The notes below the pieces were generated by a model. That model was not told the origin of the DNA and did no database searches. It saw nothing but the letters and a program-made list of their open reading frames with translations. Position numbers and translations under genes: made by a program. 36,063 nucleotides of DNA from a virus (taxonomy: Duplodnaviria; Caudoviricetes). Shown piece by piece: positions 1-36,063 of the stretch. Position 1 is the stretch's first letter; every line of letters starts with the position of its first letter. Location: positions 1 to 36,063 of IMG/VR virus record IMGVR_UViG_3300036942_000109; one strand, 5' to 3'.

Positions 1-100
1 TCTCAAATATAGAAGAATCAATTATTTTTTTTGAAATATAGTTGTTTCCATTAAGTGTTAAATTTTCTATAACTTGACCATCTTGTAATTTTATTTTCAT
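1..100 (-). CDS. 5' part of the 96-aa tail-fibre-associated protein (full copy at 35448-35738), cut by the window edge
   Basis: ATG at 100 after AGGAGG; identical to 35639-35738. Confidence 0.8.
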   Translation of the reverse strand, partial: MKIKLQDGQVIENLTLNGNNYISKKIIDSSIFE

Positions 101-425
101 ATTTTACCTCCTTAGTATATTGAGAAAGCAGGGCGAACACCCTGAGCAAAGTACGCAACGTGAGCAAGCGCACCGCCATCGTCGCCCACACGAGCGAAAT
201 AAGTAGCAGAAACAACGTCTCTAAGCCAAAATATTTGTCTTATTGAAACTAGGTCTGGTCGGAATGAAAACAGAGGTAACTGACTTTTTCCAAGCCCAGC
301 ATTAAACCCCGAACTTCCTCCCAGGTTACTGCTCCCGAATACATTCCCTCCATATATCATATTTTCATTCATTAGCTCTACTTCACTATCATACCAAGCA
401 AAACCATTTGCCTTGTCATTTGCGA
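1..425. repeat. Terminal direct repeat, copy 1 (pairs with 35639-36063)
   Basis: 1-120 is identical to 35639-35758. The first mismatch is at 121/35759; the rest aligns without gaps but is diverged. Confidence 0.95.
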
Positions 426-1161
426 CTGCATTACACAGAAGTTGTCTGTGTTGTAATACTCTGCTTGGGAAAGCATTATTAATTATAGTTTTTGCTTGAT
501 TTAAACCTTCGGTGTACATTTTTGAACCAACGTAGCCACCAACAGTTGTGTTGGTGTCGTTCATAACGTGGCTGTACAGCGCAGTGTCAGGAATGATAGT
601 TATGTGATTAGTTGTTAATTCTGTTGTATCACCTGTACGCAAATAATAATTAAAGCAAGCTATTCTCCAGTTTACGCCCCCAATCGTCCAATAATCCCCT
701 ATTTCTAGTCCTTCAAAAGTACCACTTGCAACAGCTTGTTGTTGTTCTGCAGTGTAAGAAGTGCCTAAATACTTTCCTCTATATCTGCTGTTTTTTGAAC
801 CTGCGTTGTTAGGAAGAATATTAGCCAACCATTCCGAGCTACACCTAACCCAATCTCCGTCTACCTCCCCAGAACCTATGTTATCTACCCAAGTAGAGCT
901 AGTGCCTGTATAAGCCCACACCTTCCCTGTGTGGTCTCTAACAATTTGATTAGCTGTGTTTATGATGCCACCTGTTCCTGTAAGGTCTCTAATCTCCTTA
1001 TACCCTGTAGGGGACTTATCTGCCATCATTGACGCTGTGTCATCCCTAAGACCTTGTAACCCTTTTTCTGCTATATTTGACTGTATCGAACCTAGACCGT
1101 CTTTCCCTGTTAAAGGGTCTTTTTGATAATCTATTCCTTCTTGTATTTTTCCGTTTGCCAT
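112..1161 (-). CDS. Tail receptor-binding protein with a C-terminal domain typical of DGR targets (C-type lectin-like, DUF6273-like)
   Basis: Likely start MANGKIQ at 1161 after GGAGGG; last gene of the tail module; C-terminus FWLRD...FAxV...GVRPAF resembles phage DGR variable regions. Confidence 0.75.
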   Translation of the reverse strand: MANGKIQEGIDYQKDPLTGKDGLGSIQSNIAEKGLQGLRDDTASMMADKSPTGYKEIRDLTGTGGIINTANQIVRDHTGKVWAYTGTSSTWVDNIGSGEVDGDWVRCSSEWLANILPNNAGSKNSRYRGKYLGTSYTAEQQQAVASGTFEGLEIGDYWTIGGVNWRIACFNYYLRTGDTTELTTNHITIIPDTALYSHVMNDTNTTVGGYVGSKMYTEGLNQAKTIINNAFPSRVLQHRQLLCNAVANDKANGFAWYDSEVELMNENMIYGGNVFGSSNLGGSSGFNAGLGKSQLPLFSFRPDLVSIRQIFWLRDVVSATYFARVGDDGGALAHVAYFAQGVRPAFSIY

Positions 1162-1185
1162 ATTTCCCTCCTTTCTTTTTATTTT

Positions 1186-1201
1186 ACTACTAATTAGTAA
1201 T
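1186..1201. promoter_or_regulatory. 16-bp palindromic operator, copy A (ACTACTAATTAGTAAT)
   Basis: One of four near-identical palindromes upstream of late genes. Confidence 0.65.
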
Positions 1202-1216
1202 AATTTCAAGTTATAG

Positions 1217-1238
1217 AAAAAAGAGGGTCTAGCCCTCT
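1217..1238 (-). terminator. Intrinsic terminator after the Rha-family gene
   Basis: AGAGGG/CCCTCT stem followed by a T-run on the minus strand. Confidence 0.7.
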
Positions 1239-1882
1239 AGTTGATTTTTTTCTTCTAATTTTTTTAATTTTTTATTGTATAAATCTTTTAACATTTTTTG
1301 TCTTTCATAGTAGTCTGGTATAGCTAATACTAGCCCAGTATCTATTCTTTGTAACAACAAAATATCTTTTATTTGACCCTCTGTTAAATAAGGTCTTATA
1401 CTAACGCCTTTTTCCAAGCCTTTTAGTTCTCTAAATTGTTTAGCATTAACACCTAAAACTATTTTGTTTATCATATTTAACTCGTTAGAAAAATGATAAT
1501 TTTTAGGCTCTTCATGTGCAAGTTGAATGTTATTTGTTAAATCTTTAAATTCTAACCTTGCCATAAGTTGACTAGTTATTATTCTTTCCATTTCGTTAAA
1601 CTTATTTATATAAAGTTCTTTGAATTGCGTTGCTTTTTCTCCAGTAAATCCCATAGCCAACATTGTAAATCCGTCTTTTGTAAGATTATAACAAGGATAT
1701 TCTTTACCTCTAACCTTATAAGTTGACTCCTCGAAATTGGGGAGCGAAAATTCTTTACTACAATTTTTAATTATTTCTCTAATATCTCTCAAAACATGGT
1801 CGTGTCTTTTTTCAAACAAATTGGCTACCATATTGCTTTTGCAAAATATTTTCCCTTTTTTAACTTCTACTAAACTTTTCAT
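1229..1882 (-). CDS. Rha-family phage regulatory protein
   Basis: VANLFEKRHDHVLRDI...YPCYNLTKDGFTMLAMGFTGEKATQFKELYINKFNEME matches the Rha N-terminal signature. Confidence 0.9.
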   Translation of the reverse strand: MKSLVEVKKGKIFCKSNMVANLFEKRHDHVLRDIREIIKNCSKEFSLPNFEESTYKVRGKEYPCYNLTKDGFTMLAMGFTGEKATQFKELYINKFNEMERIITSQLMARLEFKDLTNNIQLAHEEPKNYHFSNELNMINKIVLGVNAKQFRELKGLEKGVSIRPYLTEGQIKDILLLQRIDTGLVLAIPDYYERQKMLKDLYNKKLKKLEEKNQLEG

Positions 1883-1927
1883 ATTATCACCTCTTTTTTT
1901 TATTTAGCTTGGTTAAAGCTATGTTAC

Positions 1928-1956
1928 ATTATACCACAAAACACCTTTAATATCAA
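1928..1956 (-). promoter_or_regulatory. Sigma70-type promoter of the Rha gene
   Basis: TTGATA-17 bp-TATAAT with an extended -10 TG. Confidence 0.7.
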
Positions 1957-4900
1957 GTGTTAAAGCCTGCGTTGGGGTTATCTCCACCATTGGTTGGGAT
2001 TAGGTATGTAGGGTCTACAGACAAAGAAGCGAAACAAGATCGATATTTGTCCACACAGTTTTTGGTTGTATTTCTGCTCATTAGATAACAAGCATGAAAT
2101 CCGTTATCGATAGAATCTTCAGCTAAGTTTCCTACTAAATCTGTACAATCCCAAAAACCAAATTTAGCCCCTTTGGACCAACAATTCCTTATTTTGCTAC
2201 AGTAAAAAAACCCTATATTAAACCAATTACCATCAAAACCAGAATGTTCTACAAAAATATTTTCCAATATTATCTTGCTTTTGTTCAAAGGAACGGAAGA
2301 TGTTCCGTACACACCTGTAACTCCAAAACTTTCATAAGAAGAATCATAATTTGCTCTTTCTAATAGAAATTTTATGTTTTTTACAACTTTTAATGTGTTA
2401 TCAATAGGGTTGGCGTATACCGCGCAGTAAATATTGTTATAGCCTTTAAAAATCGTGTCATAAGAAAATCCGTCTATATTTTTGAATTTATCCAAACTTA
2501 AAGCTGAAGTTAAATAACTTACACCAGAACTTTCACCAGTAAACAAGCCTTTTAATTTATAAAAACCATTTAAAATCGGTCTTATATAAAGATTTTTTAA
2601 AGTTATAGTTCTGTCTAAGATTTCTTGTTGTAATCCAACCCTTGAAGTGTCTATCAACCTTTCTTCCCACAGTATAGACCTTTCACCAAAAAAAACAGAA
2701 TTAGGAACTATTTCTATGCTGTCTATAGCTTCATCTAGCTCACTAACTGTATATCCTAACTTGTCAAACTGTGTGAAATACTCATCTATGTCATTCCCTT
2801 CAAAAAGCCTTATATACCAAGTCCTATTTTCTATCGGATTTACAACAAAATATTTAGAACTGTCAACACTTGTTTCTGCCCATTCTCCGTCGAGTTGCTC
2901 TTTACCTGTTGCCTTGACTCTTATGTTATATACAGATTGCTCTTTCAATATAACTTTTGTAGAGTTAGATTTTATCATCATCTTTTCTGCTGTTTCCCAA
3001 TCTTCTGATTCTTTCTTATATTGTAGCTCGTAACTTACCACATTACGCCCAACGAGATTATTCCAAGAAACCCTTGTAAACACTTGATAACCTCCTGCGT
3101 TGTCAATAGCGGGTTCTTGAGCTGTTAGATTCGTTACAGGAGGGAATTTGTCATTAGTTCCTATGTCCTCGGAAGTAGTTATTTTGTTAGAACCTGTTTC
3201 AGTCCTCATATTATAGTACTTCCATTTCCCAACCCTTAATATCTCGTTAAGAGTGAAAGTTGTTCTGTCGTTTGTTTCTTCTACCGATTGAACTACCATA
3301 TTTTTATTTAACAAGTTAAATCTAGGCATATGGATTTTCAGAGTATCAAAATTTTGGATATTTGGATAATGTTTTGTTAGTACTGTCATTTTGTAAGTTG
3401 CGTATGAATCTAAGGATTGTGACAGGCATATAGCCCCAAACCTTATAGCTTCCTCTTTCGTATCTATCTCAGAGGTATTATCTTGAGTTATAGAAGCTCT
3501 TTTTAGTCCATATTTGAGTATAGAGCCTGTGGGGATATACAAATCAAATGTACCTGCATTTGTGAAAGGTAGATTAACTCTATAAGTTTGAGAATCTATG
3601 ACTTGGGTAACTTTTCTATACTCTAATCCAATCCTTATCATATCTCCGAGATTTAAAAGCTCATCTGTTACAATAACATTTTTCTCGCTTACAACTATAG
3701 CAGAATGAACAGATTTTATTGTATCATCTACAATTTCGGTTTCGTACTGGTCCGTTTCTGCCGAGTAGTATTTGATAGTGTAGCTGTTGACTACTTGCAG
3801 TCCGTTCGCTGAAAATGTAGTTTGTTTTTCCACGTCTTTTTCATTGATACTATATTTTCCTGTCAAAGCAGGCTCTATAGTTAGGTTCTTGATTACAAGC
3901 TCGTAACTATCTGTACCCTGTTTTGAAGTTCCGTCATAGTTGTAATATGTATCTGTAGACTTTGTGTACTCAAAACCTAAGAACATCCCTATTTTGGTTA
4001 CCATAGATTGTAGCACGGACCAAAGATTGCCGTATTGCAGGTCCGCTTCTTTCGGTATCACTTGGAACTCCGAAAAGTTTTTGACAAATAAATTATAATT
4101 AAGTGTTGCGTCATCAAGACAATTTTGTATGAAATTTTCCAATGAAAACTCATACTTTCTTATATATACAGAGTATTCTCCATTCTCAACTGTTTTTGTA
4201 GAGCTAAACTCTATATTCTTACTTGAATTGAAAACTGTAACGATACATTCAAAATAATCTTGTCCGTCATACAGCTCAAAAGTGTCGCCTACAGCCGAAA
4301 CTGGCAAGTCGTTATAAGTTGTAACTATTGAATTATTAACAACATTGACAAATCTTAATTTCTCCTCAAGAGTATATATCTTTTCTGTCTCATCTCTGTT
4401 AGAAAAATATCGTCTGAAATCTGCTTGTTCCAAACCTACGTTTTGTAAGTCATAAGACAAGTCCTTACATTCCAAACTACAAGTTTCTATATCAGAGTTA
4501 ACAGCATTTGTTATTTTTCCATAAAATTTTAAATTTTGTTCTACTATAGATTCTTTTTGAACCGCTATAAATATATATTCATCCTCTTCTATAACTCTAT
4601 TGAAATATATTCTATGTTCTAAGTCTTCTAGCTTGGTGCTGTAGATATCCTCCAAACTCATAGCGTATATATCCTCGAGTGACATTGTAAATAATACGTC
4701 ATCATATATCTCGTATCTATCTACATAAGCAACAGGCGAGGTATCGAAGTCTCCGAACAACTCTTTTAGGCTTTTAGAGTAAAAATCTTCAAGAGATAGG
4801 TTGTATATATATTCAAGACTTTTTCCACCTGTGTGTTTTACTACAGTTAAAACTTTATAATTTCTTACGACTCCTCCAAATTCAAAAGGTATAAAATTCG

Positions 4901-5435
4901 TACCGTTTCCTTTAAGCTTTAACAGAGTGTTTTCTGTATCTATAGTATATTGATTTCTATAACATATGTTGCCCTCGCTTATAAGAGGGCTGTATATGTC
5001 TAAAGGCAAATGGTTTAAAGGGTTAAGTTCTGTTGTGTCTATGTAGGTTATTCCAATCTTGACTACAACACCAGCAGGAACTGGCTTATTGAACATTATT
5101 TGTCCTTTTATCCAGTTCGCTGTGTATTCGTCATCAAAACTAACAACTTTTATAGTATTCTTGAAAGGCGAACCGTAAATATCTGTACCCGCTCCTGTTA
5201 ACTCATATTCGAAAGCATATTTAACCTTGTTAGCTTTGAAATGCGGGCTATATAACTTATCATTAGTATTCTTAAGTGTGAGGCTCATAGTTGCGACTGG
5301 GTTATCAGTGTATCCGTTCCCAAGCTCTAGTACAGAACCTTTGTTTAGACTTGAATTAACAACCTCGTTCGTTACGTCGATAACCTCCGAACCATCAGCC
5401 TTTATTATTTTGTACTCGTTCTTAATTATTCTCAT
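1953..5435 (-). CDS. Large tail tip/baseplate hub protein with an FN3-like domain and a C-terminal beta-helix-like region
   Basis: 1160 aa downstream of the tape measure gene; PPVTNL...VSWN...YELQYK...YNIRVKA...GEW FN3 pattern; C-terminal GFxxC repeats. Confidence 0.7.
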   Translation of the reverse strand: MRIIKNEYKIIKADGSEVIDVTNEVVNSSLNKGSVLELGNGYTDNPVATMSLTLKNTNDKLYSPHFKANKVKYAFEYELTGAGTDIYGSPFKNTIKVVSFDDEYTANWIKGQIMFNKPVPAGVVVKIGITYIDTTELNPLNHLPLDIYSPLISEGNICYRNQYTIDTENTLLKLKGNGTNFIPFEFGGVVRNYKVLTVVKHTGGKSLEYIYNLSLEDFYSKSLKELFGDFDTSPVAYVDRYEIYDDVLFTMSLEDIYAMSLEDIYSTKLEDLEHRIYFNRVIEEDEYIFIAVQKESIVEQNLKFYGKITNAVNSDIETCSLECKDLSYDLQNVGLEQADFRRYFSNRDETEKIYTLEEKLRFVNVVNNSIVTTYNDLPVSAVGDTFELYDGQDYFECIVTVFNSSKNIEFSSTKTVENGEYSVYIRKYEFSLENFIQNCLDDATLNYNLFVKNFSEFQVIPKEADLQYGNLWSVLQSMVTKIGMFLGFEYTKSTDTYYNYDGTSKQGTDSYELVIKNLTIEPALTGKYSINEKDVEKQTTFSANGLQVVNSYTIKYYSAETDQYETEIVDDTIKSVHSAIVVSEKNVIVTDELLNLGDMIRIGLEYRKVTQVIDSQTYRVNLPFTNAGTFDLYIPTGSILKYGLKRASITQDNTSEIDTKEEAIRFGAICLSQSLDSYATYKMTVLTKHYPNIQNFDTLKIHMPRFNLLNKNMVVQSVEETNDRTTFTLNEILRVGKWKYYNMRTETGSNKITTSEDIGTNDKFPPVTNLTAQEPAIDNAGGYQVFTRVSWNNLVGRNVVSYELQYKKESEDWETAEKMMIKSNSTKVILKEQSVYNIRVKATGKEQLDGEWAETSVDSSKYFVVNPIENRTWYIRLFEGNDIDEYFTQFDKLGYTVSELDEAIDSIEIVPNSVFFGERSILWEERLIDTSRVGLQQEILDRTITLKNLYIRPILNGFYKLKGLFTGESSGVSYLTSALSLDKFKNIDGFSYDTIFKGYNNIYCAVYANPIDNTLKVVKNIKFLLERANYDSSYESFGVTGVYGTSSVPLNKSKIILENIFVEHSGFDGNWFNIGFFYCSKIRNCWSKGAKFGFWDCTDLVGNLAEDSIDNGFHACYLMSRNTTKNCVDKYRSCFASLSVDPTYLIPTNGGDNPNAGFNT

Positions 5436-5815
5436 ACTTCAACCTCCGTCAAAGTCAGAGAGAAGGTTCTAGCTCCACTCTGCCATTTTCCATTGTCAGA
5501 AAAAAATCTTGTACTCTCGTTTTCTTCTGTATTCATTTCTATTCTAGCATAGAATTTGTAACCTCGCACAGTATCTAGAACCGCACAAGTATAATCGCCT
5601 ATATTTTTGTTATTAACATTTTGAGATATATTGAAAGTCTGTGTTGAATTTCTGAAATTAATGAAATTCTCAAGCCTTTGAACAATATAATCCTTATTAG
5701 TGTTGAAATTATATGTTAATTCTCTCTGATTTGTCGTCCTAGACGTCATAGAGCTATATGAAGGCGTTTCTATAGCTAGAGTTACAAAATCATCTGAATA
5801 AAGTTTTAAGCTCAT
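5432..5815 (-). CDS. Probable distal tail protein
   Basis: 127 aa with 4-bp overlaps between the tape measure and tail tip genes; call is from synteny only. Confidence 0.5.
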   Translation of the reverse strand: MSLKLYSDDFVTLAIETPSYSSMTSRTTNQRELTYNFNTNKDYIVQRLENFINFRNSTQTFNISQNVNNKNIGDYTCAVLDTVRGYKFYARIEMNTEENESTRFFSDNGKWQSGARTFSLTLTEVEV

Positions 5816-8800
5816 CTGTAACCTCCCATCAAATTACCAGTAGAAATATAGTTATTTCTGTTAATTATGTCCATAACCTTATCAGGAAATTCATCCGAAT
5901 AATTATTTTCTATGTTGACTATAGTTTGTCTGTTGTCTGCATTCATATAGCTTTGTGTCGTAGCTGGGGCTATTCTTAAGAATGAAGGAAGATTTTCTGT
6001 AGATGCTGTCAAACTTTCCATTTCATCAGTTACATCACTTACAGCTATTCCTAGTTTTTCAAATTCTTCATTAAGACTTCCTGTAGTATCTTCATATAAC
6101 TTTAGCATAGTTTCGTAAGCTTCTTCAAAACTCATTCCTGATACGTCGCCTATGTTCAAGTCTACTTCATCAAATATTATATCAGAAAATTTGTCCCCTA
6201 GCTGATCTCCTAGACTTTCAAAAGCTTCCGAATAGAATACTGATTTTGAGAACGAGTCCCTAAGCATTGCGTCAAGTGCTGTTTTTGCGTCTCCTCCACT
6301 TTTGAATACAGAAGCGAATTGAGACGAGAAGTCAGAAGACATAAGCCCTACAGCTTCTTTGAAATTGTCAAGGTTTTGTTGCCAAGCGTCATCTATTAAG
6401 GCTTGTATCTCTGTCATAGCTCCTTCAACATCATAACCGCTTATATATGACTTTTTCTTACCGTACCACGTTCTATAAGAACCGTATTGAGCATATTTGC
6501 CCATTACTGCGTCAACGTCTATATCTCCATAGCCTGCTCCTGCAAGTTGTTCTTTAAGTGCTGTCGTGTCAATAGAAGCGTTTTTTGCTTTTCCAAACCC
6601 GAGCATGTCAACTATACCTTGTAACGCTATCCCGCCTGGCTTTAAGAAATTTTCCCAATTTAACTCTGTGGAAGCAGAGCTACCTGTACCAGCCATTATA
6701 CCTGCAAGATTAGAGGGTCTTTCAAGTTGTGCGAAAGATATTTTTTGACCTATACTCAAGTCGTCTACAGCTTTTTGAAAGTTAGATACAGCTTCTTCAA
6801 ATCTCTCTGTAGATTCTGCTTGTTTCTTTCCTATGTCGCTTTCGTTGAAGCTATCAACTATGCCTTTTACCATAGTAGCGCCTTGCATAACCATTCCCGC
6901 TTGCCCTAATGCTCCTGCTGTCCCCCAGTTAGCCATCATACTTGCACCTTGGTTCATTAACATTGACATAGAACCAAGAAGGTCATCTCCAAAAAGAGTG
7001 GATAATTCTGAGGTTATTGTTGCTACGTCTGAAAGAGTTTTAGCATAATCTTTGTTTGTTTTTATGTTTTTTTCAGCTTCCTTGGTTGCGTCGTCAAATG
7101 CAGGAGCTAATGCGTCTAACATTTCAGAATAATATCTTTGAACTTCTGGGTCTGCGTTTTTAGATAATTCAAAAAGCATAGAAAATTCTCTTGATAATTC
7201 ATTAAATTTTTTGTAAGCTTCTTCTGTGCTTAAACCTTCAAATTGAGAAATCAATTCTTTTGAAGCGTTCAAGCCTTCGTAATATAGCTCTCTCTTAGCT
7301 TGTTCAAGGTCTTCTTCAGCTTTTAAGGTTTCTTTTTGGATTTCTAGCGTTTCAGCTCTTTTTTTGTCTTGTTCTGCTTTTGCTTTTTCTAGTTCAATTT
7401 CATCTTCTATTTCTTTTGCTCTTTGTTTTGCTTTTTGTCTTTTTTCTTTGAGCAACAGCTCCTCTTTTTCTTTTGCCTCTTCTTCTTCGTCTAACAAAGA
7501 AAGTTGAGTTTTTATATTGTCTCTCACAGAAGATAAAATATTTTTAGTTTTTTCCTCTGCTTCTCCTTTTTCTACTGCTTCTTTGATTATTTTGTCCACG
7601 GCTTCCATTTTCGATTCTAAGTTGTCCTCGAAACTCATGCCAGTTAATTTTGCAAACTCATCTATCTTTCCGAACTCTAAAATCAAGCTTTCTAAAAGTG
7701 CGTCTTTTAATTCTTCTTGCTTTATGCCTTCCATTATGTAAGCGTTCCCTCTAGCTACCCATTCATCGGTCCTAGCAGTATATTCTTTGCCTTTGTAGTC
7801 AGGTGAATATACGCCTATTTTTTTGTATTGTTTCACAGCGTCTACAAACGGTCTGGTTATTATATCTAAGGCTTTTCCTGCGGCTTTCCCAGCTCCCATT
7901 ATAAGCTCGGCTATGTCTCCAACAAATTGAAAAGGGGATTTAAGAGTTGCTATAAATGTTTTTGAAGCCATTGTTTTTAGTATGTCTGTAAAATCTGTAT
8001 CGGCTTTGATTTCTATTTTTTCTTTTGAAGCTTTTATGAATTCGTTCATAACTATAAGAGCTTGTGTTAAAGGGTCTATAAGTTCTTCGCCTATTGCCAC
8101 CCTTACGTTTTGTAGATTACTTTTCATAACTCTAAGTTGGTTCGCGAATTGTTTTTGAGTTCTTACAGCGTCCCCTTGAGCTTCTTTTGAGTTTTCTAGT
8201 ATAAACTTCCAACGCCACATTGCTTTTTGTTGTTCTGTCATCTCCCTTGTAGAAACCCTAGAGCCTTTGGCAAGTGCATATTGGTTAATCGTTGCGTCTG
8301 ATAGAAGTATACTGAACCTTCTCAAAGGTTCTTGTTCTCCCCTTAAGGCGGCAGCTATAGCTACGAACGCCTCGTCATCTGCTGTATTATATAAAGAAGC
8401 CAAATCCACAGCCAGCTCCGAGATTTGCAAAGCTACATCTCCAATTTCTTCACCTGATTTTCCCATAGCTTTACCCAAAGCTAGACCACCAGAAGTCATT
8501 TTACGTATTTGGTATTCAGAACGCCCTAGTTTATTTGCCAACTGGTCTGATTTTTGTATGAACTTTTCTGAAGATTTGTTCAAAAAAACATCAAACACGT
8601 TATCCAGTTCTCTCATATTTCCAGCCAATTTTACAGAAGCTCTTGCTATTTCAAATGTTTTTTCAGTTATTTTTTCCAAAACATAATATTTAGCAACAGT
8701 TTTACCTAGAGAAACGAAAGCATTTTCCAAACTAAAAACGTTTGTTTTGGTTTCTGTTATCTTTTTGTCAGTCTTTTCTATGGCTTTATCTGCATTTTTC

Positions 8801-8871
8801 AAACCTTGCTGTAATTTCTTGTCATCTAGCCCGAAACTAGCGAATATATCAGCTACCTTTTGTCCTTGCAT
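5812..8871 (-). CDS. Tail tape measure protein
   Basis: 1019 aa, helical/coiled-coil; LAVDLASLYN...AALRGEQEPLRRF...QGDAVRT motif; follows the tail chaperones. Confidence 0.92.
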   Translation of the reverse strand: MQGQKVADIFASFGLDDKKLQQGLKNADKAIEKTDKKITETKTNVFSLENAFVSLGKTVAKYYVLEKITEKTFEIARASVKLAGNMRELDNVFDVFLNKSSEKFIQKSDQLANKLGRSEYQIRKMTSGGLALGKAMGKSGEEIGDVALQISELAVDLASLYNTADDEAFVAIAAALRGEQEPLRRFSILLSDATINQYALAKGSRVSTREMTEQQKAMWRWKFILENSKEAQGDAVRTQKQFANQLRVMKSNLQNVRVAIGEELIDPLTQALIVMNEFIKASKEKIEIKADTDFTDILKTMASKTFIATLKSPFQFVGDIAELIMGAGKAAGKALDIITRPFVDAVKQYKKIGVYSPDYKGKEYTARTDEWVARGNAYIMEGIKQEELKDALLESLILEFGKIDEFAKLTGMSFEDNLESKMEAVDKIIKEAVEKGEAEEKTKNILSSVRDNIKTQLSLLDEEEEAKEKEELLLKEKRQKAKQRAKEIEDEIELEKAKAEQDKKRAETLEIQKETLKAEEDLEQAKRELYYEGLNASKELISQFEGLSTEEAYKKFNELSREFSMLFELSKNADPEVQRYYSEMLDALAPAFDDATKEAEKNIKTNKDYAKTLSDVATITSELSTLFGDDLLGSMSMLMNQGASMMANWGTAGALGQAGMVMQGATMVKGIVDSFNESDIGKKQAESTERFEEAVSNFQKAVDDLSIGQKISFAQLERPSNLAGIMAGTGSSASTELNWENFLKPGGIALQGIVDMLGFGKAKNASIDTTALKEQLAGAGYGDIDVDAVMGKYAQYGSYRTWYGKKKSYISGYDVEGAMTEIQALIDDAWQQNLDNFKEAVGLMSSDFSSQFASVFKSGGDAKTALDAMLRDSFSKSVFYSEAFESLGDQLGDKFSDIIFDEVDLNIGDVSGMSFEEAYETMLKLYEDTTGSLNEEFEKLGIAVSDVTDEMESLTASTENLPSFLRIAPATTQSYMNADNRQTIVNIENNYSDEFPDKVMDIINRNNYISTGNLMGGYR

Positions 8872-8884
8872 AGTACCTCCTTTC

Positions 8885-9220
8885 TTAGTTCAAAAATAAG
8901 CTGTTGTATTGTTGTAATAATTTTTCTTGCTCACTTTCTATTTTGATTTTATTTTTTCTTTTTACCCATACAATAGGCTCTTTAAGTCTTGAAAAACCAG
9001 TCATTCCAGTTATGTTTGCTAGACCTTCAAAAGCCAACAAAGTATCTTCATAAGCTTCGTTATAAGCTTTTATATTACTGTTAACCTCGAAAAATGTAAG
9101 TTTCAGAAAATCTTCTAGTTTTACAAAGTTTTTTTTCAAAAATTTTACATATAAATCTTTTATATCTACATAGTCGCTTGTTCTTTGTTCTTCAACTTCT
9201 CTATTGTTTTTTCTGCCCAC
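8885..9220 (-). CDS. Tail assembly chaperone, downstream (gpT-like) part, probably a -1 frameshift extension
   Basis: Overlaps the upstream ORF in the -1 frame; weak own start; immediately before the tape measure gene. Confidence 0.55.
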   Translation of the reverse strand: MGRKNNREVEEQRTSDYVDIKDLYVKFLKKNFVKLEDFLKLTFFEVNSNIKAYNEAYEDTLLAFEGLANITGMTGFSRLKEPIVWVKRKNKIKIESEQEKLLQQYNSLFLN

Positions 9221-9555
9221 TCCTTGTGAGCTTTCATGAAACCCACAGGGTCAAAACCTAGCCTAACTGCATAATAGCACAACTTTTTAAGCTCGTTAGA
9301 GACTGATTGAGGCATTTTATAAGCTTCCTTATAGAAAAACTCAAGCGGATAATCTGTATCGACTTGACAAGCCCACAGCACGCACAAAGCCACATCTATT
9401 TCTTTTGATACTTCTCTTGCTATAACTTCGTTGAAATCTTTATCTAATTTCAATTCCAAAGCTCCGTTTTCGTGCATTTCTTGTAGTTTCTTCAAACTGC
9501 CTATTGTATATACATATTTCAATTTAAATAAATCTATGTTTTCTTTATTTTCCAT
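9166..9555 (-). CDS. Tail assembly chaperone (gpG-like)
   Basis: Start MENKEN at 9555 after AGGGGG; lies between the major tail and tape measure genes. Confidence 0.6.
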   Translation of the reverse strand: MENKENIDLFKLKYVYTIGSLKKLQEMHENGALELKLDKDFNEVIAREVSKEIDVALCVLWACQVDTDYPLEFFYKEAYKMPQSVSNELKKLCYYAVRLGFDPVGFMKAHKEWAEKTIEKLKNKEQATM

Positions 9556-9603
9556 AAATCCCCCTAATAAAAAACAGGGACTAAAAAAGCCCCTATTCAA
9601 TTT

Positions 9604-10437
9604 TTAATATTCTTTTATTGTTTTTGCTGTTTCAAAATCTAAAGCTGTTACAAATTGCTTCCAAACCCCAGCATTTTTTGCCTGCATTTCCCCTGTTAAT
9701 GTTTGTGCAGACGTTCCGTCTATCATTCCACCATCTGAGAATGTCTTGACTAAGAAAGAACCCTGATAAAACACCTCGTTTGCACCTCTTCCTCTTGGAA
9801 TTATAGCTTGAACAGGACATCCAACATTAAACATAAGCCTTTCAAGTTGAACTTGAGAAGGTAGGTTGGGCATATAGAACCCTGATAAACTAGGATTAGC
9901 CGTGATTTTCCCCGGTAAGTTTGTAGCAACTGCACCAGATAAATTTGTATCTGTTGTTATATCAGCACTCCCAAAATCAAATCCAACCTCTGATATCCCC
10001 CAAACTTCTTGCCATCTGCTCTCAAAAGGTACTGCTGTATCTGGTGTTCCTTCTATTGTTGCATTCAATACAACCGCTGTATCTGTAGTGAATGCAGATG
10101 ATTCAACTTTATACCACTTAAGAGTTGTATCTGTTGTATAGTTGTCTATTGCGTCAAAATCAGCTTTTGTGTATAAGGCCACATAGTGTCCAGCGGGAAA
10201 TTCTTCTGTAACATCAACTCCAGTTACAGTGAAAGTGTTTGTAGCACTTGTTCCTGTGTATTCTATAGCCTTTGGTATAGCTTTTTGAATAGTTCCTCCA
10301 GCTGTGTATTCATCATTGTCTTTGACTTCTGCATATTTTTCAACAGCCGTTTTGACAAATTGAGAATTAGCAAGAATGAACAATCCTCTTTGCCCTTGAG
10401 CCTGCCTTGCTGTCAAGCCGTTACAAGTATCTGCCAT
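9604..10437 (-). CDS. Major tail tube protein
   Basis: 277 aa, beta-rich; follows the neck genes and precedes the chaperones. Confidence 0.65.
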   Translation of the reverse strand: MADTCNGLTARQAQGQRGLFILANSQFVKTAVEKYAEVKDNDEYTAGGTIQKAIPKAIEYTGTSATNTFTVTGVDVTEEFPAGHYVALYTKADFDAIDNYTTDTTLKWYKVESSAFTTDTAVVLNATIEGTPDTAVPFESRWQEVWGISEVGFDFGSADITTDTNLSGAVATNLPGKITANPSLSGFYMPNLPSQVQLERLMFNVGCPVQAIIPRGRGANEVFYQGSFLVKTFSDGGMIDGTSAQTLTGEMQAKNAGVWKQFVTALDFETAKTIKEY

Positions 10438-10781
10438 TATATCCCTCCTCTATTGATTCTAAAATTATAAACGTACTCATAGCTGTTATTATTAAACCCC
10501 AACATCACAGTGTTTATATTCATAACGTCAGTACATTCTCTTATTTTTCTTATTATGTCCGTTGCTTCGCTTTTTGCTTTTTCATATGCTTTGCTTGAAT
10601 TTGTATCTGTTCTTCTTACAAATAACTGTACATATTCCTCACCTGTTAGATTGCTTGTATCTGCTCCGTTGTATTCGTTAAGACAAGTACATTCAGTTTC
10701 TGAGCTGTAAGAACCTACTAGAATCGGAATATTGTAGTTATCCCACATATATTTTTGAATCTTTATCAGATTAGAAGCCAT
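10437..10781 (-). CDS. Probable tail terminator/completion protein
   Basis: Size, synteny and VQLFVR...YVYNFRI pattern. Confidence 0.5.
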   Translation of the reverse strand: MASNLIKIQKYMWDNYNIPILVGSYSSETECTCLNEYNGADTSNLTGEEYVQLFVRRTDTNSSKAYEKAKSEATDIIRKIRECTDVMNINTVMLGFNNNSYEYVYNFRINRGGI

Positions 10782-11133
10782 TTAATTTTAGCCCCCTTTT
10801 TATTGCCTTTTGCATATATCTACCAGCATGATTTATAACGGGATTTTCAAGATATTTAGCTCCTGTCCCTGGTTCGCTCCATCTAGGAGAAGGATTTAAC
10901 CACTCGTGAACCTTAAGATTGTAAGGTGCTAGATTTCCTCTTGACCGCCAATAAAAAAACATTTGTTTTCTGTTCATGTGCTTTGTGTCAAGAGATTTTC
11001 TCAAATCTCCATTATCAATTGGTGTAACTGGTATTATCTGTTCTGTCAAAACCATTTCGCCTGCTTTGTTTATTTCATTAATTGTTGTTTCTAACATTTT
11101 TTTTATAACTGAATTATCTAAATTTTTATACAT
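10771..11133 (-). CDS. Neck protein (HK97 gp10/minor capsid-like)
   Basis: TPIDNGDLRKS...YNLKVHE...GTGAKYLE motif. Confidence 0.7.
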   Translation of the reverse strand: MYKNLDNSVIKKMLETTINEINKAGEMVLTEQIIPVTPIDNGDLRKSLDTKHMNRKQMFFYWRSRGNLAPYNLKVHEWLNPSPRWSEPGTGAKYLENPVINHAGRYMQKAIKRGLKLNGF

Positions 11134-11479
11134 AGATTATCCACTCGCTCCCCTCGATACCAGCTCTAACCTCAGCCATCGTTGGGCTACTCTGTGATGA
11201 GATAGGCTTGTACGCTTCCTTAGAAGGTTCTGCACCTAAAGAATGTCCTAACTCTAGCTTGTAAGTTTTTTCTTTGATATCAAGCTTTTCGCTAATTACA
11301 AATCTTGCATAACTTGTAACTTCTGAACCTGTTTTGTCAAGTGTTTTTCTAGTCTTTTCTATGAACTCGCCTTGTATTAATTTCTTTGTCCATCCGTCCT
11401 CATAAGGATTTCCTGAACTTGATAACTCCCACAAGGTTATATCTGTAACCATATGACCTAACCTAGTAGCAAGCCCCAT
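11126..11479 (-). CDS. Head closure/head-tail adaptor
   Basis: Synteny; GNPY...LDKTGSEVTSYARF pattern. Confidence 0.55.
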   Translation of the reverse strand: MGLATRLGHMVTDITLWELSSSGNPYEDGWTKKLIQGEFIEKTRKTLDKTGSEVTSYARFVISEKLDIKEKTYKLELGHSLGAEPSKEAYKPISSQSSPTMAEVRAGIEGSEWIIYV

Positions 11480-11480
11480 A

Positions 11481-11903
11481 CTAAGTCACCTCTTTTCCTA
11501 TCATAGAAGCTTTTGGAATCCAAGAATATATGAAGTCTATAGCATTCTTTGAATAGAACATAGAGTATTTTTGATATTTCAAGTTACTATCTTGATAAGA
11601 AGCAGAAGCACTAGAGGTACTTTCAGACTTAAGCCCAGCTGTAAGAAATACCAAATCTTGCTTTCCGCTTGCTATTGCTCCAGCTTCGTATATGCATCCA
11701 TACTTAATTTGAGCAGGTACATATGTTTGATTCAGTAGAGGAAATACATTTTCTTGACCCTCTACCAAATCATTTCCAAAGCCAGTCATTATTGAATCTA
11801 TCTTGATTGTAGCTATATTAAGTGCATTTTGCTTTGCTGTATCATCTACAGCCCAGTCATCACCTAATACGTTGTTTGCTTCTTCTATAGTAGCGTAAGC
11901 CAT
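11481..11903 (-). CDS. Head-tail connector protein
   Basis: MAYATIEEA...ALNIATIKID...FP...VPAQIKYGCIYEA pattern; follows the capsid gene. Confidence 0.65.
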   Translation of the reverse strand: MAYATIEEANNVLGDDWAVDDTAKQNALNIATIKIDSIMTGFGNDLVEGQENVFPLLNQTYVPAQIKYGCIYEAGAIASGKQDLVFLTAGLKSESTSSASASYQDSNLKYQKYSMFYSKNAIDFIYSWIPKASMIGKEVT

Positions 11904-11912
11904 TTAGACCAC

Positions 11913-12161
11913 CTACCCTTTTTCTAATTCAATAAGTATATCTATCAAATCAGATTTTGTGCTTGAACTTTTTGGGTTTACTCCTAGTTCGTTTATTTTT
12001 TCTGTTAATTGCTTAACTGTTAATTCTTCTAGTTCTGATTTTTTAACAACTAACTTTGATTCTGTTTTTCCGTCTAATTTCCACCCTCTTCTAAGATATT
12101 CATTGACATTTCTATCATCACAAGTTTTAGTTATGTTGTTTTTAGTTATTGAATGTTTCAT
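11913..12161 (-). CDS. Small post-capsid protein with a Rho-N/HeH-like C-terminus
   Basis: LEELTVKQLTEKINELGV...TKSDLIDIL. Confidence 0.55.
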   Translation of the reverse strand: MKHSITKNNITKTCDDRNVNEYLRRGWKLDGKTESKLVVKKSELEELTVKQLTEKINELGVNPKSSSTKSDLIDILIELEKG

Positions 12162-12171
12162 AATCTACCCC

Positions 12172-13074
12172 CTAAGTTGTTTTATGGTGAAGGTAAACTC
12201 CAACTTTTTTATTGTCCATAACGAAAAGGTCATGATTAACTCTGAATTTCATTATATCTTGATAACCTGTTTGATTAGCCGAAGCAGGAATGATGTCCAT
12301 AGGGTTATATTTTACAACTGCACCTCTAACTGCTGGAACGTGCACGAGTAAGAAGTTTATATCTTTACCTGTAGTTACATTTTTTACATATCCAAACGAG
12401 CTTGACCCATCATTAAGTGTTATAGCTGTGTAAAATCTTGTTCTAGGTATTTTTATTACTTGAACACCTTTGTAAGAAGTTACTCTTGTTCCTATATTCC
12501 CAGAAATTTCCATCACATTTACATTTTTGTCGAAAGCGTCCAATTGTTCCAATAGAGAAACAACCTCTATAGACGCATAAATTCTTCTATCACTTTCTGG
12601 TATTTCTGCTTCATCCATAGCGTTTAATGCTGTGTCTAGAGCTGTTTTAACTGTAGAAGCTGTCAAGTCTGCTACAACCGTAGTTCCTGCATAGCCAGAA
12701 AGCTTAGCAAATCTGTAGGCGTCCATTTCAGGTATTACCTTAGTCCTTAAAAATTCAGCACCTAATCGTCCAAATGCTATAGCTTGAGTTTCTTCATTGT
12801 CCATAGGGTCTACATTGAATATAGTACCTCTATCTATTTCTAGTGTGTGAGTTTCAGTTGTAACGGTTACAGAACCCTTTGGCAAGTCTCCGTTTCTGTC
12901 AACGTCCCCTAATCCGTCCATTGTCATTTTTCTCATTTTTACTGTATTTACATCCACAAAATTTATCATATCTGGTGAAGCTGTTAAATCAATCGTCTTA
13001 GCTTCTGCTTGGTATGTAGCGTCAAGAATTGGTAGGAACTTATCCCCCAAAGCTGCACTTATATTATTCGCCAT
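12172..13074 (-). CDS. Major capsid protein
   Basis: 300 aa after the scaffold gene; DGLGD...VDPMDNEET...EFLRTKVIPEMDAYRFAKL...HDLFVMDNKK pattern of siphophage capsids. Confidence 0.88.
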   Translation of the reverse strand: MANNISAALGDKFLPILDATYQAEAKTIDLTASPDMINFVDVNTVKMRKMTMDGLGDVDRNGDLPKGSVTVTTETHTLEIDRGTIFNVDPMDNEETQAIAFGRLGAEFLRTKVIPEMDAYRFAKLSGYAGTTVVADLTASTVKTALDTALNAMDEAEIPESDRRIYASIEVVSLLEQLDAFDKNVNVMEISGNIGTRVTSYKGVQVIKIPRTRFYTAITLNDGSSSFGYVKNVTTGKDINFLLVHVPAVRGAVVKYNPMDIIPASANQTGYQDIMKFRVNHDLFVMDNKKVGVYLHHKTT

Positions 13075-13086
13075 ATTTTATTCCTC

Positions 13087-13689
13087 CTATTTTTCATATT
13101 TTTTTAAATGTTCAGGGATTTTTAATCCAGCCCCTTTAAACATTTTATATTGCAGAATTTCGTCTTTTTCTTGTTTTTTCTGTTCTTCCGTCTTAATATT
13201 AGGTGTCGAAGCAGGTGGAGTATTAGGCTGTCTGGGTGTTTGTGGTTTTAATTTTTCCAACATATCCAACCCTTGCCAATTTCCATCTTCTCCCTTTTGT
13301 ATCTTATCAAGAGCTATGATATCTTTTACACTCTCAAAAGTTTCTTTTCCTAACACGTCTTTTATAACAGATTCTTTTTCTAAGTTTGTATATTTCCCTT
13401 GCCATTCTTCTAATTGTGAGCTAGGAACAAATTTAGTTTTCAAGTCTTCTTCTGTTATTTCTTCTTTTCCTAGCAATTTTCCATACACTTTTTTTCTATG
13501 AGTATCGAATAGTCTATCTGACAAAGATTGATTCTCTTTCAAATATCCCATCACTGCCTCATCGTTAATTTGTGCAGGCACTTCTTTTGTTACTTCTTTT
13601 TCTACTGTGTACATAGATTTTAATTCATTTTGCACTTCTTCATTTGAGTTGATAAACTCCATTACTGCTTCTTTTGTTATTTCTGACAT
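13087..13689 (-). CDS. Capsid scaffolding protein
   Basis: Start MSEITK after GGAGG; charged helical protein with a Pro-rich linker, directly upstream of the capsid gene. Confidence 0.65.
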   Translation of the reverse strand: MSEITKEAVMEFINSNEEVQNELKSMYTVEKEVTKEVPAQINDEAVMGYLKENQSLSDRLFDTHRKKVYGKLLGKEEITEEDLKTKFVPSSQLEEWQGKYTNLEKESVIKDVLGKETFESVKDIIALDKIQKGEDGNWQGLDMLEKLKPQTPRQPNTPPASTPNIKTEEQKKQEKDEILQYKMFKGAGLKIPEHLKKYEK

Positions 13690-13743
13690 TTTTCCTCCAT
13701 TCCGCACGATTTCCACCGCACAAAATTATTTTTTAACTAGTTT

Positions 13744-13759
13744 ATTACTAATTAGTAAT
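13744..13759. promoter_or_regulatory. 16-bp palindromic operator, copy B (ATTACTAATTAGTAAT)
   Basis: Perfect palindrome directly after TATAAT (minus strand), upstream of scaffold/capsid. Confidence 0.75.
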
Positions 13760-13776
13760 ATTATAGCTTATAGCGG

Positions 13777-14943
13777 TTAAAAATGCAACTCCCCACTTTC
13801 TTCATATCTTTCAACTTGACCTTTAAGCTCTTTCATATTGCTTCTTTGCCTTGTGTTAGTTTCTTTCAGTCTCTTTAGTTTCCTTTTGTCTTTTTCTGTT
13901 TTGTCTTTTCCAACGCTTTCAATAGATTTTCTTTCAAGCAGATTCTTTTTGTTCCTTCTTTTGATAGCGTGGTATTTCTGTATGTTGTCATATCTTTTCT
14001 TTGAAGCTTTACTCCTGCGGTCTTTGAAGGGTAGTTTTGATATCCTCTCATTCTTTTCTACTCTTTCGCTGTATTCTTCTACATACAAGCTGATTCTATG
14101 TTTGCATCGGGGATGTATGGAAAAATAAGTTAAAAAATTTGGTATGACCCCTATCCAAGGGTACTTGTCATCTTTTGACATTGAATATACTCTGCCTACT
14201 CCGTCAGTTTCTGCATATATAGCGCATAGCTCGCAATGTGTAGCGTGTGAGCTGAACTGATACCTTTCTACTCCCAACTTCTCCCCTACGTCTGAAACGC
14301 CCTTATTCACGATATAAGCGATTTTTGAATTAACTTGAATGTCAGCATAGGTTTCTAAGTTAATACGTCTTATACGCCCTTTTGAGTCGATATAGTTATA
14401 TGAAGTCATGCCATAGTCAGTCAAGTTATCCATCAATCTTTTTATGGCAACTTTTTTAGGGTCTCCGCCTACTACGATATTTTCCAGCTCTTTTGCTGTA
14501 GCGTCTTCTATGAATCTTCTGTTTTGATTATCCCAAACCTTTAATTGTGCTGATAACTGTGTATAATAAGCCCCTCTACCACCTGCCATAGTCTTTGAGA
14601 AGTCTGTAGCAAGTAACTTAACGTCTTTGTCTGATATTCTGTTGAAATCTGAAACTTTAGGGACTGTTTTCCCTGTCATAGTTTCATAATCTTTTATAAC
14701 TTGCTCGGCGTTAATCTTGTATATTTCATCAAAAGATCTTATGAATTCTTTGTCCACTTTCCCTAACGCTTCAAGTATCTCTTGTAACTGTCTTAATAGA
14801 GATAATTTCTTAAGCTTGTTCATAGTTCCGTTGCTGTGATATAGCGTTTCGTCCTGTATGGCTCTTAATAACTCATCTGCTAGTTTCTTGTATTGTCTAC
14901 TGTATATTCTAATCTTTTCTTCTGCTATCTCTTGAAAGTCCAT
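13777..14943 (-). CDS. Minor capsid/head morphogenesis protein (phage minor capsid 2-like)
   Basis: DSKGR...LETYADI...SSHATHCELC...GRVYS...HPRCKH Cys/His motifs. Confidence 0.8.
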   Translation of the reverse strand: MDFQEIAEEKIRIYSRQYKKLADELLRAIQDETLYHSNGTMNKLKKLSLLRQLQEILEALGKVDKEFIRSFDEIYKINAEQVIKDYETMTGKTVPKVSDFNRISDKDVKLLATDFSKTMAGGRGAYYTQLSAQLKVWDNQNRRFIEDATAKELENIVVGGDPKKVAIKRLMDNLTDYGMTSYNYIDSKGRIRRINLETYADIQVNSKIAYIVNKGVSDVGEKLGVERYQFSSHATHCELCAIYAETDGVGRVYSMSKDDKYPWIGVIPNFLTYFSIHPRCKHRISLYVEEYSERVEKNERISKLPFKDRRSKASKKRYDNIQKYHAIKRRNKKNLLERKSIESVGKDKTEKDKRKLKRLKETNTRQRSNMKELKGQVERYEESGELHF

Positions 14944-14983
14944 ATGACACCTCCTAGGCTTATTATATCATTTTAATAGGAAT

Positions 14984-15006
14984 AAAAAAAGAGGTCGAAA
15001 CCTCTT
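14984..15006 (-). terminator. Intrinsic terminator closing the accessory/rep block
   Basis: AAGAGG/CCTCTT stem plus T-run. Confidence 0.75.
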
Positions 15007-15202
15007 AAGTTAGTCTAAAGTTTATTTTCATAGTTGAATTTTCAAGTTTTTCTACAGCTTCCCAAAATTTAGAAACACTTTTTTTATATTTGTTGAAAGT
15101 ATAACTCATATTTGTTCTGTTTCTCCAAACATTTTTAGGTCTTTTCATTTTATTATAAGCTTTCATATAATCACTCCTTTTAACAATCTGGGTTATATCC
15201 AT
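15005..15202 (-). CDS. Small basic hypothetical protein (start may be MKAYNK at 15166)
   Basis: ORF between the repA-like gene and the terminator; GGAG precedes 15166. Confidence 0.5.
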   Translation of the reverse strand: MDITQIVKRSDYMKAYNKMKRPKNVWRNRTNMSYTFNKYKKSVSKFWEAVEKLENSTMKINFRLT

Positions 15203-16028
15203 CTATATCAAATCTCTGCAACTCTACTATTCCAAGTTTGCTCATAACATAACCTAACGTTTTATAGCTGTATAAGTCTTGCATAGAATAGTATTTCCTA
15301 TCTAACATGAAATAAAAGTCCAACATATCAAATATTTGTTCCCAATTTTTGCAAACTTCACACACTGTATCATTTATCTGCTCTATAATGTTATCGAATT
15401 GTTCTTTGTTTAATTTATAGTGATTTATACCGTATTCTAGAAATTTATGATATGTTTTTTCTAATATTTCTCTAATCACTTCACTATTTGTATGTTTAGC
15501 TATATCCTCTTTGAATTCTGATATATTTTTATATCTGCAGTCAAGTAGACTGTGTCTACCCTTAATATATGTTTTTTTGTTATTAATAGAGTTATTATGA
15601 TTATAGTTATTATTATTAGCGTCTACGTTCGTGTACTTCTGTGTTTCCATTTGTGTACTACTGTGTTCACGTTCGTGTACTACTGTTGATTTTAATACGT
15701 TAGAGAGGTAGAACTTGCTAGAAGTGTTAAATCCTTTTTCTTGTAGTATCAGCTCTTTTTCCTTTAAACAGTTGATTCCTTTGGCTATACTGCCTTTAGA
15801 TTTTAAATCCAATATTTCCATAAGTTCTTCATAAGAATACTTTATAAAAACATTTCCATCTTTATCTAACCATTTGTTATAAGCAGATAATTTCAGCCTG
15901 TCAAAAAACTCTACATAAATTTTAAAAGCCAATTCGTTGATTTCTTTTTTCAGATACATATCCCATATAAATCTTGGAATTTGTAAGAAATTAAAATCTT
16001 TCAAATCGGCTTGCTTAATATAATTCAT
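15180..16028 (-). CDS. repA: Plasmid-type replication initiator, RepA_N family
   Basis: FLQIP...AFKIY...DRLKLS..NKWLDKDGNVFIKYSYEELMEIL...LKEKELI matches the RepA_N winged helix; ATG at 16028 after GGAGG; internal iterons. Confidence 0.82.
   Translation of the reverse strand: MNYIKQADLKDFNFLQIPRFIWDMYLKKEINELAFKIYVEFFDRLKLSAYNKWLDKDGNVFIKYSYEELMEILDLKSKGSIAKGINCLKEKELILQEKGFNTSSKFYLSNVLKSTVVHEREHSSTQMETQKYTNVDANNNNYNHNNSINNKKTYIKGRHSLLDCRYKNISEFKEDIAKHTNSEVIREILEKTYHKFLEYGINHYKLNKEQFDNIIEQINDTVCEVCKNWEQIFDMLDFYFMLDRKYYSMQDLYSYKTLGYVMSKLGIVELQRFDIDGYNPDC
15625..15690. repeat. Three 22-bp iteron-like direct repeats beside an AT-rich tract (putative oriV inside repA)
   Basis: GTGTACT(T/A)CTGT cores at 15631, 15653 and 15675 (exact 22-bp period); (TTA)n tract at about 15575-15620. 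Confidence 0.75.
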
Positions 16029-16036
16029 ATTTACCT

Positions 16037-16157
16037 CCACATTTCCCACAACTCTTTAAAATTAGTCGGAGGTTAAGTTGATGTGGGACAACTATACAAA
16101 GGCTCATGACTTCCTTTGCCAACCTCGACTATTATTAATTTCTTACACTGCATTATA
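16037..16157 (-). promoter_or_regulatory. repA promoter and structured 5' leader
   Basis: TGCTATAAT extended -10; outer stem 16063-16074/16121-16131 encloses two hairpins; one loop is complementary to RBS-proximal sequence. Confidence 0.6.
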
Positions 16158-16182
16158 GCATAAAATTACTGGTTTCACTATG

Positions 16183-17462
16183 TTAAAACATACTAATTTG
16201 TTCTTTTTCTTTTTCTTCTTTACACAAATCTTTTATATCGTTCGGCAGATAATCGGGTTTAGTCTTTAATCCTAATACCTGCATAACGTGTTCATAGTTA
16301 AGTTCTTTCATCAAATAATTATATAATTTTGGGTGTGTTTTACTCAATTCAACTATTCTATTAGTACCTGTTTTTTGTTCTTCTATATGACATCCAAACA
16401 AGCAACCATAACACATATTATTCCATTGTTTCCAATGGTACGGACTAACTCTTCATCTTTTCCAAGATGTGCGATGTTTCGAACGGTGGTAAACTCCGCC
16501 CTACTCCCCAACGGGATAGTCTCTACACTCTTTTTTGATTTTGTTTGTTTAGGTGATTACTACAACATACACCAAACAAACAACAAAATCAAATAAATAG
16601 CACGGGATTGGCATATTTTTTAAACTTAGCTTTCCCCGTTAGCCTGCTTCCAGACACCGCTTACCAAGCGTTAATCGCATTATTATAACCAACATCACTG
16701 TTGGAAACGGCTGTTTTACGAACCTGTTCTTGTTCTACCGTATTTAGTATACATTTCAGAAATTTCTAAATTAAATTCTTTTATGTACTGCCATATATCT
16801 TCCTCTTTCCAAAATCCAAGAGGTTTGCTTTGAGGATTTTTAGAGTTGAAACTATTACATCCAGTTTTTAAATAGCTTCTTTTCCTGCCGATGCTTTCGG
16901 AAGACATAACCCCAACAATGGCTTTTCTTTGAGTAGTTTTATTATAATTTTTTATAGGTTCTTTTTTTAGAACGTCACAACACTTATCGCTGATTTTAAA
17001 CGGTGCATTTGCTAAATATTTCCATTTTTCGCTTATTTTCCAACTTCCGTTTTTGCCTTCCCATCTTAGTTTTTTGGTTTTTTCTGATTTTGCATTTCTA
17101 TATTGCGATATATATTGTGATTGCTCTTTACTCACAACAGGGTACCCATATTTCTCAACAACATCTTTGAATTTCATTTTTGGGCATATCACATCTATAT
17201 TATATCCTTGTTTTTTTCTCATAATAACTTGTTTAATGGTTTCTGGAAATTCTTGTCCTGTATTTGAAAAAACAGCTTTTATATTAGGATATAAGCTTCT
17301 ACATATATCTAATAGAACTTCGCTATCTTTACCTCCACTATAGGCAACATAAACACCATCTAATCCAAATTCTTCTACCCACTCTTGTATTCTTAGTTTT
17401 GTTTTAGATATTTTAATGTCCAAGGGCAGGGATTGTAGCATAATCAATTCGTTATGCGTCAT
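16183..17462 (-). CDS. PAPS-reductase-like (PP-loop) protein, spliced: exon 1 17462-16722, exon 2 16413-16183, about 323 aa
   Basis: AYSGGKDS PP-loop, NTGQEFPE and KCCDVLKKEP motifs; splicing restores RTRTG|CYGCLFG. Confidence 0.85.
16414..16721 (-). ncRNA. Group I self-splicing intron, 308 nt, no ORF
   Basis: 5' exon ends GGU, pairing with GCC in P1 (U-G wobble); core elements GCUAACGGGGAA, CAAUCCCGUG, GUAGAGACUA and AAGAGUUAGUCC; terminal G; AACA/UGUU P10; exons join in frame. Confidence 0.92.
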
Positions 17463-17534
17463 AACCATCACCATTAACAGGCTTAACTTCTTTCTCCAAA
17501 CTTCTATATTTTTTATAATTTCCAAATTTGTATG

Positions 17535-18164
17535 TCATATTTTATATTCCACCCCCAGTACTGCACACTCACCAAAAAAGTCTAATGAAAAATCAAACTT
17601 CTTATAGGTGTAACCAGCTCCAACAGTCCCTATAACGCCTATATCGTCGAATAAGACGAAATTGGACTTTTCAGCATAGTAAGTGTTACCCTCTCGGTGA
17701 TAAATGTCTCCATCACGCTCATATCCCTTTACAACACCTAGTCCCCACCTAAGAAACCAGTCTCTTTTTTCTTTGTCGTCCTCTTTTCTATAATACTTTT
17801 TATCTATCATGATCAAGTAAGAATCGTTATAGTAACTATTTTCAAAATAAGTGAAAGTAATTGAAATATTGTTTTTCTCTACACCTAACTGGATTAATTG
17901 ATTTTCGGAGAAAAGGCCCTCGTTCAAGTTATCTGTGAACAAGTGCTGTGTATAAGGACTTAATCCTATTGTGATATCAAAATCCCTTTCAGCAGGTTCG
18001 ATTTCTCTTTCTGCTATGTACTTAAGTATCTCTCCACTATTGTCAACTATATATTCAGAAGTTACTCTGAACAGCTCTTTAACTTGATTATACGTTGTAT
18101 CTTCTGCGCTTGTTATGCTGCATATCATCAGCATTAGAAATGCTATCATCATTTTTTTAATCAT
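17535..18164 (-). CDS. Signal-peptide-bearing outer-membrane beta-barrel, PagP-like
   Basis: Start MIKKMMIAFLML...AE; YTQH, FENSY and GVVKGY motifs; alternating beta strands; C-terminal VEYKI. Confidence 0.55.
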   Translation of the reverse strand: MIKKMMIAFLMLMICSITSAEDTTYNQVKELFRVTSEYIVDNSGEILKYIAEREIEPAERDFDITIGLSPYTQHLFTDNLNEGLFSENQLIQLGVEKNNISITFTYFENSYYNDSYLIMIDKKYYRKEDDKEKRDWFLRWGLGVVKGYERDGDIYHREGNTYYAEKSNFVLFDDIGVIGTVGAGYTYKKFDFSLDFFGECAVLGVEYKI

Positions 18165-18339
18165 TTTTAATCCTCCTATATTTCCCGTTAACAACTTCTT
18201 CCCCTTCACTCAAAAACAAAGGGTCTTCTATGTCGTCGTAATAAACCTCGCTGTCTATTTCAAACCTAAGATTTTTTTCTTTCGTGTAACTTACATACAG
18301 CACCAAAACTGCCATTATGCACAAGAATATATATCCCAT
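18157..18339 (-). CDS. Small single-TM hypothetical protein
   Basis: Hydrophobic N-terminus; start overlaps the upstream stop. Confidence 0.55.
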   Translation of the reverse strand: MGYIFLCIMAVLVLYVSYTKEKNLRFEIDSEVYYDDIEDPLFLSEGEEVVNGKYRRIKND

Positions 18340-18488
18340 TACTCTTCCTCCTTCAATTCTTCTATCGTTACGTTATACTTCTTCCCTAACTCCGCCTTAA
18401 TCATTCTAAGAACAGGTGCAGGGATTATAAACCCTTTGCTCGTTCCGTTTTTGGCGAGCTTGATTTCAAGCTCTATTTTACTTTTCAT
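18339..18488 (-). CDS. 49-aa AbrB/SpoVT-like DNA-binding protein (not in ORF track)
   Basis: MKSKIELEIKLAKNGTSKGFIIPAPVLRMIKAELGKKYNVTIEE; AGGAG RBS; first gene of the accessory block. Confidence 0.65.
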   Translation of the reverse strand: MKSKIELEIKLAKNGTSKGFIIPAPVLRMIKAELGKKYNVTIEELKEEE

Positions 18489-18579
18489 TCTAATCACTCC
18501 TTTTATATTTTTTTTATCTTATTAATATCTTATACCATAATTAACCTTTTATCAACAAGAAAAATAGATAAAAATAGAT

Positions 18580-18602
18580 AAAAAAAGAGGGATAAACCCT
18601 CT
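18580..18602 (-). terminator. Intrinsic terminator after the portal gene
   Basis: AGAGGG/CCCTCT stem plus T-run. Confidence 0.75.
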
Positions 18603-18604
18603 AA

Positions 18605-20077
18605 TTACATATCTGTTTCAGTGAAAATAGGCACCTTGCTTTCTTCTTCTATAGTCTTATACTTTTCTTCTGCTTCTTCCATACTTATGCCTCTGTAGTC
18701 TGCTATGGCTTCTACATTTGACTTAAGCTTGTTCTCTACTTCTAGCCCTGTATTTTCTATCTTTTCTTTTTGTGTTAATGTCAGAGGAGAACCCATTTTG
18801 AACGTTAATTCAGCTTGTATTCCCCTTTTCTCTAATATCTTATTACAAGCGAACTCTAATCCTTTCTTGACTGCATTGAATAACTCTGTAGCTCTCTGAA
18901 TAGGTACTATCAGATCAATCATCTTACCGCTTATGCTATTATATCCCTTCTCGCCTGTTCCTGTTGCTGTTTCGTTATAATTCAAGCTTCTATAAATAGC
19001 TAATTCCTTTTGTTCCTTGACTGATTTTCCACCTTCAAAATTATATTCATTCTTAACAGTTTCAAAAAAAGGCTTCTCAGTTCCACCTTGAGACCACCTG
19101 ATTACGTCTTGAGTTAGGTCTAAGACCATTCTTCCTTCATCATCTCTAGTCCTCTCGAAAAACCCTTCATCAGCAATGATTTTTGGTCTTAAGAATGTGT
19201 CTATAGATTGCCCTTCTGCTGTATCTATGACTATCCAGTCTCTTATATTTGTCTTGCTCGCTTCTGAATAGTTGCTATCTCCGTATGCTCTGCCTCTATC
19301 TCTGTCTATAAGCACTTCTTTGACTTCCCAGCCCTCGATAGCAAATTCTCCTAGGTCTTCTACCTCGAACCCTACAGCGTTCAATAACTTTTCATTAGCT
19401 TCTACTATTTCTATCTCACACTCCGTCTTGTTGAACCTTCCGAAAAACAGTTCTTTTCTAAATTCTTCGTGCACAGTGAATAAGAATATATCGTTATCAG
19501 TATCTACGCACTGATATTCAACGTATCCTACGACTTTGCATAGAGAATACCTTGAAAAAATAGGGAAATAATTACATACCGATACATAGTCTACATATTG
19601 TTCCTCTCCTGCTTCAATATACTTGACTAGCAAAGCCCCTGCATAGTCCAAATTCTTAATCATAGACTTTGACATAGCTTCTACATCATAATCTTCTACC
19701 AACTCCTCACAAGCGTCCTCTGTCCCTTCTGCACAAGTCCATAACAAGCCTTCGTTCAAGGCTAACTTAGAGAATATCTCCGAACTAGTCTTATGCATAT
19801 CGTTGTTGCTTATTAAGTCTTTCAAGGCTCCTTTGAAATCATCAGAACTCATTGAAGTTCCGATAGGAGTATACTTGCTTCCGTCATATTTATATTCCGT
19901 GTACAAGTTGTCTCCGTTTATTCTACCCTTATAAGCCAGCTTAATTCTTTTCATTATGCTGTCATAGAAAACCCTGTTAGCTTTCCCTTCGAACAGAAGC
20001 TTGTTGTCAACATAATTAATATAACTATCATCGTTAATAGCCATTTTATAGCTTCTGTTTATATTGTTTAATTCCAT
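18605..20077 (-). CDS. Portal protein
   Basis: 490 aa immediately after terL; RAYGDSNY and SNVEAI...MEEAEEKYKTIEEE resemble SPP1/A118-type portals. Confidence 0.75.
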   Translation of the reverse strand: MELNNINRSYKMAINDDSYINYVDNKLLFEGKANRVFYDSIMKRIKLAYKGRINGDNLYTEYKYDGSKYTPIGTSMSSDDFKGALKDLISNNDMHKTSSEIFSKLALNEGLLWTCAEGTEDACEELVEDYDVEAMSKSMIKNLDYAGALLVKYIEAGEEQYVDYVSVCNYFPIFSRYSLCKVVGYVEYQCVDTDNDIFLFTVHEEFRKELFFGRFNKTECEIEIVEANEKLLNAVGFEVEDLGEFAIEGWEVKEVLIDRDRGRAYGDSNYSEASKTNIRDWIVIDTAEGQSIDTFLRPKIIADEGFFERTRDDEGRMVLDLTQDVIRWSQGGTEKPFFETVKNEYNFEGGKSVKEQKELAIYRSLNYNETATGTGEKGYNSISGKMIDLIVPIQRATELFNAVKKGLEFACNKILEKRGIQAELTFKMGSPLTLTQKEKIENTGLEVENKLKSNVEAIADYRGISMEEAEEKYKTIEEESKVPIFTETDM

Positions 20078-20079
20078 TA

Positions 20080-21501
20080 TTACCTCCTTACGTCAAATTT
20101 CAAGCCTTCTCTGTTAATTCTTGTTATGTGTTTGTTTTGTTCTACACAACCAGTCAAGCAATCTTCAAAGTCATCATGTTCATTCTCTCCGTCTCTTCTG
20201 TATTTTGTGAACTCTCTGTATGCACTAAGAAAGTCTTTTTCCCAACCTTCTGGGAATAGCACATAATTTCTTACGTTTGCACTGTTAGAGAAAATTCTTG
20301 TGTCTTTGTTTTGTGTCTGCGTTAAGTCTTTGATTTTCGGATACCATTTGTAATCTTTGTTTACCTTGTTTTCTACTTGTGAACGGTAGAATCTACCGCC
20401 ATTATTAGCCTCTATGACGCCTTCTTGTGACTTGTTAACAGCAATCCTTCTAGCTAATTCTATCATTGTTCTATCCATATCGTCTTGGGTGTGATATATA
20501 TCATATATGTAGATATATTCTTGTGATTCTATATAGAAAATAGCAGTTAGATAGTCTTTTCCTGTATCTGCTGTATCAACATAGAATTTCTTAATCCCTC
20601 TTATATCTTCTATATTAGACAAATCCCAAACCTTATGGTCGGGGTACATTAATCCACGAACAGGAGTAGGATTTTGTTGTATAAGTGCTTCAAATGCTAC
20701 CTCGTCACGTTCTTTCAAGTCTAGGTATTTGTCGAGCGAATGCCTTTCTCCCCAAAGTATCTCTCCTATTTCTCGAGGGTCATCAGGATGATTGAAATCT
20801 GCTGTCTTAATCCCTTGAAATGTAGTTACATGCCACTTATCAGGGTATAAGTCTACTAATCTACCTGCTAGGTCGTCTTCATGCCACTTTGTGTACAAAA
20901 TTAACATCTTTTCTTTTTTGTGCCCCCTTGTTTCTGCTACTGTATTATAGAAGTTCCATACCTTTTCTCTATACGCCACACTCCATGCGTCACTTGCCCC
21001 CTTGTACAAGTCATCAAATATGAAAATATCAACGGTCCTAGAAGTCAAAGTACCATTTGTCCCGACTGAAATTATATATCCGCCCTCTGTGGTCTCTGTA
21101 ATGTACTTGTTATCTTTAAGCCCTGCTACTCCCGTTATCGTGTTAGGAAAAACACTCTTATAGTCATCTGATTTCAATATTCTCGATATGTCATCTCCAA
21201 ACAAGCTTGCAACCTCGTTATTGTAGCTTATTACAGCTATTTTGAGTCTAGGGTCTAACCCAAGCAAGAATGTAGGTAGTCCTAGAGTAGAGTGTAGGCT
21301 CTTACCATTCTGAGGAGGGACAAATAACATTTTGTATTCTCTTTCGTCAGAAAAAGCAAAATCTGTTAATTCATTGCATATAGTCTTATGAAACCAAGCA
21401 GGTTCATAATCTCTCTTAATTACTTTCATATAGTCAAGCAGATGCTCCCTTGCTTTTGTTTTCTTCTCGATTAATTGCTTCAATAAGTCCTTATAATTCA
21501 T
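20080..21501 (-). CDS. terL: Terminase large subunit
   Basis: Walker A PPQNGKS, Walker B FIFDD, TKWHEDDLAG, QQNP; nuclease motifs VDTADTGKD and HDDFED. Confidence 0.95.
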   Translation of the reverse strand: MNYKDLLKQLIEKKTKAREHLLDYMKVIKRDYEPAWFHKTICNELTDFAFSDEREYKMLFVPPQNGKSLHSTLGLPTFLLGLDPRLKIAVISYNNEVASLFGDDISRILKSDDYKSVFPNTITGVAGLKDNKYITETTEGGYIISVGTNGTLTSRTVDIFIFDDLYKGASDAWSVAYREKVWNFYNTVAETRGHKKEKMLILYTKWHEDDLAGRLVDLYPDKWHVTTFQGIKTADFNHPDDPREIGEILWGERHSLDKYLDLKERDEVAFEALIQQNPTPVRGLMYPDHKVWDLSNIEDIRGIKKFYVDTADTGKDYLTAIFYIESQEYIYIYDIYHTQDDMDRTMIELARRIAVNKSQEGVIEANNGGRFYRSQVENKVNKDYKWYPKIKDLTQTQNKDTRIFSNSANVRNYVLFPEGWEKDFLSAYREFTKYRRDGENEHDDFEDCLTGCVEQNKHITRINREGLKFDVRR

Positions 21502-21925
21502 TCAGAAGCTCCTGTATCTGCTCTGGTGTCATCTTCTTAAGTTCTTCTAATATTGTACTAGAAGTGATTTTGATTTCTTGCTTATCTAAGAACATTCCTT
21601 TAGTCTTCGCCAGAAGCTCTGACGCTTTGATACGGTCTTTCAGTTCGTTCCCTGCACTTATCATTGCATAAGTCCAAAACTCCTTTATTTCGACCTCTGT
21701 GGCTATATTAGAGCTATGTATTTTATATTGCCTTTCTTTTATATAGTCGATAATGTAAGGTTTTGTTAAGTTTTCTGCACCTACTGACCGAGCAGTCTTC
21801 TTGCTATACCCTGCCTTGATAGCCGATTCTGTTGCGTTCCCACTCTGCAAATAGTAGTCGCAAAACGCCTGTTGTTTAGGTGTTAATTTTATTTTGTCCG
21901 TACGATTTCTACCGCTCGAACTCAT
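21491..21925 (-). CDS. terS: Terminase small subunit
   Basis: LTPKQQAFCDYYLQSGNATESAIKAGYSKKTA...ENLTKP...RIKASELLAK. Confidence 0.95.
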   Translation of the reverse strand: MSSSGRNRTDKIKLTPKQQAFCDYYLQSGNATESAIKAGYSKKTARSVGAENLTKPYIIDYIKERQYKIHSSNIATEVEIKEFWTYAMISAGNELKDRIKASELLAKTKGMFLDKQEIKITSSTILEELKKMTPEQIQELLNEL

Positions 21926-21948
21926 ATAATCACGCCCTTTCTATTTTT

Positions 21949-21964
21949 ATTACTAACTAGTAGT
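21949..21964. promoter_or_regulatory. 16-bp palindromic operator, copy C (ATTACTAACTAGTAGT)
   Basis: Directly after TGATATAAT (minus strand), upstream of terS. Confidence 0.75.
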
Positions 21965-21984
21965 ATTATATCATATAAAAGAGT

Positions 21985-22010
21985 AAAAAAAAAGACTAGC
22001 TAGGCTAGTC
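21985..22010 (-). terminator. Intrinsic terminator upstream of terS
   Basis: GACTAGC/GCTAGTC stem plus T-run. Confidence 0.8.
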
Positions 22011-22199
22011 ATAAAAGTACATATTCACTTTTTGCTCATATAACGAGGCTTTTTTTTCTGCCTCTTCAATCATAAGATTGTTCATTTCTTCTATCGAAGG
22101 GTCGCCCTCTTCAAAATTGAAGAAATCGTTAATATTTATTCTATCAAGCTCTATTCCAGCTTGATTTTTTATTGAGACAGTTCTTATAATTTTTTCCAT
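22005..22199 (-). CDS. Small acidic hypothetical protein
   Basis: AGGAGG RBS; followed by a terminator. Confidence 0.7.
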   Translation of the reverse strand: MEKIIRTVSIKNQAGIELDRININDFFNFEEGDPSIEEMNNLMIEEAEKKASLYEQKVNMYFYD

Positions 22200-22292
22200 T
22201 TTTCAATCCTCCTATTTGCGTTTTATAGCTCGCCAGCTTATTTTTAACCACTCAACCCCACCCTCACACGAGGGAAGCGTAAAGGGGTTAAA

Positions 22293-22442
22293 TTATTTGA
22301 AAACTACATAGTATTCATCATTGTGCCAACATTCCAATTGGTATACTCCGTTTCTACCAGCTGGTAGACTTACGGTTCCCCATTCATACCCTAGTCCTTC
22401 CATTTCTTCTGTGCTTTTCTTAGTTAGTATTTTCTTCTTCAT
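22293..22442 (-). CDS. 49-aa hypothetical protein (not in ORF track)
   Basis: MKKKILTKKSTEEMEGLGYEWG...; AAGGAG RBS; own consensus promoter. Confidence 0.65.
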   Translation of the reverse strand: MKKKILTKKSTEEMEGLGYEWGTVSLPAGRNGVYQLECWHNDEYYVVFK

Positions 22443-22484
22443 CTCAACCACTCCTTTTTTTAATTTGTCTTGCTTCTTGTTATA

Positions 22485-22513
22485 AGTATACTACATATAT
22501 GTATCATTGTCAA
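22485..22513 (-). promoter_or_regulatory. Consensus sigma70 promoter
   Basis: TTGACA-17-TATACT. Confidence 0.8.
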
Positions 22514-22520
22514 CAGTTTT

Positions 22521-22667
22521 TTAATTTTTTTCAGAAGCTTTTATAATCGCTTCCGAATTAGTTTTTGCGTTCGTTTCTAATCTTAGAAGCAGCAAAGCTT
22601 TCTTGACAGCTTCTCTTTCTTCTTCGCTCTTGCAATATAGATGTAATGCTGCGTATCTTTTCTTCAT
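22521..22667 (-). CDS. 48-aa ribbon-helix-helix-like protein (not in ORF track)
   Basis: MKKRYAALHLYCKSEEEREAVKKALLLLRLETNAKTNSEAII; AAGGAG RBS; the beta-alpha-alpha pattern is inferred. Confidence 0.55.
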   Translation of the reverse strand: MKKRYAALHLYCKSEEEREAVKKALLLLRLETNAKTNSEAIIKASEKN

Positions 22668-22681
22668 ATTTTTTCTCCTTT

Positions 22682-23086
22682 TTAATCTATATTTGCATAC
22701 ATTTGTGCAAAATATTCATTTCTGTTTTCGATAAACCATTTAGCTGATTTTTCGTTAGATATTTTTTCAAACATCGGTATATTGTGTTTGTTTAAAGACT
22801 CTAAATAATTTTTATCTGCTGATTTTTGTTCTGCTTCTTCTAAAGTCATTCCTTTTTTAATTCTTCTGTTAATCATAAAAGCATGAACTTGCTCTATAGC
22901 TTCTGATAATTCTGCTAACATTCTAGATTTTATATCTTTAGCCCAAGCAACTTGTTTTTCAGTTCCTTCTAACTCTTCCTCTTTCATAACTTCTCTGAAA
23001 GCTAGTGATAATCTCGCTATATAATCCCCTTCCATAGTTGCTGCTATTTCGTGTACTCTTTTCATCATTTCGCTTGTAAATTTCAT
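22682..23086 (-). CDS. Early hypothetical phage protein
   Basis: LEGTEKQVAWAKDI...AKWFIENR motif, familiar from uncharacterised phage proteins; GAGGAG RBS. Confidence 0.75.
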   Translation of the reverse strand: MKFTSEMMKRVHEIAATMEGDYIARLSLAFREVMKEEELEGTEKQVAWAKDIKSRMLAELSEAIEQVHAFMINRRIKKGMTLEEAEQKSADKNYLESLNKHNIPMFEKISNEKSAKWFIENRNEYFAQMYANID

Positions 23087-23131
23087 CTTAATCACTCCTC
23101 ATTTTTTTATTTGCTTCATCTTTATATTAAT

Positions 23132-23160
23132 AATATACTACATATAAATACATATGTCAA
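23132..23160 (-). promoter_or_regulatory. Consensus sigma70 promoter
   Basis: TTGACA-17-TATATT. Confidence 0.75.
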
Positions 23161-23234
23161 CCTTTTTCATAAAAATAATTAAACTTTTTTTATTTTTTTC
23201 TACAAACTCAATATTTCCAACACTTTCAGGGCAC

Positions 23235-23266
23235 AAAAAAAATCAGACTAAATTAATAATCTGATT
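23235..23266 (-). terminator. Intrinsic terminator
   Basis: AATCAGA/TCTGATT stem plus T-run. Confidence 0.65.
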
Positions 23267-23651
23267 AAATAACTATCTCAAAGAACGCTAAACTCCTTTC
23301 TTTGATTTCACCTTTTGTAGTAGTCATAATTCTGTGAAATCCTTTTATTTTCAATTTGTTTCTTTCTTCAAAATCTTTCAATAATTTTTCTGTTGCTTTG
23401 TCAAAGTTGTCAAGTTCTTGAAAGCTAATTTTTTCTTTCTTTAATTGTCTTTCTTCTAATCTCTTCAAAAGTTGTTCTTCCGTTTCTTTTTTATCCTTTT
23501 CAAAACCTTTAAAGTTTCCTTTTTCTTCAAAATATACATTCTCCCAAACTTTGCCGTTTTCTCTCAAAAATCTAAATTCTTTTGTATCGTGTTCTTCTGT
23601 GCCTATTATTTCTACCCAACTATCTTTTTTTCTGCCTGTATAACCTTCCAT
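23265..23651 (-). CDS. Charged hypothetical protein
   Basis: AGGAGG RBS with ATG at 23651. Confidence 0.7.
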   Translation of the reverse strand: MEGYTGRKKDSWVEIIGTEEHDTKEFRFLRENGKVWENVYFEEKGNFKGFEKDKKETEEQLLKRLEERQLKKEKISFQELDNFDKATEKLLKDFEERNKLKIKGFHRIMTTTKGEIKERSLAFFEIVI

Positions 23652-23667
23652 ATACACCTCCTAAAAA

Positions 23668-23816
23668 TAAAAAGACTAGCCCTTTCGGTTACTAGTCTCG
23701 CACGTCTCACGACGTTCTTATACAGTTTTATAGCTCCAAAGTTGTCAAAGTTGGTAGCTCTCGACCCTCGTACTTATTTTGTTGGGTTTTCAGAGGGTCA
23801 AGATTGTCATTTGTTA
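23668..23816 (-). ncRNA. Candidate approximately 150-nt structured small RNA or leader
   Basis: Promoter TTGAAA-17-TATAAT (23851-23823); four successive hairpins; terminator AGACTAG/CTAGTCT plus T-run. Confidence 0.55.
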
Positions 23817-23819
23817 TAC

Positions 23820-24191
23820 TTAATTATAACATTGTTTCTTCCATTTTTCAACTGCTTTTTCTACACCTTTCTTACCAAACAGCCACATTGTTACAGTTTG
23901 CAGCAAACTCTCAAATGCGGGGTCTAACACCAGTTCAGGGAACTTATCCCCCGAAAAAAATTCTACATATGGAACTATAATCATATTATTAAGCATTATG
24001 AAAGCAAATAGCCAGTACAAGCAAGGTATAGCTCCTTTTTCAAACATAGTCTTAATCGCAGGTTGCTTTGTTCTTAGTATCTCTTTCTCTATCTCGGCAG
24101 TCATTCTATCTCTTTCTGCTTTATCTCCTACAAACTTACCAGCTACTCCACTTATTGCCTCTCCTATGCCTTTAGTATCAACTAATGCCAT
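23820..24191 (-). CDS. Holin (GTA 3TM-holin-like)
   Basis: KFVGDKAER...IPCLYWLFAFIML...LFGKKGVEK pattern; hydrophobic segments. Confidence 0.65.
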   Translation of the reverse strand: MALVDTKGIGEAISGVAGKFVGDKAERDRMTAEIEKEILRTKQPAIKTMFEKGAIPCLYWLFAFIMLNNMIIVPYVEFFSGDKFPELVLDPAFESLLQTVTMWLFGKKGVEKAVEKWKKQCYN

Positions 24192-24369
24192 TTTCCACCA
24201 ACTTTCTTTTTAGCTCTGCATTCTCTTTTTGCAAGTCCTTAATCTTCTGATATTGCATTCTATATATACCTGTTATTCCCTTAGCAACAGCCAAAGCTCC
24301 CAGACCTTGAAGCCACTTAGGAGCCGAAGTTGTCAAAGTTGTCAATATATCTATACCCAAACTCTCCAT
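24178..24369 (-). CDS. Small membrane/coiled-coil protein in the lysis cluster
   Basis: Hydrophobic middle and coiled-coil tail; overlaps both neighbours. Confidence 0.6.
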   Translation of the reverse strand: MESLGIDILTTLTTSAPKWLQGLGALAVAKGITGIYRMQYQKIKDLQKENAELKRKLVENGIS

Positions 24370-24464
24370 TAAGCCACCTGCGACAATATAGCTCCGCTAA
24401 TGAACATTACAGAACCTATTCCAAAAAATAACCAATCAATTATTTTTTTTGTTTTCTTCTTCAT
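24369..24464 (-). CDS. 31-aa single-TM peptide (not in ORF track)
   Basis: MKKKTKKIIDWLFFGIGSVMFISGAILSQVA; TAATG coupling to the next gene. Confidence 0.5.
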   Translation of the reverse strand: MKKKTKKIIDWLFFGIGSVMFISGAILSQVA

Positions 24465-24537
24465 TTTCTTCTTCCTCCTTTTCGTTTTCTGTAGCTCCAA
24501 ACCAATATCGCCACCATTCTTTGAACGTTTTGCACAT
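24436..24537 (-). CDS. 33-aa amphipathic Trp-rich/acidic peptide (not in ORF track)
   Basis: MCKTFKEWWRYWFGATENEKEEEENEEENKKNN; AAGGAG RBS. Confidence 0.5.
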   Translation of the reverse strand: MCKTFKEWWRYWFGATENEKEEEENEEENKKNN

Positions 24538-24626
24538 CTTAGATCACTCCTTAAGTTTGAAATACAGCAAAACCCAAAATAAAAGTGAAGCTATAGACCA
24601 GAACTTATCAACCTTAAACCCCTTTT

Positions 24627-24872
24627 CTAAGGGGGTTGGAAGGGGTCTAAATCATCATTTTCCTGCTCTTTGCTTGCTAATATTTTCAACTTTTCAAGGT
24701 TGTTATCCTTCTTTACACGCATCAAAATCAACACAAGTTCATCTATTTCTATAGATTCTTTCAAATCAACAGAGCTGTCGCTGCTTGCTTTCATTTCGCT
24801 TTCTGTTTGTAATTTTTTGATATGATGTCTCAAAGCATTATTTTCTTGATTTATCCTATTGAGTTCAGACAT
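24627..24872 (-). CDS. Coiled-coil protein heading the holin cluster; possible -1 frame TM extension to 24544
   Basis: AGGAGG RBS; ends CCC CCT TAG. Confidence 0.7.
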   Translation of the reverse strand: MSELNRINQENNALRHHIKKLQTESEMKASSDSSVDLKESIEIDELVLILMRVKKDNNLEKLKILASKEQENDDLDPFQPP

Positions 24873-24886
24873 ATAGACCTCCTTTT

Positions 24887-24902
24887 ATTACTAGTTAGTA
24901 AT
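24887..24902. promoter_or_regulatory. 16-bp palindromic operator, copy D (ATTACTAGTTAGTAAT)
   Basis: Directly after TATAAT (minus strand), upstream of the holin cluster. Confidence 0.75.
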
Positions 24903-24918
24903 ATTATACAACTTAAAT

Positions 24919-24941
24919 AAAAAAAGGGCAAGTATGCCCTT
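24919..24941 (-). terminator. Intrinsic terminator ending the replication operon
   Basis: AAGGGCA/TGCCCTT stem plus T-run. Confidence 0.8.
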
Positions 24942-25067
24942 ATCTTTTCGTTCTATTTTCTCTCTGCTTCTGCTTTTCTTCTGCTAATATATGCTCAAAT
25001 TTGTTAATTTTCTTTGCTATGCTCTCTATTTTTTTTGGAGGAACTATCCTTGAAAGTTGTTTAATTG

Positions 25068-25358
25068 TCATCTAACCGCCCCCAATCTTGAATTTTTTCT
25101 CTGCAAAACTAGATTGTTTGCAAATATACCTCTTGTTTTGCTATGGTAAGCCTTTTTCCCGCTCGGGAAAAGCTTTTCTATCTCCTTTAGCCTGCACCCT
25201 TTTTCTAATAGACATCTGCGAAAGTCTATTATTTTATTTATTTTTTTATCATAATAAGAACGCTCAAAACCTGTTAATTTATCTTTTTTCTGCAATTCTT
25301 GACAAAGTTTTATATCGTTTATTTCTAATCCAAATTTTTCTAAAGTTTCTTTAATCAT
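25068..25358 (-). CDS. Basic hypothetical protein
   Basis: AGGAGG RBS; 96 aa. Confidence 0.7.
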   Translation of the reverse strand: MIKETLEKFGLEINDIKLCQELQKKDKLTGFERSYYDKKINKIIDFRRCLLEKGCRLKEIEKLFPSGKKAYHSKTRGIFANNLVLQRKNSRLGAVR

Positions 25359-25368
25359 CTTGTCCTCC

Positions 25369-25397
25369 TTGATTTTTTCATTCTCAAGTGATATAAT
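25369..25397 (+). promoter_or_regulatory. Counter-oriented sigma70 promoter of the candidate antisense sRNA
   Basis: TTGATT-17-TATAAT with extended -10 TG, on the + strand inside an all-minus operon. Confidence 0.75.
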
Positions 25398-25403
25398 AAC
25401 TTA

Positions 25404-25462
25404 ATCACTCAATTTAATTTTTATTTAGTCGAAGTCCTAGTTCTCATCTGCTAGGACTTTTT
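25404..25462 (+). ncRNA. Candidate approximately 60-nt trans-acting antisense sRNA
   Basis: Lies between a promoter and the terminator hairpin AGTCCTAG-loop-CTAGGACT-TTTT; four blocks are complementary, in order, to 29491-29566. Confidence 0.7.
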
Positions 25463-25545
25463 ACTTTTCAAAACTTTTTCTTTTTCATCATAAATAACTT
25501 CTATATCTAATTTTCTAAAATATTCTATCAAACTTTCGATTTCTT

Positions 25546-25704
25546 TCATTCTTCCTCACTCCTCTTAAGATTTAGTTGTGTATCTTCTATCTTGCAAATT
25601 AATGCAGACAGATTAAGTTTCATTTCAGGTTTTATATCTCTTTTCATATAGTCTCTAGTTTTAGCTTTTACTTTTTCTAGTTCTTCGTATAGTTGTTTGG
25701 TCAT
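25546..25704 (-). CDS. 52-aa hypothetical protein (not in ORF track)
   Basis: MTKQLYEELEK...; AGGAGG RBS. Confidence 0.6.
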   Translation of the reverse strand: MTKQLYEELEKVKAKTRDYMKRDIKPEMKLNLSALICKIEDTQLNLKRSEEE

Positions 25705-25712
25705 AGTTCCTC

Positions 25713-25889
25713 CTAATATTCTAATTTGTCACAGATAAATTTTATTAATTCTTCATATTCTCTACAACTTCTGTATTTTCCTTGCTCTTGATATTTATAT
25801 ATTATTTTTTTACACTCTACATAAGCAAAATCACATCCTTTTTCTCGTGTTTTTATAAATTGTTCCAACTCTTTTTTAATATCTGTCAT
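25713..25889 (-). CDS. 58-aa hypothetical protein (not in ORF track)
   Basis: MTDIKKELEQF...; GGAGG RBS within the upstream gene. Confidence 0.6.
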   Translation of the reverse strand: MTDIKKELEQFIKTREKGCDFAYVECKKIIYKYQEQGKYRSCREYEELIKFICDKLEY

Positions 25890-26094
25890 CATCCACCTCC
25901 TCCATAAAGCTTTTTATTTCTTCATTTATAAAGTTTTTTTCTAATATACTCATCATTTTGAGATAATTAGTTTTAAAATTTTCGTCAGATTCAGTATGTT
26001 TTTTCAGCATATTTTCGTTGTCTAGCATTCTTTTAAAACTTTGTTTGAACTGTTCTTTATCTAACATCAAAACGGCAGTTCCTCCTCTATCCAT
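25876..26094 (-). CDS. Hypothetical protein (start probably MLDKEQ at 26067)
   Basis: Coupled to the primase-helicase stop codon. Confidence 0.6.
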   Translation of the reverse strand: MDRGGTAVLMLDKEQFKQSFKRMLDNENMLKKHTESDENFKTNYLKMMSILEKNFINEEIKSFMEEVDDDRY

Positions 26095-27800
26095 ATAAAC
26101 CCTTCGGTATAATTTATTTTTTTATTTGATTCAGATTGTGCATAATTAGAATCAAATATCCTCTTTGTTTTCTTGCAAAATTCTGTTTCAAAATCAAGTA
26201 AAATTCCATAAAATCTATTTTTAGATATATGTATTTTACCTTTCTCAACTAAAAGCACTGTATCAGATATGTCACTAACTATACCAGAACCTTTTATTTT
26301 ATCTTTGCTAGGTTTTCCTTCGCTTTTAATCAGGTGGTTAACAACTAATATACATATGTTATATTCTTTAGCTAGTTCCTTGAGTTCAACTACAAACTCT
26401 CCTAGCAATTCGTGTTTTTGTCTATCTCCTAAGAAGTTTATAGTGCTTAGATTATCCAATACAAATAAGAAACAATTATTTTTTTTGTAAGCGTTCTTTA
26501 TAGAATTTATAATGTCCTTAGGGTCGCTTTTTTTCTTAGATGTATTTACAAACAATTTTCCTTTAATCCAATTGTTTATTTGATTGTATTTGTCGTCTGA
26601 AACATAGTAATCCACAACACCTATCATCTCGTCTTTTCTAGTTTCTATACCTTCCCCACAACTAGCTTGTAACATTAACCAATCTTTCCACATTTCCTCG
26701 CCCAATTCACCATTATAAACAAATGTGTTTTTATTTTGTTCTAGTGCATTAAGTATTATTTGTGATACAAGAGTAGTTTTACCGCTTCCGTTCTCTCCTG
26801 CAACTACTATTAACTCTGTTTCTTTTAGACCTCTTATACAATAATCTAACGTAGTTACTCCTGTTTTAAATCTCTCTATATCGTTTATATTGAATCTACC
26901 TATATCAGTTATATCTCTAATTCCTTCTGATTTCAATTCTGACGCATTTTCTAGTATTTCTGTGAGTGTTATTACCCCTTGATTTATTAAAACGTCATTA
27001 GCGTCTTTATATCCTGTATTGAAGTTTACATATTTTATGCTTTTGCATTCTATCTTTTCCACGGCTTTTTTAGTAGCTTTTTTACCTGCGTCGTCGCCAT
27101 CGAAACACAAGATTATGTTTTTATTTTTAAGCCAATCTTGATTGTATTCTATCCAATCAAAGTTAGAGGTACCGCTTGGTACTGTAACAGAATTTTTATA
27201 TCCAAGTTCTTTTAATGTCATCCAGTCAAACTCGCCTTCAGTTATATAAACAGTGTCTTCTTTGTTGTCTATCAAATCCCAACCTATAAGACATAATTTA
27301 GACCCTCTTTCCGCCCAAATTTTTTTATCTGTTGTTCTGTATTTTATACCAACTATATTAGCCTTACCATTTTTACCTTCTTCATCTGGCTTTTCTTCTA
27401 AACCTTCTGTTATGAAAAAAGTCATCGCTTTATTTTTTTTGCTCCAAAGTACCCTGCACTCTATAAGCGTTTCTTTGCTTATCCCTCTTTTTTCTGCGTA
27501 ATCAAGCATTGTTTTACTTTTGAAAGTAAAATCATTTTCGTTTATTTTTACTATATTTGTTTTATTTTCTTTTTTTCTTTCTTCTAATTTTAGTTTGACT
27601 CCAAATTTTTCTTCTAATCTTACAAATTCTCCACCAGCATTACAACTACCACTAAAACATTTATATTTACCTGTAACTGAATTCAAATAGAACTTCCATT
27701 TGTCTCTGCCACAGAAAGGACAAGTTTTTATATTTAGTTCCTCTCCTCTCTGTTTGTATTCGCCTAGATGTTTTTCTGCTAATTCTATTACTGTCATCAT
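26067..27800 (-). CDS. Fused primase-helicase (T7 gp4/Twinkle architecture)
   Basis: Zn finger CPFC...C...C; TOPRIM TEGEFD and DGDDAG; helicase Walker A GENGSGKTT and VLDNL. Confidence 0.93.
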   Translation of the reverse strand: MMTVIELAEKHLGEYKQRGEELNIKTCPFCGRDKWKFYLNSVTGKYKCFSGSCNAGGEFVRLEEKFGVKLKLEERKKENKTNIVKINENDFTFKSKTMLDYAEKRGISKETLIECRVLWSKKNKAMTFFITEGLEEKPDEEGKNGKANIVGIKYRTTDKKIWAERGSKLCLIGWDLIDNKEDTVYITEGEFDWMTLKELGYKNSVTVPSGTSNFDWIEYNQDWLKNKNIILCFDGDDAGKKATKKAVEKIECKSIKYVNFNTGYKDANDVLINQGVITLTEILENASELKSEGIRDITDIGRFNINDIERFKTGVTTLDYCIRGLKETELIVVAGENGSGKTTLVSQIILNALEQNKNTFVYNGELGEEMWKDWLMLQASCGEGIETRKDEMIGVVDYYVSDDKYNQINNWIKGKLFVNTSKKKSDPKDIINSIKNAYKKNNCFLFVLDNLSTINFLGDRQKHELLGEFVVELKELAKEYNICILVVNHLIKSEGKPSKDKIKGSGIVSDISDTVLLVEKGKIHISKNRFYGILLDFETEFCKKTKRIFDSNYAQSESNKKINYTEGFIWIEEELPF

Positions 27801-27801
27801 A

Positions 27802-28485
27802 TCACTCCCATATTTCTATTTCTTCCATTATGTTTATTTTTTTATCTTCTTTTATTTTTACTATCTTTTCATAACTGTTATGTTTTTCTATATCTTTTTT
27901 TATCCAGTTTTGTATAGCCAGATTATAATTACTGTACTTTTTATTTTTCTTGTTCTCCCAATCTTTTATTTTTTCTATGTATATTTCTATATCAACATCA
28001 GGAAATTTAGAATTTAAATTTTCTATTTGTTCTGGTGTTAATAAGTTTTTATTTTTTTCTATTTCTATCTCTATTTCTTTCTCTTTATCTTTATCTAACT
28101 CTTTCTCTGTTGTATTATTAACTGTATTATTAATTGTATTATTAACTGTATTACTCTCTATAAACTTTTCTTGCATAGGGTCTTTAACATTCCTTATATA
28201 CCCTCTATAACAAACCTTTAATACCCTCTTTAATATTTGTTTGGTACCCTCTTTATAGATTATTGTAGAGGTTATATATTTTTTTTTAACCAAACTATTT
28301 ATAACTATACTGACTCTAGTTTTGCTTAAACCAAAAAATTTAGAAAAATATTCATTCCCAGCATAACAACCTTGTTCGTTGTCTAAGCTGTCTATCTCAA
28401 CTAAAAAAACTTTTTCTTGTAATGTTAATTCTTCAGAAAGCCATATATCTTTAGGTATCCAAATACCTTTAAAATCTCTTTCCAC
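27802..28485 (-). CDS. Phage replication initiator/replisome organiser (N-terminal winged HTH)
   Basis: FKGIWIPKDIW...EKVFLVEIDSLDNEQGCYAGNEYFSKFFGLSKTRVS; C-terminal KKYSNYNLAIQNW. Confidence 0.8.
   Translation of the reverse strand: MERDFKGIWIPKDIWLSEELTLQEKVFLVEIDSLDNEQGCYAGNEYFSKFFGLSKTRVSIVINSLVKKKYITSTIIYKEGTKQILKRVLKVCYRGYIRNVKDPMQEKFIESNTVNNTINNTVNNTTEKELDKDKEKEIEIEIEKNKNLLTPEQIENLNSKFPDVDIEIYIEKIKDWENKKNKKYSNYNLAIQNWIKKDIEKHNSYEKIVKIKEDKKINIMEEIEIWE
28111..28155. repeat. 12-bp tandem repeat (TGTATTATTAAC, about 3.7 copies) inside the initiator; possible lytic origin
   Basis: Units start at 28111, 28123, 28135 and 28147. Confidence 0.65.
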
Positions 28486-28634
28486 TATTCCACCACCTCA
28501 ACAGTAATTTTTTTTCCTTTTACAATCCAGTTTATACCCTTAGCTTTTGGGTATTTTTCTAAAACAAACTTTGGAACGGTTGCTTGTTTTGAATTGTTAC
28601 CAACATTTCTAAGAGTAGTCATTTTTTCTTTCAT
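28485..28634 (-). CDS. 49-aa AbrB/SpoVT-like protein (not in ORF track)
   Basis: MKEKMTTLRNVGNNSKQATVPKFVLEK...INWIVKGKKITVEVVE; AGGAGG RBS. Confidence 0.7.
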   Translation of the reverse strand: MKEKMTTLRNVGNNSKQATVPKFVLEKYPKAKGINWIVKGKKITVEVVE

Positions 28635-28662
28635 TTATAACCTCCTTTCTGTAGCTACTTAG

Positions 28663-28691
28663 ATTATATAATTAATAGCTACTCTTGTCAA
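28663..28691 (-). promoter_or_regulatory. Perfect-consensus promoter of the replication operon
   Basis: TTGACA-17-TATAAT; AGTAGCTA occurs in the spacer and again just downstream of the -10. Confidence 0.85.
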
Positions 28692-28713
28692 TACTTTAAT
28701 TTATTTTTTTATG

Positions 28714-28738
28714 AAAAAAGCAGAAATTAATCTGCTTT
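28714..28738 (-). terminator. Intrinsic terminator
   Basis: AAAGCAGA/TCTGCTTT stem plus T-run. Confidence 0.7.
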
Positions 28739-28861
28739 ATCCAACTTTTTGCTTAATTCATCTAACAACTTCCTTATTTCTTCTATTCTTTCTTTCCCGA
28801 ACTCGTCAGTAGAATAATATAAAGCTTTAAGATGTTCTCTTATATAATGTATTTCTATCAT
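28727..28861 (-). CDS. 44-aa hypothetical protein (not in ORF track)
   Basis: MIEIHYIREHLKAL...; AGGAGG RBS. Confidence 0.6.
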   Translation of the reverse strand: MIEIHYIREHLKALYYSTDEFGKERIEEIRKLLDELSKKLDKAD

Positions 28862-28955
28862 AATCCCTCCTAATTTCAATTTTAACGCATTCTAACCCTC
28901 TACCCTAACAAATAGTCGAAAAAAGATTTGGAATGCGTCTATGGACGTTTTAAGG

Positions 28956-29192
28956 CTATTCTTGACTGTTCAAAATAGCTTGCGATACTTTTTTACAAAA
29001 CACATCAAAATCTTTTTCAATTATTTCAATATCTTCTTTTCCTAAAACCCCGAAACAATATACACCTCTGCCAAAACATGAATCTTTAAATATATAAATT
29101 TTTTTAAGCCCAGACATTAAGATAGATTTTTCAAGACTAAATCCCTCATCCAGGGCAGATTTCCACTCTGGTAGCTTATTGATATCAAACAT
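28956..29192 (-). CDS. Hypothetical protein
   Basis: Directly follows the HTH gene; AGGAGG RBS. Confidence 0.65.
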   Translation of the reverse strand: MFDINKLPEWKSALDEGFSLEKSILMSGLKKIYIFKDSCFGRGVYCFGVLGKEDIEIIEKDFDVFCKKVSQAILNSQE

Positions 29193-29193
29193 A

Positions 29194-29388
29194 TTAATCC
29201 TCCTTTTTTCTTATCAAAAATTCATATCCCAACAGTCCTAAAACTTCTTGAGCTGTATTAAATTTCATATCCTCTTTGTTTACCCAATTTGATACCGTTT
29301 GTTTTGTCACACCAAATTTGCTAGCTATCCAATCTTGTTTTACACCTTCTTTTAGTATCAATTCTTTTATTTCTTTATTTATATTCAT
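29194..29388 (-). CDS. XRE/Cro-type HTH regulator, 64 aa
   Basis: VKQDWIASKFGVTKQTVSNWV helix-turn-helix; sits at the divergence point. Confidence 0.85.
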   Translation of the reverse strand: MNINKEIKELILKEGVKQDWIASKFGVTKQTVSNWVNKEDMKFNTAQEVLGLLGYEFLIRKKED

Positions 29389-29406
29389 AATCCCTCCCTT
29401 TTCAAA

Positions 29407-29435
29407 AGTATAACATTTTTTTTTAAAAAAATCAA
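29407..29435 (-). promoter_or_regulatory. Leftward promoter of the divergent switch
   Basis: TTGATT-17-TATACT with extended -10. Confidence 0.75.
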
Positions 29436-29443
29436 ACTTTTTC

Positions 29444-29472
29444 TTGACATAAACTATTTTTTACTGTAAACT
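29444..29472 (+). promoter_or_regulatory. Rightward early promoter
   Basis: TTGACA-17-TAAACT. Confidence 0.75.
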
Positions 29473-29570
29473 GTACATAAGATGAGGCTTTAGCAGATGT
29501 TAAAGCAAGTCACTAAGTAGATGTGGCGAACTAGGACTGATAAAAATAAAAATATGGAGGATTGAGAAAA

Positions 29571-29825
29571 ATGAAAATTATAATTGATTTGCTTGAACTC
29601 CCAGACTGGGATATACAGCAAAGATTAAATAGCTCGGCTGATTTAGTGTGCGACCAGCAACACGTAAAAAATCTTGTTGCTCAAGAAATAATGGACGGCG
29701 ACTACTTAGATGTTTTCTTTGAACTTGAATTCGAATTCTCATATGACGGTTGGTTTATAGACAACTGTGAGAATAACAAGTTTATCGAACTTAACGGAAA
29801 ATACATATTTAGGCTTGACAGATAG
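29571..29825 (+). CDS. Acidic hypothetical protein, first gene of the rightward operon
   Basis: GGAGG RBS, ATG at 29571; D/E-rich. Confidence 0.7.
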   Translation: MKIIIDLLELPDWDIQQRLNSSADLVCDQQHVKNLVAQEIMDGDYLDVFFELEFEFSYDGWFIDNCENNKFIELNGKYIFRLDR

Positions 29826-29847
29826 TCGAGCCGAAGGAGGATTGATT

Positions 29848-30420
29848 ATGAATATATATGAGAAATTATCAATTGCAAGAGTTCAGTTACAAGAAGCTGA
29901 ACTAAAAAAAACAGGAGAAAATAAATTTGCTAAGTTCAAATATTATGAACTGGCAGATATACTTCCTGCGATAAACAGCATAAACAAAGAACTTAAATTA
30001 ATATCTTTGTTTGAGTTTGATAGCGAAAATGCAACGCTAAAATTAATTAATTGTGAGAGATCGGACGAGGTAATTTCTTTTGAAATACCAAATGTTCCAG
30101 CTCAAATGAAAGGGGCTAATCCTATTCAAGAGTTAGGAGCTACTTCAACTTACTTGAGAAGATATCTATATTTAAACGCTTATGAGATACAAGAAGCTGA
30201 TGTAGTAGATAGCTTAGACAAAGACAAACACGACACTGCAAAACGTCCAAAAACTCAAAACAAAATATTCGACAAGGACAAAGCTATAAAAGCCTGCCTT
30301 GACATCATAGGCGACGATATGGACAGGCTAGATAAGATTACTTCGCACTACAAAGTTGAAGGATTAATGCAGATGTCTGAAGCTCAACTGAAAGACTGTT
30401 ATAAAAATTTGAGGAAGTGA
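29848..30420 (+). CDS. ERF-family single-strand annealing protein
   Basis: MNIYEKL...KKTGENKFAKFKYYELADI...GATSTYLRRY. Confidence 0.88.
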   Translation: MNIYEKLSIARVQLQEAELKKTGENKFAKFKYYELADILPAINSINKELKLISLFEFDSENATLKLINCERSDEVISFEIPNVPAQMKGANPIQELGATSTYLRRYLYLNAYEIQEADVVDSLDKDKHDTAKRPKTQNKIFDKDKAIKACLDIIGDDMDRLDKITSHYKVEGLMQMSEAQLKDCYKNLRK

Positions 30421-30499
30421 TTTTATGAGAAAAGACTATAACAAAGCAAGGACGGATATATACAATCTGCCCTTGCACAAAATAACAGGAGGAATTTAA

Positions 30500-31003
30500 A
30501 TGAAAATGTATGAAATGATTGAAACTAGAAAAGAAATATTGTATCTAATTGACAAAGAAGAACTAGAAGAACAAGACTTAAAAGACTTAGATGAATTTAT
30601 TTTGTCTGAATTACAAGAGAAAGGCAAAGGACTAATATTTGTTAACTCCGAGTTTGAAACAGAACTTGAAAAGATAAAAAGACTTGAAAATATGCTTAAA
30701 GACAGAAAGAAAGTCATTTCTAATAATCAAAGCAGATTCAAAGAAAAGATAAAATACACTATGCAAGAACTGGAAATAAAATCTGTGAAAACAGAGCTTG
30801 GGAATATAACTCTAAGAAAAGGTGTCGAAAGCTTAATAGTGGAAGACAATGCTAAAGTTCCTTCTGAATTTGAAATAGTAAAAGTAGAAATAGATAAAAA
30901 ACAACTAAAAGACGCTGTAAAAAAAGGTCTTGAAGTTGATGGAGTGTATCTGAAGGTTGGGGACAATTCAGTAGTTATGCCTAAGGGGGTAAAAAATGAA
31001 TAG
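30500..31003 (+). CDS. Siphovirus Gp157-like protein
   Basis: MKMYEM, coiled coil, VPSEF...IDKKQLKDAVKKGLEVDGV. Confidence 0.8.
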   Translation: MKMYEMIETRKEILYLIDKEELEEQDLKDLDEFILSELQEKGKGLIFVNSEFETELEKIKRLENMLKDRKKVISNNQSRFKEKIKYTMQELEIKSVKTELGNITLRKGVESLIVEDNAKVPSEFEIVKVEIDKKQLKDAVKKGLEVDGVYLKVGDNSVVMPKGVKNE

Positions 31004-31364
31004 TGTAATCTTAACAGGGAATCTCACAAAAGACCCAGAACTTAAATATGGAGCTAGTGGTGGAGCGTATACACGTTTCACTCTAGCTGTATCAAGAGAG
31101 TTTAAAAAGGGCGAAACAGACTTTATAAGTTGCACGGCTTTTGGAAAGACCGCAGAGCTTATAGGAGAGTATCTAAGAAAAGGAAGTAAGTGTGGAGTTC
31201 AAGGAAGGCTACAACAGGACAGCTACGAAAAAGACGGACAAAAGGTTAGCAAAACAGGTGTAATTGTTGACAGAATAGAGTTCTTAAGTTCAAAGCAAGA
31301 GCAAGAAATAAAATTTAGCAAGATAGATAGAGAAGATGATTTTGAGGACGAATTCCCTTTTTGA
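30996..31364 (+). CDS. ssb: Single-stranded DNA-binding protein
   Basis: MNSVILTGNLTKDPELKY...TDFISCTAFGKTAE; acidic tail DEFPF. Confidence 0.95.
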   Translation: MNSVILTGNLTKDPELKYGASGGAYTRFTLAVSREFKKGETDFISCTAFGKTAELIGEYLRKGSKCGVQGRLQQDSYEKDGQKVSKTGVIVDRIEFLSSKQEQEIKFSKIDREDDFEDEFPF

Positions 31365-31389
31365 CAAAATAAAAATTTAGGAGGTATAA

Positions 31390-32325
31390 ATGAACAAAAA
31401 TAAAGTACTTGTCCTAGGAACAGGGCAAGCTGGAGGAAACATTGCAGAAGAAATGGCAGGGCTAGGGTATGAAACTCTAGCTTTCAATACTGCAAATAGT
31501 GACTTAGACAAGTTAGAAAAAGTTGTTAATAAGATTGTTATAGGAAATACAGAAGGGAGTGGAAAAAACAGAAATCTCTCAAAAGATAATTTTTCAAAAG
31601 AAAGAAACAAGGTAAGAGAAGCCTTACAAAGTTGTTTCAAGAATAGCAAGATTGAGCTTGTTATAATCCCGTTTGGAGCAGGAGGTGGAACTGGTAGTGG
31701 TTCTGCTCTGCTTCTGGCTGATGAGGTTAGAAGCTTGGGGAAAAAGGCGTGGTTAGCACCTATTATGTATTATGAGAACGAGGGGAATATAACCAAACTA
31801 AACTCTACTTCATTTATAAGGGATTTTGAAAAGGTAAAAGATGTTTATCCTTGCTTCATATTCAACAACACTTCCGATACTCAATCTATTAACAAATACA
31901 TAGCTACAGCTTTTGACGAGCTAATTAATGAAGGTGGAAGTTGTGAAACTGTATTCGATTTCAGGGATTTGATGAACACAGTTAGAGCTGGATATAACTA
32001 TCTAGGTCGTGGAATGGGTAATCAAATCAAAGTACACGCTGATATATTAGATAATAGCCAATCAAAGTATGCGACTCTTATAAAATCTAACAAGGTTAAG
32101 GAAGATGGCTACAACATCTTGAACACGCTTAACTTTGGTAACGTAGATAGAAATTATTATCAAATAATAGCAGAACAAGAGAAATGGTTACTTTTATTAG
32201 GGGGAATGTATCTTAATAATGAAGTTGTAAAAGAGTTGCAGGCAGAAGCTCAAAAGACAATATCAGAAATCAAGAAAAAAGATGAAGTTGTTAATCTTGA
32301 TTTAGATACAGACGGAATATTTTAG
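31390..32325 (+). CDS. Tubulin/FtsZ-superfamily GTPase (TubZ/PhuZ-like)
   Basis: GTGQAGGNI, FNTANSD, EGSGKNR, signature GAGGGTGSG, T7-loop FDFRDL. Confidence 0.92.
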   Translation: MNKNKVLVLGTGQAGGNIAEEMAGLGYETLAFNTANSDLDKLEKVVNKIVIGNTEGSGKNRNLSKDNFSKERNKVREALQSCFKNSKIELVIIPFGAGGGTGSGSALLLADEVRSLGKKAWLAPIMYYENEGNITKLNSTSFIRDFEKVKDVYPCFIFNNTSDTQSINKYIATAFDELINEGGSCETVFDFRDLMNTVRAGYNYLGRGMGNQIKVHADILDNSQSKYATLIKSNKVKEDGYNILNTLNFGNVDRNYYQIIAEQEKWLLLLGGMYLNNEVVKELQAEAQKTISEIKKKDEVVNLDLDTDGIF

Positions 32326-32342
32326 GGGCTATATGCCCCTTT
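32324..32342 (+). terminator. Hairpin/terminator after the tubulin gene
   Basis: AGGGGC/GCCCCT stem with a short T-run. Confidence 0.55.
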
Positions 32343-32564
32343 GAATTATAAGGAGTGATGACTTATGAAAGAAAAAGAAATAATGCTTGTGTGTAAAGAG
32401 TATGGTTGCACGCAAGAAGGATTAAAAAACTTAAAATTTGTAATGTTCCTGACAAGGATTTTGATTTCATTAGCTTGGCAGGATACTCCAATCCAAACTA
32501 CTGTATTGGTTGGAGAGGAATGCCTATCTCTGCCTCAAACTTCCTTTTTTAATTTTTTAAACTC

Positions 32565-32593
32565 TTGACTTATTCACTAAAATATGCTATAAT
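32565..32593 (+). promoter_or_regulatory. tnpB promoter
   Basis: TTGACT-17-TATAAT with extended -10. Confidence 0.8.
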
Positions 32594-32623
32594 ATATTAT
32601 AGTGAAGAAGTGAGGTGATATTA

Positions 32624-33745
32624 ATGTTAAGTACAATTACTGCAAAAATTAAAATTATGCCTACTGATATTCAATCTGAACACTTAAAAAATACTATGAG
32701 TAAATATGTAAAAGGTTGTAATTTTGTTTCTGAATATATTTTTGATTCTCAAGATTTGAATCAAAGTAGTGTACACAAACACTCTTACAATGAATTAAGA
32801 AATAACTTTAGTTTGAAATCTCAAATGGCTTGTTCTGTTGTTAAAACAGTTATAGCAAGATATAAATCAGCAAAATCAAATGGTCACAAATTTAGCTTGA
32901 TTAATTTTAAAAAACCAGAATATGACCTTGTTTGGAATAGAGACTATTCTTTAAACATTGAAAAACAAGTATTTTCTGTCAATTCTGTTGACGGAAGATT
33001 AAAAATACCTTTTGAAATCAAATCTATGGAAAAATACTTTGATAAAACTTGGGTATTTGGTACCGCTAAATTAGTATACAAATTCGACAAATTCTTTTTG
33101 CATATCCCTATGACAAAAGAGATGCCCGACTTTGATTATACAACCTGTAACAAAGTTGTAGGTATTGATTTAGGTATTAATTTTTTAGCAACCACTTATG
33201 ATTCTGAAGGTAAAACTGACTTTTTTAATGGTAGACAAATTAAGAATAAACGAGGTCAATTTTCTAAAATCAGAAAAGAATTACAACAGGTTAAAACACC
33301 TTCTTCAAGAAAAAGATTAAAAGCTATCGGTTCAAGAGAAAACCGTTGGGTAACGGATATAAATCATCAAGTTACAAAGGCACTCGTTGATAAATACGGT
33401 AGCAATACTCTTTTTGTTTTAGAAGACTTATCTAATGTTAGACAAGCTACTGAAAAAGTTAGAAAGAATAATCGTTATGTTTCTGTTTCTTGGAGTTTCT
33501 ATCAATTTAGACAAATGCTTGAATACAAAGCGAGTCTCGTTGGTTCTAAAGTGATTGTTGTTGACCCTAAATACACTTCTCAAACTTGTCCAAAATGTGG
33601 TCATGTAGAAAAGTCTAACAGAAACAAGAAAACTCATACTTTTAAATGCAAAACCTGTGGTTATACAAGTAATGATGACCGTATAGGTGCAATTAACCTT
33701 CAAGCTAAAGGTGTAAACTATATAGCTGAAGGATTATATCAGTAA
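32624..33745 (+). CDS. tnpB: RNA-guided endonuclease TnpB
   Basis: RuvC motifs GIDLG, VLEDL and NDDRIGAINL; Zn ribbon CPKC...CKTC; ATG at 32624 after GAGGTG. Confidence 0.95.
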   Translation: MLSTITAKIKIMPTDIQSEHLKNTMSKYVKGCNFVSEYIFDSQDLNQSSVHKHSYNELRNNFSLKSQMACSVVKTVIARYKSAKSNGHKFSLINFKKPEYDLVWNRDYSLNIEKQVFSVNSVDGRLKIPFEIKSMEKYFDKTWVFGTAKLVYKFDKFFLHIPMTKEMPDFDYTTCNKVVGIDLGINFLATTYDSEGKTDFFNGRQIKNKRGQFSKIRKELQQVKTPSSRKRLKAIGSRENRWVTDINHQVTKALVDKYGSNTLFVLEDLSNVRQATEKVRKNNRYVSVSWSFYQFRQMLEYKASLVGSKVIVVDPKYTSQTCPKCGHVEKSNRNKKTHTFKCKTCGYTSNDDRIGAINLQAKGVNYIAEGLYQ

Positions 33746-33906
33746 ACTGGTATAGTCAGGGTGTCGTCAGCCACCCTCTGATGTATCAACACGCTTTTAA
33801 GCGATAAAATGCAGGAGGCTTAAAGCCGTTCTTACTGCAAGGTTAGATACAAGCTCCTTCCTAATCTTTGATTTGGTGGGAGTAGTTGACTAGCTTTCTA
33901 ACTGTA
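33700..33906 (+). ncRNA. Predicted TnpB omega/reRNA (scaffold to 33890, guide from 33891); 5' end approximate
   Basis: Structured right end with multiple hairpins; established TnpB reRNA layout. Confidence 0.65.
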
Positions 33907-34037
33907 TTTTCGCAATATATATCAGAAAAGATTGATTTATGCGATAAATACTTGAGCAAGAAAGAAAAAAGATATTTAAAAATTTTCTCTGGGAAGCTTA
34001 ACAATCTTAGAGAAGAAATACTTGACGAGGTGAGGAT

Positions 34038-34421
34038 ATGAAGTCTACTATAGAATATTATGAAAAAAATCAAGATATATGCAAACATTATGAAATACAT
34101 AATCAAATCAAATATCTTGAGAATTTTGAGAAAAAAGAATTGAAAATAGCTGTGCTCAACTATCAAATGCACAAATCACAAAAAGAGATGTTCGGAGCTT
34201 CTAAATTTTGTGAGAAAAAAATATTAGATAATTTGATAGACGAGGTAGCAGACAATGTAGTTTTGTTGTCTCAAACAAGCGGACTATACTTTGATACACT
34301 GATATACAAAGTTATAAGAGAGAATGATTTAGACTTCTTATCAGAACACAAAGAAAAAATAGTTGAAAGAATTTTTTACAAAATAGATAGACAGCTAGAA
34401 AGGATATCAAATGAGTTATAA
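34038..34421 (+). CDS. MazG-like nucleotide pyrophosphohydrolase
   Basis: KELKIA...NLIDEVADNVVLLSQ...KIDRQLERI; first acidic motif is degenerate. Confidence 0.5.
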   Translation: MKSTIEYYEKNQDICKHYEIHNQIKYLENFEKKELKIAVLNYQMHKSQKEMFGASKFCEKKILDNLIDEVADNVVLLSQTSGLYFDTLIYKVIRENDLDFLSEHKEKIVERIFYKIDRQLERISNEL

Positions 34422-34806
34422 GTTTTCTCTGCCTGTGTACTATACCAAAAAAACTAGAAAAGGGTATAAAACTTTTCTGGTTGGTCTTAACTGGTATAGG
34501 AACGCACACTATCAAGAAGCTAACAAGGTTAAAAAGTACTATCACGAGCTCATAAAATCAATTCTAAGCCCTTACAACGGAGATAAACTAACAAAGTATA
34601 GGATAAAGTACAAATTGTTCTACAAGAACAGTATAAGTGATTTGAACAACTATGTTGTTATAGATAAGTTTTTGAATGACGCTTTGAAAGAAATTAGAAT
34701 GATAGAAGACGATAATGTAAATTATCTGAAAAAAATAAGTCTTGAAGTAGCTGAACAAGATAAAGAAAACCCTAGATTAGAAATAGAATTGGAGGAGATT
34801 GAATGA
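34411..34806 (+). CDS. RusA-like Holliday junction resolvase
   Basis: DLNN...KFLNDAL...IEDDN...NPRLEIEL. Confidence 0.8.
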   Translation: MSYKFSLPVYYTKKTRKGYKTFLVGLNWYRNAHYQEANKVKKYYHELIKSILSPYNGDKLTKYRIKYKLFYKNSISDLNNYVVIDKFLNDALKEIRMIEDDNVNYLKKISLEVAEQDKENPRLEIELEEIE

Positions 34807-35321
34807 GTGGATTTTTAGACGTTTTCAAAAAACCTTATTACAAAGAAGAAAAAATAAAAATATTAGAAGAAATCGGATTTGAAGTTAATGAAGCTATGAG
34901 AATGAAAATAATATATGAAGATATGATTTTGAAAGCTTACAAGTGTAGCCAGGGAGTTCTCACAATCGGGATAGGTTGCACTACATACGAGGACGGCTCA
35001 AAGGTTAAAGAAGGAGATGTTATAAGCTTGAAAAGAGCTATTGAATTATTTGAGTTTCATTATCATAAAGCTTGTGAGTCTTTGAATTATCTATTTTACT
35101 TTGACGAGTTAGAGTATATGGGAGAAGTTAGAAAAAATGTATTAATAGACCTTGTTTTTAACATGGGACTTGCAGGAGTTAAGAAGTTCCCTAAGATGTT
35201 GAAAGCTTTGAGGGAAGGCGACTGGGAAGAAGCAGGAGAACAGCTTAAGGATAGCTTATATTACAAACAAGTAGGACAAAGGGCTGTTGATAATGTGCAG
35301 AGATTGAAAGAGGGGCATTAA
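34803..35321 (+). CDS. Endolysin, GH24/T4-type lysozyme
   Basis: E-x8-C-x5-T triad (YEDMILKAYKCSQGVLTIGIG); FNMG...FPKML...S.YYKQVGQRA. Confidence 0.88.
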   Translation: MSGFLDVFKKPYYKEEKIKILEEIGFEVNEAMRMKIIYEDMILKAYKCSQGVLTIGIGCTTYEDGSKVKEGDVISLKRAIELFEFHYHKACESLNYLFYFDELEYMGEVRKNVLIDLVFNMGLAGVKKFPKMLKALREGDWEEAGEQLKDSLYYKQVGQRAVDNVQRLKEGH

Positions 35322-35330
35322 GCCCCTTTT
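35307..35330. terminator. Bidirectional terminator between convergent operons
   Basis: AGGGGC/GCCCCT stem flanked by A- and T-runs. Confidence 0.75.
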
Positions 35331-35451
35331 ATAATTGTTCTAATATTTTTTTAGCTTCAATCTTATATTCTTCGCTTTTCACATCTTCTAGTTTTAATTC
35401 GTCGTCTCTTATTTTTCTAACAAGTATACTCAACAATATTTTATTAATCAT
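35329..35451 (-). CDS. 40-aa peptide ending the tail operon (not in ORF track)
   Basis: MINKILLSILVRKIRDDELKLEDVKSEEYKIEAKKIL; ATGA coupling to the upstream gene. Confidence 0.6.
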   Translation of the reverse strand: MINKILLSILVRKIRDDELKLEDVKSEEYKIEAKKILEQL

Positions 35452-35738
35452 ATCACACCACCTTGAGCTAATGCCAACTCTTCCATTTGTACTAGTCTTT
35501 CTTTCAGCAAATCATTTTCTGATTTTTCAGCGAGAACAAACCAACTTTCGTTGTTATACACAATATTTTGCACAAGTTTCATATTGTAATACACTTGAGT
35601 TATTTCCTCATCTATAATTTCAACTCTTTCTAAGTTGTTCTCAAATATAGAAGAATCAATTATTTTTTTTGAAATATAGTTGTTTCCATTAAGTGTTAAA
35701 TTTTCTATAACTTGACCATCTTGTAATTTTATTTTCAT
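35448..35738 (-). CDS. Tail-fibre-associated protein
   Basis: AGGAGG RBS; directly follows the receptor-binding gene. Confidence 0.7.
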   Translation of the reverse strand: MKIKLQDGQVIENLTLNGNNYISKKIIDSSIFENNLERVEIIDEEITQVYYNMKLVQNIVYNNESWFVLAEKSENDLLKERLVQMEELALAQGGVI

Positions 35739-36063
35739 ATTTTACCTCCTTAGTATATGGAGAAAGCAGGGCGAACACCAGGAGCACTAGACGCAATGCT
35801 AGCATCCACATAGCCATAACTGTTCACATAAGCGAAATGAGAGGCGGTGGCAACGTCTCTAAGCCAGAAAGCTTGACGATTAGATATTAGGTCAGGTCTG
35901 AAGACAAACAAAGGTAATTGACTCTTCCCAAGCCCAACATTGTATCCACTACCGCCCCCGAGGTTGCTATCCCCAAAGACATTTGAACCATAGAGCATAT
36001 TTTCACACATTAATTCTACTTCACTATCATACCAAGCCCAGCCACTTGATTTGCCATTTGCGG
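35639..36063. repeat. Terminal direct repeat, copy 2
   Basis: Offset 35,638 from copy 1; 120 bp identical, then diverged. Confidence 0.95.
35750..36061 (-). CDS. 3' part of a second allele of the receptor-binding protein, cut by the window edge
   Basis: Frame is open to the window end (ANGKSSGWAWYDSEVELMCEN...GVRPAFSIY) and colinear with 112-423. Confidence 0.85.
   Translation of the reverse strand, partial: ANGKSSGWAWYDSEVELMCENMLYGSNVFGDSNLGGGSGYNVGLGKSQLPLFVFRPDLISNRQAFWLRDVATASHFAYVNSYGYVDASIASSAPGVRPAFSIY

Follow-up and report, generated by a model that had tools for sequence, protein, structure and literature searches.

A putative antisense RNA of a tubulin-encoding tailed phage with predicted pairing to the leader of the rightward early operon

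RNA control of phage development is described, in the available parts of the literature compared here, for phages of Gram-negative hosts (P1, P4, lambda, P22 and VP882). The C4 RNA of P1 and P7 pairs in trans with a phage mRNA in separate blocks near the RBS, and its loop is the likely first contact (available parts of PMC5320573 and PMC12197685). The CI RNA of P4 is processed from the transcript that it controls, in which seqA and seqC flank it, and acts by premature termination (available part of PMC4825925). According to the available part of PMC12197685, the antisense RNAs aQ and OOP of lambda and sar of P22 target overlapping or antirepressor genes, while VpdS of VP882 and PreS of lambda are stand-alone sRNAs that act in trans, depend on Hfq and mostly target host RNAs.

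Here we describe a candidate sRNA (25404..25466, plus strand) in a window of 36,063 nt, the whole stretch of DNA analysed, which is a single-contig genome record of a low-GC tailed phage of about 36 kb. Judged from its sequence, the candidate is probably a new phage sRNA that acts in trans as an antisense RNA against the leader of the rightward operon and blocks translation of ORF84. Like C4 of P1 and P7, it carries separate complementary blocks, one of them at an RBS, a loop is the likely first contact, and the host phage appears to be of the plasmid-prophage type. However, C4 folds into three stem-loops of about 77 nt and is released from a longer transcript by RNase P, whereas in the sRNA one single hairpin doubles as the terminator, the 5′ tail is open, a promoter and a terminator of its own are predicted and there is no sign of RNase P processing. 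C4 is located in its target operon and acts on ant; the sRNA is encoded 4 kb away from its main predicted target, the recombination-tubulin operon, whose first gene, ORF84, has no family. An Rfam search of the whole window gave no match at E up to 1, so that the C4 model was not matched. With P4 CI, the sRNA has in common the predicted antisense pairing with an early-transcript leader at more than one complementary site, but its gene is separate and lies 4 kb off on the other arm, and no terminator is found in the predicted duplex. The sRNA is predicted to work like P1 C4 but is no member of C4 or P4 CI. An antisense promoter inside an early operon is also found for aQ, OOP and sar, and the cis overlap near the operon end is aQ-like; unlike these RNAs, the sRNA has an imperfect second target in the other early operon. 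As a stand-alone phage RNA with predicted trans action it resembles VpdS and PreS, from which it differs by pairing over nearly its full length and by targeting the phage's own leader. In the titles and abstract openings of the openly accessible literature, subscription papers being outside the scope, no description of this RNA or phage was found.

The predicted promoter of the sRNA (25369..25397, plus strand) is of the sigma-70 type, with TTGATT, a spacer of 17 nt and an extended -10 element (TG-N-TATAAT), and its -35 element lies directly next to the ORF96 RBS of the opposite strand. It is one of ten sites that pass a strict genome-wide promoter filter and one of two such sites on the plus strand left of 29400. 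The RNA of about 60 nt, with its start placed by the distance from the -10 element, contains no ATG. Its 5′ tail (25404..25426, plus strand) is predicted to be single-stranded and to pair on either side of the ORF84 SD, and the AUCACUC at its 5′ end is the complement of GAGUGAU. The tail is followed by a terminator-like hairpin (25431..25460, plus strand) of 11 pairs and a U-run, the loop of which (25442-25449) is complementary to AGAUGAG. The hairpin fold has a z-score of -5.57, was equalled by none of 200 shuffles and is the stronger of two plus-strand sites in a terminator scan. The plus strand folds better than the minus strand (-16.2 versus -12.3 kcal/mol) because the G-U pairs of the stem form on the plus strand only, and the U-run is likewise limited to that strand. 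The promoter and terminator motifs of the preliminary description are present, and as far as motifs can tell, the unit has the own promoter, terminator and non-coding character of trans-encoded sRNAs in general. Since a promoter-like site, a terminator-like hairpin and complementarity to a leader occur together, the phage likely makes this sRNA. An inverted repeat (AGTGAT-N11-ATCACT, 25388-25409) lies across the -10 element and the start and is a possible operator.

The unit is located in an intercistronic part of the leftward replication mRNA (25359..25545, minus strand), which carries the perfect complement of the sRNA. The resulting cis duplex (-102.6 kcal/mol) is far stronger than the trans duplex described below. 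No minus-strand terminator was found in 25359-25545. The next gene downstream of the cis-antisense stretch is ORF96 (25068..25358, minus strand), near the end of the replication operon, for which there was no usable Atlas match.

The primary predicted target is the rightward leader (29479..29570, plus strand), which comprises 92 nt with two predicted hairpins. It is preceded by a predicted promoter (TTGACA-17-TAAACT, 29444..29472, plus strand) that stands back to back with the leftward promoter at 29435-29407. The leftward operon starts with a gene for a Cro/CI-like HTH protein of 64 aa that lacks a peptidase (29194..29388, minus strand). The first gene of the rightward operon is ORF84 (29571..29825, plus strand), which encodes an acidic protein of 84 aa, and genes for an ERF annealase, a Gp157/Gam-like protein, SSB and tubulin follow (29848..32325, plus strand). 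For ORF84, neither a family match (PHROGs, Pfam) nor a toxin family nor a usable Atlas match was found, and an alpha/beta fold was predicted with confidence by one of five models. Searches for functions of ORF84 and ORF96 gave a best structural Z of 4.1, which is not meaningful, and no viral match at E under 0.001; the match to P0037 is repetitive and of low complexity. The leader carries AGATG three times (29480..29523, plus strand): at 29480 in the 5′ single strand, at 29495 in the loop of hairpin 1 and at 29519 in the loop and closing pair of hairpin 2. In the modelled structure these copies are candidate nucleation sites. Three copies within 45 nt occur nowhere else in the genome, and 17 of 200 locally shuffled genomes had such a triple. 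This triple and the perfect complement in the leftward mRNA go beyond what had been noticed in the preliminary description.

Pairing energies were calculated with ViennaRNA (duplex and cofold). All four blocks for which complementarity to the leader had been claimed are exact reverse complements. The lowest-energy duplex is colinear and contains 47 bp, four of them G-U, between sRNA positions 25408-25459 and leader positions 29507-29566 (plus strand), thereby taking in 29528-38, 29544-53 and 29559-66 around the SD. As to the register, the blocks at 29528-38, 29544-53 and 29561-66 are used as had been proposed, but the block at 29491-99 is not: sRNA positions 25445-25459 pair with 29507-29523 instead. 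Hairpin 1 of the leader thus stays intact, and 29491-99 would be an alternative contact outside the final duplex. The two blocks reported to flank the RBS of ORF84 are indeed paired, but they are rich in A/T and in part generic; the genome contains AAATAAAAA 17 times, compared to a mean of 8.05 in local shuffles, and this sequence is also found upstream of the SD of a late tail gene. The exact 11-nt block was found at the sRNA and the leader only. Most of the SD core is unpaired in the predicted dimer, whereas the A-rich tract upstream of it and the SD-AUG spacer are paired, so that the 30S subunit should be excluded, given the known footprint of initiation. A terminator, that is a hairpin with a U-run, was found neither in the free nor in the sRNA-paired leader, and silencing past the first gene would therefore need polarity or decay. 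Of the proposed silencing of the whole ERF-SSB-tubulin operon, the pairing at the first-gene RBS is retained and the downstream part depends on these processes. Net pairing is still favourable at 60 °C (-12.3).

In a scan of 3580 windows, the leader was the top trans site of the sRNA with -44.6 kcal/mol, as the preliminary description had predicted for 29479-29570. The next unrelated site reached -39.0 kcal/mol; the mean of the scan was -17.8 and its standard deviation 5.3. In the reverse scan the sRNA was the best partner of the leader among all 59-nt windows, making the two reciprocal best matches. None of 2000 leader shuffles and none of 2000 sRNA shuffles reached -44.6. The same holds for random sRNAs that retained hairpin and composition and were scanned against seeded windows throughout the genome (0 of 37 and 0 of 115, i.e. 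0/152); in two of these 152 the best site contained the RBS of a first gene. Among 56 gene starts, that of ORF84 ranks first for pairing with the sRNA (z -4.05, 0/200). The net energy of the full unit (-23.5) was matched or beaten by 1 of 37 random sRNAs, 6 of 500 sRNA shuffles and 0 of 500 leader shuffles. When no condition is set, the match is unremarkable. In self-BLAST searches the pair ranks 202nd of 1080 (E 163) and 508th of 775, and it is missing from the 711 matches of a third scoring. Among 16,920 pairs of a non-coding window and a leader, it is third by duplex energy; when 1500 pairs were rescored by net energy, a shifted window without the 3′ stem arm came first and the full unit was outside the top 25. 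The case therefore rests on the fact that the match joins a promoter-terminator unit to a promoter-proximal leader. In net energy the opposite-strand pair is almost equal (-22.0 versus -23.5), so the wobble orientation does not discriminate the direction.

Among the matches listed for related strains, the sRNA region was seen only in run X13 and the leader only in run X18, and no relative with both was found. The X13 contig that covers promoter and sRNA (25324-25539) differs from the window at 3 places in 216 nt, by one substitution and two insertions; among the matches listed, the four blocks, the promoter hexamers and the stem are free of them. The adjoining contig over ORF96 has 26 differences in 272 nt (Fisher p 6e-5 versus the sRNA region), a contrast that may reflect strain mixing or recombination. 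In the more distant relative X18, from activated sludge, the leader has 4 differences in 65 nt, compared to about 12 in 73 for the promoter part, 25 in 139 for ORF84 and 19 in 206 for the HTH gene among the matches listed. For the leader, Fisher's test gives p 0.017 when compared with ORF84, 0.051 with the promoter part and 0.097 with the pool of all other pieces listed; all these tests assume independent sites and one strain per contig. Taken from these alignments, the sRNA region and the leader appear to be more conserved than neighbouring coding DNA in X13 and X18. Both leader changes listed for X18, at 29492 and 29502, replace A by G opposite a U of hairpin 1 and would keep a G-U pair, and the former would also keep a G-U pair with the sRNA. 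The other two of the four may fall in block 29528-38. Read by hand, two X18 contigs run on behind 29553 with TAGGAGTGA, an SD variant, with which the window's sRNA (not X18's own) would pair by 6 bp on the SD itself and by 12 bp upstream of it; this is not covariation. Runs X10, X11, X12, X14, X15 and X17 had no informative variants among the matches listed, and scanning viral contigs for the motifs yielded 1 and 5 matches, all judged to be chance. High-depth contigs of X10 and X11 match short pieces at about 25356 and 29981 and are then unlike the window; these are possibly host CRISPR spacers.

The best-matching metagenomes come from oil fields, and 9 of the 20 runs listed are possible sources of the contig; no RNA run is among these 20, which has no bearing on expression. 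The closest database matches of the phage are Firmicutes phages and plasmids; GenBank phages gave distant matches only. A 300-nt repeat at both ends, with a spacing of 35,638, suggests that the genome is a nearly closed circle. Protein families were searched with PHROGs (58 ORFs) and Pfam (50 ORFs). Matches were obtained for capsid, terminase, primase-helicase, an O-like initiator, ERF, Gp157 and SSB, and further for tubulin, TnpB, RusA, lysozyme, Rha and the 64-aa HTH protein. No integrase was matched in either set of ORFs, and, in line with the preliminary description, neither set contains a peptidase-bearing CI. Two initiator genes are present, each with its own in-gene repeats. A RepA_N initiator (15180..16049, minus strand) carries three repeats spaced by 22 bp at 15625-15686 and is the candidate plasmid replicon, and the O-like initiator (27802..28485, minus strand), with three repeats spaced by 23 bp at 28170-28255 and followed by the primase-helicase, is the candidate lytic replicon. 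These two initiators would fit a phage-plasmid, and the combination of capsid, terminase, RepA_N with repeats and tubulin with no integrase match has the gene content of this type. A temperate lifestyle as a plasmid prophage is plausible from the sequence. A partition-type or tubulin-like protein alone is no proof of plasmid lysogeny (available part of PMC8026635). Scans of genomes and metagenomes with tubulin alignments found distant tubulins only, with 25-42% identity over long alignments, and protein-based scans with ORF84, tubulin and primase found nothing or distant phages alone. Several of the viral contigs L085-L094 carry a distant tubulin (about 30%). In L091 (9750-11020) the tubulin gene follows a small gene in an early operon of what looks by eye like an integrated-type gut prophage with CI/Cro-like and integrase-like genes. 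Downstream of tubulin, the rightward operon contains a TnpB gene (32365-33745, plus strand) with 64% to TnpBs of Bacillus plasmids and its own strong promoter at 32565. The last gene of this apparently early operon is a lysozyme gene (34803-35321, plus strand), distant from a holin-like gene at 23820-24191.

In the proposed mechanism, a non-coding RNA of about 60 nt would be transcribed from its own promoter at 25369, pair over nearly its full length with the leader of the ORF84-ERF-SSB-tubulin operon and block translation of the first gene. The terminator loop would make the first contact with one of the three AGAUG sites, the 5′ arm of the sRNA stem would then swap onto the unpaired GAACUAGGACU, and the U-rich tail would clamp the SD from either side, with the SD-AUG spacer included. 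Expression of the downstream genes would fall only via polarity or decay by RNase III. Since no minus-strand terminator was found in 25545-25359, the leftward mRNA should read through. This mRNA carries the perfect complement, and its transcription runs head-on into the sRNA promoter, so that the sRNA would be lost and the rightward operon set free when the leftward operon is transcribed. The leftward replication mRNA could thus titrate the sRNA, and the two transcripts may form a toggle. The sRNA would keep the recombination arm low in the plasmid prophage and tie recombination to replication, and a role in holding the plasmid prophage is plausible. It would probably act alongside the 64-aa HTH protein and not instead of it. 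A Cro/CI-type HTH gene at the divergent promoters means that a missing peptidase-bearing CI does not imply control by RNA only. The trans antisense sRNA of the preliminary description therefore stands as the best reading, and its RNA-based immunity switch goes beyond the evidence. If the pairing is real, an RNA transcribed antisense to one early operon and pairing in trans with the other would be a way to couple replication and recombination genes, and this would be a stand-alone phage sRNA unrelated to known ones in a low-GC phage with Firmicutes-type matches.

It seems rather unlikely, but deserves consideration, that the match is a relic of a leader/RBS stretch copied into the leftward operon, where the plus-strand hairpin stops antisense read-through or acts in cis, as lambda aQ and OOP do, with no pairing in trans. 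Read on its minus strand, the unit aligns with the leaders of ORF84 and of the promoter at 23160, and its likeness to the latter extends 3 nt upstream of the inferred sRNA start. As the match continues past this start, the sRNA gene probably began as a copied leader/RBS stretch that is now read backwards. The far stronger cis duplex, the sRNA promoter abutting the ORF96 RBS and the ordinary similarity of the unconditioned pair fit a relic as well. However, leader and sRNA region appear more conserved than adjacent coding DNA in X18 and X13, the exact 11-nt block is limited to these two places, and the leader shows the complement of the loop three times. An origin by duplication and a present antisense function are compatible. 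The copies could also be a same-sense RNA motif (AGAUG loop, GAACUAGGACU and A-rich tract) found in the rightward leader as well as the leftward mRNA, where it would be recognised by a protein or by RNA polymerase, for example in antitermination of the nut/put type or as a translational operator. Consistent with this, the minus strand folds too (-12.3 kcal/mol, z -3.69) and exposes AGAUG in a loop, a weak minus-strand promoter lies at 25549-25522, and the 23160 leader starts with a near copy of the first 10 nt of the rightward leader. We consider a shared motif improbable: it leaves the plus-only G-U pairs, the U-run and the extended -10 promoter unexplained, the copies are predicted to fold differently, with GAACUAGGACU forming a stem arm in one copy but staying unpaired in the second, and no RNA-binding regulator was recognised in the PHROGs and Pfam searches of the ORFs. 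Complementarity that arose by chance in an A/T-rich genome and was picked after the fact has just as little to recommend it. Many pairs do score alike in self-BLAST and in the ranking of 16,920 pairs, and two of the four blocks are of low complexity. Yet the left 29 kb contain no second strong promoter-terminator unit on the plus strand, and the best match of the query is a promoter-proximal leader.

Even a real trans-acting RNA might be a lytic timing device that shuts off early translation and plays no part in a prophage. This version has a limited probability, which is contained in that of the trans-acting RNA and not added to it. It agrees with the fact that no integrase and no peptidase-bearing CI were found, with the restricted value of tubulin-like proteins as proof of plasmid lysogeny, and with the early lytic operon in which L091, an integrated-type gut prophage, has its tubulin. 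The two initiators, each with a repeat array, instead fit a phage-plasmid, and the sRNA promoter is host-type and not a late-type palindrome, so that it should fire early. A type I-like antitoxin for ORF84, which had also been suggested, is highly improbable. The first gene is small and without family, and the pairing spans its RBS. Type I toxins, however, are usually small and hydrophobic, whereas the ORF84 protein is acidic, is predicted to have an alpha/beta fold (one of five models confident) and matches no toxin family, and the RNA lies 4 kb away from it.

For the trans-acting antisense sRNA, three further early sites are possible secondary targets. The leader of the 23160 promoter (23087..23125, minus strand) contains AGATGA, AAATAAAAA and GAGTGAT in the order of the sRNA. 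Apart from this leader, only the complement of the sRNA itself has this order, and none of 100 shuffles reproduced it, for a pattern defined after inspection; the start of this leader is the near copy of the rightward leader mentioned above. The leader of a Rha/antirepressor-like gene (1883..1908, minus strand) could form a 12-bp helix with one G-U pair with the sRNA tail in addition to pairing at the SD. It is the longest tail helix, and 2 of 200 random tails did as well, with this being one of 56 starts tested. The next-longest is an 11-nt complement just upstream of the tubulin SD (31367..31377, plus strand). Helices of at least 9 bp with the sRNA tail were found at 12 of the 56 starts, and 12 of 300 shuffled tails do as well. 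Net energies of the secondary targets are only -10 to -12, and the case for a broad early-gene regulon is weak. The widest reading is unlikely, namely that post-transcriptional control of a tubulin-bearing phage-plasmid is locked mainly by the 60-nt RNA, which would silence the recombination-tubulin arm via the three-site kissing leader, damp the Rha/antirepressor-like and other early leaders via its anti-SD tail and be erased by the replication mRNA. If this were true, an RNA-RNA toggle would join two divergent early operons without a cleavable CI.

Several further features were observed in the genome. A palindrome occurs four times, at about 1185, 13741, 21946 and 24884, ahead of structural and lysis blocks. 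The four copies are probably late promoters for a phage activator, and ORF96 or ORF43, just upstream of one of them, is a candidate for this activator. Three small ORFs on the minus strand (28485-28691, 22521-22667 and 18339-18488) look AbrB-like or ribbon-helix-helix-like by eye and have no library match. The promoter at 28691 carries repeated AGTAGCTA, and a motif is common to the 23160 and 22513 promoters, which suggests local autoregulation; in the search for a shared operator among strong promoters, this pair was the only one with a common motif. The strongest long-range inverted repeat (22383-22411 versus 31445-31473, 27/29, E 5e-5) gives a 49-aa early ORF and the N-terminal region of tubulin the peptide EEMxGLGYE in common. 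It is a recombination patch, a tubulin mimic or chance, and no plus-strand terminator was found there. A PAPS-reductase-like gene is interrupted in frame (...RTG / CYGC...) by a 308-nt insert (16414-16721, minus strand). T is the last base of the exon and G that of the insert; Rfam gave no match for the insert, and it contains what we take to be group I-like core motifs. The C-terminus of a tail fibre, ending in GVRPAFSIY, is present in two versions at 1-330 and 35639-35970 (minus strand), and one of them has a weak DUF6273 match. Their last ~70 codons are divergent and the sequence downstream is identical; the window has no reverse transcriptase match, and the divergence presumably reflects a DGR-type variable region or two variant genome ends.
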